From Bigelowiella natans CCMP2755 (lineage: Eukaryota > Protista > Cercozoa), in the NCBI GenBank assembly GCA_000320545.1, contig ADNK01000436.1:24587-88586 (forward strand): 64,000 nucleotides of DNA. Reading direction: 5' to 3'. Numbering within the stretch: the stretch's first letter is position 1; each line of letters opens with the position of its first letter. The notes under the pieces were generated by a model that searched no databases, had not been told where the DNA came from, and saw only the letters and a program-made list of their open reading frames with translations. Shown here in pieces: positions 1-64,000 of this stretch. Both the position numbers and the translations under genes were made by a program.

Positions 1-152
1 AAGAATCGCATGCGTACTTGCAGAGAAAGGGGAACGGCTTCCCGCAAAGGATAGGCGATGTCGTAGAGTGAAACCGGATAGGTTTTCGATGTTATCGCGT
101 AAAACTACAGGAATCCCTGCTAATCCCGGATATTCCCCCCTTCAGAACCACG

Positions 153-811
153 ATGATGGGCTCCGAGGAGAGGTTGCACGCGGCGTCATCGACCAAGCGA
201 GCCCGTTCCGCACCCCCCACCCCCACCCCCTCGAAGAGACATCGTGGCAAAAGGGAATTAGATACAGACCGTCATCTGACCGAAGGAAGCAAAGACGCTG
301 GCAGCGGTACTCGAGCGGATGTACCGGTGCCGAGGAAGAGGATTGATAGTGCGGGACTCCAGCACCTCCCGCCGTATCTCATCCGGGTGCGACAAAGACA
401 GATATCTTTTTTGATAAAGTCCTTACACGTGCTTTATCTGCAACATTTATCCCTGCGATTGTTTGAACTTTCTTAGAAGATTCTCGAAGCTAGCGGCTCA
501 ATCATTGCCCTGGCAAACTACATGACGGTACATTCGATGGAAAAGAAATGAGACGCATGTTAATTCCTTTCAAATCTTTCTGTTATAAACTATCAGCATT
601 CCACACGTTGTATTTTATTTACTGATCCGTCTTCCTTCATTCCCATGCTACACAGATTAGTCGGGCGATTCACAGATTGATAGCCCCTTCATTCTTCCAG
701 TACGGCTTGAATGAGAGGAAGCTCTCTAGGAAACACGAATTGGGTTGTTGCACCAAACTTTATTTCCAATGGAGTTACCCTTGATGCTTGTATGCTTGTC
801 GAAAATATTCT

Positions 812-852
<41 letters not shown>

Positions 853-1901
853 AATCCACGTTGGTAATCTATCCCCTGCATGCATGTGACGCAGCCAAAC
901 TGCGGCTGAAGGCGAATCTCCGCTACTGCCGCCTATGCGTAGAATCTCCATCCTTGTTCCGCGAGATTGGACGTCAAATCGCCATGAGCTCGAGGCACAA
1001 GATCTCCCGCCTTGATCTCGCACACTGTAATAATGCGGCAAGGAGTAGTGCCTAGACACAACAATGAGAGTCAATGAACAACAATAAACAACAAAATGAT
1101 AATGATGCGAGTCAATAGAGAAATTCAAGCAGGGTGCAGGGGTGATTGGGTCTGCACGTCGCTGGAGACGACAATGATGATAGCGATAACCCCGAGGCAA
1201 ATGACCTACAACACGGCAAAATAGCCACCAAAGAATCATCATTGTCTTGTCCTCGCTCATCTTTTTGACTCTAAAACCGTTTTCGTAGGCGAAGCATACG
1301 AAGTTGATCTCAGAGCGATTGTTAGCAAGCATATTGGTACTCTCACCGCACTTGCTCTCCCAAGTAAAAAAGCTAGTAGCAGGACATCTTGCTCGTCGTT
1401 GTCTGCCGAATATCCCACGATCAGATTGAATTTGTTGCAATCATGGGGGGAGTTAATCCATAGAATTAGAAAGACCACTGGTGGACTATTTTCAATGTAA
1501 TAAGCACCGATGGCATTTTTTAAGTTCGTGACAGCCGTGTTGCCGGGTAGAATTTACTGGAGTTAATAGTTCAACTCCGTATATTGCTGCTTTTTTGAGA
1601 AGCGTGAGGGCCCCTTCTGTGTGCGGAGGAATAGTCGTCTTCCTACATAAAGATAAATAAATAAATTCTGTCTGTCTGCCTTCCATGCTGTAGCTGTGGT
1701 GCACGGGGGAGGCGATGCAGCATCTTCAACATGGCAACGGTGAGAACACACGGAAATTGGAAGATGAGCGTATGTAAAAAAAGAAGAGAATTTTGTAGCC
1801 CTTGCGTTATCTCTTCAAAAAAACCACTCCCAGTTTGCGTATCTTTCGATCTCAAGCCGTTGCGGCTTTCTCTGAAAGAAAATATAAAAGCTACTGTATA
1901 C

Positions 1902-1944
<43 letters not shown>

Positions 1945-3162
1945 GATGCAGGTATGAGAAGCTATTCGATTATGGTAAAGCACCCTTATTACGCCGTCTT
2001 ACTGTGACGAGGACCTCCGGTGTGATATTTTGTTCGTAATGATGATGCTATGCACGTATCATCATCATCTTCACCATCATCTCAACATCATCTCATGATC
2101 GTTATCATCATCATCGTCCTCACGATCATGCTCATAACTTATGCCGTTTGTGTTTCCACAGGACTGGCACGCATGGACGATATCTGTTTAGGCAAGATTA
2201 TCGGCCCGAAATGTCCGAATCTACTGCATCTAGACATCTCTGGCAACCTCACAGCTAATGTGTGTGTGTGTGTGAGTGTGAGTGAGTGAGTGAGTGAGTG
2301 AGTGTGTGCACGCTCGCGCGCGCGCGTGTTTGCCCTAGTATGCGTGCGGCTATGTATAACAGCTGTTACTTTCGTTCTCTACTGCTATAAACTCACAATC
2401 GGTATTATATTACACGAAACAAAGGCTCTCAAACTCATTGCGACGAACTTGCCACGACTGGCGTATCTTCGAGTGGAGGGGGACTTCAACATTACTATTC
2501 CAAAATCTCGCAGCAGCAGCAGCAACCACGATATTAACGAGGGAGGGGCGTCGATCCTTGCCGACTCAGGTGATATTAGGCGTAAAGATGAGGGAAAATG
2601 CGAAGAACGTGGGGGAACGTCGAGGATGATTATGATGATACAGATAGTACATTGAAGACTAATATTCTAAATACTACCAGAATTATTATCAAAAGTTGCT
2701 TTTCTTCTTCCCATTTATCGTCGTCGTCGTCGTCGTCAGGGTTCGAGAGTCTGGGTGCTCTGAAAGAGCTGCGAGAGTTGCGTCTGATCTTCCATGCAAA
2801 TTTTGTCACAGAGCAAGGGATACTCACAACACTCAAAAAGTACTAATACTACTGTTACTACTACTGCTACTACGAATACTACTACACAGCAGCAGCAGTA
2901 GTTGTAGAAGTAGTAGTAGTAGTAGTAGTAGTTGTTTTTAGGAGGGAAATAGCAATCTAGAGACCCCCCCCTCTCATCATTCGTATTGATGGTAGGAGAG
3001 CTAGTAGTAGTTGTAGATAGTAGTAGTAATAGTAGTAGTAGTAGTAGTAGTAGCAGTAGTGGTAGTGGTAGTGGTGCTGATGGCGAGCACCTTCCGATTT
3101 AACAAAAGGAAGAAACTGATTTTCGTCAGAAACAGCAGCTTCATCTGTTCGTTCAGATATAC

Positions 3163-3196
<34 letters not shown>

Positions 3197-3475
3197 TAAA
3201 CATGTATCTGATTCCATCCTCCCATGCTATCATCATTCAGACTGCACCTTCTAAGGAAGCTAGAGCTGCCATTCTCCTCATGTTTAACAGACGAGGTAGT
3301 AGGTCGTAGTAATAGAAGTACCCAGGAGGGGCGCGGGAAGGGTTGCTTGGGTGACCCGGAAAACAGCGATGAATGTAGTCTATCCTATGTGGCTCTGCTA
3401 TCGCTGTGCCGCACAATGGAAGCACGTCGTCGATGATGGAAGTCCTCGTAGTGTTGTTGTTGTTATTGTTTCCGC

Positions 3476-3512
<37 letters not shown>

Positions 3513-3874
3513 GAACGCTTTCACGCCACACTACGCCATTTCAATTTAAACCCTTGTTGTTATGATGATGATATGGAAGATGATGATGATGATGATGAGG
3601 TTGCTAAAGAACAAGTAGAAGACTATTTGATCTACATGTACACATGAATTCGTGTGTATGAATTTGTGTGTCGTCGTATACGCCTACACAGGGTGCGAAG
3701 CAGCTAGGAGACTGTTGCCCGGATTTGGAACTCGTCGATCTGTACGTCTTGCGATCATAATTTTAACAATAAGAGTGATAAATAAAGAAGAAGAAGAACA
3801 ACAAAATCGTTGGCAGCAAAATTGTTGCTCCGGTTCATTTCTTCATTCGTCTCAATATCTCTTCATCCCCCCCC

Positions 3875-3933
<59 letters not shown>

Positions 3934-4071
3934 AAACATACACACACCATATTAAACATCGCCATTCATGTTTCTACAGCTATGCATGCAAGCAGCTCTC
4001 CAACACAGGTAACTGCAGCTGGTGGTGGTAGGGGTAGGGGAACATATAGAATACGCACATATAAGCAAGCA

Positions 4072-4106
<35 letters not shown>

Positions 4107-5111
4107 ATGTTAATTATCACAAACTAGGACTTGTCCAAATGGCGAATAATCTACCTCATCTCCGCTGCTTAAACGTTAAGAGGTGGTGTGTGAGGGATAA
4201 TACACGAAGCAAACAACACATTCAGAACCACCATCAAAACCATCCACATTCTCAAGAGGAGGAGGAGCAAGAGGAAGGGGGAAATTCTCGGGTGCTAGCA
4301 CTGCCGGAAAAGGGATGCTTTGCAGGATAGAGAGTCTTTAATATCTTGAAATAACCCAAAGCGTCAGCAACAGTAGATGACGATGATGATGACGATGCTC
4401 ATATTCAAGCTTTGCTGCTGCTCCTCACGATAGTAATGATGATGACGATGATGTGGTGGTGGTTGCGTCAGATGCACACGGCTATCAAAACCGGGCGCTT
4501 TTGATGTCCTTGATCACGGCAGCATTCAACACATTCAGGTTCGTAGACAACCGACGATTATGGCCATTAGGCTATTTAGTAGAGCTCCTTTTGCCTTTCT
4601 CTTTTTGTCTATCTCTCGCTCTCTTGCTCTATAACATTCACATCTCCCTCCACTCTCTCAGCTTCCTAATTTCGCTGGACTTCTGAGTGCTGACGTCATG
4701 CTACGGGTTGTCAGAGACACGAGGATGATGACTCCAACCACACCGATAGCGATAACAATAATAATAATAATGATGATGATGATGAAAACATCGATCATTT
4801 CAGTTCATATGGCTTTGCAAATATGTACACCCACACCAGACCACAAACACACAAGTATGATGGATGTGTCGTCTTTTATGTACTCGTTATCATTATTGTA
4901 CACACACTGCGACTAATATCTGCTGCCTGCTACTCTTTTCCAGGTTGAACAGGCTGGCTTCACTCACGAAGGTGCAGGACGGCTTTTTGCCAGAAGCATT
5001 CAGATCCACAGATGGGGTAGGGGAAAGGCTTGGGCGAGGGCCAAGACGCTACATCCAACATCAGGATTGTTCCTCAGATGCTGCACTTGTAGGGGGGTGG
5101 GCCCATGCTAG
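153..5111 (+). CDS. F-box/leucine-rich-repeat (FBXL-type) protein, multi-exon
   Basis: Hand-spliced GT-AG exons give an F-box-like start (LQHLPPYLIR|KILEASGS) followed by AMN1/FBXL-type LRRs: MDDICLGKIIGPKCPNLLHLDISGNLT, ALKLIATNLPRLAYLRVEG, LGALKELRELRL, LHLLRKLELPFSSCLTDE, LVQMANNLPHLRCLNVKRC. Last exon modelled to TAG at 5109-5111; middle exons not all resolved. Confidence 0.75.
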
Positions 5112-5599
5112 CTAGCCGCTGGCTAATGCTCATCAGCAAGCGCATCATCTAATTAACGTATTGACAATGGCGATGATTCGCATAACGGATAGTGAGTTGC
5201 AGTGCGTGCAGCAAGAAAATCACTATGCAAGTCGAGTGCGAGCAGGCGCATGCGCATGCGTGAACGTGATATCTCAGCAGTTAATGTGCATGCGACACAT
5301 GTCTGCCTCGTGAATTGTGCAGCGAGTAGCACTACGTTTGATTGACAACCACTTTCGCTCTGCCATCATCCAATTGCTGGTCGGAATAGCGACCGGGAGC
5401 ACGGTGCGCGCGTGCAGCTGTGCGGCAGCATGCATGATCCTCGCGCGTGCACAGATCTCCTTTTTTTTCATCACTACTTCCGCATCCATCTATCATCTAA
5501 CTCATGGGAAACCCGATCATCTCACTACGAAACAAACACGGCGACTGGTACGATGCACTGGAAGTCGTCTTACTGCTACTAGGGCCATGCACAAATTTC

Positions 5600-6348
5600 T
5601 TTTGTCATTGCAACTTTTCCATCATGCTCAGCCAAAGCTACTCTGCAGTGATCTCCCAGGAGGAAGAGTCTCTAGCTCTCCTTTCAGAACGAAGCCCCTG
5701 CATGTTCCACTCGAGGGAACGAAATTCGCACAATGGATGATGGTTTCCGCGACATATTGGAGTGCTTCGGAGCCTTCTTGTTTTCGTTTTTGCATCTCTT
5801 CCGAGGCCGCGGGCGGTTGTTTGATCTCTCGCTTAATCTCCCTTGTGTAGTTCGTCACAGTCGAGATCGCTTTGCGGACACCGACCAGTGAGTAGTCTCC
5901 GAAGTCCGATTGGGTAGCGAGATGTTCTTGGTAGCTCCTGCATGTGATTTGTTGAAAATGTGTGTTGCCCCCTCGGTAAGTGGGAGTAAGGGGCGAGAGT
6001 GCTTACAAGCTTGCAAGGGTGGGGGTGGTCCAGTATTTTTTGCACTGTTCCCACTCCACACAGTTTCCAAGAATGACCCCGTAGACATATCAGATCATCT
6101 GTCCGATGTACGATGTTTCCGGGTCGGTTGTGATCTCTTAGCTCGGTGGAGTTGAGGAGTTAGGCTTGAGAGGGGGTAGGAAGAAAAGGAGGGGTTGTGG
6201 CACGGGATAATGGCTTTAGCCGAGGGCTACAGGATTTCTGGGAGAGATTGAACATCGAACATTGACTTTGAAATTGAAAATGTTCATTGGCATCAGAAAC
6301 GTCATGCGACATCTTGAAAAAAGGCATCTTTATGATTGATTTCAGCAT
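5600..6348 (-). pseudogene. Interrupted coding-like relic of unknown origin (possible TE or foreign-gene remnant)
   Basis: Microsatellite-free stretch with protein-like minus-strand frames (e.g. YSLVGVRKAISTVTNYTREIKREIKQPPAASEEMQKRKQEGSEALQYVAETII) broken by stops; lies next to a short tandem array. No family recognised. Confidence 0.3.
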
Positions 6349-6480
6349 AGTACTCCTTATTAGTCGATAAAGTGAAGGCTACATCGAATCGATTTTATTG
6401 TCGCACCTTGCAAAATACATGCATTACAGACTTCATCCTGCAAAAACCGGCCAACACCCACACGCGCCCAGTTTGTCTCA

Positions 6481-6545
6481 TTCATGGATTTCAATGGATT
6501 TCAATGGATTTCAATGGATTTTCAATGGATTTCCTGGATTTCATG
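6481..6545. repeat. Tandem array of ~6 copies of a 10-bp unit (TGGATTTCAA)
   Basis: Read directly: ttcatggatttcaatggatttcaatggatttcaatggattttcaatggatttcctggatttcatg. Related GGATT motifs recur at ~6640 and ~6661, and inverted at ~6708. Confidence 0.9.
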
Positions 6546-6891
6546 CCTTCATGAAAAGCGACATTAGTTTTTGTCAAGTTTTTTTCAAATAATGTCTTAA
6601 AACAGAAGAAATAAATGCCCAGCATTTCCCAGATTTCAGGATTCCGGTTTTCATGTGTCCGGATTCCGTAGTTCAACATCTGGACCGAGAAAATGATAAA
6701 TTTCGATAAATCCAGGATATTCTTGTTATTTTTCGGATGCGTCATGATAAAAGAGTTGACGTTCGTTGTGATTCGCAAACTCCACAATAGTGTCGCCACT
6801 TACGACGGTGTCGTAGGGAATTTAGAAATAACCTTAATAATTGTACTCGTGTCGCATAGGGGGAGAGGAAGGGGGAGAGGAAGGGGGAGAG

Positions 6892-8926
6892 ATGGAGGTT
6901 GAAACCCACCCGAGCCCTTTGGAAGTCAGCTTGCCCCGCATCGTTGTTCTGGTAGCAAATGATCGTAAGGAGGTGGAATTGAAAATGGAACACGCATGCA
7001 TAAGTCGCAACATTAGGAAACGTGTTGAAGAGCTTTTCCGTATTGGGGGATTACTCTTGAGGAACGAACAAAACACCCCGCATCCAGCCCCTCGCATCGA
7101 AACTGGTATCTCCGCAGAATGCCTTTATTCTGTGACTCAGTTCATGCAGTTCTGTGCTGGGAATGACCTAGCCAGCCCAATGTTGCCAATCAGAAGTCCA
7201 ATACTCTCTGCGGCATACGATTCCACCGCCTCTACGTTGCGAATCAGTGAAATGATCAACAACCTAGCTAAAAACCGTCATTCTTTGTACGAGTTGTTGG
7301 ATGCCGCAGTAAAACTTATTATACCAGGACTTAAGTGGGTCTGCGTTGTGAAAATAGCCTGCCTCCTTCTCTCTGTAGACATAGAGGATATTGATCGCGT
7401 CCTTGATCCACACATCCGTGATGGCAGCTTGCGAGAACCAAAAAAGGGAATAGAAAGAGGCTCATTTGTTCAAAGTATTCAACCAAGAGAGAACGAGGCA
7501 ATTGCAACTCTGGAAAGAGAAAGAGGCGCAGAAGTATTAGCGGTAGGAGAAGAAAGATGCATCAGTATGCAAGAAGATGAATATACCTTGCTTGAAATTG
7601 AAAGCGAAAATGACGACAATGTGCAAAAGAGCGATTGCGAAGTTGGAGACGAAATAAATAGGGCTGGATATGACGATAGAAAATGTGAACAATATCGACA
7701 TTCGCGAGTATCCAATTTTTTACATTCTAGCTCGCATGTCTGGAGCTGTGCCCTCTCTTGTAACGGGGAGGTTGGCTTGTTGGCTGCAAATGATAGCAAC
7801 GAGTGTTCCATCTTAAAACGCGATGGGACCTCCACTACTCCGCTCATAGCCGGGATCCCACTCAGATGCCGCATTTCACACGATGGGCGGCGTGCTGTTA
7901 CAGCAGGGAACAGGAACACATGCTATTTTTGGAACGTCGAAAATGGAGAAAGACTCTGGCTCATGGAAGGTGATCCTCCAAGATCTTGCAGTCTCTCCGC
8001 AGACGGGCGCTTCGTGGTCTCGGCGTCAGAGTTGAAGAACACCGTCACAGTGTGGGATACCCTAGAACAGAAACAGGTCCATACCTTTTCGCATCAAGAT
8101 GTCTACGATTGTGCCATCTCGAGGAACGGTACGCACGTGGTTACGGCGTCACTCAAAGACTTGGTGATATGGCATATCTCCGGCAGGAAGAGAAGGGAAT
8201 TCAATGGCCTCAGCGCTCCGTGCGACATCTCGTGTGACAATTCTGTCATTCTCTGTCAGAATGTTAAAGAGTCGGGTGCAGTAATACTCGATTCTAAATC
8301 GGGAAGTATCCTCTCAAAAATGTAAATTTTAACTTATTTTGAAGAAGAGAGTGCATGGCGATTTTGTGTACATTGTGTGTTTGTAGGTGTAGTGGCAAGC
8401 GGATTGTAGATTGCGAACTCTCTTCTGACGCATCAATGGCGCTTATCTCGGGAATGACAGGAAAGTGTACCCTTTGGAGTCTTAAACGAAAAGATTCTTC
8501 CTTTCGTCATGAAGCTATATTGGTTGCAAGTTACTGTGGGCGAACTGGAGCGTTATCCCCGGACGGACACTGCGTACTTTTAGCTAAAGTCAATGGCGAA
8601 TGCGAGCTTCATGACCATCTTCATTTCATAGAGGTAAATTACCATTCGAGCATGAAATGCAAGAGGGTAAGGAGCAGTAGAGATACTTGTTTCATACTCA
8701 TATTTAAAACACTTCAAGTACCTATTGACTACAGTAAAACCTTGTGTTACTAACCATGACACCGCTAACTATCTCAAACATCAATTTGCCAAACATATAA
8801 ACATTGCACCAGGCTTCGACCGTGCTTAAAATTCTCAAACGCGACTTGACTGGTCGCCTCCGCACGACACACGAAGATATTCTCCGGGCACTGTTTCATA
8901 ATTGGCAAGCAAAAGTCGAACAGTGA
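6892..8926 (+). CDS. Skp1-like domain fused to WD40 repeats
   Basis: N-terminal Skp1 POZ and dimerisation signatures (IVVLVANDRKEVELKMEHACISRNI; ISAECLYSVTQF; LYELLDAAVKLIIPGLKWVCVVKIACLL), acidic linker, then WD40-like repeats (CRISHDGRRAVTAGNRNTCYFWNVENG; CSLSADGRFVVSAS..TVTVWDT). Introns 8322-8386 and 8634-8812 keep the frame to TGA 8924-8926. The start may extend upstream via an acceptor at 6859. Confidence 0.8.
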
Positions 8927-9472
8927 GGAGAAGGTCACATCTGAATCACAACAGCATGCACCACACTCAGATTGGGCCAAAATTATAACTTTTCCATGTG
9001 TTTAAGTAAGATGCTGTGCGGGAGCTTTGGACACACACCATATCAATATGGGGTAACATCATGCTTGTCATTGCGGCTGCAGGAGCACTAAAAATGTTGT
9101 GTGCTCGCTCATCAAATGAACACTGAGCATCCGCTGGCACTGCAGAACATCACATCATTGCACATCATGATGAGTGATGCAATCAATGCCATCTCCATGC
9201 ACAATTTTTGTAGCATGCTGAGTCATAGCTGCCTGCTCGATGTCTAGATGTGTCCACATTTTGTGCAAGAAATGGGGCCGCGATGCAGGCCGCCATTTTC
9301 ATTGAACTGTGCATTGCAGAGCAAAACAGACACAGCAATGCAACATGCGACGCGTGGAATATTTCATGTTTGAGATTCACAAAGCAATAATTTCGTTTGA
9401 CTTCTGTCCTCAGCATGCATGTTACTTCACTAGCTGCCAGCTTACAGTGCTTTTTTTTTCTAGCTGCCATAA

Positions 9473-9653
9473 TCATATAAGATATAATCGCTTTCCTAAC
9501 GCTTTTTGCCGCTCTACATGTGCCCTTCGCTGCGTAAGATGCTGCTTGATTCTCGTCTATGTACAATCAGCACAAAAAAGTATAAGATGGAAGGAATGTC
9601 AAAATATCATAAATATGTACACACACACACACACACATGTATGCATTAATATG

Positions 9654-9699
<46 letters not shown>

Positions 9700-10434
9700 C
9701 CAGTTGTTGTCTTGCCCGTGCAAGGGAATGCGTATGCTGGCCCTGTGCGTACAAAACCACACATCATACTTAAATCCTGTAGAACAAAAAAGCTTGTGCA
9801 CAACATATAAAACACACGCACAAAAACACACACACACACACACACACACACAGACGCACACGTGGATATACATTGTGTATATGAGTGTGTGTGTATTTGT
9901 GTGCGAGTGCGTGTGTATGTGTGTGACCTCTCACCTTTGTGTATTTATAAGTCACATTTGTGGTCATTCCTGCATTCCATGGGATAAACTCACCCCTTCC
10001 CGCTTCAATCAAATGTCCCTTTTTCTAGTCAATGTCGTGGGAGGAGGAGGGTGATGGGGGATTCATATCCAATGTAGCATTGATTACCATATTAATGGCG
10101 GCAAGACGGTTAGCAAGATAAGGATGGTAATAAGACTGATTTCCTCTCTTCCTTTTCCCGCCTCTGTGTGGTGAGATTAGTGCTCGATTGTGTGTCGCCC
10201 CCGTTAGCATTATTTACGTATTCGTATGAGTGGTCACTTTCATTTTCGGCGGTTCAGTACCCTCACAGAGAATCGTCGCTTCCATATTTCTTCGAGACTT
10301 TTCGCACCAGAATTGAGTTGCACCAAAAAGTTTTCATACTCACGTACACACTCAAATGCACATGCACACATGTGCCCAAGATTTTTTTTGAATGTAATAG
10401 ATCAAGGTAAACGACTTTTTTATTTAATGTGTAA

Positions 10435-10478
<44 letters not shown>

Positions 10479-11030
10479 TTGTGTATTGTATATATGCTTA
10501 TACAGAGATATATGTTCGTGCATGTGTGGATTATATTTACGTGAATACATGCTGCAGCATCTTTTTTTGATGGGAGGACTAATATCATCATTATTTCTAA
10601 AATGAGACAACCGTAGCTCGACACCATCTCTGAGCTCCCTCGCATGATTGGGAGGATACGCTGCAAAGCTTCCAATCTGCAAGATCATATCATTGCAAAA
10701 TGTTGTGGGTGCAGCTGTGCTTTACGTTGTTCTAATTCATTTGTACATAGTAGAAGATATTTGACTCAGAGTCTTCAAAAAACTCAAAAAGAATTTCAAT
10801 GACCAAGCATTTTAGTGCATACTCTATGCCTAACTCACATGCTACATTCCTTCAAAACACTGGTTGTATGTGTAACGTTCGTCGGTGTGTTTCTCCTTAC
10901 ACTTCCTGCCCTGCGTTGTGCCTCGGCTCCTCGTTGTTCTTGGAGTGCGAGTTTCGGGTTTATCAATCGTCTCTACAAGAGTGTAGTCGTGTTGAAGCAG
11001 AAGTACAACGTACATAAACACGATATTTTA

Positions 11031-11080
<50 letters not shown>

Positions 11081-11718
11081 TAGAGAGCGAGCGAGATAGG
11101 GAGGGGAAAGGACCAGTTTTTGCAGTTACCCACCTCCTCCTCAACATTTCCCAGAGCAATACTACGAGCTTCGTGCTGGCCCTGTTCATGAAGTTTCGAC
11201 CGCATTAGATGAATAGTTACGCTCTAGGCAATTACGGTTTCTAAGCACGTACACGTGACGTGTGCAACTACGAGCTCATGCTCGGTGCATTATTCGCTCT
11301 TCTTGTTGACTTACCGCACTGAAGTAGTACGGAGTGTGCGCATCGAGGTCTTCTTCCCACACTCGAAATCTCTGGTCGAACAACCGGCTACAGAGAGCCA
11401 CACTAGGAATAGTCAAAGCTTTAGGGAGGGAGAATTCAGGGGGGGGAAGAAAGTCTTAAATCATTACCTTGCTCGATTATCGACGTCTACAATCGGCAGA
11501 GGATATCTGTCCCCCCTTCGTGATTTGACGTCATGCTGCTCCTTTCCCTCGACCATTATACTGATTCAAACCTATCCTTGTGTAGCAACGAGGGTTTGGG
11601 GCTTATGCTTTCTCTCTATATTTCCCACTAGGTGTACTCGTTTTGGTTGGGGGAGGTCACGAGGGCCATTTGGCGCGAAATGGAGCAATAAGACGTAAAT
11701 CCTGAGAGTGAAATTCAT
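9473..11718 (-). CDS. Uncharacterised multi-exon protein
   Basis: Chain of phase-compatible GT-AG exons from ATG 11718 (MNFTLRIYVLLLHF...YPLPIVDVDNRASRLFDQRFRVWEEDLDAHTPYYFSA|SVTIHLMRSKLHEQG...IEYALKCLVIEILFEFFEDSESNIFYY|IGSFAAYPPNH). The 3' exons are less certain. No family recognised. Confidence 0.55.
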
Positions 11719-11839
11719 CTTATTCTATATATCCAGTGAATTCATGTTCAACGACAACCCCAAAAAACTTATATTTAAAGTGTGAAGGCTAGCTATTGGT
11801 AGCTTGCAACGGCTATGAACGTTGAGCCGCCAAATTAAA

Positions 11840-13100
11840 AATTCGAATTTCATTTTTTTCTCGTTCATGTTCCAGTCGATGTCCTCCCGTGGGTCCTCCA
11901 GGTCATCTGTCTGTCTGATGAGCTTTTTGGGTTTCACTCTTTGATCTTCGGTGACACCCTCATTCTTCTTCATTAATTCATTTTGCACTGATGCATCAGA
12001 CCTGGTGATTTTTTTTTTTCCGTGGTGATCTTGTTGATTGCGGGGGAAATCTCTGCAAGTCACCAATTTCAAGTCACGTGTCAGTGGCCGACGTCTGCGA
12101 AACGAACACTCGAATTTTCGCGGTCCTCAATTGACAAGTGGATGAGATGGCACATCAAATGATCCTTTTAGCTGCACCAAATAACTTCGTTGTTTGCACG
12201 TTCACAGTGAGCTTGTGCTTCCGGTGATCCTTTCAATGAGCCTGACCTGTCTGACCGCACGATGCTTGCACTTCCTCACCTCCTCACCTGCCATGAACGA
12301 GTGACAGCAAGTCCAGGGGCCGTGGTGTGCCAGTGGGTGCAAAAGAAACTGTCAATTTTCCTTCATGTCCTTGCTGTCTGAAGAGCAAGTGGACAAGTTG
12401 ACACTTCTGATGATCCTTTCAGCTGCATCATCGTGCGCACAGCACTCAAACCACTTCGTTCACTGGTCCATCCATCCACTCATGTGCATTCGAACATCTC
12501 ACTTTCCACAGTGGTGGTCTTGCTTCATGGGAGATGGTGCGTGATGCTGGTCACTTTTGATAATCTGTTCGCCGGCTGCATGGCCATTCGAAGTCGCAAA
12601 CTAGCTTCGTTTGTTCACTCACGACTTGCTGTTCGTTCTCTCGCATCGCAACTTCTGCCATCCGCACGACAACGTGCCGCGCTGCAAACTTCAGAGCTCG
12701 CATCGAACCAACTTTGCGCTTCTTCACGTCACTTTTTGACCGTGCACCTGATGTGTTTTTCCGAGATGCTCCACGTCGAGCATGCACACGCATCTTGCTA
12801 GCTAAACACATGGCTAGATGGGCTGCTGTGCGCAAGGGTGTCTCAATGCTCAGATGACATCACTGCTTTCCCTGATGGCACTGCAGTTACGCCGGCCACG
12901 GCACGCAACGCTAACTAATGCTGCGCTTGTTGTGTTCTTTGAAGAAGACACATCATCCTTAGCCATGAATGCACTGCAATCTAGACAATCGAGACAAGTT
13001 CAACGCGGAACATCGGCGACGATGTGCCATGCAAGTGCATGTGCAAAAGTCAAATGCGCCGGGGGTGCAGGCTAGATGAAGACCGTGCTAGCGTGGGGAA
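11840..13100. other. TpA-depleted intergenic island, probable hypermutated relic (TE or foreign DNA)
   Basis: Hand count 11840-12795: 5 TpA versus ~50 CpG. No microsatellites, an internal 44-bp direct repeat, and broken minus-strand reading frames. Confidence 0.6.
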
Positions 13101-13225
13101 AAGAATTGCTAGAACTGGATAATCTGGACGACGAACTTCCAAGATGCGTGCACAAAAACTGTGCAGCGGCACTCGGCGGACATATTTCCAGAGAATTTAT
13201 AAATTTAACCAACTTGATAGCTAGT

Positions 13226-14819
13226 TTAGTGTTTTAATGAGACATCCACAATGCTTGCGTTACGAATCTCATAATTGTGGCGTTCTTTGGTATGCAGATG
13301 ATGCAAGCCACCAGGCTCACAGCCGTCATCAACCTCGCTGGACGCTGTCCCGAGGTACTCGTCATTTGCGACATTGTAGATGTCATCGTCATCGAATGGA
13401 TTGTACTTGAATGCATGCTCATAGGGATGCTGCTGCTGTAGATTATGGCCACTGGTGATAATACCCTTACTACCATTTCTACAATGGAGTTCCAACCCAT
13501 CATCCCTGGCTATTGTCCAGGGCATGTCGTTGAGCGAGAACGGCGGTGGCGGTATGCCCATCTCCATCGTCAAGCACCCCTCCACACTATCCTCGCTCAT
13601 CCTCTCTTCTAAGTCCTCCCCAGGAGGCGGGGATGGGAGTAAACAGCTACGCCTATACCGCTCCTCCTTTCCTTCATTACTCCTACTTTCATTAAAATGG
13701 CTATTTTCCACTCCTCTTGTCACAATCCCCGTAGATGTAGAGGCGTGATTCGCAGTCAACAGATTGTTTTGCCGAATATTTTCGGCCTTTGACCCAGCAT
13801 GAGAGGCACAATCGATCACAGATGATATTGACTGCTTGTTCTGCTGCAGAAGATCTTCCTCTCCTATCCTCCTTCCACGCGCGTTGATGTTAAACGAACC
13901 ATGATCGTATTTTTGCCTCTTTTGGAGAGCTCGCTGTTCTGCTTCAGACCGGTATCTAAACATTTCATAAAGAAAAAGGTGTTTTGAAGCAGTAGCCGCC
14001 GCGGCAGCGGTAGCATCGTAGAGTAGTAGCAGCAGTAGTAGTAATAGTAGAAGTAGATGTGATAATGTGTCGAAGAAGTTTGAATTTCAATTGCTTTCCT
14101 CCAATTGTTAATTGCCGCTATTAGTTTATATTGTAGCTTCTTGTGTATCACAACAAGCATCATAAATAGAAGTCAACATCAGCATCTTCATGACCCCCAT
14201 CATCCACTGCATCATCCTTGACTACAACAACGACAACAGCAACAACATATAAAATGGGCAATTCACGATGACAACATGTCATTACTGCTTGTGAAAGATG
14301 TGTCCTCTCGGAAGCATGATGTCCTCTGCTCGTTCTATCAAATCAAAGCCCGTCCCTGTGCATCCATGCAGCAGTGACATGACAACGTCTCAATGGACTC
14401 CCCGCCAAACAAAAGAATAAAAACCAAACGATGGACTCTCCCTCTCTTTCAGCAGCGAACGATAACAACTGCGGTGCATACTTAGAACGGCACCAGTATT
14501 ACATTTAACAGCAATTCTGCGTCGTATTATCAGGAAAACAAAGAAGGGAATTTAGGAGGAATCTGCTACCGGATGGGAGAACGTAGTTGTAAGCCCTGAA
14601 AACACGAAAATAATAATTGGAGACCATCACCATCAGGCAACCCCCCCCTCCCAACCGCTACACATGTACACAGAGAGGGAGGGAGGGAGATGTATCGCGT
14701 AAGTATTTGTGCTTGTATGTGCATATGTTTATATGTATCTGTATTCGAAATTTATGTGTTTGTGTGTGTTTGTGTGTGTGTGTGTGTGTGTTTGTGTGTG
14801 ATACTTAGAGAGAGGGAGG

Positions 14820-14871
<52 letters not shown>

Positions 14872-16736
14872 AACATAACGAAAATAGAACGGATCACTTT
14901 TCCTCCTTCGACATATTTGTGAACGGATTTTGACGCCATAAGTCGTAAATAGGCGGAGTATTTGGAGAAATTATCCTAATAATACCAGCGAACGTGTTTT
15001 AGCGTATTAGATGCAGATATATACATATCAAACAGAGTGATACTTTTAAACGGAAAAATTCTAAAGTAAGACAAAAAACAAAATTCCACAATATGCCAAG
15101 CGTTGTTGTCGTTGTTGAGACGACACGTCCTATCTATCTACAGCAGCTTGGGGAGTCACAGCTCGATAGGAGAAAATTGATGAGCCTAGGTGCTCCTTTG
15201 GCGATGTGTCAGAAAAGACGACAGCCCCTTTTCCTCCGTTAGATGTGTAGAGGAAGAAAAGAAAGCAGACAATCTTGCGATCTACTGTTTTCCACCTGAG
15301 AAGGCGCTGCGTGAAGTTGAAGAAAGAGCTGTCTCGTAACCGTAACGACTCAATCGCTAACACCTGCATTAATGTAAAAACTCACAGACGCACGCACTCC
15401 CCCGCCCTCATCCCCAGCTACTACCACTGCCGCCACACTTTTAAAATACACAATGAAACAGATTTTGGAGAATCCTTCCTCCACGACAATTTCTACTATT
15501 TCTACAACTACTGCCACAACTACAACTGCAAGACCTAGGTACAACTACCGGCTCCCTGTGCATTACGATCCACAACACCAGCTCCCTGCCGATATATCAT
15601 CGGGGAACAACCAACCGCAAGAACAATAACGACACAAACAAACAAACAAAACAAGAAGCTCTCGTAAATAAGCGGCTACTCGCAGTATTATGATGATGAG
15701 CATCAGCATAGCAAACCGCCCCCCTCCTCCCACAGATGCATGCATCATAATCGGCAAAACTGAACCGAATGCCGGACGATGATCGAGCGACATCATAGCC
15801 ATTGCACGTCATAATTCTAAATCAACATAAACTGCTTGTACAACGAAGAATCAACGCCGTCGATGCTCTCTCTGGTCCTTGTCCACACATCGATCGTCAT
15901 CATTGCGCCAGCAGCACAAAAAGACAGAGTACCTCAGAGCTGGGTTCTTGCACACCTCCGCCACTTCGTCGTCGTTCGCGATCGCATCGAGTGAGGAGCG
16001 GCTGATGCCGATCTGTGCGTAGATTGTTAGATTGCTTGCTGTCGCTACTGATGTAGCGATGATGATGAAGACAGATTCGAAACACGTGGCAACCCATAAA
16101 GCTGACCTGATTGTACTGGGAGCTCTCGAGTCGCTGCAATCTGAGAAGAGGTCGTGCATTAAATCAACACAATGGTTTCATCACGCAAAATTCAGATGCA
16201 TTCCTAGACAAATCTCGACGTGGAACGGAAAGGGAATAAGAATAAGAATAATAACGAGAAGATTAATAGATATACTACTGATGTGTTTGAACAACATACA
16301 CGTTCAGAGACAAAGTCTCTTAAAAGGCTAACGGACGCTAGGTGGTAAGACAGCTTCTACTCAGCACGCACCTCGGAATGTAGCGTATTGGAATCCGCCG
16401 ATCGAGAGCCATATCAACCTCCACTTCAACAACGGCATTCCGCTGCTGCTGTTGCTCCTTTGGACTCCCCCCCCCAGCACCGTCGTCTCCACCTCCGCCA
16501 TCTAATGTTTGGTTGTTTCCACGAGCCCTCTGGACGGAGGCGATCAGCGCGAACTTGATTTCTTCAGGCACTCTGCGGCCATTTGTGATACCAACCATTA
16601 CTGGGGGGTAGACGTCTTCGTCCCTGGGTCGCAGCGGACAACAACAAGTAGGAGGAGGAGGAGGAGATGGAGGAGGAGATGGAGGAGAGAAAAGAGCAAA
16701 CCCTACGATGAGAGGAGCACGTGCACACGCATGCAT
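13226..16736 (-). CDS. Multi-exon protein with a Hit1/ZNHIT3 C-terminal-like domain and long disordered C-tail
   Basis: Exons encode IGISRSSLDAIANDDEVAEVCKNPALR-ESIDGVDSS...VLAIESLRLRDSSFFNFTQRLL, resembling the ZNHIT3/Hit1 C-terminal helical domain (LxxLxxSxxLRxLLxNPxLR...PxFxEFxDxxL). The last exon is ORF 13226-13963. Some internal junctions unresolved. Confidence 0.5.
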
Positions 16737-17429
16737 GGATATGCAGTGGGTGCAATCACATCATACAAATTTGCATAAGGTGCGTATGTGTGTGTGTGGG
16801 TGTGTGTAGCTGTTCATTATCTCTGCTACTGCATACCAAAACTGTAGCTCCACTCTGTCTCGTCCATACGGCCGCTACAAAAATAAGGATGTGTGCGCAG
16901 TAAGGGAAACCACACAATACACAAACATGCGTGCGCGAAATTTAACACATGGAACTGAAGCACGAAAATGTATACATGCGTGTCGTGTAAACGCCCCACA
17001 TATAAATCCTCTCTACCCCCCACCCTACCCTACCCCACCCTGCCCCCCTTTGTTAAGATGAGGGCAGATCTCATTCACGATCAAGATTAGATATCCTATA
17101 GAACTATTTATTGTTCATTGCCTCTCACTGCTTTTATTTTGAATGGACAGCAGCAAAGCGGCGGCAGCATTCATTCACGCGTAAAGGGCCGGAATGGCTA
17201 ACGATGCAAAAACAATTTTTTGGCCGCCACTCCCATGGGACTATTTATTTTACTGAGGAAAGTGCAAAGATGTTAAGATGTCACATCTACTTACCCTTCG
17301 CACACACAACGGGCTGCCAACACTGATGAGTTTGGAGGTCAAGTGATAGGGAAAACAAAATATATATCAGGAGAAAGGAATCCATAGCGACTAGGACAAG
17401 TGTGTTTCATCGTAGTTGGAGGAGAGTGG

Positions 17430-18644
17430 CTGCGCTCGCAGAGCAGCAAGTACGGTCGTCAGTGCCTACCCCGTTTACATATGCACGGGGTATCCTTTGA
17501 ATATGATAGAGTGGCACTGACTTGCCTGCAAAGTCGTTGTGTTCAAGACCTTATACGCATTCAATGCGTTTGTGCATATTATGGGGTTTTGTTTCGACAT
17601 TTCATTACTCCTTTATCATCATCGTGAGTTATTTCCAACACCGCCACCACCACCACCACTATCTACATCTTCTTATTGTTGCTATCACGTTTCATCTCAC
17701 GTGAGGTTGATGTTCGTGGCGTTCGTGAGCTGAGAAAGGAGTACTCTTTTGAAGAAAGCCTATGTTTTACGCGCAGAAGTCATGCATGTTTTGATGCACA
17801 CGCACATGCACACGTAGAGAGAAGAGAGAGGGGGGAGGGGAGGGGAGAGAGAGAGAGAGAAGAGAGAGAGAATGAGAATGGAGGTGGACATGTACCCTTC
17901 GAGGTGGGCGCTGGATCGGTCCAAGAGAAAACCGCACAGAATCTAGTAGTAGTGTGTGTTATGTCTATGAGATGCGCGTGCGTTTGCCTTCCGAATTTGA
18001 ATTTGCGAAACAATGTAATACATCTTCGGAATTTGACATTCCTCAACTACAGACCGTCTGTCTTCTTCTCTTGCCACTCTCTCCATCGCCTACTTGCAGG
18101 GTTGCCGTAGTTATGATACCTGAAATTATGTATTTTGTGAAGGGGGAGGGGGGGGAGAATTAAAATTGTTTCACAACGATCGAACAACTCTCGAACTAAG
18201 CAATGCAAGTCTTCTTTTGCAGGTTTTCTCATTCTTATGACCCTAACACATTTCGCCGCCAGCGCTCTAAGTGTCTTTTGTCAGGTCGATTGTCCTTGCC
18301 ATTCTGAACGTCTGAGAGATAGAACAATGTGAGTAGGATGCTATTGACCCAGGGATAGAGATGATGGCGATAATGCTAAGTTTATGAAAGGAAGTGTGCA
18401 ACGAGCAAACAGCAGCAGTACCTCGAATATCAACAATGTCGCCATCGTAGTCGCTGCCCTTCTGAACAGGCATTGGAGCTAAAACCTTCACGAAAGATCG
18501 GGATCTCGCGTCAGATCCATGAGGGCTGCGAAGAAGGAAGAGAAGAATGGGCAGGCAAAGCACGCATGCAACGCGGTAACGGCGGCAGCGCTTGCGATGG
18601 AGCCAGATTCCGGGGAACGGAGGTGGGGACGAGCAACCCTCCAT
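17430..18644 (-). CDS. Small uncharacterised protein with N-terminal hydrophobic segment
   Basis: ATG 18644, RYRVACVLCLPILLFLLRS hydrophobic stretch, then several short GT-AG exons (DVQNGKDNRPDKRHLERWRRNVL...). 3' end uncertain. Confidence 0.35.
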
Positions 18645-18897
18645 TCGAACGCATTTCGCTTGCGGAATCTCGCTCCAAAGCTCGAGAAACCCTTTGGGGA
18701 AAAACTCATGCGACAATTTTTTACCCTTGTCGCACCAAATTTAAAGGAGCGAAATCGGAATCGTTTCCCGCGAAAACAAAAGAAAATGCGCATCCATCCC
18801 AGAAGCATTGCTGGTGATTTTGGATCCAGAGACAACCCAACGGCGATGTCGCAGCGGAACAAATCTCCTTGTTTTCTCTGAAAAAAGCCGGGAAGAA

Positions 18898-21301
18898 ATG
18901 TCGGCAATGGCGTCCGCCTGGCCAAGGCTCCAGCGCCACAGCTCCAGGATTGTGAACCTGGGGAGAGGGCGGAGAACCCCGATCATCTTCCTCGAAAATT
19001 CGAATTTTTATCGGACAATATCGCACCAAACCCGAGAGAATCCACTGGTGGGAGCCATAGGGCACGGTATGGAACATTTTGCCGAAATTCGGAGCCATCA
19101 TTAACAGATTCTATTTTCTCCCTTCTTCCCCCTGTTTTTTTCGACCAAGGCCCGTCGCTTATTCCCATGAAGCAGAGAGAAGCTGAAGGAGTTTTCGAGG
19201 CGTACGTGCAGGCAGGGTGTCCCGTCGCAACCATTGTAAGAGGTACCCCCCTCCTAGTGGTCTCACACACATCTTAAACATACGGTCCCGGCTGTCGCTC
19301 GAAGGCACACCATCATCCCCACGAATCCCCATCTCTCTCACTGAATGAATCATTAATCCTTCTTTCTGGCGCCATTTCTGACAAAGGGTGCGAGAAATTC
19401 ACCACGGAGTGCGTAGACTTGCTGGATATGAACGAGCTTATCGATAGATCGCATCTCACGCTCCTTGAAACAGTGCGGTGGATTTTTTCCCACCCTTCGC
19501 CCTTTTATTCTTAATAGGATAAAAAAGATAGAAAATTAATTTCTCTTCCATGTGACTGGCAGAAGTAGATGGTTTAAAGGAGAAGAAAACACCGCAGTCT
19601 TCTGTGGCGCCTTATATTCAGATTTGACATTTTTATTGCAGCCTGAGTCCCTCTCTGCCTTTTCGACCTCACCCTCTTTTTTGCCTTTAAAGAAATCGTT
19701 GGATGAAGTGTTGGAGGCGATCGATAGAAAGAGCAGCAGCAGGGGTAGTAGTGACGAGATTTGGGGCGACAGACTCATGATTTCGCTGCCCGCCGACTTC
19801 GACGGCAGCACCCCTCAGAATACGTCCATATTGGTAAAATAGTAGCGATCTTCATACCCAATAAATATAAACATTGACACCACTTGTCGTATCAATCGTA
19901 TGGTAAAAAAGAGAGGGAGAGAGAGGTTGGGGAGATGACGAGTGCTTAACGTTACGATCTTTCCCTTTCTCCGTCCCCCCCCCCCCTCTCTCTTTCTCTC
20001 TCTTCATATTTGTATCACATACAACTTGCTGATAAATCAGGAGCAGGCAATAGATTTCGCGGAGCGGCAGGTTTGTGTCGCCATTACAGCTAATGACATT
20101 ACACTTCCACAGCCACTGGGCTTTCTGTACACGCATCAAGGGAGGAGGAGGAGGAGGAGGAGGAGAGTCCCAATAAAATTATTTTTCCCTGGCGTCTGAC
20201 AATGCAGTATCCTACTATATGGCTTTAAAATCCCACCCCCTCTCATCGATACATAATCTTCATCACAGCTGAGAATAAATATGAACTACTTTTATTACAT
20301 CACATGCTCGATTGCGCTGCCCTCCAGGAGTACCCAAGCGGGTACGGATTTACATCTGTAGGGTTCTCACACTCGGAGGGGGAAGGAGGGGAGAGGGTTG
20401 AGGCAATGTGCAAAGTTGCTAGGAAGGTGGCAGGAGCCGGGGCCCCGTCGAACCTAAGGTAGCACGTGATTGCGTGTGAGCGTCAATTTTCGCTCAGTTG
20501 CTGCGCTGTATGATTTATTATTGGAATGGATGGATGTTGTCGGTCGGAAACTTCTTGATGATTGCTTCGGTTTCTTTACCTCTCGCAGTGTTAGCATCGA
20601 GGTCTCGACATACACTCACACACACACACACACATACACACAACTTAGATGTATATTAATATGAAATGCGTGTTTGTGTGTTTTTGTGTGTGTGTGTGTG
20701 TTCGGCAGGGCTGTGCAGTGCCCAGTAAACATCTTCGAAATCGGTGCTGTGGATGAAAGGTGAGGACGGTGGTGGCTGTGGTTATGCTTATTATCGATGA
20801 AACTTCCTTTGCCGTGGTATGAAATCCCTTCCCCTCCCCTCTCCTCGTGATGATACTCTATGGTCGTGATTTGTGTATGATGAACAGCGGCGGCCAGGTC
20901 TCCGCACTGGAAGTATGCAAGGCAAATAGCCTCAGCTTCTATGCGGATAATTCGTTGCACACAAGGTGTGTGGTGCCTCTAGCTCGGAGAGGAAGAATCG
21001 TAACTTCGCCATGTTCATTAGCGAAGACACACGGGGAGGGGGGGGGGGATTGGTTACTTTGACTATTCATCATTATAATCATCCCGCACTGTCCTCGTTC
21101 TTACTTTGCTTTGCTTCCTCCTCCTATGAGAAGCAGTAAAGCCAATATCCCCCCAACATTTGCAACAAAACCAAAAACTACTACTACTACTACTACTACT
21201 ACTTCTTTTACAACATTCCTCAGCCCGATGTATGCGGGAGGGACAGATCCTGTCAGCTTTTTGCGGGACGCTCCGGGAGCAGGTACACGGATGAATTGCA
21301 T

Positions 21302-21343
<42 letters not shown>

Positions 21344-21917
21344 GCACAAACGCAAGTGCCTACGAGTGTACGCATGCATATGCTGTGATTGATGGATCTC
21401 ATGAGCAACACAACCTTAGCCGCCGCAGCGGCAGCTGCTAGCCTTGAAATGGAAGGAGTATCTCTGGAAAGCCACCACCCTGCTGCTGCAGCTGATGATT
21501 CGTCGTCAAGTGATGTCAGGGAGATGGAGCAACTTACGAAGTCAATACAAAGCAACTTCAACGCTGCGGTGCGAGTTCTCCGTTCCATAATTATATTACG
21601 AAAAAAATAGTTTTTTTTTTGCATCTGGAATTTTTTATCTCGTTGAAATGTGGAGAGGAGTCGGCACCGCGTAAATGCGGCTCGGACATGGATCTTGCTT
21701 GAGGCTCGGAATCGTGTCTTGACGCTTCTTTCACGGGCCCCCCTCCTCCTCCCTCCCTCCCTCCCTCCCCCCCCCCCCTTCCTCCTCTCTCTTTCCACAG
21801 ATGGGTTTGGAGAAGCAATATGCGAAGATGTACGAATCAGAGGCTGGTTAGGCGAGACATTATTAGTTTTTCAATTTCTATCAAATAGGAAGACCCATCA
21901 CGTTCTTATCATCCCCG

Positions 21918-21948
<31 letters not shown>

Positions 21949-22233
21949 CATCATCATCACCACCACCATCATAATTATCATCATCATCATCATCAAGCAC
22001 CGCTCCTTACTTTTCTTGTTGTTATTGTCATTGCTGAAGCCCTCATTCACCATCATCATCATCATCATCATCCCCATCCCCAGCAGTATCACTACTACTA
22101 CTGCTACTACTATTACTACTACTATTAATTATATTAATGGTAAAAATACTAATGATAATAAAATTTGACGGATGGTCTTTTTCTCCACCTCACCATCAGC
22201 AAAGACAGGGCTACCAGTGCCGTCCGAGGTTGT

Positions 22234-22274
<41 letters not shown>

Positions 22275-24102
22275 CAGAACTTCGCAAATACTCACCACAT
22301 GTTTGTATCTATTCTCGTTCATAGCTATAAATATGTATATATACATACATATTTTTATTGATGTATTATAATTGCGTCCGCAGCTGGCCTGGGGGCAAAT
22401 AATCCTTGCGAGTAGCGACGATCTGCAAAATGCACTAAGGTAACTAAGCACATTAACGTACCTGTGGGCTCCCCTCGAAACCCCCTCCCTTCCCCTTCTT
22501 CCCCACCCACACGCACAGGTGGGAATACGCACGTCGCTGCACAATAACGCCATCCGCTGAGGCCAATATCCGCATGCTAAAGGGGAAGGTCATGGCCTCC
22601 TTATGTTCAGTGCTTTGCTTTTCTCTCCCTCTCTCTCTCTAATCAAAGCAACACGCATCACCAAACACGCGGCGAGCATCGACCTGATCCAACGGAACTA
22701 ATCCTTGTTGTGCGGTGACTCTTTACTGGATAGGGCGAGCTTGAAGAGTGGGGCCAACAGTACCTGCGGTAGTAGTACAGTAGCAATAGTAGTTTAACAA
22801 TTCATGGTAGTAGGTGTAGCAGTTGTAGTTGTAGTTGTAGTAGTAGTGGTAGTAGAGAAGCTGTGTAGTAGCAGTAGCAGTAGCAGTTAAGATGGTGAAG
22901 AATTCGTAGTTTATCCTCTTTTTAATGATAGAAACATGCATTAGGCACACGCACACACGTACACACCCTATTTGGATGATATTACGCACAGGGTCCTGAT
23001 GAACTTGCTCGATCTGTTCTCTGCATCGGTATGTTGTTTCCCTATTGTTTTCTCCCGAATCTTGTGCGTCTTTCTAAATGAGTAGAAGAGAACCGTATCA
23101 TCTTGCATCGGTTCTGTGTGTCGGTGTTACAAGGGTCAGTGGTGATGAGATTACGTTTATTGTTTAGTATAAACCGTCGGTTCTCCCGTTGCCAATCTCT
23201 CGAAGCACCAGCGTTTTCGATCTTTTCACAGCCTTTTGGCCTTACAACACGTACTCGTAATCAGGTTCACCGCGTTGAAGGAAAGAAGCGGAGGAGGCTC
23301 GAATCCTTTTTATCAGACGCAATGCCGAATATTTCCACAGGTTTTTACCAGCCCAGCTAGCGAGCTAGCTATAAATGCACGCTTTCCGAAGCAGTAGTTT
23401 GATTCGCGGCGCTGTGTGCTCGTCTTGAGACGGTGCAGGATGTTTTTCCTATCTGTAGATAGTATACAAATACACCGGCGATACGTCTTTATGCATGACG
23501 GCACGGCCATGACTGAGCATATACAGAAGTTACAGACGGCTTCTCCGTATTTGTTTTATATGTTGTTTGTCGTACCCAAATTTGTATGTGTCCTCCTCAG
23601 GCGCTGAGGAGGATGTTCGGCTGGAGGACTTCTGCCTTTCTCTGGTCATCATAAATGGAATAAGAAAATAATAAATATACGAAGGCATGACGATGATGCT
23701 GAAGATTATGAGGAGGAGGAGGAGGAGGAGGGGGGGGGGGGGGGGAATGCAGGGGTGGAGTGGGTTGATGATATTAAATAAGTAAGATAGAGTGCATTAG
23801 GAAGCGAATTAAGATCCTCCATTTTCTCCCCTTTTCCCTCCATTATATCAATGCTTCCTCTCTTCTTCCCATAGGTCCGCAGCACTGGAGTCAGCTGCCT
23901 TCTAACAGATGCGCAAAGTGCTCTCCGTCTTGCCCCCGTCCCACCCCCAAAAATGGTAGACACGCGGCCTGCCCAGTACAGACCGATCGACGATGATTTT
24001 GTGCTTATTCAATATATCTTCTTCCTTATTTGGTTACAGACCGCATCAGAGGCTCTTGAAATTATGAGGGAGGCCCGTAGCTTTTACGAGACGAACAAGT
24101 AG
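18898..24102 (+). CDS. Aldo/keto-reductase-like oxidoreductase, many exons, possible organellar presequence
   Basis: Exons give AVQCPVNIFEIGAV, SALEVCKANSLSFYADNSL, LAWGQIILASSDDLQNALRWEYARRCTITP and LEDFCLSLVRSTGVSCLLT, matching AKR-fold motifs (Q.P.N.FE, L..A....L.V..NRPL, S..GVSCVL.G). R/S-rich N-terminus; TAG 24100-24102. Confidence 0.6.
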
Positions 24103-24726
24103 AAAGGGTCTTTTAGATGGAATGCACAACGATATAATGATGATGTGAAGCGACGGAATGATGTTTACTACTAACGATCAAAATCGTTCGGAATTGTCGG
24201 CAATCAAGCGTTGGCAAATTGTGCATCGGTGACAAGCGCATGCTATGAAGATGATGATTCATACACATACATCCCGCACAGCCGCATATCTACCAGATCT
24301 AGCTAGCTAGAGATTAGGCACGCTTGCGCCCATGGTGACACTGCTAGACTGTCTATAGCTGTGGTGTCGCTACAACATTTGCGTGCATCCACTTCCATCT
24401 TAAGCCATCGTGCATGCAATGGACGTGCAATTTGTGCGCTGTGCTATCCACTTAGCTAAGTCGCATAAATGTGTAAACGCGGTTGCGATGTAGCCCATCA
24501 CACAGATACTCGTGCATGCTAGCATGCGTACCACTGCTAGCACTGGCTACAATCTCTAGCAATCATTGCCACATGACAGGCGTGCATTCAGCCAGCGGAT
24601 TGAAATACTGCAAGCTCGCGGTACTACTCAGGAAATGAATTTTCAACTCCAACAAGGCTTCAATAGTGCCTATGAACGTTGCACGCAGGGCATCACTTAC
24701 AGTCCTCTATCCATCTTGCATGGTCA

Positions 24727-25423
24727 TCAACATGGACAAATTCCTGCAATGCACTTTCCCATTTTTGCAGGGATGCTAATCAAGTAGGCGGCGCAATCTG
24801 CGCAAGTGTTACACGCACAAGATCCTGATAGATGAGACGTGTGTGCACCAAAAGACATTCAGAATGGATGTGTTAGACGATTTCAAAGAAGAAGAACATG
24901 ACGTCAAGGCAAAATCCAGCATCCAAATCTTAGCAAAAGACAACGACAGACGAAAATAACCTGGGCAGGGACAGGTAACAATGCAAACAAAAGCTCTCAG
25001 CGCAAACCCGAATGCCCAACAGAAGAGGGCAACAACAGAGAAAAACAACATCAGAATGCACCTGCAATGAGAAAGAATTTGTCAAATTTCTGCGCAGGTG
25101 TCGAGCATGATTGCATTCAAATACCCACATGGACCCTTTGTGTACAAATATGGACAGCATTCAGGATCATCGTCGTCTCCTCCTTCAAGACGTTCTTCAA
25201 ATGCATCTTCCACAGAAGCTGTCACCCACAGTGTGCACACGAGCCAATCAGAACAATTTCTTTTTCATCATCGATTGTTTGGCACTAGAGATCTAAAAAA
25301 TGGAATTAATAAGATGACACCTTCAACCGAAACACTCACAGTTGCGACATTATCGTCCAAGCACTTGTCTGCTTCATCGGCGTGATCGTTGACTTCTAGT
25401 GGCGGGAGCTGCACGTCCATCAT
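24727..25423 (-). CDS. Cys-rich TAXIMIN-like small membrane protein with acidic N-terminal extension
   Basis: Four phase-consistent exons (25423-25321, 25218-25125, 25061-24961, 24824-24727) give ...ECCPYLYTKGPCGCILMLFFSVVALFCWAFGFALRAFVCIVTCPCPGSCACNTCADCAAYLISIPAKMGKCIAGICPC*. Not seen as a single ORF in the supplied track. Confidence 0.7.
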
Positions 25424-25794
25424 TTCACAGATCTTCGAGTGCACGAAGGAAGTGCTGTTGTTTTTAAGACACATCTACGCCGGGGACCAACAATTCATAG
25501 CTCTCTTCCTCGCAAATTAACGAGAATAGGCAAGCCGTTTGGCCCAAATCGCCGCCGTATCAGTCCTTCTTCCCCGCTGCGTTCGCGAGCTCACCGCAGC
25601 ACTGAAATGCGCTGGCAAAAAGCGCAGTTAGAAGTTGGTGCTGGCTCCACAGGTGGGATCTGAAAACATGCGGACGACAACTGAAAAACGTTGTCGTAGA
25701 TAAAAAAAAAGGCTGAGTTTTTTAGGAAAAAAAACAGCCGTTGTTCTCCCGATACTAGTGTCGAATTGGAGTAACCTCTGTCTGCCCAGCATCA

Positions 25795-26748
25795 ATGGCT
25801 CGGCTCTGCTGTGTGATCCTCCTCCCCCTCCTCCTTTCGGACGCCACGGCTACCCGGTATATCCGTGGCCGGGGCCCCGCTGCTGCATCCGTAAGGACGA
25901 GAATCTCCGGCTGCTTTGGGAGAATGACAAGGACCATGATGCAAAGAAGGACACATGCAGGTAAGACCCCACCCCCTCCCATACGATCATTCTCGACGAC
26001 GACTCAGTTTCTTTCGGTTGCAACGGCTCTTGGCAGGTCTCGTTGCTGTTCAATCCTCGGAAAAACAGGGCGACAAGGACGACGGAGACGATAAAAACGT
26101 CGTCCCCATGGATGAAGGGATGGCTATGCTCGGAAACGAGCCGACGGGACCACTTGCGTGCCTGCTCGTCGGCTTCAATCCCGGAGAGAAGAAAGCGTTC
26201 GAGGACATGATGGCAGGAATGGATGCAGACATCGTGGACATAGTAGTGGCTAATCAGGTTGTATTGGCCTTGGCCGCTGTAGTGTAAAAACCATTGAGAA
26301 TGATGCACACCTTCAATGTATGGCCACTTTTGTCTGCAAAAAACGTGTTTGTCTCATCCTTTCGGTTGTATTGTAGCTCGATCGGACGCTCGAGGAATCA
26401 CTAGAAATACCATTCGACGAGCCTCCAAGTGGTTAGATGTCTAGATGTGGTCTAAAGAAGGAGGAAATTATAAATGATGAATATTCAGTTGGAAGGATGT
26501 TGATGATGATGATGATGAAATCACAATTCTATTCTATAATTCTCATATCGATCGTGCGAATTAACCCCCCCCCCCTCCCCTTCTTTTCATACTGAAATAT
26601 GCAGACAACGTGATAGGCCAGAACAAGCGCATCGTATTTCTCTCCGGAATGTAATACCGCAAGAATGAATTATGTTAATTTGCCAATTGCACACTTTTTA
26701 CCTACATGCAAACTCTTCCCCTCCGCTCTATTTATTCGGAGATCAGTC

Positions 26749-26788
<40 letters not shown>

Positions 26789-27388
26789 CGTATTCATTTG
26801 TATGGATGTCTATATATGCGAAATGCTCAATAATATTGAGTAGTTAATAACTTAGCAATGCATAGCCGATGAGTCTCTGTCTATCGCCGTTCTGTTTCCT
26901 TAATATTATCTTTACACGATGATACTATTTTCAAACAGGTACTCTGGTGAGATACAAGAGGTGATGGCAGCGTATGACGAGAGCGACTTGCCATTCACTC
27001 TTTGGGCGATGGCGGTTCCCAACTCAATGAAGAAGGTATATACAGCAGAAACTACGCGTAATATCTCCTCCTCACTTCCCCTCCGTAAGTGGGGGGGAGA
27101 TAAAAAAATGAATTTCACGTCAATATATGCTTTAAGAAGCGATGTTTCAGCATAAATTGCTTTGCACCATCTGTGTAGCTATCCTGAATTGTTCGATTCC
27201 TTTGCGTTAAACCTCACTAACAATACTCTACAACTTCTCGCTTCCTTGCTATTCGCTAAATGCAGCCTCTCCGAAGCCTAGTGACAGAAATCATGAACGA
27301 CGCTGCGTGGATGATTGCTAAAGAAGAGGAAGTAGCAGCAGAGGCAGAGGCTGCGAGAATAGACGAAGGACTTAGAACTGTCGAATGA
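25795..27388 (+). CDS. DUF3783-domain protein with bipartite (signal + transit-like) plastid-targeting leader
   Basis: MARLCCVILLPLLLSDATA signal peptide, R-rich transit-like segment, then GPLACLLVGF...KRIVFLSGM|YSGEIQEVMAAYDESDLPFTLWAMAVPNSMKK|PLRSLVTEIMND, the DUF3783 pattern. TGA 27386-27388. Confidence 0.8.
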
Positions 27389-27743
27389 ACACTACGCATA
27401 TACCAAACATGCACTAGATGCGCGTCGTTGCTGCAGCATATATGCTCACGAAATTTTGGCATAACTACCACATGTGTCAGAGTCGCAGTGTACATGATAT
27501 ATATATTAACATTTTGTAGCAGGCAGCTTTCCGCTTGTTATATTTTGGTTGCGATGTATCTATATATTGCGTTTCATGCTCCGCGTGCGTCCGTGAGAGT
27601 TTTTTGCTGCTGAGTAGCTACAATCAAGAGAACGACGAAGCTATGTTTGGCGCATTTCTTTTTTTTTGGAACGACGCAATTCATGGAAAGTACGTCTGCT
27701 TCTCTTCCAGGCAGTACGATGCGTTGGCCTTTATTTGTTAGTT

Positions 27744-28982
27744 TCAGTCAAACACAAGCGTCTGTGCCCTTTGAATTCCAGACACAGTAACGTTCTTGTG
27801 CTCATCCCAGAGCGTCCTAAGTGCCTTCATGTAATCTTGGTGCACCTGCATACGCGCACAGATGAATGGTGTAGAATGGCTGACGAATGATATAATGTGC
27901 GTGCAGCCGCACGAAATCGAAAAAGGCATGGGAAAGAGAAGTGGTGGCGATCATGATGATGATGATGATAACGTTTTCAACCTCTTGCACGATTTTCCTT
28001 CCCTCATCCGAGTTTCTGGTAGGAAGTAGGTTGGTACAAGCGTGAGTTGGTAGGCAAGGCAACGAGGGCGACAATTCATGGAATAATAACAGTGAACCGG
28101 AACACAATTTAAATATAAATATGTGTATAAATTTTTAGTTTGCAATTGATATACTGTGCGTGCGTGTGTGTGTGTGTGTGTGTGTGTGTTATCGATCAGA
28201 TCTCCCTGGGAAGAAGAGAATCGTGATTTCCTTTGTGCTGCTGTGTTGTTATAAGTAGCGTGCAAATCTGGTAATATTTCAATAGTAGTAGTCGTAGTAG
28301 TTATTGCTGTTGTAGCAGCCCATTATACCTCTCGCACCCACGGTGTTTTGAAGTTAAGCTTCAGCGTCAAAAGCCTGAAGATCGAGAGAGAAGGGGGGAG
28401 GAGGGGTAGGAGGAAGTGAGTGGAGGCACGGACATGGTGATGATCATGCGTATTGTTTCATATGATAATTAATGATGATGATGATGATGATGATGATAAT
28501 GATGATGGGGACTGCTGTCGAAAACACACACTCACACACACATATGACAATACGCATGGTGTAGTATATATCAGTGATTTTCATGTTGTAGTTTCCCGCC
28601 TCACCTGTGGTCAATGCCAGGGAACTTCTCCGAAAATCCAAGGGCCTAAAATACATAAATGTATTGTATATGTGTGCATATAAATATTTATGTATATATA
28701 TATATGTGTGTATATATGTGCATATATAGGTGCGACATAGTTGTAGGACATGTGGCACCATACGAGAGAAAGAGTACTGCGCTCATGGCAAAACGCATCA
28801 TTCTCATCGTCATCATCATTGTTATTGCCATTCCTGTAATAATTCACTTTACATCCGTTGCGAATGTTCCCCACGCACCCAGCGACAGGATGCCTTCAAT
28901 TTGAGAAGGAGGGGGAGGAGGAGGAGGAGGAAGAGGATTTGATATGCAAAAGTAGAAGTAAGAAGAGGAAGCAGAACTAGAG

Positions 28983-29018
<36 letters not shown>

Positions 29019-29141
29019 TTGGTAGTGAGTAGCAGTAGCCTCCAGGTTGCGGAAATGAGTTCGGTAGCAACTTGAGAGAAAGAGAGAAAGAGAGAAAGAG
29101 GGAAGAGAGAGAGGGGGAGAGAGAAAATGGCTGAGGTAAAA

Positions 29142-29186
<45 letters not shown>

Positions 29187-30358
29187 CACACCCACATGCA
29201 CATAGTATACCGTGCGGATGATAGCAGAAGACATACTTTTTCTTCGGAGATATATCGACTGTTTTTTCCTGTAAATAAAGGAGCCGATGTTGATAATGAT
29301 GACCATGGGGGGGAACAGTGCGGTGAATTCGCTTCAAACGCTGTGACTCGATAGGCTATTTTAATGCTGTTCTAGACCTACGTGTTTTTCCATCTTGGTC
29401 ATCTTCGTCATCATCATCATCATCATCATCGTCATCATCATCATCATCATCGTCATCATCATCATCATCATCATCATCCTCACAAGATGGACATGGAAAG
29501 GAGAAGAGAAGTGGAGGAAGAGGAAGAGGTAGAAGGAAGGAAGAGAATAGGCCTCTTCTTCTTCTTCTTCTTCTTCTTCTTCTTCTTCTTTTCAGGGTAC
29601 CAGTCGCATCGGGAAGTAATCGACAAATAATTTCCAGATCGGCAGCTTTCGGAGAAAAGGCGTGCGGTTGCCTATAAATGGTGGCAAAAACATTAGCAGC
29701 CGTGGTAGCGATACTACGTGGAAGAACAACACATTCAGACCTCCAATAAAATATGCATTAGACACAAGATTGCGCTGCGTACGCTCTCCATTCTTTCTTA
29801 CCCCTCCCTCTCCCCCCCCCCCCCTCCCCCTCTCTCTCTATCTATCTCTCTCTGCGACCACCTCTCGACGAGGAGTCATCGTAGAAGAGACTCCAAATGA
29901 GATAAACTATGAATGGCACGTTGAGGATAGGAACTAGCATCATAGAGAGCGTGAAACCCCATGCCTAGAGATAACGAAGAGAGAGAGAAAGAGAAAGCTT
30001 CTTAGCTTGGGGGAGGAATATGATTCTCCCCTCATCTCTCGGTGTGCGAAAGACTTGAAAGGAGGCGACTGCAACTTATTACCACAAAGGAGAGGGGCAG
30101 CACCATCAAAGCTAAGTAGACTGTTGTTATTTGAGGAGGAGGAAGAGGAGGAAGAGGTGAAGGAATATATTGGAGAATGAGACATGAGAAGGGGGGGGGG
30201 GGGGAGAGAGAGAGAGAGAGAGAGAGAGAGGACAAGACGACGAAGAACAAGGCAGCAGACCCCAACAGCGAGAATACTTATGTATATTATACAAAATGTA
30301 TTGAAAGCGAGTGCGTGTGTGTGTGTGTGTGTCTGTGTGTAATTGACAAATAAAGAAG

Positions 30359-30399
<41 letters not shown>

Positions 30400-32373
30400 G
30401 ACGCGTTGATCAGAAATGTCGTGTGTTATAAAGTAGTAACTCGAAGAAGAAGGAGAAGAACAAGAACAAGAACAAGAACAAGACAAGGAGGAGGAGAAAG
30501 CAGAAGAAGGTATAGATAAAACCAGTCAGAGACTGGAATCTCCGCTCCCAAGAGTAGCTAAGATACAACATAGCCACAACATTTATTACATCGTACGCTT
30601 ACGCGTGTGCGCGTATGTGTGTGTGTGTGTGTGTGGATAAATACAAGAAACTACTGCTATCTTCAAAAATCTCCAAAGAAGGGTGGGGGAGGCAGTTGCG
30701 AACATGGGAGGAGAACTGTACATATATGTTCTCTCCCGACGGCTTCGTCCCTCCCGTTCATCATGCGGCATCTTTCCCTTTACACCCCTCCTACATCAAC
30801 TATCTCGTGGTACGGAGAAGGGGAAAGGCTGTCGTTACTCCCCTCCCTACGAGTAGTATCTCTGCGTAGACTGCTGTGCCTAACACTCCTTGCAAGCAAT
30901 ACCCTATGTCAAAGCCGAACATGTTGCTAGGCACTCGCTGTAGCTGAGAACCAAAGGTAATGGGAGAAGAAGAAGAAGAAGGAGGACCACGATGGATCAA
31001 ATCAGTCATCGCATGGACTTCGCTTCTATACAAGTACTCTGGGATGGGATCGCTGCGCGCCATCGTTTTCGTGTTGCTGCTGTTGTGCCCTTTCCTAAGC
31101 AACATGAAGCAGCACCGCGCTCGGTCTTGAGCAACGCACCTCGATTGATGCCTTCTCCTCCTCCTGCAGGCAAGTGATTAGCTGCTCCCCTTGTTTCGTG
31201 AGGATTTTCAACCTGTTCGCATTGCGTATACACGTGTGCGTTTGCGTTCGTGTCTGTGTTGCGCATCGGAATGCGGATGGTAGGGGAGGGGAAAGAGGTG
31301 AAACCTGGAGGGCGCCGTAATGAGAATACAGCGAACGAAAGGGGTGATTACGGGAAGTTAACGTATTCTTGCAAGGCCTTCCATCTTCATATTTTGTGTG
31401 TTTTTTGGTGTGTTATAAATGCTGCTGCTGCTGCTGCTACTGATATCACAATTATATTTTTTAATCCGTGAAGCTACCCATTGACAGAAAGCAGCTTGCC
31501 GGACATATTGAACAGAACAACTCTCGGCCTGCCCCCGGGGACGTATCTGCTCGTTTCCACAGCACACACACACACACACATGTCTAAAAAGAGCCACTCA
31601 CATTAGTGAAACTAAGCATGAAGAGGTAAATCACTCCGGTGATAAGTGAAGGTTAAGGGAGGGGAGAGATTGCTGAGACAAATTACCTGATTTTGTCCTT
31701 TTCGAGCAGTTTCGATACGGGAGAGTTCTCGGCAATGAAGTCGGTGCTGCTGAAGGGGATACTGAACCATGGCATCCCCTTACGATGTCTGAGTAATAAA
31801 TACATGCGAAAATTATGTGGGTGCTTATGTGAGGCTCTTGTACATTATACGACGGCGCGGAATTAGATAAAATCTATCATCACCACGCAAGGAAACGACG
31901 AAGGAAGGAGGGGGCGGGACTACGGAGAGAAATAGACATTTAAATAGATTTAAAACCTTTGGAATTCTTCCTCAGTCTTATCGTGTGTTATGAAAACGAT
32001 TTGGAGGTTTCCAAGGTGGCGTGTGGCAAGCTGGTGATAGATCTCGACTAGTCTCTTCTGATGACCCTCGCTCACGGACGAGAGTGATGCGACATAAAAG
32101 GCGACAATGTCCGCCTCTCTTAGAGCAATCTTTGCATCGACCAGCTTCCCTAATCGATGAAGGTAGAGGGAAAGGGGGAGAGGACGAGCACGAGTGATTG
32201 TAAATAGTGAGGAATTAGTTTTTACAACTCAATTCCGAAATGGGGGGATAAGCGCAACGCTGTATTGCATCCTCCCTACCACGAAAATGATCTCAAAGCA
32301 CATAATTACATGAACCTGATGGAGACAGAAGGTTCGGTCCTGTATATCGGCTCAGCGGTGATCCGCTCTTCAT
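27744..32373 (-). CDS. DGAT2/MGAT-family acyltransferase with N-terminal nucleoredoxin-like thioredoxin fold
   Basis: DGAT2 motifs RTPFLRKLPIWKLFVDYFPMRL, KKYVFCYHPHG (~29211-29240) and VHQDYMKALRTLWDEHK. Upstream exons from ATG 32373 give a nucleoredoxin/tryparedoxin-like domain (IVAFYVASLSSVS...LVEIYHQL...LQIVFITHDKTEEEFQRHRKGMPWFSIPF...GRPRVVLFNMSG). Confidence 0.75.
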
Positions 32374-32726
32374 GACCGGAGGTGGGGGGGAACTCTGTTT
32401 CCAGGAGAGCGCGTATCCCAACCTGGTACAGAACTGCGTAAAACGCCCTGCGTTTGCCTGCTGTTGCGAACGCGAAAACTTGCATAAAAACTCTGGATTT
32501 TTTTAGACAATTTTTCAAGGTTTGCGAGAAGATAATATCATGTACATGAAGCGGGCGGCATTTCCACCAGATCATCAGACTGAACCTGTAAATGGAGTAA
32601 AAACGACCGGGCGTTTCCCCATTCGATCTTATTCGTCATACAAGTATCCGCAAGTTATGGAGTTCATACCTGTATTCTAGATCTAACGGCAGGTCTGCCG
32701 AAATCGTCAGGGGGTTACCCAGAGCT

Positions 32727-34042
32727 ATGAGCAACCAGTATCGCGTCCAGCTGAACGGGGATGATGGCGAGCGCCCTGGATCCAACCGCAAAGATTCGTT
32801 ATGCTTACGGCCGAGGGTGTCTATTTTAGCCGTTGTTGGAGTCGTCTTCATCTTGTTCATGGCTTTCGCGGTCCCATTGATTGTGGTTTCCTCTAAAAAG
32901 GAGAGCGATAACGACGGGAATTCGAGTACGTATTATCTCTCTCCCCTTCCCCCCTTCTTCCCTCATGTAAAGGACCTTTTCGTTAAAACCCAATCGATGT
33001 ACGCTTGCATTTTGAACTAGGTGCTTGCCCCCTGCTCCCCGCGGAAGATGCAGCTGTTGAGTCGACCAGTTTCAGCGAAATTACAGTATTTAGCGATGAG
33101 TTTTACCAGTACGCTGATCGAGGAGTGACAATGGAGCTTCTCTCCCTTGCTCCTTACAGCTACGGCTATCTAGAAGGGCCTCTCTGGGATGAAGAAACGC
33201 AATCTGTGCTATTCTCTGATGTTGCTGGAAACTCGATATATTCGTGGAACAATCGCACTGGTGTGAGCGTCTTTCTTCGTCCTGCTGGATATATAGGCGC
33301 CCTGACTAATGCTGGTGTCCCCTTCCCTGGTCCAAATGGGCAGATCTTCGGTAGCACCAACAATGGCCGCAAACACGTCTTTTGCCAACAGGGAGAAGCC
33401 CGCATCGTAGAGGTCTCCATCCTGGAAAGCTTCACTCCAATTGCAGAGGAATACGACGGGAAGAAATTTCTTTCCCCGAACGATGTCGTACAGGACGACT
33501 TTGGATGGTATTGGTTCACTGACCTTAACATTGGAAGACTAGGCAATGCCGACCGCGTCAACGTTACGGGTGTCTACGCGGCGAAGAACGGGACTGTGGT
33601 TCGTGTGATTGACGATGTGGTGAATCCCAATGGCATCGCCCACTCAAGCGACAACTCGGTGCTTGTGAGTCAGTCAGGAAATATGTCCTCGAATTCTATA
33701 GCCATCGCCTGGAAGTACTATTTCGAGAGGATCCCTGCGCTTGACAACCAACCTGTGAGTACGACAAATCGAACGGTGTTCATTGATGCAACTCCATTTC
33801 GGGCACAGTACGGGTGGATAGGGCATGGTGATGGGATGAAGTTGGACCAGTTTGGGAACGCTTGGATGGCCATGCCCGGTGGTATTCTCTGCGTGAATAA
33901 ACAAGGGGAGCTCTTAGCCCGGCTCGACGTACAGGCGACAGCGACTAACGTATGGATTGCATCTGGTGGGGGGCGGCAGCCTTACATATACTTCACAACC
34001 GCGACACCAAATCGATTAATTCGACTTCGTTTGAAAGCGTAG
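32727..34042 (+). CDS. SMP-30/gluconolactonase family beta-propeller with N-terminal signal anchor
   Basis: Exon 1 (32727-32925) encodes a TM segment (ILAVVGVVFILFMAFAVPLIVV). Intron 32926-33020. Exon 2 has LEGPLW, FSDV, GPNG, FLSPNDVV, WFTD, PNGIAHS and GDGMKLDQFGN motifs. Confidence 0.9.
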
Positions 34043-35093
34043 CTGGCAATTAGAGGATAGCTTACTCGCAGATGCGAAGCCAGTGCCAGATGATGATACC
34101 TTCCTTCCTGCTTATATGAGAAGGATGTAATGATATGATTAAATCTTTTCAATTGTCCTCCTAATGTAGCTATGCAATGCGGCGGCAAAAGTGCTAATGT
34201 TGTGTCTATTGGTTGTGTACTGACACTTATATGTAGCTTGTCGTATTTGTCGTATTTTCACCAGTGTGTAAGACATGTTTTTGTCTGCTAGCATCAATGT
34301 ACGTGAAATAAGAAAACATCGATCGCATGGTGAAGAATTTGCGCAAGCGTATTTTGTAGGGACTTATTCTACATAAACCATGCACATGAAGGCGCCGTAA
34401 ACAATTTCATATGCAACACGAATATACGCTGCAGTCGTAGGTGCACATGCTAGCTACGCACGCTACATTCTGTTAGCTTTTGCTCATTGACATTTGCATC
34501 AAAATGAACAAGCATCTATTGTTAATTGCAGTGATCAAATACATCATCTTTGTATTGTAAATGAAAAATCTGCTGCACTAGTGCGTACGTAGCGGCATAT
34601 CACACATGTAATGAATGTTACGACGTATCGCTGCATTGCTTGATTGCTTGCACATACGTAAGCCTAGATCACCTATGCTGCCCGTCAATAAGAGGAATGC
34701 ATGATGTATTATTCCGAGCACAACTGGTGCATGTGTTGCTAACTTCCAAGCCGCCGCCAGCGGCTTGTTATAGCTATGTCGAACTACATGCGATATCTAA
34801 CCAAGCCAGGTGCGCAACAAGAGGGAGCCTTAAATGAGAATAGTGAGAAGATACTGTACTAAACGAACGTTCAGTGGTAAGGTTAAGATTCTAGGATTGT
34901 CGTACTGGATAAATTGATAGCCATTAGTGTGAGTAGGACATTGAAGCGATCTGCAAATCATGGATTCTTCGGACCCGTCTGAGCTCCTTCAATGAGTTTG
35001 AACCTCAGTAAATACCCTTTTTGCAGTATTTTGCTGTTAATGGGAGTATGCACATCTCACACCGGCGGCATTGAAAACATTAAAATGTTCCGC

Positions 35094-35483
35094 TTATTTC
35101 CCGCATCGCTGACATTCCCATTCCTGGTCGTCCAAAGGACACACGCTTCGTGTCTTCAGCCATCGTTCTATACAATGAAAATGGAATGCGTGCTGACACA
35201 CGCCCCATGCTATTGTACAATCAGCACTTTGAGACTGATTTGCTTGGCACTCTATGCACAGCTCCATGAGAAGGTTTCTGCAGATGGCACAGACGTTAAC
35301 CTCGATATCCCATGTCCACATGGCCACTGCATTCCACTTCTTCAGCTCTACTCTCCGCGCCTGCGAAGGCTGTTTACGAAAGTACAGTACAACCAATGTT
35401 TAATGACAGACAAATTGCAGAAGTATTTGCATACACATTGTATGTATGATAAAATTAAGTAAATATAAATATAAATATGTGCG

Positions 35484-35522
<39 letters not shown>

Positions 35523-35702
35523 CTTCCATTCCATTTACCCAAAGATATCTCTCCTCTCAAATAGATAAACTTGATTCATTACAATGTTTTTGATATTTTT
35601 TTTCTTCTTGGTTTCTGAGGGAGATATCTTGGAGGGAGCGGCGGCGGTGGCGGCGTCGGCAGCAGCAGTGTCTGCACCAGGAGCTTTTTTGCTCGCATCC
35701 AT
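35094..35702 (-). CDS. RBX1: RING-box protein (RING-H2, SCF/CRL subunit)
   Basis: Exon 1 is 35702-35583 and exon 2 is 35360-35094: [34 protein letters not shown]...[30 protein letters not shown]. Confidence 0.95.
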
Positions 35703-36377
35703 CGTAGGGAGGGGCGAAAGATGGGGTGACTGTTTGATGGAGATACATCGAAAAACATTTATGCAAATTCAAAATCCAACCTTATCCTACATAGTCCATC
35801 TGCGACAGTCCTTCATATTTTCTACGATAAACCTTGCCTAAAAAATGGTCTAAAAAATGTTTGAGGCTGGGGAAATTTCCGGCGGCAGTCTCCCGACAAA
35901 GGACAGAACCGGTAAACAGAGACAAGGATTCCCTCGTCGCAGAGAAAATTTGGCCATCCGAACTTCGCATTGCTGTTTCCTAAATTCACAGCGGAAATAC
36001 TTCAGAACGCCCTGCGTTTCTACCTTTTACAGAGGTGAAACGCTCATCTCAGAGGCAGTTGCCGCGAAACGCCTCGATCCTACATGGGGCACTTGCAGGC
36101 AGAATTGCCGCGAGCGACAGCGCATATGTGCAATCTGAACGCAAAAGGGATTTGCACTATTCCTCCGAGAAGTTGTCTGCCCTCTTCAGGCCTGTATCGT
36201 ATTGCATATTGTTCGCCCATCCAGCACCTCGAGGTGGGGAGAGAAAGCGAGCACGAGAGTGGATAGGACGGAAATCCAGAACAAAACGATAGGGAAGCAG
36301 CATTCTGCGTCTGAAGGAAGAGAGGAAACCTACCAGAGACATATCAGCAACTTCTTCGAATTCGAAAGAAGAAACAG

Positions 36378-37483
36378 ATGGCGGCCTCCTCTTCCTCCTC
36401 GTCGATTCAGAGTCATGCGGAGGCGCAGACAGCAATACGCAACTTGTACGACATCCGTAATGTAGCTAGTGTTGTGACCTATCTATTCAGCCAAGTCTCC
36501 GAACTCAAGCGGCGACAGCAGCTTGACACCGATTTTCGGATAAACCGGTTGCAATCTCTGGGCAATCAGCTCGGACTGCCCCCTTATCCACAGCCACAAG
36601 GAGCTGGAGTAGGTGTAGCTAATGTTGATACAGGTGGTGACAAGAAAGGCGATGCGAAATCGGCTGCGGCCAACTCTGTTACAGTGGTGAAGGACTTGCT
36701 GGGGAATCCTGCGAAACCTCCCTCGGAGCCCGTCCCTCCAGAGATCGCCGCAATGCATGCTGCAGAGAATGCAATGGATAAGAAACTCGTTAATCGGATT
36801 GCTACCCTAGAGCGGGCAATGATGCTTGGAGAGGATGGACAAGACAGCGGCGATGACGGTAAAAGCTCCAGCAACAACGACGGCAGTAACGGTAGCAACG
36901 GTGACGAGAGGGTCAAAGCAATGCTGCAAATAAGAAGGCAGTTCATCCAGCTCTCGTTCCGGTTCGAGAAGCTGTGCAAGGAGGGAGAGGGGGAAAGGGA
37001 ATTATTCGCGAAGGGCACCATGCTCGCTTTCCAAAAAGACGTGGAAGGAATGAAAGATGAGTTGGACGGTTTTAAGAGGCGCCTTGAAGACATGGCGAGC
37101 GATGACGAAGATGAGAATTTCTCGGACGATGAGGAAGACTCTGATGACTCACAGGAGGGAGGACCGGTATGTGGTTTTGGTTCGTGAATAGTAATAGTAT
37201 GCATTATTCCGGCAAACGGCCATATAACGGCAAACGGCCATAAAGTATGCCCGTTTGTATTTGTGTCCTCTCTAAATGAGTGAAATAACAGACGAATATT
37301 CTCTTTCCTAACCGCAGCCTTAAATATGGTTAGGTTCAGTTTTCAGGTCAGCCGAGGGAGGCGGATCAGGGTGGTGAGGATGCCAAGAGTGACGTAGAAG
37401 ACATGGGAAGCGTCACTGAGCAACGGGCCGGGGACGAAGAGAACGAGGCCAACGTTACGGATGAGGTTCCGTTCATACACACA

Positions 37484-37532
<49 letters not shown>

Positions 37533-38470
37533 GAACTAATCTGTCTCTTTCGCTATGTTTTCTTCTACCCTCCCCCCCCCCTAGATTCCTCCCCCTGCTG
37601 CGGGAGGAACAACAGCGCAGACCTCCAACAAACCCCGTCCATCCCCCTTAAAGACTGATGCGGCACAGATTCCGGTCAAGCGTAAGGTTTTCAGTCCGAA
37701 GAATAAAAGCGGCAAGTATGCCGGAAGTGAAGGTTCCCAGCCGTCTCACCGTAGCATCAAAAGCAAGTCGTCGAAGAAAGGCAAGATCACCACCATTAGC
37801 AGGAGCACCTCGCGCAACAGCGTTCACTCTGATAAGAGCTCGAAGAGCAAGCGTCGCCAGAGCGAGATGAAGATGAGGAAGGAGCAGGTGAGAGGCTCTT
37901 GAATGCACTATCTGTCTAAATAGGAAAGAAGATACATACACAAAGCATCGTCTTACTTTCTGTACTACCATCAACATCTTTCTCTCTCATCATCACGATC
38001 GTCAACCACAATCATCGTCATCATTATTATAGTTCCTATCAATTCCCTCTAATAATACCTCAATGGTGCCAGGACGCGATGTTCAAGCTGAAATTGGTGG
38101 AGCTTCAATCTCAGGTTGACGACCTTCAGAAGGACCTCGAAGAGCGCCCAACACAGGATGGCATCGCGACTACCATTGCAGGACTAAAGCAGCAAGATGA
38201 GAAATCTGACGCAGAAATAGCCAGACTCAGGGTGAAGCTTCTAGAAACTAAGACACAGCTAGCTTTCAAGAGTGAGCAACTCGAGAAGCAGTCGAATCGC
38301 CTGAGCAAATGTAGGTTTTTGAAGAATTGACATGGAACACCTACTTCGTTCTTTCATCCGAGCAGTTCCTCCTCTCAGACAAAATTGGCATAGAAAAAAA
38401 ATCGCACGCATTTCCCGCTGATATCCATTAGTGTGCATAGCAGACCAACAACAAGTCCACTCACACACAC

Positions 38471-38505
<35 letters not shown>

Positions 38506-39838
38506 CTTATAATAGTTTGATACGACACTAACACGTGCACGTTGGTAATTCTTCATCTTTCCCTTGTAGTGCAAGCGAGAGTTTCGAATATGGACGGCTT
38601 GGATGACACCGAGAACGATCAGAAGAAAGCCAACAAAGACGATGAGCAAGATAAAGCGACTGGGCCTAAGAAAGTCCCACTTCCCGTACGAATCGCTCAG
38701 AACAAAGCTGTACTCAATCTCCATCGGGATTGGATTACCAAGAACAACAGGGAGCTAGGTTCCATGCGGGAGTGGATTAGGTGAGTCTGAATCGCTACGC
38801 GCGTGTGCATGCATCTGTGTGTGTTGTGCGTGTTGGATGCGCCCATTGAGTATTGCGTGTATTTTTAGTCGGGTGCGTAGCCTGCTTAGGGACAATAGAA
38901 ACAACGGGCAGTTCACTAGCACCTTGACGGATAAGATCAGCAAACAAATTGACTCCCTGCAGAAACAAATACAAGCAAAGGCCAGCAAAACTGAGTAAGC
39001 GTGGAGGGCCTAGGGGGGGGGGGGATTGAATGCGTGCCTGTGCATCACCGACCGAGAGCACAGATCTTCATTAACAAAGGAGAGCGCCAATGATTTCTTC
39101 CAATTTACGCGCTATTTTCAACGTGGTGCAGGAGAAAAGCCATCATCAGATCCTTTCGCAATGAAGTTCTGGTGATATGGTGTAGCAATCATATAGAGTG
39201 AGCAATGAAACGTAAAACCACCTTTCAGATCCGAAACGATCGACAGGTCTCCTAGAGTGTGATGTCACAGGGTGCATGATGATATAATGCATAGAGATGC
39301 TGTCTTGATGCTTGTGCACATATTGCTACCATCACAGCCTTCAAGCCAAGGCGAATGCGAGCGATTTTGAGAAAATCGTGGACTTTATGAACGGAGGAAG
39401 GACCCCCATACTCTCAACGAAAGCACTTATGAGATACAAATGTAACGTGTCCGTAATAGCGTTTCGCAACTCTAAATGCCCTTGGTGCACCAACAGAAAC
39501 TAACATACTGTGAGCATGCAAATGAGTGCGTGTGGGGGGGGGGGTGGATCGGTCGGTGTTGGTGGATGCCGGTGGATGAAGTTGTGCCATCAAAAAGGTA
39601 CATCTTGCGAGCGTCCGATCCTTCAGCTGGACTCCTTGCCCTCGAAAGATATAAGGCGCAGTAGCTTTCCTGCTCAAACTACACACTCAATTGCACCCAG
39701 CTTCCTGGCCAACTCAAGAAGGCTCGTGGAGACGATGATGAATGACCTAAATCACACATCAGCACAAGGTGCCAATTGCTCTTTCATCTTTACTATCACA
39801 CTGAATCTCTCCCGCTTAACAAGAGTGAGTGAGAGAGG

Positions 39839-39884
<46 letters not shown>

Positions 39885-40162
39885 TGAGAAGAATGTTCTT
39901 GCTAACGAAGCTAACGCAATGCACCTCCCCCTACCAAAAGGCCCATCCCTCTTATCTACTCCCTCAATTCCCTCGCATACACTCCCTAGGCACCGAATTC
40001 AAGAATAGCTCAACCAAGTCCATCATTATACCGAGTAAGGATATCGGATCTCCCACCTCTGTGTCAAGCATGGAGTTAAGGCCGTCGTCTTCTCCTGGTG
40101 ACGCGCAAGCCGACTCCGCAATGCGCTCTAGCGTGACACTGCCTTCCCTCAATACAACATAG
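36378..40162 (+). CDS. Coiled-coil protein with C-terminal QRICH2/C16orf96 (DUF4795)-like region
   Basis: Long first exon (36378-~37167), heptad-rich exons, then LQAKAN...TPILSTKALMRYKC|..SCERPI, resembling the CxSCDRP motif of DUF4795 proteins. TAG at 40162. Confidence 0.6.
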
Positions 40163-40543
40163 CTCTTTGGGAATAGTGCGTTCCGCAATGCGCGCAAACA
40201 CCTGCTCGCCTTAATGACGGGAGCAAGGGTGTTGTCATAGAATCGAACTGTCGCAACAAAACTACCGACAGGGAGCGGCACATAGATCCATTCTTCCAGC
40301 CTTCGATGTGCCCTGTAGGCTTTATCTCTTGCGCATGCATTCTCACTGTTCTTCAATTCCTAATAGACACAAGTTATCCGGTACATGTGAAATAAGTAGC
40401 TGACACCATGTCTGTTAGAGGGTCTCGGGTACCAACATTTCAGGTGTTCCTTGAAATTCCTACCACATACATGTGTATCAAAACAAAACATTAAGTTCCA
40501 ACTTGCGCAACACATATGCTTACCGCTCTTCACGCATCATACG

Positions 40544-40707
40544 GACAGGGATCATTCCAAGGGTGTAAATGGGGGTGTAAGCTTACACCCCGAAGCGCCA
40601 ATATTTACACCCTCGCGCAAACAATTTTCTGCATTTTGCTTTGATATGCGTTTGCTCTTAATGATAGACACTGGTATTCCCTGTCTACATAATCTTACAC
40701 CCTGTCT
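40544..40707. repeat. Nested inverted-repeat mini-element (MITE-like), GGGTGTAA motif x5
   Basis: Perfect 20-bp palindrome at 40572-40591, inside an 11-bp inverted repeat (40560-40570 / 40603-40613). GACAGGG at 40544 pairs with CCCTGTC at ~40679 and ~40700. Confidence 0.65.
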
Positions 40708-41279
40708 CTAATTTTTACATTCTCAAATCTCCGCTAGAATAATCCCTGCATACGGAGTAGTAGCGATGGCATGCCGAAGGCCATTATAATTATTAACAAC
40801 AGCACGCACTTGCTTTGCATCCTTGCGACGCATGTCGTCTGCACGCGCACGTGGGGTCGCCAATTTAATTGTGTCTCTTTCGTTGTCATATGCGCACATG
40901 CGCATACATATGCATGCCGTTTATTCATTGTGTGCTAGCTTTATTTGTGGCCATCAAACACAAGCAATGAGCTCCCGAGATGTACACGTACCGCATCGTG
41001 CGTGGTTGCATACCAATCAAATGCAACGCCTTCATTGCTTTCTGAAAACTGGTCTGCTGATCTGCGGTGTAGCTGTTTTTCGAACTCAATGGTAGCTGTG
41101 CGTCAGGTTAGCTGCGTCACAGCGTGGTTTCTCCATATACTTGTGGGAGTGTCAGTAGTGTTTTCTTTTCTTTAAGGATAAGGTATGTGTGCATACACGT
41201 ACGCGGACAATTAAATGCATCGAAGCTGATCTGAACGGCACTCATCATGCATGCAACACATCCGTTGTGATGTTCCATT

Positions 41280-42164
41280 TCACTCGTCGTACGCCTGGCT
41301 CAAAGTCTGGTCTATGAGAGTTTTCAACGACTCCAACCGAAACTCGTGCTTTTCCGCCATCTTGCATAAGAGATCATTCGGGAAGGCTTTGAGCTGCGAG
41401 CTTGGGTTCTGGCACAACGGACAGCGTTTGAGCCCTTGTGCACAGGTTTTGCAGAACGAATGCCCGCATGATGCCGTCACTGGATCGCGATAAGTATTTT
41501 GACACAAACGGCACGTGAAAGCCATCTGTTTACGAATTCGAAGGAGGCAGACCAATCAATCGCATATACACATTAAACACAAAAAGAAAGATATGCAAAT
41601 ACACGCACACGCACGCACGCACACACACACAAACAGGCACACACATAAGAGGCCCTCTGTCTCCCTTTCTTCCTCAGGAAGTTATGAAGGAGGCTGAGAA
41701 TGATGACGATGCTATATATTCCCATACGTGACGGGAGAGATGTCAACCATCGGTACTCTCCGTGCAACAGTCGCGCGTGCGTGGATGGCGTTTGGTACAG
41801 GTGCTTTTTCCTTTTCTTTCACTCACGAATCATTCACATGAGAACGCTAGATATTACCGCGTCTGATTCCTCCGCTTTAAGGAGTTTATGCACTGTGACC
41901 ATCAAGACTCCTCTCTGCTTTTCCTCGATATCACTACATTTGCGTCTCTTCTCGTCGTTCGTAACAGCGCTTTTCATATGCCTTTCCAGCTTGTCGCGAG
42001 TCTGCTCAAGATCGCTCGAAGATGCGTGAAGCTGTCGCTCAAGGCTAAGGATCGTCTGGTGCTGGCTTGCAACCTTAGCAATTTTCCAGGCAATGTTTTG
42101 GCATAGATGAAAATCTTACTTTCTTCATATCTCGCTTTCTCTCTCTTAATATGTTATCGTATTG

Positions 42165-42200
<36 letters not shown>

Positions 42201-42202
42201 AT

Positions 42203-42248
<46 letters not shown>

Positions 42249-42542
42249 AGCCTTTTTCAATACGAGGAGCAAACAGAAGCCACTACTCGTACTATGAATA
42301 TAACATTGATGATGATGGTTGCTGCTTCAAATACCCACTGCCTAGGTCTACTACCTTATCAACTAGTTTACTAACACGATCCGACCAACCCACTGGCTTC
42401 TCTCCGTCGTTCGAATCGCTGAGAGGAACGAAGTGGAGAAGGATAAGAGCGGAACAGATCATCGTGGGAAGCAAAAGTTAAAAAGAAAAGCGAATCAACC
42501 GAGCTAAACAACAACAACAACAACAAACACTAGAAAATAACT

Positions 42543-42578
<36 letters not shown>

Positions 42579-42584
42579 GCATAT

Positions 42585-42638
<54 letters not shown>

Positions 42639-43327
42639 CAATACCGTAGGAATTGAATCTCTGAGTGCAGATCCGAGACGATCTTGTCGAGTTTTCCAAC
42701 CCGTGCCTCCTCAAAGACTTTCCCAGATACCAGCCGTTTGTTTTCGCTCTCTAGTTCGGCACGTGTTTCCTGTCACAGGCAGCGCCCACGTAGCAATGGA
42801 TGATTTAGAACAACGGAGAAGCTTTTAGCTTGCTTTAAGAGATATAGTTTATACAACATCAGCAGGGACGTCAAGTTTTTGTAGTTTATCATTTCCACCA
42901 GCATCATCACATTTCTATTTCAATATCCCTTGGTTACACTATGTCCGCGTCGAAAGGACGCCTTAGAGACAACATCCGCCGATGCAAGTTTCGTAAACAA
43001 GCACGCACATGCGTGGTTGGTGGGACGAGAGCGTTCAACCATATTCTCACAAGTCGTCGCCACCTCCTCCACCTCCACCTCCCCTACCTCTCAATCATTA
43101 CCTCGAGACTCTTCACTTGGGAGACGGCGTGCTTATACTTGGCATCTAGTTGGTTGCAAGCTTCGAAAATCTTGAACTTTTCCTTTCTAGAGATCTCTAG
43201 GAGGTCTTTCAAGCTCTCCGCGTTCCCCTCTGCCTCCTCTAGTGCCTTTACACGTGCTTCCAGCACGTCGCGTGACTTAATAACGGTGTCAAATTGAACC
43301 TGGGTGCATGGGCATGTATGTGTGCGC

Positions 43328-43370
<43 letters not shown>

Positions 43371-45340
43371 CGGGCGCGCGCTGTCTGCTGTGCATGTAAG
43401 CTACGACAGTAGCTATCTAAGAATATCCTTCTAAATGACCTCCCTCCTTCACCTCCGACCTACCTGTAGTGTCGCCTTAGCTGCTTTGTAGAACTCAGCC
43501 CTGTCGTTCAGCGCTTTGCGAGCAATCTCGTGTTGAACCTTCATCTCCTCCATTTTCTGGTTGACGTTTTTTAGAGCCATTAGCGTGTTCTTGGTGTTGG
43601 TCTCGTCTGCTCCGTAAGCGTCGCTCAGCTGGCGAAACTTGCTCTTCGATTTCTCCAGGCTTACCCGCAGTTCTGATTCGTTCTCTCTGAGGACGTGAGC
43701 AGGACGGCAAAGCGAGGCAAATCATTTCACGAAAGATGCAGCGCGGTACTCACCCCCAAAAACCATTTCCAATTATTTCATAGACTATACATATATGTAC
43801 AAATGTGTGTATGTGTGTACGTGTGTGAACGTGTGATTTTTTCGGCATATCATCATCATCATTTTCCATCCCTCACCTCGAGATCTTGAGCCGCTCCTTA
43901 ACTTGCTCCAGGTCGAGCTCGGACCTCTTCAGCTTATTCATGCCTCTGTTCTTCTCCGCCACTAGGCCACCGATGTGCGCTTCGTGCTTCAAGCACGAAT
44001 TGTTAAGCGACTTGACTTCCGAAGAGAGATGCTCAATTTTGGCTTGGAGATCCTTCGTTTTGCTAGCTGAGCTGCGGTTCAACGCCTCCAACTCACGCGT
44101 GGCCTTGTTAAGCTTGTCTTCGATCGAGGCTCGTGCTAGGTTCACGCCGCGCAGCTTCGACATTAAGGAGTCCTCTTTCTCATCCATTTCCTAATGATAA
44201 CAGCACGATGTGTGTGTACGTGTGGAGACTATCTTTCTCTCTCCCCCTCTCCCTCTTTAGTTGACTGATTGCTTCCATGTGTATTGCTGCTATTGCCCCT
44301 ACTATGACAACGAGGACTGTGCAAGAGGCCAACCTTGATCTGGAGTTCTCTTTCACTTATGCTATCTTCGAGCTCCTTAATCCTCTCGTACGACCGCTCA
44401 GTCCCGGCACGCAACCTGACAAGTTCTTCCTCGTAGTCCTTGAGGCGACGACGAGCTTTTTCTAGGGCTTCTGTATCGCGTTTGTCATGGTTCGAAATGG
44501 ATTCAATTCTTTCGATGTCTCTTTTGAGGGAGCGAATCTTTGTTGCCTTATGTTCATATGTGAGGAGGGGTTCAGCTGCATTGACGATGAAAGGACACAT
44601 TAATAAGAACATCATGTTATCAGTACACCTGTGCAGTGCATAAATTTGAGACCGCCTTGTAGTTTCGCCGTGTTGCGAGCAGAGTGTTGCTTTTCTCTTC
44701 CAACTGTTCCTGGAGATTTTTCACCTGACGCGTGCGCCGGTTGAAGATAGTAAATGAAATGGTGCACATGTAGACATATCTTTAATACACTCACACATAT
44801 ATCATCTGCATTATGTTGTTGGTAAGCTATATTTTGGGGGAATGGAAGGATGGATGCACGTAGATACATGACATAGCGAGATGGAATCTCTGACAAACTG
44901 TTTTGCCGTCGTTTTACCTTGCCCTTCAATTGTAATAGAATTTTGTCCTTGCTCCCTGTGCTGGACGTTTCATCTGTGAAACTTTTCTCCCTCCTATTAG
45001 CCAAAAAGGAACGCCGCCCAGACTGTGTTTTTGGATTATGTGAAAAGAATCATGGTCAGTAGGCGTAAATAGATCTTTGAGTAGTCTATTGTTTGGAACA
45101 CACACCCTTCTCCCGAAGCTAGCAGTCTTGCTGTTGGATCCTGGACTCGACAAATCTGTCATCATTACAATATGAGGCACCGATCCCGGGTGGGTGCCTC
45201 TGTCTCTTCTTCTGTACTCAAGCTTCTCCGCTCGAAACAGTTACAGGCTTCCGTTTCTAGTAGTGCAGATGGGCATCCATTCGATGCGCCCGAATGGCGT
45301 CGTTGTGTAGTTGATACCGGGCATTATCAACCTGCGACAT
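41280..45340 (-). CDS. Long coiled-coil protein with C-terminal C3HC4 RING finger (putative E3 ligase)
   Basis: Last exon FTCRLCQNTYRDPVTASCGHSFCKTCAQGLKRCPLC...FPNDLL; upstream heptad-rich exons (ORFs 43873-44187, 44229-44615, 43084-43395). Start codon approximate. Confidence 0.75.
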
Positions 45341-45912
45341 AAACTAAATCCCCTGAGCTAGAAATCCCGGAAAAACTGAAACGCCTAGGAGCTGGAGGAG
45401 TGGCGGATGGCAAGGAACAAAATGACATGTTTTCGTGATGTTTCTCCGATTAAATAATTTCTGATGCTGCCTATCGGGGACTGTTCACTTTTCAATCGCG
45501 AGAGAAACACTCGGTGCTACAAACAGCAGATTTAGACCAAGATCTATCCTACGCATATCTGAAGGGAATACACGCGGGAACCCTTCTCGTTTATTTGTCG
45601 ATATTAAGATATACTGTTCGTTCCATAAACGAAATACCCTATAGAAATTTCCCGATCTGAGTGAGATATATCTTGTCGCAATAACTGATTATTAACCCAC
45701 ACGATCAACAAGGGATATTTTATTTCATCGATTCGATCTGGATCCAAAAAATATCGAAAACTTATGTAATCTTAAATTACGACAATACAAAAAGGATGAC
45801 GTAGGATTAAATTCAAGCTATTTCAAGAATCAACATAAAAACATAATATCTTAAAAAACGAATATAAGAGAGAGACCTCCAGCTATCCGTTCCTTCCCCC
45901 TCTACGCCAGCT

Positions 45913-47576
45913 ATGTCTGCCAAAAGTAATTGTTGTGCGTCACGGGTTAAAGTTGCTCCGTGTGAGCATGTGATGAAGTTATTTCAGGGGTGCAACTTTC
46001 ATTGCTCGCTTCCCCTCTCACATCCTAATAAAACGTTGGGGGAGGAGGAGCATTCTTTCAGCAATATCACGAGCCAGCTGAGAATTTCTGATTCAATATT
46101 CATCCTATACAGAAGGGATCAAATTGCCATTGGCCGGGCATAAAACTCTCAGAGAGGGCAAGGCAGGTTGTAGGCTGAGTCATGAAAGTGATGAGAGAGA
46201 GACAGCAGAGATTGATCGATGTGTGTTGGTAACAACAGAGTTTTTAGGGTTCCGGGCCCCAAATAAGGATGTGCTTCATGATCACCTTTACACCATCAAC
46301 ACGGCGGATGATCCAACCTATATTTCTATGCTCAAATCCGACATATACCAGGTTTGGGGTGTGATTGTGGTGGTCTTCCTGCATACGCACACATGCCAAC
46401 ACGCGCATGCACACGCACAGTATTTTGAATTCTAGCTTTTTCAGCTCGATATTTAAAAAAAACATACATTCCTTTCAGGTACAACGCCGCTTAGAGAAGG
46501 CAAAGCGCGGGCTTGTTCAGATGATGGGGTCCAGGCCCACATCAGCGCGAGGGCGTGACATTCACGCCATTACGGAAGCTACCTCGGAGGTAGACGCAAT
46601 AATCAGGGAGAATGCGAAAAAGAAATCGAGGATCAAATTAAAGCTTACAGAACTTCTCAATGCAAAAATGGTGCTCCTTGAGACGGTACTATCCTCTCCT
46701 ATGCGCGATAACGATCGACAGCAAGAAATAAAACATTGTAGCTATTCACCAATTTTTTTCATCCATGGTCCTGATTTTCATGGTGGAGAACAGCGATGTG
46801 TCACTGAGGCTGAGTTACGATATTATTATCATTAATATTAACGATTACATCGTTTCAAAGTTCCACCATTGATAACTCCTGTTGTATGCGTGCGTCAAGG
46901 TGATTCTGCGGCTTGCTGATGGGGCAAGGGTCTTCAGAAACGTATCGGTCGGAGTCCTCTTTGTTATGAAGTCTTTTTGACAGCGTCAGTTTCCCCCTTC
47001 TCACTAGAGAGGGGCAAGGACACAAGTATTTGATGTTCGATGGGGCTGCTGCTATCGTCTTTTTTTTAAATATCATCAGAACAACTACGGTGCTCCTTCG
47101 ATGTCGCGTTTACCAGCGTTCCTGGAGATTGTGGATCAGCTGCTGGCACTTCAACGGATGGCAGCGCGCACGCCGATGAAGCTCGATTCTGAGATGGAGC
47201 TCGACAAGGTGGTGCGCACTGTTAGCTAGTGACACATTTAGACACAACACGGATGGTTGATGGTTCCTAGCGGGGAAGTACATCAGACCAACGACGACGA
47301 CGAACGATGATGATCTGACGATAATCAACATCTTCGTCATCATTAGTACGTAAGGCGACGATCGACCGTGTAGCTGAGCAGCATTTCACCGATCACCTAT
47401 TTTCTTTGCGACGTATATCATTGCCCCAACAACAATAGTAGCTGCGATGAAAGTAGTACCTCCGATGTGCTGCCATCCTGTGAGCGCTTTTGTTCTCTTT
47501 AGCTCGACAGCGCCCCCCTCCCCAAGGCAATTAAGAAGCTCGAAAACCAGCTACAGAAGGTACATAGATGTGCACA

Positions 47577-47617
<41 letters not shown>

Positions 47618-48285
47618 AAAAAAATAAACATGTGTGTGTCTGTGTGTGTGAGTTTGAAAGTTTAAGAAATTTTACCGACACTTATTATACACACAGCTGG
47701 GAAGTGATTTGGATCTTCCGTGGAAGACGTATTCGTCGGAGGAGCTATCAGCTACGCGGGTGGACAACGCAGCATCATTCCTAGGCACTCTCACCCAAAG
47801 CTGCATCGCACCTCTGCAATCGAAGCTGAAGGATGCTGTCGGGACCAATGCCAAGCTCAAGAATGACAGCGAAAAGCTGCACAAACACCTCGAGGAGGTA
47901 GTAACTTGAAGTCGGTGGGTGTTGTTTTAGAAGTGGTAGTAGAAGTAGCAGTAGGAAGAGGGGAAGAGGAGGTTAAAATATGATTGAATCCGAGGCATTT
48001 GCATGGACTCAGAATCTCCTCCTCCTCCTCCTCCTCCTCCATGCTCTCTCCATCTCGATTGTTATTGATGCTTTGCACCACCACCACCACCACCATCACC
48101 ATTGACCATTGTTCCAGGCTCACGCAAAGATCCAAGACTTAAGTAGTAGCAGCAGCAGTAGCAGCAGCAGCTCTGCTCCCACCACTAGCACCTCCAGCAA
48201 CATGAATACAAAGAAGGAATTGAAGGAACTAGAAGGACGATACAAAAAGGTGCTTGTTGTTTGCTGTTTACTACTGCTGCTACTG

Positions 48286-48321
<36 letters not shown>

Positions 48322-49179
48322 ATGGTGATGGTGATGGTGATGGTGGTTGAGGTGTTGTGGTGGCGGTGTAGGTTGGCGGTGTCTTCTTTCTTGCTTATAT
48401 ACTCTTGTAGTTTTGATGCTCAAATCATCATCATCATCATCATCATCATCCTCACTATCATCATCGCCATTACCATCATTCTCACAGGTACAGGCGGAGC
48501 TTGAGAGCCTAAGGCGCCGCAAAGGCCAGAAAGAGGACGCAACGGCAGAGGTAGCATACAATGTATGGTGCGGCCAACAACTGGTCTTGCCCGGATTTTC
48601 CTGACATTCCCCCTCCTTCATACAAGATCGTGTTTATCCTTTATCATCATACAACGCTTTCTAATACTACTGCTGAGCCCTACTACTACTCATGACCTGG
48701 AAATGATTTTTTATTATTAAAAAAAAAGGCCGTCGAGTCGGTACGCGAGGAGTTGGGCATTGAAATCTCGCGGCTCAAGGGAAACATGAGCGACAAGGAG
48801 ATGCAGGTTTGTAGTTGTTCGCTGCCCATGCTGATTGGGGAGTGGTAAGGGAGGGGGGCCCTAGCGACGCGCTATATGTGAACGTATGTGTGCGTGCGTG
48901 CGTGCGTGCGTGCGTGCATTCGCGACAACATATCGTCGTTTTAAACAACTGTCCTGTCCCATCTCTCATCGGTCATGGCACTGGCAGCTCGCCAAAGCAA
49001 GAGAAGAGCTCGCAGAGTGCCAAAACCGACTGGATGAGACAGCGCGTCAGGCCGACGAGTCCCAAAAGGCCGAGAAGGTCCGGAAATGTTTGTGAGGGGG
49101 TAGGCAAGTAAGAGCGGAGGGGGGGAAAGAGAAGTAAATCGCAGCAGAAGAAACGCCGTTCGATCCTTTGTATATGATT

Positions 49180-49213
<34 letters not shown>

Positions 49214-49343
49214 GTATATATAATACCATGTACGAACAAACAGCTAGCGAGAAAGAAGGCGACGAGCGATTCTTCACTCTTGGAGTCCCAGAAGGAGGCC
49301 TTAGAGAAGAGAATTAAGGTGAATGCATATCTGCCTTTTATTA

Positions 49344-49374
<31 letters not shown>

Positions 49375-49443
49375 GGCTTCTTTGATGATACCAGCAGTGC
49401 TGATGGCAACGATTATCTCATTCATTAATTTCTTTTCTGAACG

Positions 49444-49507
<64 letters not shown>

Positions 49508-49680
49508 CTTTGTATATATCACTGTGTAGATTCTAGAGGAGAAGAATAAGGGGTTGGAAGATACACTAGCTGGGAGAGGCGCGGATGTGCTAAATGAAGC
49601 GCTCAAGAAGGAGCTTGAGGCTGCTAAGGTTGAATGAGAATTGTGATGATGGTGATAATGCTGATAATGGTGATGATAAT

Positions 49681-49745
<65 letters not shown>

Positions 49746-49779
49746 TTCTATAATTTTTTTGAAAAGATAAATAAATGTA

Positions 49780-49815
<36 letters not shown>

Positions 49816-50425
49816 ATATATGCAATCAATATATATTGTGTGCAAATTACATACACGCACACTGTACATGCTGACTGGCTCTCTTCCGACTGATATTGCA
49901 GAATGAAATTGAAAAGCGCCAGAAGACATTAGCCGGCCTTGACATGTAAAAACTAACCTGCGATCTTGCTCTTCCTCTGCTGATGTGACGAGTGGGCATT
50001 TCAAATGCGACTAGATTTGCATATACCCGTCCTGATGCCGCCACAACCATGTAGGTACATGAAGGACATGACAGAGAAGAAGGATCTGGAACTCAAGCAG
50101 TGCAAGCAGAATATCGCAAAGTCTCCATATTCAAAAGATTTATATATAAATATATACATATCTACACATATATGTATTTACATATATCATTTATTTGTAT
50201 TTGTGTGTTGTGTGTGAGCGTGTGTACGTCGTATACATTATTGTGAGTATGAAAAGAAGACAGAAAGGGTTACATGCGGCCTCGAACCCTTCCCCTCCCC
50301 CCAATGAGGGTGGAGCTTTGCACTGTCGCTAGATTCCCCCCCATCAGTACAGAAGATGAGACAAAACCACGATTTCTGCCCCCCTCTCCCAGGATTGTAT
50401 TTGTATAGAGAGAGAAGAGAGAAAG

Positions 50426-50464
<39 letters not shown>

Positions 50465-51359
50465 GAGAGATTGAAACAACTGTCCTCTCATTTCATCTCA
50501 TCTTGAAAGTTCTCAAAATTTGCCGTTGTGAGTGACTGCTGTTCTGATGACTGTTTGCACTCCTCTGCCTCGTGCTTTCGAATTTGTTTACCGATTTTGC
50601 TGCCTTGTGTGACCGGTGTAGTATCAAACGCGATTTCGAGAAGGAAAGGGCCCAGTGGAAAAGCGAAGAAAAGCTGAAGGAAGAGCACATAAAAAAACTC
50701 AAGGTAATGGGGTCATGAGGACGGTGCTGATGATGGCGATGTTAATGATGTCAACTTCTTAACTTCTCCGTCGTTGGAAACAGCAACCCAGAGCGCTGCA
50801 TCTGCTCTCCCCTCGCGAGGGCGGGACAACATGAATGATCATTCCTCGTTGCTATTAGCTTATTGTTATTTCCTTCTTCTTCTTCTCCTTCTTCGCCTTC
50901 TCTTCATTCACCTGCGATCCTTTCCCACAGGACATGGTTCAGAAAGCCGAGAAGAACAACGAAGACGGCGAGGAGACTTTCGAAGACATTTTGCGAGAGG
51001 AAATGCGAGTGATGAAGGCAGCCTTCGAGCTAAAAATGAGCAACCTTCGCGAGGAGCTTGCGCAGAAATCCATCGCTTGCTCTAGAGAGGTTCTTTCAGT
51101 CACACAGCCAGACTCACCAACCAAACGACCATTTTCACACAGAAAGACACCCACATCAAAGAAAACCACTGTTGCATTCAGAGCTGAAGCAAGTACAACA
51201 CACAGAATGTCATCATCTCCATTCCTCCTTCTTTTCTGTTTCCTATGCACCATGTAGGTGAGACTTTTAAAATCGGAGCTCGAGTCGGAACGAAGAACGT
51301 CTTCATCCCTCACATCAAAATTGAAGGCCTTTGAAGCCTCGGCTGATTCAAAAAAGTAG
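45913..51359 (+). CDS. Coiled-coil protein, many exons
   Basis: MSAK|KGIKLPLAGHK..., heptad-rich exons, EETFEDILREEMRVMKAAFELKMSNLREEL; TAG 51357-51359. Confidence 0.65.
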
Positions 51360-51839
51360 TGTAAGCGCTATTTTATGAGCACGGGGAAATTGATTCCCAT
51401 GGATTTGCACGTGATTAAATCGCAGGCAAACTGAGATTCTGGTTAGATATGCGAGAGAACATGATGCTACTCTGACGCGTGACGTCGTTTGGTTAATAAC
51501 AGTGATTGCCGAATGAAATGGCGCAGGTGCGCTTCATGCAAGCAATGTCATCGCACGTTTTAGCCTGTGTCAAGCCACACAAACTGTCGTTGTTACCGCA
51601 AGCATTGCATATCCAAATGGGCCGCGATCCCATGCTAGCATGGTAGCATGCATGCACGTGCACATCTATGTGTGCGTTAACAACAGCTCTTAATGTGATG
51701 TGTTTTTACAAAGGCAAATGATACATTATAACATAATGATGAACATATTATGAAAATAGCTAATATAGCCTCGCTCGCTCAGTCATTGTGATAATTGTGC
51801 CATATCTGGCATACGTCTATGAAAAGGGGACGTCCGTTG

Positions 51840-53642
51840 CTAATGTATGGCTGCCGCGTACTCCTTCTCGACAGAAACGAGTTTATTGTAGATTTGGCGC
51901 GTCTCCTCACGAATAGCCGCCATCGATTCAGGATCTGTGCTTGTCGGCATCTGGACATTCCCCCTGATTGATGTATCTGCAGTGAGAATTTGGAACACCT
52001 GCTTCCCGCCCCCCATAGCCACTCATATTAGCTAATAAGTGGTACGGTGACTAACGAACAAAAATCATCCTGTGGTACTCCAGCAGCAGTATTAGCAGAG
52101 TAGCAGCAGACGCCGCACGACAAGGCGTCGAAGAACATCCATGCATATATGATGATACCGTATCTTGAGCTTTAGAAGGCATCTCCTCAGCTCCATCTCC
52201 ACGTCACGGGCGGAGGGACGCTTCGAAGGGTCAAGTGCGAATAGTTTCCTCCAAATCGCCAACGCACGCCCCATCCTCTTCTCAATGAGCAGCTCGCGGA
52301 TCTGCCGAGGGATAAGCTCACCTGCCGTCACCCGTTGGATGAGGGACCCGGTGTTCTGGAGAAGGAGGGGGGCGGGGGGGTGAGTGAGGAAGGGGGGAGG
52401 AGGAGGAAGGTTAGAAAGGATGGCAAAGCAGAAAATTGCCTATTCGTCGCTCTTCTAATATGGTGGCTCATCGGAGTCATGCACGATGAGGATGATGATG
52501 ATGATGGTGATGACGACCAGATTCTGCTCCTGCTCCTTCGCGATTAGGTAGCTTTGGATGTCAGTGAAGCCTTTCTCCTCGGACCAGGCGCGTGGCGTTT
52601 TTCCATAAAAGTCCTTTGCGTCAAGCCGCGCCCCTCCCTTTTCAACGAACAGTTTTACCATTGCTAGTCGGTCGTTGAAGCACGCCCAGATTAACGGTGT
52701 CGCTCCTTTCAGAAGAGTATAATGCAGGAAGAGAGCGGGGGCAGGAGAAGGAGGAGGAATGAAAATTAAAATTCAGTAGTTGAACAGACTGACGCCAGGC
52801 AATAACGATAATGACGATATTGATGATAATGATGATGACGACGGCGGTAATGTCTGTGGTTGTGGTGGTGTTGGCGGCGGTGGTAGTGAATATGACATGA
52901 TTAAGATGCAATAAGAGGATGAAGATAAAAAGAGGGCCCATGGTGGCTTCTCTCCATTCTTTTTCCTTTCACTTCCTTTACCGCTGCTCAGGCTCCCGAC
53001 AGCCTCGACGTTCGCCTTCGATTTGATGAGGAGCTGTGCAGCCTCCAATCTGTTCTGTAGGATAGGCTCGAAAAGGGGCGTGTAGCCAAGTGAGTTCTGT
53101 GCCTCAATATCAGCCTTCCGGTCAAGAAGATACTGCACGATTCCGATGTGACCTCTGTGCGACGCCGCATGCAGGGCCGTGGAGTTGCCCTGGTCGGGGT
53201 TTTTCGCTCGAAGATCTGGAAATACGCGCGAACACTGCGTCTCCTCCTTCCGGTCCTCCTTGGCGTCGTTGTTGTCGTCGTCATCATTGCTACCGCCATT
53301 CTTTTTCTCTATCATCACCCTCTCCCTCCTACCCTTTTGCTTGACCGGAAGGCCCTTCTCAAGAAGGGCTCGCGTTTCGTCAAATTTTCCTTTGAGGCAG
53401 TAGTCCCACAGTAAACGATCGACATCGGAAAACTCCTGAGAAATTGGGAAGGAGGGAAAGGCGGAGAGGGTGGGGGGGAGTTACGGTTAGGGTTCTGCCA
53501 ATGTCTGGGTGAGTGTGTGCTATGCTCCCTTCGAAATGATAAAAAACGGCTCTCATTAGCCCTGAAGAAGCTAGACAACACCTAAAATAAGGCTCTTACT
53601 TTTCCACGTTATTCCCTTTCAACTGAAACTCTCTTTGCCGGC

Positions 53643-53682
<40 letters not shown>

Positions 53683-56035
53683 CTCTCTCTCCCTCTCTTC
53701 CCCCCCCCCTACTCACATTCCCCCTCCCTTCCTTCTTCTGTACCCTCGCGACAAGATACTCTACAACGTCGTCGAGCCCCTTCGCCTCTGCCCACATACG
53801 CGCAGAGTTTTTTTTGTCATCCTTTGCATAGACGTCTGCGTGGCCCTCCTCCACAAGCACGCGCACTAGCCCCAGCCTTCGTTTTCCCTTATTCCATATG
53901 GCGCAGATAAGGGGAGTGGCAAGGTTGAGATCGCGGGCGTTGACATCGGCCCCTTGCTGAATGAGCCAGCGAGCCACCTCGACGCTGTGGTTTTTTGCTG
54001 CTTCAAAGAGAGGGGTATGGCATTGACGGTCCTTTGCCTCCAACCGCGCGCCCTTTTCAACCAGGTACCGAACGATGGCTTTTTAAGAATTTGCGGGAGA
54101 GGGAGGAGGGGTGAGGGGGAAAAGGGGGGGGGGTAATTGAGAAGCAGGAATACCGTTTGTTCACCGATGTGTACAGATGTGCGTGTGCGTGTGCGCGTGC
54201 GTGCGTGCGTGTGGAAAAGGTATTTATGCTACGTTGTGGTGGATGCTGCTTGCTTCGAAGTACCGAGAAAGTTACGATGCGCAGCGACTTGTAGGAGCGA
54301 GATAAATCTGATATGAGAGAGGACGAGACGTATTGCTGTTGTTGTTGATGATGTTGATCTTGACGTTGATAATGATAGTCATGAGACTTCGTGATGCATT
54401 GATTACCCTTTCTCAGCGTCACGGGCATTCACAAGTCTGAGGAGGGAGCTTTCCTCCTCAACCTCCTCCAACAACCTCTTCATCTCTGCCAGATTTCCGG
54501 TCGCGCAAGCTTTGAAGATCTCACGCTCATCGTGTGTGAGAGGCTGAAGATGTGCGTCAGCGGGATGAGAAATAGTAGTTTATAATAAATAAATAAATAA
54601 ATATATATATATATATATACCTGATTTATCTGCTAATGTGTGTTGGTGTGCGTACATCGTAACAGTAACATCCTTCGTTCCTCCTCATCCTCGCCCCCCC
54701 CCCCTCCTAGTTCTCACGTTCTATCTATCTATCTATCTATCTATCATCATCGTGGTACCCTAGCGCTTTCCGGGCTTGGCCTTCTATCTTTGCCGACTAC
54801 ATCACGCTGCACCTCCATGGTCATCACGTTCACCGGGTCAAACGAGGAGGATGGGCCGAACGAGGGGGGGGCTTGACTGGAGGAGGTGGTATCGATATAA
54901 GGAAAGACCTCTTCACTATCTTCGTAGTTCTTGGTAGAGGGGGGGGCATCGCCATCCATATCCTCGTAACGAGCGCCGGGAGCGTCGCCATCCATGTTCT
55001 CGTAATTAACGCCGTTGAAGTCTTCTTCACAATCCTCGAAGTTCTCGGTAGAGGCGGGAGCGTCGCCATCCATGTCCTCGTAATGAACGCCGTTGAAGTC
55101 TTCTTCACAATCCTCGAAGTTCTCGGTAGAGGCGGGAGCGTCGCCATCCATGTCCTTGGAATATTTGCTGGCGTCGTTGTTGTCCAGGGCGTTGTTCTCC
55201 CCCCCACTCTGCGACATCGTATCGGAATCGACGCGCTCTATACCGTCGCCTTCGCCTTTGCGCTCATCCTTTCCCTCCTCACCAGAGCTCTCGGAATAAG
55301 ATGATGATACTGCTTTCGGCCTCTGCGCTTCTTCTTCTTCTTCTTCTTTTCTTTTTCCTTTTTCTTCATCCTCCGTCCCTTCCCCCTCTGGGGAAGAGTC
55401 GGTGGCGGAGCTCGAGTTCCCCCTTTGGAAGGGGACGACGTCATCAACGTCGTGTGCTTCATATTTGGATTTACTCCGCAATTGCTGGAGAACGTCGCAT
55501 CCCTTTCCATCAAGCATAGATTCGCAAACCTAATCGGTGGCGGCGGGAAGAGAGTTTTTGTGTGGAGGTTAATGCTGATGCGTATAAAATCAAGGCCGCG
55601 ACATTTATCTTGCCGCATTGATTTTTTGGATGTGGGACAATAAGTCCAAAATGATGAGGATGATGATGATGATGCATTCTTCGATCTCCCCTTCCGCACA
55701 AAAAGAACGGGCTTGCCAGTGGACACGCCAAGGAAGAGCGGTAAATGAGAATGATAAATGAGTCATCCATGTCCGGCTCATGCAACCGACAAATCCATAT
55801 CGAAAATTGTTTGTTGTTGGTGGAGATACATGCGCCGCGCTTTGTCATGCGTATGTACTCAAAAACAGCGACTGAAGTGGCAACACCGATGAGTAGCTAC
55901 TTCTACTATTTAGGCTCTTCTTCCTACCTCACAGAACGTAATGCCCATGCTCCAAACGTCGCTCTTGGTCGAGAAACGACGAGATGATATTACCTTTGGA
56001 TATAGTCGCAGCAACAGGAGAGAGAAGAGAGAGAA

Positions 56036-56070
<35 letters not shown>

Positions 56071-56417
56071 GAAGAGAGAGAGAGGAAGAGAGAGAGAGGA
56101 AGAGAGAGAGAGGAAGAGAGAGAGAGGAAGAGAGAGAGAGGAAGAGGGGGGGGGGGACAGAAAATGAGGATAAGGGTGAAATAGGATCAGAATCGAGATA
56201 ACATCATCACTTTTCTTCTATCGAAAGTCGGTAAAAGCATCATTTTAGACAGCCCTCAAAAGTCACACCTCTGGAGGTTGCGAATACGGAGTGATCCCCC
56301 CTTCGGACACATCCAACACAAGCGAATCGACCTAAATCATAGGGGGGGCGTGGAGGCGCAAGAGATGAGATTCCCGTCTCATTTCCTCTAATTCTTCACA
56401 CATGCATGTAAATATTG

Positions 56418-56456
<39 letters not shown>

Positions 56457-57681
56457 ATGTGAGCCCACTCCCCCTCCTTAAAACTAGCAGCACACCAGCA
56501 CCTTCTTATCGGGGAGGACACGAGCTAAGTCAAAGTCCGTGATGAGAACCCTTTGCTCATGAAAGAGCACATTGCGTGCCGCGATGTCCCTATGGATGAT
56601 TCCGAGATCGTGCAAGTCCGCCACACCGGCGGATATCTGTATCATAGTTCGCAGGAGGAGGATGCAGAACTTGGAGAGAGGAGGAAAATGCAGGACAAGG
56701 GGGAAGAAGGAGAAGGAGGAGGGGGAGGGTGGGGGAAGGGGGAGGAGCTTATTATGGACATCGTCTTTGGCGGTTGCAAAACTGTTTTCGCCTGTACTTA
56801 GTCAATTACTTCCCCTTCTTCCACAATTCTATACTCGGGATTGTGTTTTCTTGTTCGTGGTTGCAAATCAGTGATACACAGCAAAAGTATGACTACAGCA
56901 ACATAACACTCACCTCTTCTTGGTCCGCCCCGTGCCAACCCCCCAACCCCCCCGGGCTCCCCCGGACCACCCCCCCCCCCCCCCCCTTCGCGGCCTTCTT
57001 GGCCTTCTTGTAGGACCTCTTGAGGGCGAAGAGCAGTCACCAGTAATGTGCGAAGGGTAGTCGCAGTAGGAGTATCCTCCGCCATGGCCCTAGTAGAATG
57101 ATATTGATGTTGTTGGTGACGTTGTAGTGAACATGGTGATGATGATGATGACGACGATTATGAGGAGGACAGTAGTAGTAGTAGTAGTAGTAGTAGTAAT
57201 AGTAGTAGCTGTTACTTGTGATGTTCCATGGCCGCCTTTTTCCTCCTTTCTTCTGGGTCCTAGCGCCAGGGCGCGCAGGACGACGAGATAGCTGCACATG
57301 CGCTCCCAGGCCACGCTGTCTTTCCATTTCTGTGTGAGATACGAGGAAGGAAGAGGAGGAGGAATAGGAGGGGAGAACACATGACAGTGATGGTGATGAA
57401 GATGGTATAGTTGACGCTATGAAATATCTAAAACAATGATATTTTCATGCTGGTGAAGAACTCGCCCCCCCCCCCCCCCCCATCCCCTACTTACCTTAAG
57501 CGCGAGGTAGGAGCCACGGTACTGCACCATAATGACCTGCTTGTACTTTCCCTGTCTTGTCACGCCACCGTGTATTTCGAGCTCATCGTAGTTAATGAGG
57601 AGGTCTGGAAACAGTGCTTTGGACGCCCAAGATCGGAATCTCTGTGAGTTCCAAAGGTTCTCCTCTTTCGCTTTCAATACA

Positions 57682-57734
<53 letters not shown>

Positions 57735-58299
57735 GGCTTTTGAGCTGCATTGAATACCCACCTATAGTAGAATGTGATAATATAATACCCTCGTAGTAAA
57801 TCTAGCACGGCAAAACGACGATGACGACTTAAGACAATTCTCCTGAGCACCACTTACGTTGGCCTTTTTCTTCCTGGTTGGCTGCCTTCGCCGCTTTGTC
57901 AAGCTTCGTCCGAAGAGCGCTCATCTCGCCGTTCCACTTCGCAACCTCGCGGATGTAGGAGCTCATTTCGAATGACACACCGTGGCTACAGGAGGAGCAG
58001 CACCAAAACCAAATGCATCGGTGGATGGTCATCAATGTATGCATATTCTCAAAATAGTCAATTTGTTAGAACCCAGCTCATCTCTCTTATTTTTAATAAC
58101 AGAATCATATATGCTGTTGCTGCTGCTGCTGCTGCTGTGCGTGCGTGCATGCAACGCAACAACACATCGCACACAGTGCGACATATTGCTTCTTCGCACT
58201 TGTCGCGGTCGAGTTTGAAATAGCGTCGTATGTCATCGATATAGCTTGAGAAGCCTGCGGCCGCCACCTAAATGTGATAATTGATTATTTAGAGCGATG

Positions 58300-58341
<42 letters not shown>

Positions 58342-59377
58342 TATTATCTGCTAAACCCCATCCTCAGCTGCGAAAGAAGATCCCTCCTCTCCCACCTCCT
58401 TCTCGCCTCACTTTAAGGCAAGGGGAAGATATCTCCCTATCGTCGTAATCCCCATCAAGATCATCATCATCATCATCATCATCATGATCATCATATTTAT
58501 CAGCGCCACGAGCAGAACCTTTTTCGCATCCAGATCGACGAAGTTTGCACCCTCCCTGTCTGCTGTACTGGCTGCTTTGCTGGCTGCTTTGGTGTGAGCC
58601 TCCAATACTAGTCTGAACATACGCGCATCATGATCGATGAAGACCTCGTTGAGACCCTGCGTAGATATAGGCCGACGGAAGGATAGAAGAGCGGGAGGGG
58701 GGGGGGAGGATTGCTTGTAAATCACAGAGTTCTCCAGTCCACACACGGAAATAATAATGATGATGAGAACATTGACGGCAATGATAGCAGCGATGATGAT
58801 AACAATGGCGTTTGTAGCACGCACGCAACTGCTGTTAGTGCTGGTGGGAACAACAAGCTGCACACCTGCCAGTAGGCCCCCCTTGCAAGAAAATCCGTCG
58901 AATCGTTGTTGGCGCTCTTGTCCATCGGTCTTAGTTTTCGGGCAAGGAAAAGGGAAAAGCGGGGAGGGGAGGGGAGAGAGAGGGAAAGAGTGAAATTTCA
59001 AAAATGGTAGGGAGACGGCGCGGGTGACATATTCTAGTTCTAATCGAGGAAACGTTAAAGAAAAGGATATTATTTTGTCTTTTCTCCCCCTTCTCACTTG
59101 CATTGAACTCCAATTCTCTCCTCTCTCTCCCCCTCTCCCTCCTTCGCCTCTTTGCCTTTCACCTTGGGTCGAAAATAGCTCCAAGAAGGGTGTAAGGGTG
59201 GGAGAGGAATGGGCCTACCTTTGCCTGCACAGTTATTTAGCTTTAAATATATGGCCATGAGTCAACAGATTTATTTATGCGTGTGTGTGTGTGCGGCCTC
59301 ATTGATTTCCCTTTCTGGAGCGCGCGTATTTTATGTACTACCCCCCCCCTCCCCCCCTCGCACGAAACACGCACACA

Positions 59378-59446
<69 letters not shown>

Positions 59447-60876
59447 CTGAATGATCTTCCCAAGGCAATTGAAAGTGGCTATAGCCTCGGGGTCAATAAG
59501 CGGCGTCGATATCACACCCGCCCCCTCCAGGAGCCGCAGAAACGCAGGGATGCTCTCGAAGTACTGTTCGGGCCTTCTCCTCTTCTTGCCCCTCCGCCTT
59601 CGGTTCTGCTCCCGTATCTTCATCTTCCTATGGAACCGGTATCCTCGGGCCGTGCACTCCAGCCAGACGGTGCGGATGGCGTAGCGGTTTCCTTGCAGAT
59701 CGTAGATGACCTGCTTCTGCGACAGAGCATCCTTTTCCTCCATCTTGTGGAGGTACCGCAGGGCGAAGGTGCCGGAGAGGCGGGCCGACAGCTTCACGGC
59801 GAACAAGCCGTTGCGCGCGCTCGCGCGCGTATATCTGGCAGTTTAGTGTTATATGCTGTGTTTCGTGGGGGTGGTAAATAACGATAGCGGCGCTGATGGT
59901 TGGAAAGCAATGTGATAGCATTTCAGGGAGAGGGAGGAGAAGACGTGCTAGCCATCGCATCCATCTCCTCTCTCTCCCTCTCCCTCTCTCTCTGCGTGTG
60001 TGTGTTTGTGTATGTGCGTGTGTGTCTGCAGCATCATATAAAGTAAAAACGCGTGCATATGTGTGAGTTACGCTACCCCCCTTCCCCTCGCCTCCCTCCC
60101 TCCTACTCCCCTCTGGCTGCTCACTTGTGGTTGAAAAGATGCTCGAGGTGCGAAGTGTTGTCATGAAGATGCAGCCACGGCTGGACGAAGGCGCGGGGGG
60201 CTCGGGGCGGGCGAGCGATCATCGGGTAGATGTGGCTTGCGAGGCGCTCGAACGGCCCGAAAAGGCGCAGAAGTCGCGCAAAGCTCTGTACGGTGATCTG
60301 GTCTACATGGCCTAGGATCATGCTGAAAAACCTCGATTCGTGGATTTCGTATATCAGCTCGCGCTTCTTTATCTGGTAGAACTCCGACTTCGACTTTCTG
60401 ATCTGCTGAATGCTGAGGCCTGTTGTAACAGTATCATTTTGCCGGGGTGGCGGGGAGGGGGGGGGGGGAAGGGGTTCGACGTTGGTCTCTGTGTCGTTGT
60501 GGTGATGGGGAGGATACGAGGGGGCAGGTGAGGGGGGGGGGGCGGGGCGGACGACTCTCCTCCTTACACCCCCCCCTCTTTCTCTCCTACTATTGGTATG
60601 GAGGGATTGTTGAAGCAGAAGATAGGGAGGCGGACATGTGGGCGTTTTGTTCTTCTTCTTACCCCATCTTGCCTCAATCGCCTGGTTGTAGTCCAGCAAG
60701 CTGTGGAGCAGCGTGGTCACGAAGCGTGTCTTTGCCACGGTCACGACAGAAGGACCGAAGTGCACCTCCCAGAAGATCAGGGCGTGATTTACCTGAGGCA
60801 TGGCATTCACAAGGGAATATTTATCGTATGTGCATGTAATATAATATCATAGAGAGAGTATGAGGGTGGGGGTAAT

Positions 60877-60915
<39 letters not shown>

Positions 60916-60946
60916 TATCATCATATAACGAGAGCCCGCGACTATT

Positions 60947-60978
<32 letters not shown>

Positions 60979-61522
60979 AATCATGCGAGGGAATAATCAT
61001 ACACTGCTGGTCTACTATCGCTACCACAATCACCACCACAACAACAACGACAAGCGGAAGCGGAAGCAGAACCAGAAATGACACCTTTGCCTTCTTCTTC
61101 CGGTCTTTGCGCTCCTTGTGTTCGTTGAGATAGCTTGAGCTCTTCTCTTCCCTCCCTCTTGACCGTCGACCTAGTGTCCCTCTCTCCTCCCTGCCTCTTC
61201 GGCCTCTCCTTACCCCTCCCCCTCCCCCTCTTCCCCGCGCACAAGCACATGCACATTTTGACCAAAAGGGTCAGAACGGTGATGAGGAAGAGGACGCCGA
61301 AGAGGAGGATTGATGACAAGTCCACCGACACCCACTCCAGCAGCGTCGAGGGGAGCGTGTAGAGCTCTCGCAGCGTCGCGAAAGATAGGGTGGGGACTGT
61401 GTCAGGGAACAGTATGTTCAACGGGCTGGAGTTCGTCGGGAGAGTGGGGAGCGGGGAGGAGGAGGGAGGAGATGTGGCAGTGAGAAGTTAGAAAGAAGCA
61501 ATGCGTTTTTACTCCACGCACA

Positions 61523-61580
<58 letters not shown>

Positions 61581-62563
61581 GAGAGAGCGAGAGAGAGATA
61601 GACACACGCACACATCTTTGGAGCATAATTTCCACGCAAAAGCACCAAAGTGAAATGTTTCAGATAATACGAGAAGTACATCACAGGAAGCAACACATGC
61701 TGAGACGCCCCATCATCTAGCGAAAACAGCAGTTGCAGTAGCAGTATCAGTAGCACTAGCAAAGCATGTAGCTGTGCGGGGATCTCACCGCAAAATCCCA
61801 AGAAATACGAATAGCGAGTCGATAGAGGCGTAGTATATGAGGGAAAAGCCTCCAACCAGGAACGGAGCCACCGCAACAAAGCTGATGTAGCGCCAAGAGG
61901 AGTGCTGCTTCCTACCATCCGCCTTCCACGTCGCATTCTTTCCTCCGGACGATGGAAGAGGGCTGGGTGGGGACGAGGAGGAGAAGCGGGTTAAGAAGGG
62001 GGGGTCATTTTTACTATCAGGCTGGTGACGGCTGCTGGTGTTACGGCTGCTGGTGTTATCAAAGGCGCTCCCAAGAAGGTTTCTCGTGCTAAATTGCTGG
62101 GCCAAAAGGGGAGGTTCGAGTGATTGTCCCCAACCCCCTCGTCGCATCCTTGGCTCCTCGGAATTAAATTTCGAGAGCACCGGAAATGCCCCCGGTAAGG
62201 GGATCATGAGCGTTTTGTTCTTCAGGATGGAGGGGGGCTGGACGGAGGAGGGCTGGATGGAGGAGGCCTGTTTCTGTTGGTCATCTTCTTCACATTGAAG
62301 TTCTCGGTGCACGCGCTCAAGCTCGCTCTTGACAATCGCGACGCGCTTGCGGCTTCGCATCTGCTCCTCCTCTGTTCGTGTCTTCTTTTTCACCTTATCC
62401 GACCACTGTAAGACCTGGTTCCTCAAGCTCTGCATCGATGGGGCCTCAAGTAGTGCCTAAACGGTTAGATCAGGTGATAGGATGACAACGTTTAGTGTAT
62501 AATAACTCTTTTGAATTATTTTATGTAAAAATTATACATATATATGTGTATGTATATAAATAA

Positions 62564-62597
<34 letters not shown>

Positions 62598-63912
62598 TCA
62601 TGCTTGCTGGATTACAGCATCAACAGCATTATGCAAATTGATTGCGTGGGCGACGGAATGACATTTTTACACGAAAGTAGATACGGCTCGGCTCGTATCT
62701 CCCAAATCATCCTTGTCGGTCAGGAAAGAGAGTACTAATAAATCTCATCTCGCGACACAGCTAACCACGGTGGTGGGCAATGCTCCTGTCATGAGACAAA
62801 GCTCATCGGTGCTTTCTATGCTCAATGTATTATAACACTCCATAGCTCTTTTTAGTGCGCTGCTGTGAGTATGGACTCTTCCTATCATCGGGCACCTTCT
62901 GCATTTCCTCCAGTGTAAGTCTCTTCTCCCTTTTCTTCCTGAGGAAGCCCTCCCTGTCTCCAATACCATCGCCGTCCTCGTCCTCGTCGTCATCAACATC
63001 GTCGTCCTCGTCCACCGCAAGGAAGAAAATACTACGGAGATAGCCTACAACCGCGTATGTCAACAGGGCCTGATGCCAGGGAGTAGAGAGAGTCAACAAA
63101 GGTGGATTCTCTATTTTCGTGACCGCCGCTGCTGTGTTCGACCATGATATCGATGTTGTCATCATCACCATCATCATCATCATCATCATCATCTCATCGC
63201 CAAATACACCCTCATCGTGACATGTGATCATCGCCATCGTCGTCATCATAAAGGTTACCAAAGCTCCCGTCTTCAGCATCCAGGCATTGTCGGCCTTCAA
63301 GATCCACGCGTAAAAAAACCCTTGCGCGGTCAGAGCCAATCGAGATCGAATGACAAGCAACCAGTAGTAACGCCTTAAATAATACGATGTACCACGATCG
63401 GCAGAAGGACAGAGAGTAATTTATGGGTAGGAGGTTAATATAGCTCGTAAACCCGAATAAGGAGCCTTCCTCCCCCCTCCCCCCATCGCAGAGAGTGAAT
63501 AAATCAAGCATGCGACGGATACTCTATATTTTATGTTGAGACCCTTCCCAATCCTTCCCAACGCCCAGATAGATTACTTGTGGTATCTAAGCCACGACAG
63601 AATGAGTCTTTTCTCTTCCACTTCCTTATTGCAACTGCTGCGGCTGCCGCCATCGCCGTCGTCGCCTCCACCTTCTCCGCTGGAATTATCAGTGTCCGTT
63701 CCTCCAAATAACAACACGTCGAAAACCTTGATCCAGAAGAGGATGGCATTCCAAGTTGTGCTCAAGCAGCCCGATGATTGCCTAGCAGGGCGGGGGATAA
63801 GATTATCACAAAATTTTTTGGTAATGGTAATGCACGCGAAGCTCACTCTGATGCAGCCTCTCCATCTCGTCTCCTGCGGCTCCTTCTGAATCGCGACTTC
63901 AAATTCCTGCAT
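51840..63912 (-). CDS. Multi-TM, SH2- and BTB-containing tyrosine-kinase-like protein with ankyrin repeats inserted in the kinase domain (5' end probably beyond the window)
   Basis: Minus-strand order: hydrophobic TM segments (63400-61250); EF/SH2-like (FARLLRLFGPF, QPWLH, GLFAVKLSARLSGTFALRY); BTB_2-like (IATFNCLGKII|AKVGPFLSHPYTLLGAIF...VFIDHDARMFRLVL); kinase YLALK, HRDIAARNVL (56571-56594), DFD, PPE, KSDVWSMG; acidic tract; two ankyrin clusters; WRKLFALDPSKRPSA; stop at 51840. Confidence 0.75.
54905..55156. repeat. Coding 78-bp tandem repeat (26 aa, MDGDAPASTENFEDCEEDFNGVxYEx)
   Basis: Unit starts at 54977, 55055 and 55133 (period 78), with a degenerate copy at ~54905-54970; inside ORF 54747-55517(-). 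Confidence 0.9.
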
Positions 63913-63958
63913 TGTATGTGTACGGAAGGGTTCGATGGATAAAGTGGACAGAAATACA

Positions 63959-64000
<42 letters not shown>

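Follow-up and report, generated by a model that had tools for sequence, protein, structure and literature searches.

A tyrosine-kinase-like domain probably interrupted between helices F and G by an acidic tract and two ankyrin modules in Bigelowiella natans

Introduction

In the receptor tyrosine kinases PDGFR, KIT, CSF1R, FLT3, and VEGFR, an insert of 70–100 aa with no folded domain lies between the two lobes, at subdomains V–VI, and in PDGFR the YxxM tyrosines of this insert are used as docking sites. The CMGC kinases (MAPK, CDK, GSK3, and CLK) bear an extra C-lobe element beside helix G, which also serves docking. A spacer separates subdomain VIb from VII in SRPK, and charged, repetitive inserts occur in several malarial kinases, that of FIKK R45 comprising 570 residues (PMC526369). 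Large inserts in kinase domains are already known, and those found are disordered spacers at positions other than the one described here.

The Bigelowiella natans gene presented here can be compared with all of these systems. Like the insert of the class III/V receptor tyrosine kinases, which is largely disordered, its insert is long, is placed in the catalytic domain, and carries YxxM tyrosines (here YEDM, YENM, and YEDM); unlike the PDGFR-type insert, it would lie between subdomains IX and X, measure 643 aa, and contain two ankyrin modules. SRPK/Sky1 and the Plasmodium kinases likewise tolerate inserts of hundreds of residues in the catalytic domain, but those are low-complexity spacers at other sites, none of them described with folded repeat domains. 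The CMGC insert, also shown by MAPK-like paralogs in the B. natans genome, is a family-wide feature of tens of residues between helices G and H, whereas the break here would precede helix G and is a singleton. Finally, ankyrin repeats and a kinase share one chain in ILK, RIPK4/ANKK1, DAPK1, TNNI3K, LRRK2, and the Giardia Nek-ANK proteins; in the ankyrin-repeat kinases, including two from the same genome (C1358 and C2758), the repeats are outside the catalytic domain, whereas here they would be nested inside it. We found no description of such a layout, with ankyrin modules nested between kinase helices F and G, and our literature search turned up no account of this gene, nor of a kinase domain containing ankyrin repeats.

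Results

Transcript and reading frame

The gene is on the minus strand of the window (the whole stretch of 64,000 nucleotides that was analysed) and is expressed, being represented in RNA-derived contigs of the runs X1, X3, and X4, which come from three independent studies. The order of the exons and their joins were taken from these contigs, and gene models played no part. From 56671 to 51840, GT..AG introns were found at all junctions in the contigs of the three runs, and the RNA contigs showed zero differences from the genome over 56671–51701. The joined exons of 56671–51840 form one open frame of 848 codons whose sole stop is the terminal one, at 51840. Read in order, this frame encodes kinase subdomains VIa–IX, an acidic stretch of 257 residues from a single exon, the two ankyrin modules, and the 65 residues of a tail exon, before it reaches the stop. 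The junction of subdomain IX with the acidic exon (55527/55926) had a depth of 39.9 in X1, 50.8 in X3, and 33.1 in X4. The last coding exon, with the stop codon (51840–51963, minus strand; GNVQMPTSTDPESMAAIREETRQIYNKLVSVEKEYAAAIH), was assigned from the frame of the joined exons, and its junction (51962/52158) was present in the contigs of X1, X3, and X4 and in two raw RNA reads of X22. The sole break point of the listed contigs is a tandem repeat within the acidic exon, which none of them bridges at 55037/55127.

In the sequence-only reading, the exon containing KSDVWS and the one containing DPSKRP had been attributed to a single gene. The contigs of the three studies do join them, in a single open frame with no internal stop, and exon, Pfam, and RNA-junction evidence placed every element on the minus strand where that reading had located it.

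Kinase core

The exon at 56502–56671 (minus strand), encoding subdomains VIa–VII (FCILLLRTMIQISAGVADLHDLGIIHRDIAARNVLFHEQRVLITDFDLARVLPDKK), matched PF07714 over profile positions 104–152 (E 3.3e-11; 43.4 bits vs. a cut-off of 23.1) and scored 38.6 bits with a family profile built, for both hhalign and hmmsearch, from 15 paralogs of this kinase in the same genome. It contains the catalytic loop HRDxxxxN of subdomain VIb in the form HRDIAARN, and its junction with the next exon (56329/56500) was seen in X1, X3, and X4. That next exon (56269–56331, minus strand; VDSLVLDVSEGGITPYSQPPE), whose junctions occur in the same three runs, encodes the activation segment and subdomain VIII, and was aligned collinearly by hmmsearch and hhalign. 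Subdomain IX, or helix F, is encoded at 55928–55993 on the same strand (VISSRRFSTKSDVWSMGITFCE) by an exon that ends on a codon boundary and matched PF07714 at profile positions 176–196 (E 5.3e-4); the subdomain IX Asp of helix F is present (KSDVWSMGITFCE; 22.4 bits with the family profile).

Degenerate forms of the catalytic motifs are present (DFD, PPE, and GGVTRQG). The DFG position reads DFD, with the Asp kept and the Gly replaced by Asp, and the APE position reads PPE, with the Glu kept, both in the correct column according to hmmsearch and hhalign. It is established that the APE Glu forms a pair with the Arg of subdomain XI throughout the eukaryotic protein kinases. Conventional kinases of the TK group combine an HRDLAARN loop with the motif P-[IV]-[KR]-W-x-APE; here the HRDIAARN loop is TK-like, but that motif is absent from subdomain VIII, which reads ITPYSQPPE. 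The sequence does not allow a substrate class to be inferred.

Upstream of these exons, little of the N-lobe can be recognised, and the assembly lacks a portion of it. An exon at 57495–57682 (minus strand; ..LEIHGGVTRQGKYKQVIMVQYRGSYLALK), flanked by the RNA contig junctions 57329/57495 and 57682/57858 and joined to an exon ending at 57858, was assigned to putative subdomains I–II by position and pattern only. It is followed by an exon with GT..AG flanks for the putative alphaC region (57216–57329, minus strand; KWKDSVAWERMCSYLVVLRAL..) and by a 49-nt exon (57041–57089, minus strand), where X3 comes to a loose end at position 57041 and a GT donor follows at 57040. The exon lengths 188 + 114 + 49 + 34 nt account exactly for the terminal part of an X3 contig of 3476 nt, in which the mRNA continues past 57041 with 30 loose letters found nowhere in the window or genome. 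The interval 56672–57040 (minus strand), which by position would hold subdomains IV–V, has no exon sequence; it includes a C17 run at 56970–56986, and the RNA depth is zero at 56700–56899. The transcript sequence that follows 57041 and that which precedes 56671 had no match in the 91.4-Mb assembly; the lack of mRNA sequence beside the C17 run, 700 bp upstream, demonstrates that the assembly is defective there. Neither Pfam nor the family profile matched the candidate exons for the glycine-rich loop, the VAIK lysine, and the alphaC glutamate of the N-lobe (..HGGVTRQGKY..YLALK, ..WERM..), no recognisable glycine loop was found in them, and Pfam found zero domains in the upstream stop-free pieces.

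The insert

The insert amounts to 1929 nt, or 643 codons, in six exons, with phase-0 boundaries on both flanks. It opens with the 257-codon acidic exon (54759–55529, minus strand), an open frame with contig coverage on either side of the repeat. It has 69 D+E vs. 24 K+R and low hydrophobicity beyond its first ~10 residues. Since the alignment of these residues (VCESMLDGKG) to the family continues through the last part of alphaF and the KGK loop, with GKG pairing with kGk in hhalign, the insert proper begins just past them. The split read from the letters had assumed that no other X–XI segment comes straight after subdomain IX, and hhalign found none there, nor any kinase-like sequence, its confidence falling to zero past GKG. 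Inside the acidic exon, a 78-bp tandem repeat of 2.3 copies with 98% matches (54977–55156, minus strand) encodes units of the form ..NGV.YEDMDGDAPASTENFEDCEEDF.., with three YxxM motifs (YEDM, YENM, and YEDM).

Ankyrin module 1 (53744–54543, minus strand; 172 aa) is made up of the exons 54543–54407, 54307–54264, and 54078–53744, connected by RNA junctions, and comprises an N-terminal cap helix, three ankyrin repeats, and a C-terminal cap (PF00023, E 2.2e-18; PF12796, E 7.8e-15; 65.8 bits vs. a gathering cut-off of 21.1). Module 2 (52518–53435, minus strand; 214 aa), in the exons 53435–52982 and 52705–52518, was identified by Pfam (PF13637, E 7.3e-14; PF12796, E 2e-12; 52.0 and 47.9 bits vs. 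gathering cut-offs of 22.7 and 27.3) and has an extra acidic loop. The two modules are paralogous, with a Smith–Waterman score of 220 between them vs. 31.7 ± 5.3 for shuffles. No donor was found in the B. natans genome, where the best match was 44% identical and generic. Between module 2 and the putative helix G, the linker is of about ten residues (..YLIAKEQEQNL/NTGS/LIQRV..).

The tail exon

The tail exon (52159–52355, minus strand; 65 aa) starts on a codon boundary and encodes NTGSLIQRVTAGELIPRQ...LFALDPSKRPSARDVEMELRRCLLKLK. It is read as subdomains X–XI on the basis of hhalign, with SLIQRVTAGELIP as putative helix G and ALAIWRKLFALDPSKRPSARDVEMEL as putative helices H–I, and its DPxxRP is the only DP..RP when all six frames of the window (103,049 residues) are considered. 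The expectation that a general kinase model would recognise this stretch was not borne out, as Pfam assigned no family to the tail, alone or with flanks, and phmmer against the PDB returned no kinase. With the family profile, hmmsearch gave the tail an E of 1 and the third rank in the window. The tail added 0.5 bit, a gain equalled or exceeded by 172 of 500 shuffles; because shuffles also reached this score, profile–profile comparison by hhalign was used, with controls. By this method the tail aligned to columns 234–253 of the 257 of the family (score 29.8–30.5, P 1.3–3.3e-4); at an observed score of 29.8, the maximum was 23.1 for 100 shuffles and 19.9 for natural controls, while held-out true tails scored 34.9–78.3. 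With the insert removed, the alignment was collinear to the last column and scored 149.5, vs. 137.8 ± 2.3 for shuffled tails (maximum 143.8, n = 80). The helix-G part of the tail was not significant when taken alone. Among protein-language-model features, the nearest named clusters were PK_Tyr_Ser-Thr fragments (0.89), a lead only.

A search of a representative library of 1.84 billion proteins with the tail recovered neither the tail itself nor an ortholog and gave only 18 matches, all of them TPR proteins; with one TPR-type repeat profile, picked after the search, hhalign yielded a P of 9e-7. We did not take these matches as a sign of homology, because their scores are sums over 8–25 repeats of 9–12 bits each and the Pfam TPR models gave no match to the tail at E up to 10. 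The resemblance covers one unit-length stretch only, without tandem 34-residue units.

It is by profile–profile comparison that the tail aligns as the likely end of the kinase domain, and this is the weaker point of the case. The earlier identification of the tail as the end of the C-lobe is supported by hhalign against the paralogs of the same genome and finds no support from Pfam, HMMER, or phmmer against the PDB. The related claim, that an acidic tract and two ankyrin modules split subdomain IX from this end, agrees with the 643-aa insert standing between IX and the X–XI-aligned tail in one spliced frame. Frame and hhalign together also place the insert at IX–X, a site that is distinct, as had been proposed, from the V–VI position in PDGFR and VEGFR.

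Relatives

The closest relatives are a tyrosine-kinase-like family of the same genome that bears HRDIACRN, with which the VIa–VII exon shares up to 51% identity. This family gave at least 126 exon matches; the gene described here is a divergent member and is missing from the reciprocal list. Among the paralogs, the alphaF–alphaG loop shows variation of about 14 aa. None of those examined (C2758 and 12 further kinase loci) had the same split, X–XI being contiguous or XI lost, and the tail found only itself when searched against its own genome. A similar break in other proteins, which the sequence-only reading had suggested looking for, was therefore not recovered in the library or own-genome searches, neither as an ortholog nor in a paralog among those examined. 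In C1358, the ankyrin repeats precede the kinase. C2758 has the order kinase, acidic tract, ankyrin repeats, and its last kinase segment is lost before the acidic tract and repeats.

Discussion

We consider it probable that the locus is one gene with one main mRNA and one polypeptide, in which a tyrosine-kinase-like C-lobe is interrupted between helices F and G. Because the insert separates subdomain IX from a tail aligned to X–XI, it is expected to exit the fold in the alphaF–alphaG loop. The kinase core would close through tail-supplied helices G–I packing on helices E/F, which precede them by 643 residues; the insert would leave the core as an acidic, probably disordered leash of ~245 residues and return via two rigid ankyrin modules. 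The face formed by helix G and the activation segment is a kinase docking site for substrates and regulators, and module 2 is expected beside it because the linker connecting this module to helix G is only some ten residues long. In the mechanism that we prefer, the ankyrin pair would form an arm, built into the kinase, that serves docking or gating at this face, and the tyrosine-bearing acidic repeats (YEDM/YENM) would act as a tethered pseudo-substrate or as phosphorylation sites. An arm that recruits substrates or is autoinhibitory, as suggested before from the letters, is plausible from this geometry.

A different interpretation of the tail, which we regard as unlikely, is that the kinase domain is a truncated remnant ending after helix F, that DPxxRPSA is coincidental in an unrelated helical or TPR-like segment, and that the protein is a scaffold composed of a membrane part, a dead half-kinase, the acidic tract, and the ankyrin modules. 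The failure of Pfam, HMMER, and PDB searches to detect a kinase in the tail, the unrecognisable N-lobe, and the degenerate catalytic motifs would all fit such a scaffold, and C2758 offers a precedent for loss of the last segment before an acidic tract and ankyrin repeats. The best database matches of the tail are TPR proteins, with the P of 9e-7 for one profile; however, that match was selected from 1.84 billion proteins, its strength comes from summed repeats of 9–12 bits, Pfam TPR is silent, and a lone TPR-like hairpin would be unusual. The kinase test of the tail, on the other hand, was set a priori and was positive and collinear, and the PPE Glu, partner of the subdomain XI Arg, has been kept.

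The fused form could also be one isoform of a locus that mainly yields separate products: an ankyrin-plus-tail protein starting in the intron 55530–55927 (first ATG at 55517), a truncated kinase made by intron retention, or a compact kinase made by skipping the six insert exons, which, at 1929 nt (643 codons), would keep the frame. To this we also assign a low probability. A 345-nt contig of X1 (55502–55846, depth 23.6) does cover part of the acidic exon and continue into the intron upstream of it, but it comes from one study only. In each of the three runs, depth was greater over the 3' part than over the kinase part (89 vs. 40, 72 vs. 51, and 52 vs. 33; 1.4–2.2x), an excess that could be 3' bias of the libraries, whereas the junction of IX with the acidic exon had a depth of 33–51 in every run and no IX-to-tail junction was reported in the RNA contigs of the three runs; rare isoforms are beyond what such contigs can show, either way. 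An artefact of assembly or annotation, with two genes wrongly joined or the genome mis-assembled, would find a parallel in the defect 700 bp upstream, where mRNA sequence is missing beside the C17 run, but is very improbable, since the exon order comes from RNA contigs of three studies, which match the genome without differences over 56671–51701.

Beyond the interrupted C-lobe itself, we propose only tentatively, and as less likely to be right than wrong, that this is a rhizarian kinase-insert device that evolved independently, with a C-lobe ankyrin arm for docking or gating and a leash whose YxxM motifs are self-phosphorylated as in the PDGFR insert; it would be the first described folded repeat domain inside a kinase fold. 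If the core is instead a dead remnant, the gene would be an example of kinase genes decaying into scaffolds, in a lineage whose ankyrin-kinase repertoire is large and fast-evolving. If the interrupted kinase is real, the substrate-docking face of the C-lobe would tolerate the insertion of domains, the gene would offer a natural template for engineered kinases with built-in binders, and its YxxM-bearing insert would represent a convergent design, similar to that of receptor tyrosine kinases, outside animals.

Exon structure and transcript evidence

The gene is eukaryotic and intron-rich, and lies on the minus strand of the window. A run search found that about 20 sequencing runs carry some 45% of the words of a 6-kb stretch, as would be expected if the RNA is spliced. 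Logan contigs from three studies (X1, X3, and X4) and raw RNA reads (X22) were compared with positions 51700–57699. The contigs showed zero differences from the genome and skipped eleven intervals; after shifts of one or two bases, every skipped interval has the GT and AG ends of a canonical minus-strand intron. The RNA contigs thus delimit minus-strand exons at 57682–57495, 57329–57216, 57089–57041 (next to an assembly gap), 56671–56502 (the first after that gap), 56331–56269, 55993–55928, 55529–54759 (acidic), 54543–54407, 54307–54264, 54078–53744, 53435–52982, 52705–52518, 52355–52159 (the 65-aa "tail"), and 51963–51840, which ends in the stop codon. The junctions 54543/54759 and 52518/52355 were not listed as such. 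They were inferred from the coordinates of the contig, in which 181 and 26 letters were unplaced, and each has canonical splice sites and preserves the reading frame. In each run, one contig spans 55037 to 51701 and another 56671 to 55127, and the sole break falls inside a 78-bp tandem repeat within one open exon, with depth continuous across it.

The joined exons, built by script from the window sequence, give 848 codons (FCILLLRTMIQ.. to ..AAAIH) whose sole stop is terminal. As the sequence-only reading had proposed, the subdomain IX exon and the DPSKRP exon belong to one transcript: the GT..AG-spliced contigs of the three studies, one on each side of the repeat, place them in a single open frame without an intervening stop. 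The mRNA extends at least 3 kb further upstream (X3 contig, 3476 nt). In the long stop-free pieces of that region (57832–63420, minus strand) Pfam detected no domain, and specifically no SH2, EF-hand, or BTB with the threshold at E 0.1. Some of this sequence is hydrophobic, in several stretches that resemble membrane helices. One X1 contig agrees with the window down to 51863, in the last coding exon, and continues with 255 letters foreign to the window; either the transcript has an alternative 3' end there or the contig is chimeric.

The acidic tract and the ankyrin modules

Between FCE and NTGS, the frame is occupied by an insert of 1929 nt (643 codons), in phase 0 on both flanks. An acidic tract of about 250 aa followed by two ankyrin (ANK) blocks had been read here, and this order was borne out in frame: a 257-aa acidic exon with 69 D+E residues, ANK module 1 (172 aa), and ANK module 2 (214 aa), with Pfam ankyrin families exceeding their gathering scores at 53744–54076, 52983–53435, and 52518–52703. 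The 78-bp repeat of the acidic exon (54977–55156; 2.3 copies, 98% matches) specifies 26-aa units of acidic character, in which three YxxM motifs (YEDM/YENM/YEDM) are found, and its copy number may vary, because the RNA contigs break there. The two ANK modules are paralogous (score 220 vs. 31.7 +/- 5.3 for shuffles), and no close donor was found elsewhere in the organism's own genome, where the best match was 44% identical.

The kinase core

Among stop-free pieces, the Pfam family PK_Tyr_Ser-Thr matched 56502–56669 (E 3.3e-11, profile 104–152) and 55928–55993 (E 5.3e-4, profile 176–196). HRDIAARN is kept, as are Asp in DFD, Glu in PPE, Asp in subdomain IX, and Arg in DPSKRP; DFG has lost its Gly and APE its Ala to substitution. 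The presumed N-lobe exons (..HGGVTRQGKYKQV..YLALK / KWKDSVAWERM..) gave zero matches to Pfam or to a family profile of 15 paralogous kinases.

In the RNA contigs, the mRNA continues for at least 34 nt past 57041 (..HITVDPGGNILPL), resembling subdomain IV, and for at least 39 nt ahead of 56671 (..GVHDDDDEEE). Both stretches are absent from the window and from the whole assembly (91.4 Mb, 3736 contigs); therefore, the genome sequence lacks exon sequence at 56672–57040, beside a C17 run (56970–56986). Judged by position, kinase subdomains IV–V are what is missing. At 57037–57041, the X1 and X4 contigs show a 3-nt skip relative to the assembly and an X3 contig splices at 57041; alternative splicing, allelic variation, and an error in the assembly are possible reasons. 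Many poly-C "joints" in raw reads at 56967–57487 look like homopolymer artefacts.

The end of the catalytic domain

The kinase C-lobe had been read as ending after the ANK blocks, in the tail. This reading found support in alignments with kinases of the same genome. General searches returned no kinase: Pfam was negative for the tail up to E 10, phmmer against the PDB gave no kinase, and the search of the organism's own genome gave no paralog of the tail. Among 1.84 billion representative proteins, neither the protein itself nor an ortholog was recovered with the tail; the matches were 18 TPR proteins (best E about 1e-21 to 7.7e-21). Such low values were reached by a 65-aa query because 8–25 repeat matches of 9–12 bits, each far from significant in that library, were summed, a trap for short queries there. 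Against the repeat profile of the best TPR match, the tail gave P 9e-7 (hhalign); this profile was picked after a scan of 2.4e11 residues, so TPR homology was rejected and the match taken as a warning of chance resemblance.

The a priori test material was the HRDIACRN family of tyrosine-kinase-like paralogs (at least 126 exon matches), of which 15 members with long open frames were aligned as the family profile. Hmmsearch with this profile missed the tail in the window's six frames (6.6 bits, E = 1; no gain beyond shuffles). By hhalign, tail residues 33–52 (AIWRKLFALDPSKRPSARDV) paired with family columns 234–253 of 257 (score 29.8–30.5, P 1.3–3.3e-4); the maximum was 23.1 among 100 shuffles, 19.9 among forty natural fragments, and 17.4 among insert windows, and held-out true tails scored 34.9, 58.1, and 78.3. 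With the insert removed, VIa–IX plus tail aligned collinearly up to the last family column (149.5 vs. 137.8 +/- 2.3 for shuffled tails, maximum 143.8, n=80), placing SLIQRVTAGELIP on the family's helix-G motif. Among the window's 103,049 six-frame residues, DP..RP has a single occurrence, which is in the tail. A protein-language-model look-up returned kinase C-terminal fragments as nearest (0.89, below the level for more than a lead). Another X–XI segment directly after IX was sought with VIa–IX joined to residues 1–70 of the acidic exon; alignment confidence was zero past GKG, and therefore no second X–XI follows IX. Judging from these alignments, the tail likely supplies subdomain XI and probably X.

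Alternative readings

That the gene encodes a dead, truncated kinase, the tail motif being there by chance, seems improbable to us beside the hhalign scores, and an artefact of assembly is very unlikely. A mixture of isoforms seems about as improbable as the dead kinase, and several observations can be cited for it: the insert exons are skippable in frame, the 3' part is 1.4–2.2 times deeper than the kinase part in all three runs, and a 345-nt contig found only in X1 (55502–55846, depth 23.6) starts in the acidic exon and extends into the intron upstream. This contig and the deeper 3' part point to a retained intron or an internal start yielding an ANK-only product (first ATG 55517).

Comparison with other kinases and possible function

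Within the assembly, the paralog C2758 (L049:2039–4558) is a single 839-aa ORF whose kinase matches profile columns 1–239 of 255; a D/H-rich acidic repeat in place of the DPxxRP end, eleven ANK repeats, and a stop follow, with no kinase tail downstream of the ORF. Apart from the loss of the XI motif, this is a kinase-then-ANK protein of the ordinary kind. At twelve other kinase loci X–XI are contiguous, and the split is thus a singleton among the loci examined.

If the tail does close the kinase, the insert would depart the core where helix F ends, via a long acidic leash, and re-enter by way of ANK module 2, with the last helix of that module about ten residues from helix G. Such asymmetry, a long leash out and a short link back, would make closure of the fold geometrically easy and would fix ANK module 2 next to both helix G and the activation segment. 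This face is used by kinases to dock substrates and regulators (PKR-eIF2alpha, PKA-R, CMGC docking). Given that placement, we favour the insert as a built-in docking or gating arm, in which the YxxM-bearing acidic repeats could be a tethered pseudo-substrate or phosphorylation sites.

Kinase inserts of the PDGFR type lie between subdomains V and VI; SRPKs have their spacer between VIb and VII, and in CMGC kinases the insert separates helices G and H. The inserts of Plasmodium kinases are charged and repetitive and reach 570 residues (PMC526369). Ankyrin-kinase fusions are common, in this genome too, and our literature search turned up no account of a kinase catalytic fold with folded repeat domains nested inside it. 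Large kinase-domain inserts and ankyrin-kinase fusions are thus already known, and the new element here would be folded repeats nested in the catalytic fold.

What the first reader, a model, noticed from the sequence alone, without database searches (positions are those of the whole stretch)
56480..63912. Multi-pass membrane protein combining EF/SH2, BTB and a tyrosine-kinase-type catalytic loop in a non-holozoan
Seen: several TM segments, then FARLLRLFGPF/QPWLH/GLFAVKLSARLSGTFALRY, then a KCTD/T1-type BTB signature, then HRDIAARN. Known: HRD[LI]AARN is the tyrosine-kinase catalytic-loop signature. EF-hand plus SH2 units of this kind occur in Cbl and in Dictyostelium SH2 kinases. BTB_2 domains oligomerise and can recruit Cul3. 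Inference: one polypeptide may hold a phosphotyrosine writer, a reader and an oligomerisation/E3-adaptor module on a membrane sensor, a self-contained pTyr signalling unit in a protist alga. The TM-to-SH2 junction rests on a plausible phase-0 donor near 61003.
Basis: partly seen in the sequence, partly recalled or inferred. Interest (0 to 1): 0.8.

Follow-up and report, generated by a model that had tools for sequence, protein, structure and literature searches.

The report
Algal membrane kinase with SH2-like module
In the alga Bigelowiella natans, a stretch of exons on one strand may encode a membrane-anchored protein. It would join a calcium-hand/phosphotyrosine-reader-like module, a possible clustering domain and a tyrosine-kinase-like enzyme. 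Only the kinase and the calcium-hand-like part are solidly supported, and I could not show that the pieces belong to one gene.

Summary
The quoted motifs are all present, on the minus strand of an intron-rich Bigelowiella natans locus.

**Kinase:** real. Pfam gives 43 bits on the HRDIAARN exon. Its best solved matches are Eph and ErbB tyrosine kinases. The P+1 loop is not tyrosine-kinase-type and the glycine loop is degenerate.

**SH2 and BTB:** no Pfam, PDB, language-model or fold hit on this locus, exon by exon.

**Family link:** the EF-like exons are homologous (pairwise E 1e-5 to 1e-7) to a chlorarachniophyte family I found here. It is transcribed in B. natans and Amorphochlora. Its order is coiled coil, transmembrane hairpin, EF-hand, SH2-like, BTB/T1-like. 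A low-confidence family model matches mostly SH2 domains. In this locus a colinear YTRASARNGLF motif aligns to the family's YIRASRKKGCF.

**Gene model:** a GT-AG, phase-consistent exon chain runs from ATG 62435 to an acidic tail carrying YE[DN]MDGDAP repeats. No transcript was found. The stretch 63912-62830 is probably another gene.

**Verdict:** partly supported. It is a plausible new variant, an SH2-like/BTB-like membrane protein fused to a tyrosine-kinase-like kinase, but unproven.

The parts
61789..62435 (-). Candidate first coding exon (ATG 62435). Charged, coiled-coil-like N-terminus, Ser/Pro-rich stretch, then a 34-residue hydrophobic stretch (61892-61791). Donor GT at 61788, phase 2.
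   Evidence: 216-aa ORF; Kyte-Doolittle scan; sequence read. No Pfam hit. No detectable similarity to the family N-terminus.
61005..61425 (-). Candidate exon with the strongest TM helix (61346-61230, LSSILLFGVLFLITVLTLLV), followed by a basic, Cys-rich juxtamembrane stretch.
   Evidence: The phases were worked out by hand from the ruler. Joining it to the EF exon is an inference.
60663..60792 (-). EF-like exon 1 (ALIFWEVHFGPS...), colinear with the family's LEFWRTNIGGQ.
   Evidence: Part of JGI model aug1.7_g3450 (P0001). hhalign places it at the right family position, but E is 0.27. AG/GT confirmed.
60125..60419 (-). EF-like exon 2. Degenerate EF-hand loop (ILGH--VDQITVQSF), the RLFGPFE helix, then a putative SH2 helix A (QPWLHLHDNTSHLEHLFNH).
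   Evidence: BLASTP against the paralog exon in L010: E 1e-7. hhalign against family alignment A3: E 6e-4. P0001 against the Amorphochlora protein P0003: E 1e-5. Best hit of the family HMM in the whole six-frame window, though only E 0.5. No Pfam or PDB hit.
59447..59834 (-). SH2-like exon. (K)YTRAS | ARNG | LFAVKLS | GTFALRYLH, then a basic insert, then YFESIPAFLRLL.
   Evidence: MAFFT and BLASTP place YTRASARNGLF on the family's YIRASRKKGCF, but not significantly. PDB phmmer: Crk SH2 at E 0.76. No Pfam hit and no ESM support. AF2 pLDDT 43, with no SH2 among fold matches.
58519..58656 (-). BTB/T1-like exon (GLNEVFIDHDARMFRLVLEAH...). Possible further micro-exons at 59240-59219, 59039-59017, 58916-58866 and 58267-58200.
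   Evidence: Motif only. No Pfam, PDB or family alignment. Splice sites and phases are consistent, but the micro-exons are uncertain.
57858..57985 (-). Coiled-coil-like linker exon (SSYIREVAKWNGEMSALRTKLDKAAKAANQEEKGQ). It also contains in-frame Met codons that could start a separate kinase gene.
57495..57682 (-). Kinase exon, subdomains I-II. Degenerate glycine loop (HGGVTRQGKYKQV) and the beta3 Lys in LALK.
   Evidence: Read. No Pfam hit on its own. AG/GT and phase.
57216..57329 (-). Kinase exon with a candidate helix C Glu (AWERM). Subdomains IV-V were not placed with confidence in 57215-56670.
   Evidence: No Pfam hit.
56502..56669 (-). Kinase catalytic exon: HRDIAARN and DFD (in place of DFG).
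   Evidence: PF07714 43.4 bits, E 3e-11. Best PDB matches are EphA5, ErbB2, EGFR and a choanoflagellate RTK, at E 1e-7. Genome paralogs carry HRDIA[AC]RN.
56269..56331 (-). Kinase micro-exon for the activation segment / P+1 loop (SEGGITPYSQPPE). Not the tyrosine-kinase P-I/V-K/R-W-x-APE type.
   Evidence: Read. AG/GT, phase 0 to 0. No Pfam hit.
55928..55993 (-). Kinase exon, subdomain IX (SDVWSMGITFCE).
   Evidence: PF07714 19.8 bits, E 5e-4.
54750..55529 (-). 260-codon open frame that starts exactly at an AG acceptor in phase with the kinase. Acidic, with an in-frame 78-nt tandem repeat giving four copies of Y-x-[DN]-M-D-G-D-A-P (YSKD, YEDM x2, YENM), followed by YEDSEE and PYID.
   Evidence: No Pfam hit.
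62833..63912 (-). Two ORFs (63912-63577 and 63420-62833) with hydrophobic stretches, ending in a stop before an AT-rich spacer. Probably a separate upstream membrane-protein gene. A phase-0 GT (62842) to AG (62457) splice cannot be excluded.
   Evidence: Only weak Pfam hits (NMN_transporter, E 0.007).

Best explanation
The locus encodes a divergent member of a chlorarachniophyte-specific family of membrane-anchored signalling proteins. The family architecture is a cytosolic coiled coil, a transmembrane hairpin, an EF-hand-like domain packed against an SH2-like domain, and a T1/KCTD-like BTB domain. In this copy the family body is followed, through a short coiled-coil linker, by a tyrosine-kinase-like catalytic domain and an acidic tail with repeated Tyr motifs.

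Likely working (inferred): the BTB/T1-like and coiled-coil parts cluster the protein at a membrane. Clustering lets the kinase domains phosphorylate each other's Tyr-rich tails. The SH2-like domain, of the same protein or of kinase-less paralogs such as P0002, then reads those sites.

Shown here:
- The kinase is real and its catalytic loop is of the tyrosine-kinase type.
- The EF-like exons are homologous to the family.
- The family is transcribed, and its model is SH2-like.
- A GT-AG, in-phase exon chain exists.

Inferred only:
- SH2 and BTB folds in this copy.
- One transcript covering all parts.
- Tyr specificity, clustering, and any Cul3 link.
For: Organism and partial gene model: JGI Bigna1 aug1.7_g3450.

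Kinase: Pfam. The catalytic exon's best solved matches are tyrosine kinases. The closest intact paralog kinase (L020) has only tyrosine kinases among its 60 best PDB matches, at E 1e-35 to 1e-31.

Family: L015 holds one 763-aa open frame. It matches at 100% identity the 743-aa product P0002 of a 2.6-kb JGI contig (L017) and is 39% identical to the Amorphochlora protein P0003, which is encoded uninterrupted on a 1.9-kb contig. I take both contigs for transcripts from their size and uninterrupted frames. Both proteins have TM-like stretches near residues 100-140.

Family domains:
- EF-hand and IBP39 weak Pfam hits.
- Cbl_N2 at E 0.0026 on the L010 exon.
- The family profile's only PDB hits are the SOCS1 SH2 FLIRDS strand, at E 0.6.
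- phmmer's only PDB hits are the Kv4.3 T1 domain, at E 0.45.
- The AF2 secondary-structure order is helices, then aA-bB-bC-bD..aB, then BTB-like.
- 11 of the 50 best chains among 48,161 are SH2, as are about 30 of the 50 best after re-alignment, with up to 29% identity to Fyn SH2.
- Kv and KCTD15 T1 domains are among the Foldseek rows with the highest probability.

This locus against the family: EF region; YTRASARNGLF against YIRASRKKGCF.

Exon chain: all AG/GT, phases consistent, introns 100-546 nt.
Against: - No SH2, Cbl or BTB profile hit on any exon here.
- No relative of P0001 at E <= 0.001 among 1.84 billion proteins.
- No ESM support.
- The single-exon AF2 model is poor (pLDDT 43) and matches no SH2.
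- hhalign and BLASTP find no alignment of the SH2-like or BTB-like exons to the family.
- The family HMM against the six-frame window gives only E 0.5 for the EF exon, and nothing for SH2 or BTB.
- The family model itself is low confidence (pLDDT 48.6, best Z 6.5).
- No transcript contig carries the SH2-like exon.
- The only JGI model stops at 60121.
- The BTB micro-exons and kinase subdomains IV-V could not be placed.
- The glycine loop, DFD and PPE are atypical, so the kinase may be weak or dead.
Confidence: 0.4

Rival explanations
1. There are two or three neighbouring genes on the same strand. One is a family-type TM/EF/SH2-like/BTB-like gene without a kinase, as in the paralogs P0002 and P0003. 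The other is a separate tyrosine-kinase-like kinase gene, starting at a Met in the 57985-57858 exon and running into the acidic tail and the ankyrin exons. The TM part could also be its own gene, ending at the stop at 60981.
For: The transcribed paralogs end after the BTB-like part and carry no kinase. The JGI Augustus model treats 60801-60121 as a gene of its own. In-frame Met codons exist in the linker exon. The frame after 58519 can run on to a stop at 58411. No hit was found in the contig scan for the SH2-like exon, so nothing spans the junctions.
Against: Gaps between the proposed exons are 100-546 nt with GT-AG ends and matching phases throughout. There is no AT-rich spacer like the one at 62830-62450. 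The first kinase exon has no in-frame start of its own, so it must be spliced to something upstream. The Augustus model ends at a stop that a GT donor two bases earlier would bypass.
Confidence: 0.3
2. Only the kinase is real. The EF/SH2 and BTB readings in this locus are chance motif resemblances in a lineage-specific, otherwise uncharacterised N-terminal region.
For: Every direct test on this locus was negative or non-significant. The BTB reading rests on about 17 residues.
Against: The EF-like exon matches three family members independently (E 1e-7, 6e-4, 1e-5). L015 was recovered with a weak genome-wide hit (E 0.06), yet it shows the predicted TM, EF-hand, SH2-like, BTB-like order in one open frame. 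That is not expected of a chance hit. The SH2-like strand motif is colinear with the family's.
Confidence: 0.2
3. It is a decaying or silent paralog: a former family member plus kinase, now riddled with microsatellites and degenerate motifs, and not making a working protein.
For: The EF loop, glycine loop, DFD and PPE are degenerate. Triplet and dinucleotide repeats lie inside or beside exons. The contig scan for the SH2-like exon found nothing, whereas a 2.6-kb contig exists for the paralog P0002.
Against: Long exons stay open: 216, 129 and 260 codons. All catalytic residues (Lys, HRD Asp, Asn, DFD Asp) are kept. The 78-nt tail repeat is in frame. Splice sites are intact.
Confidence: 0.1

Closest known systems
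Chlorarachniophyte TM / EF-hand / SH2-like / BTB-like family found here (B. natans P0002 = L015 ORF; Amorphochlora amoebiformis AAMO2058_000785400 = P0003; B. natans paralog in L010)
   Same: The EF-like region is homologous. The order of FW motif, EF loop, FGP helix, R-x-S strand and F-x-D/E-D-x-x-x-F-x-x-V-L motif is the same. Hydrophobic anchor segments lie upstream.
   Different: This copy has a degenerate EF loop lacking two residues and the acidic ligands. Its SH2-like and BTB-like parts are much more divergent. It has many introns, and a kinase plus acidic Tyr-repeat tail downstream. The family is unnamed and, as far as my searches went, undescribed.
Cbl tyrosine-kinase-binding domain (four-helix bundle, EF-hand, SH2; Pfam Cbl_N, Cbl_N2, Cbl_N3)
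   Same: An EF-hand-like unit lies directly before an SH2-like unit. The helix after the EF loop (RLFGPFE) resembles the Cbl_N2 C-terminal helix. The L010 paralog hits Cbl_N2 at E 0.0026. Cbl is rank 4 of the PDB hits of the two-sequence profile, at E 0.58.
   Different: No RING finger. There is no Cbl_N, N2 or N3 hit on this locus. It is membrane anchored. It is not a Cbl orthologue.
Dictyostelium SH2-domain proteins: five predicted dual-specificity kinases with SH2, a Cbl orthologue, and FbxB (F-box + ankyrin + SH2) (PMC2906285). TKL kinases that phosphorylate STATc on Tyr (PMC4196871).
   Same: A non-metazoan joins an SH2 module to a kinase that is not a classical metazoan tyrosine kinase. 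It also joins SH2 modules to ubiquitin-ligase adaptor domains.
   Different: Different supergroup (Rhizaria). There is a membrane anchor and an EF-hand. A BTB/T1-like domain replaces the F-box. The catalytic loop here is HRDIAARN. No sequence relationship was tested.
SOCS proteins (SH2 + SOCS box recruiting ElonginB/C-cullin ligases; PMC2225448)
   Same: If the BTB-like part binds a cullin, the logic would be the same: an SH2 reader delivering pTyr proteins to a cullin ligase. SOCS1 SH2 is the only PDB sequence hit of the family profile.
   Different: A BTB/T1-type domain, not a SOCS box. T1/KCTD domains often only oligomerise. Cullin binding is untested.
Holozoan receptor tyrosine kinases (Eph, ErbB)
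   Same: The catalytic exon's best solved matches. Membrane anchor plus kinase plus a Tyr-rich C-terminal tail.
   Different: No recognisable extracellular domain. The anchor is probably a hairpin or multi-pass. The P+1 loop is GITPYSQPPE. DFD replaces DFG. SH2-like and BTB-like parts sit in cis. Membership of the TK group was not tested by phylogeny.

Membership tests
Protein kinase superfamily (PF07714 / PF00069) | Profile match above the curated cut-off | tested here: met
   Exon 56669-56502: PF07714 43.4 bits (cut-off 23.1) and PF00069 39.4 bits (cut-off 31.7). Exon 55993-55928: 19.8 bits (below the cut-off, short exon).
Protein kinase superfamily (PF07714 / PF00069) | Catalytic residues: beta3 Lys, helix C Glu, HRD Asp, catalytic-loop Asn, DFG Asp, and the GxGxxG loop | tested here: inconclusive
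   LALK, AWERM, HRDIAARN and DFD are present. The glycine loop reads HGGVTRQG, DFG is DFD, and APE is PPE. Subdomains IV-V were not located. Subdomain X-XI-like sequence appears only at 52439-52095.
Tyrosine kinase (TK) group | Catalytic loop HRD[LI]AARN | tested here: met
   HRDIAARN at 56669-56502. Paralogs carry HRDIA[AC]RN.
Tyrosine kinase (TK) group | Subdomain VIII P-[IV]-[KR]-W-[TM]-A-P-E | tested here: not met
   The candidate exon 56331-56269 reads GITPYSQPPE, closer to the G-T-P-x-[YW]-x-APE type of TKL and Ser/Thr kinases. This comparison is from my own knowledge of the motifs.
Tyrosine kinase (TK) group | Groups with TKs rather than TKLs in comparison or phylogeny | tested here: inconclusive
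   The catalytic exon's best PDB matches are Eph, ErbB and EGFR. The 60 best PDB matches of the paralog L020 are all TKs.
SH2 domain (PF00017 / Cbl_N3 PF02762) | Profile or sequence match | tested here: not met
   No Pfam hit at E <= 10 on 60417-60127 or 59833-59447. The genome-wide PF00017 and PF02762 scans do not pick up this locus. PDB phmmer gives Crk SH2 at E 0.76 only.
SH2 domain (PF00017 / Cbl_N3 PF02762) | Fold aA-bB-bC-bD-(bE/bF)-aB | tested here: inconclusive
   Exon model: pLDDT 43, strands and a late helix in a compatible order, but no SH2 among the 50 best structural matches. Family model (paralog): SH2 domains dominate the matches, Z 4-5.8.
SH2 domain (PF00017 / Cbl_N3 PF02762) | Invariant Arg at betaB5 (FLVRES strand) | tested here: inconclusive
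Alignment to the family puts the R of KYTRAS on the family's conserved R of YIRAS / GIRQS.
SH2 domain (PF00017 / Cbl_N3 PF02762) | Binds phosphotyrosine peptides | not testable with these tools
   Needs recombinant domain and pTyr peptide binding assays.
Cbl TKB (EF-hand part, PF02761) | Cbl_N2 profile match and a RING finger downstream | tested here: not met
   No Cbl_N2 hit on this locus. Only the paralog exon in L010 scores, at 18.8 bits against a cut-off of 22. No RING-like exon was seen.
BTB_2 / T1 (PF02214) | Profile or sequence match | tested here: not met
   No hit on 58656-58519, 58267-58202 or the 268-aa frame. The genome-wide PF02214 scan lists three other loci, not this one. The joined exons were not searched.
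BTB_2 / T1 (PF02214) | BTB/T1 fold and oligomerisation | tested here: inconclusive
   Paralog only: Kv4.3 T1 at E 0.45. Foldseek: Kv4.3, Kv1.3, Kv1.2 and KCTD15 at probability 0.28-0.47 and 24-26% identity. Nothing for this locus.
Chlorarachniophyte TM/EF/SH2-like/BTB-like family (P0002, P0003) | Homology of the EF-like region | tested here: met
   BLASTP 1e-7 against the L010 exon, hhalign 6e-4 against A3, BLASTP 1e-5 P0001 against P0003. These E-values are for single comparisons. The family HMM against the whole six-frame window ranks this exon first, but at E 0.5.
Chlorarachniophyte TM/EF/SH2-like/BTB-like family (P0002, P0003) | Colinear SH2-like and BTB-like parts, and an upstream TM anchor in the same protein | tested here: inconclusive
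   The motifs are colinear and TM-like stretches lie upstream. However, the alignments are not significant, and continuity of the transcript is unknown.

The most novel reading that the evidence does not exclude
Chlorarachniophytes built their own phosphotyrosine system. It would consist of a family of membrane-anchored EF-hand/SH2/BTB proteins acting as calcium-tuned pTyr readers that oligomerise or feed targets to Cul3. One member would have captured a tyrosine-kinase-like domain and a YxxM-type docking tail, giving a receptor-like kinase with writer, reader and substrate in one chain, evolved independently of animal receptor tyrosine kinases.
Probability: 0.15. Interest if true: 0.8.

Novelty: new variant of a known kind. 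Interest (0 to 1): 0.5.

Why it matters
Phosphotyrosine signalling with dedicated writers and SH2 readers is usually told as a holozoan story, with a side branch in amoebozoans. If a rhizarian alga carries a transcribed, genus-spanning family of membrane SH2-like/BTB-like proteins, that widens the picture. If one copy is truly fused to a kinase whose catalytic core looks most like tyrosine kinases, it widens it further. It would also give a simple, testable case of a self-contained pTyr unit. Even without the kinase fusion, an SH2 joined to a BTB/T1 domain would be a further way of coupling pTyr reading to oligomerisation or cullin ligases, besides Cbl (RING), SOCS (SOCS box) and Dictyostelium FbxB (F-box).

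Tried and rejected
**Direct tests on this locus (all negative or non-significant)**
- Pfam on raw ORFs and on trimmed exons: only the kinase hits.
- PDB phmmer of P0001, the SH2-like exon and the BTB-like exon: nothing significant.
- ESM Atlas for P0001 and the SH2-like exon: no lead, recognition below threshold.
- phmmer of P0001 against 1.84 billion representatives: only itself.
- Word search with the SH2-like frame: nothing.
- AF2 of the SH2-like exon alone: pLDDT 43, uninformative fold search.

**Own-genome searches**
- Single exons found only themselves.
- The weak hit L002 is a basic low-complexity stretch opposite a methionyl-tRNA synthetase gene. Rejected.
- The L006 'EF' hit lies in a non-coding-looking frame upstream of a true BTB_2 gene. 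Rejected as chance.
- L005 is an ankyrin-BTB gene, not this family.
- The WYHG..YLVRE exon of L010 gave no SH2 hit. Its weak hits are to hippocalcin-type EF proteins, so I do not use it as SH2 evidence.

**Other searches**
- Two scans of JGI contigs, one with the family alignment and one with the SH2-like exon: nothing.
- Upstream ORFs against the family N-terminus: no similarity.
- Papers: no description of SH2 proteins or tyrosine kinases of Bigelowiella, and nothing linking IBP39 to SH2.

**Steps not run**
I took coordinates from the sequence ruler instead.
The only spliced sequence used is JGI's own model P0001, as returned by a tool.

Full report
**What is there**

The region is part of an intron-rich eukaryotic locus read on the minus strand. 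A word search with the 241-codon open frame 60846-60124 returned one protein. This is the JGI Bigelowiella natans model aug1.7_g3450 (P0001, 145 aa), 100% identical.

**The kinase**

The exon 56669-56502 (ILLLRTMIQISAGVADLHDLGIIHRDIAARNVLFHEQRVLITDFDLARVL) scores 43.4 bits on PF07714, against a cut-off of 23.1. The exon 55993-55928 (SDVWSMGITFCE) scores 19.8 bits.

Reading the sequence gives further exons:
- 57682-57495 holds beta1-beta3, with LALK.
- 57329-57216 holds a candidate helix C.
- 56331-56269 holds the activation segment, SEGGITPYSQPPE.

So the finding's left border at 56480 cuts through the kinase.

The catalytic exon's best solved matches are EphA5, ErbB2, EGFR, EphA8 and a choanoflagellate receptor kinase, at E about 1e-7. 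Its closest relatives in the genome carry HRDIACRN or HRDIAARN. One of them is an intact single-exon kinase (L020). All 60 of its best PDB matches are tyrosine kinases (Mer, ITK, PTK6, BMX, ACK1, FAK, EGFR), at E 1e-35 to 1e-31. The genome holds at least about 150 PF07714 matches.

The kinase is therefore one of a lineage-specific set whose core resembles tyrosine kinases. It is atypical in several ways:
- The glycine loop reads HGGVTRQG.
- DFG is DFD, and APE is PPE.
- The P+1 region is not the P-I/V-K/R-W-x-APE of tyrosine kinases.
- Subdomains IV-V could not be placed among microsatellite-rich sequence.

No tree was made, because that needs the exons joined.

**SH2 and BTB: direct tests**

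Exon by exon, nothing supports them:
- Pfam gave no hit at E <= 10.
- PDB sequence searches gave only Crk SH2 at E 0.76 for the SH2-like exon, and nothing for P0001 or the BTB-like exon.
- The ESM Atlas gave nothing.
- A full HMMER pass of P0001 over 1.84 billion proteins found only itself.
- AlphaFold on the SH2-like exon alone gave pLDDT 43, and its structural matches include no SH2.
- Genome-wide scans with the SH2, Cbl_N2, Cbl_N3 and BTB_2 profiles do not pick up this locus.

**A family that explains the resemblance**

The Cbl_N2 scan found one weak match elsewhere in the genome (C3310). That locus (L010) has three relevant exons...DARDFWLKNFQEV......GDGNKKDVSSQEFDKFVRRFGPFENCIENVF..., and a BTB-like ...HSFPDDEIIVFLRCLSMYG. 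The middle exon scores Cbl_N2 at E 0.0026, below the cut-off. It aligns with our exon 60419-60125 at E 1e-7 for the single comparison.

A profile of the two found a third locus (C2723, E 0.06). There, one 763-codon open frame holds the following parts in order:
- a coiled coil;
- a hydrophobic anchor;
- LEFWRTNIGG;
- a canonical EF loop, DPNNDDVVSVEEF;
- YFGPL;
- GTFGIRQSRQKGCFTYNIKL;
- IMEAGGKRF...HSFNEDPEIFSKVLRYYLNG.

This frame matches at 100% identity the 743-aa product (P0002) of a 2.6-kb JGI contig. It has a 39%-identical relative in Amorphochlora amoebiformis (P0003), encoded uninterrupted on a 1.9-kb contig. I take both contigs for transcripts, from their size and uninterrupted frames. 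The family is therefore expressed and shared between genera. Both proteins have TM-like stretches around residues 100-140.

Each domain test on the family is weak, but they agree:
- Pfam gives EF-hand and IBP39 sub-threshold hits on the EF region.
- The only PDB hits of the two-sequence profile are the FLIRDS strand of SOCS1 SH2, at E 0.6.
- The only PDB hits of the single sequence are the Kv4.3 T1 domain, at E 0.45.
- The AlphaFold model has pLDDT 48.6 and pTM 0.36. It shows five helices, then aA-bB-bC-bD...aB, then a beta-beta-alpha BTB-like unit.
- Foldseek gives nothing significant. Its highest-probability rows are SH2 domains (STAP-1, Crk/CED-2, Spt6, Itk, Fyn) and T1/KCTD domains (Kv4.3, Kv1.3, Kv1.2, KCTD15).
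- An exhaustive structural comparison puts 11 SH2 domains among the best 50 of 48,161 chains, with STAP-1 at Z 5.8.
- After re-alignment, about 30 of the best 50 are SH2 domains, with up to 29% identity to Fyn.

I take the SH2-like fold of the family as likely, about 0.8. I take the T1/BTB-like fold as probable, about 0.6.

**How this locus relates to the family**

The EF-like exon is homologous:
- hhalign against the family gives E 6e-4 over 42 columns.
- P0001 against the Amorphochlora protein gives E 1e-5 over 74 columns.
- The L010 comparison above gives E 1e-7.

These are single-comparison E-values. A family HMM run over all six frames of the window ranks this exon first of 2,758 segments, but only at E 0.5.

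Compared with the family, our EF loop lacks two residues and the acidic ligands. It probably no longer binds calcium.

The FW motif upstream sits at the matching place. Downstream, MAFFT and BLASTP put (K)YTRASARNGLFAVKLS on the family's YIRASRKKGCFTYCVKL. The Arg of the phosphate pocket would be the R of KYTRAS, which straddles the splice junction 60125|59834. LFAVKLS would then be strand C, not strand B.

None of this is significant on its own. The SH2-like and BTB-like exons give no hhalign or BLASTP alignment to the family. The BTB reading in this locus rests on LNNCAGK and EVFIDHDARMFRLVLE alone.

**One gene or several**

By hand, from the ruler, I could lay out the following chain:
- ATG 62435-61789
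- 61425-61005
- 60792-60663
- 60419-60125
- 59834-59447
- uncertain micro-exons (59240-59219, 59039-59017, 58916-58866)
- 58656-58519
- 58267-58200
- 57985-57858
- 57682-57495
- 57329-57216
- a gap of 546 nt, where subdomains IV-V should lie
- 56669-56502
- 56331-56269
- 55993-55928
- 55529-54750

Every boundary from 60792 down was checked by script. All have AG/GT, consistent phases, and introns of 100-546 nt. The two upstream junctions I read by eye.

This shows a single gene is possible, not that it exists. Several points count against it:
- The JGI model is a short ab initio piece that stops at the TGA at 60121.
- The paralogs have no kinase.
- The linker exon contains Met codons that could start a separate kinase gene.
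- A scan of JGI contigs for the SH2-like exon found nothing.

The stretch 63912-62830 ends in a stop. It is followed by an AT-rich spacer (GC 0.40) and a fresh ATG. I read it as a separate gene, although a phase-0 splice from 62842 to 62457 cannot be excluded.

**Downstream**

The 260-codon frame 55529-54750 begins exactly at an AG acceptor in phase with the kinase. It is acidic and holds an in-frame 78-nt tandem repeat with 98% matches. The repeat yields four copies of Y-x-[DN]-M-D-G-D-A-P, followed by YEDSEE and PYID.

Further down lie ankyrin exons (Pfam E 1e-7 to 1e-18). A kinase subdomain X-XI-like piece (ALDPSKRPSARDV) lies at 52439-52095. That arrangement is the subject of another note (s1-766112), and I did not resolve it.

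**Mechanism proposed**

This is inferred. The protein would be anchored in a membrane with both ends in the cytosol. The coiled coil and the T1/BTB-like domain would cluster it. The kinase domains would then phosphorylate the Tyr repeats in trans. The SH2-like domain, in cis or on kinase-less paralogs, would bind them.

Dictyostelium shows that non-metazoan SH2 proteins include predicted dual-specificity kinases and an F-box protein (PMC2906285). It also shows that TKL kinases can do the Tyr phosphorylation (PMC4196871). SOCS proteins show the SH2-cullin logic (PMC2225448).

**Limits**

That joined step is what would most directly test SH2, BTB and kinase class. The only spliced sequence used was JGI's own P0001.

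**Verdict**

The most solid new result is the family itself. The fusion to a kinase is plausible, about 0.4, and untested.

Noticed in passing
L015:340-2631 (-) = G000:C2723:113448-115739; L017; L016: An unnamed protein family, transcribed and shared by B. natans (P0002, 743 aa) and Amorphochlora amoebiformis (P0003, 623 aa, 37-45% identical). Its order is coiled coil, TM hairpin, canonical EF-hand loop (DPNNDDVVSVEEF), SH2-like domain, T1/BTB-like domain. No Pfam family reaches its cut-off.
   Followed up: partly
window 54750-55529 (-): An acidic 260-codon frame with an in-frame 78-nt tandem repeat (54977-55156, 98% matches). It gives repeated Y-E-[DN]-M-D-G-D-A-P units, which look like tyrosine docking or phosphorylation sites of the YxxM / YxN type.
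   Followed up: partly
window 52095-54579 (-): Two clusters of ankyrin-repeat exons (Pfam E down to 8e-18), then a piece that reads like kinase subdomains X-XI (ALDPSKRPSARDVEMEL). The kinase may carry a very large insert, or these may belong to another transcript. This is the subject of note s1-766112.
   Followed up: partly
L020 = G000:C1415:22969-26112 (-), and L019, L021, L022: B. natans kinases with HRDIA[AC]RN loops and a W-x-W-M-A-P-E segment. For the intact L020 domain, all 60 best solved matches are tyrosine kinases, none TKL. It sits in a 927-aa frame with Sel1-like repeats. The genome has at least about 150 PF07714 matches.
   Followed up: partly
L010 = G000:C3310:81000-90999 (+), exons near 3337-3534, 3983-4114, 4367-4555, 4985-5125: An AT-rich paralog of the EF/BTB-like family. 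One exon scores Cbl_N2 at E 0.0026. Another (WYHGYLEDC...YLVRE) looks SH2-like by eye, but its weak PDB hits are hippocalcin-type EF proteins.
   Followed up: partly
window 62833-63912 (-): Two ORFs with hydrophobic stretches and an acidic/basic tail, ending before an AT-rich, (TA)n-containing spacer. Probably a separate small membrane-protein gene with no family assignment.
   Followed up: partly
L005 = G000:C3696:12000-21999 (-): A gene with many ankyrin-repeat exons followed by a true BTB_2 domain (KINVGGRIF..., FFVDRSPERFSYVLDWLRDG).
   Followed up: no
window 56900-57250, 58430-58500, 60850-61000, 63150-63200 (-): Triplet microsatellites that translate into long runs of Thr, Tyr, Met, Asp or Cys. 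They lie inside or right next to open frames. Poly-G runs near 56970 and 57470 could hide assembly indels.
   Followed up: no
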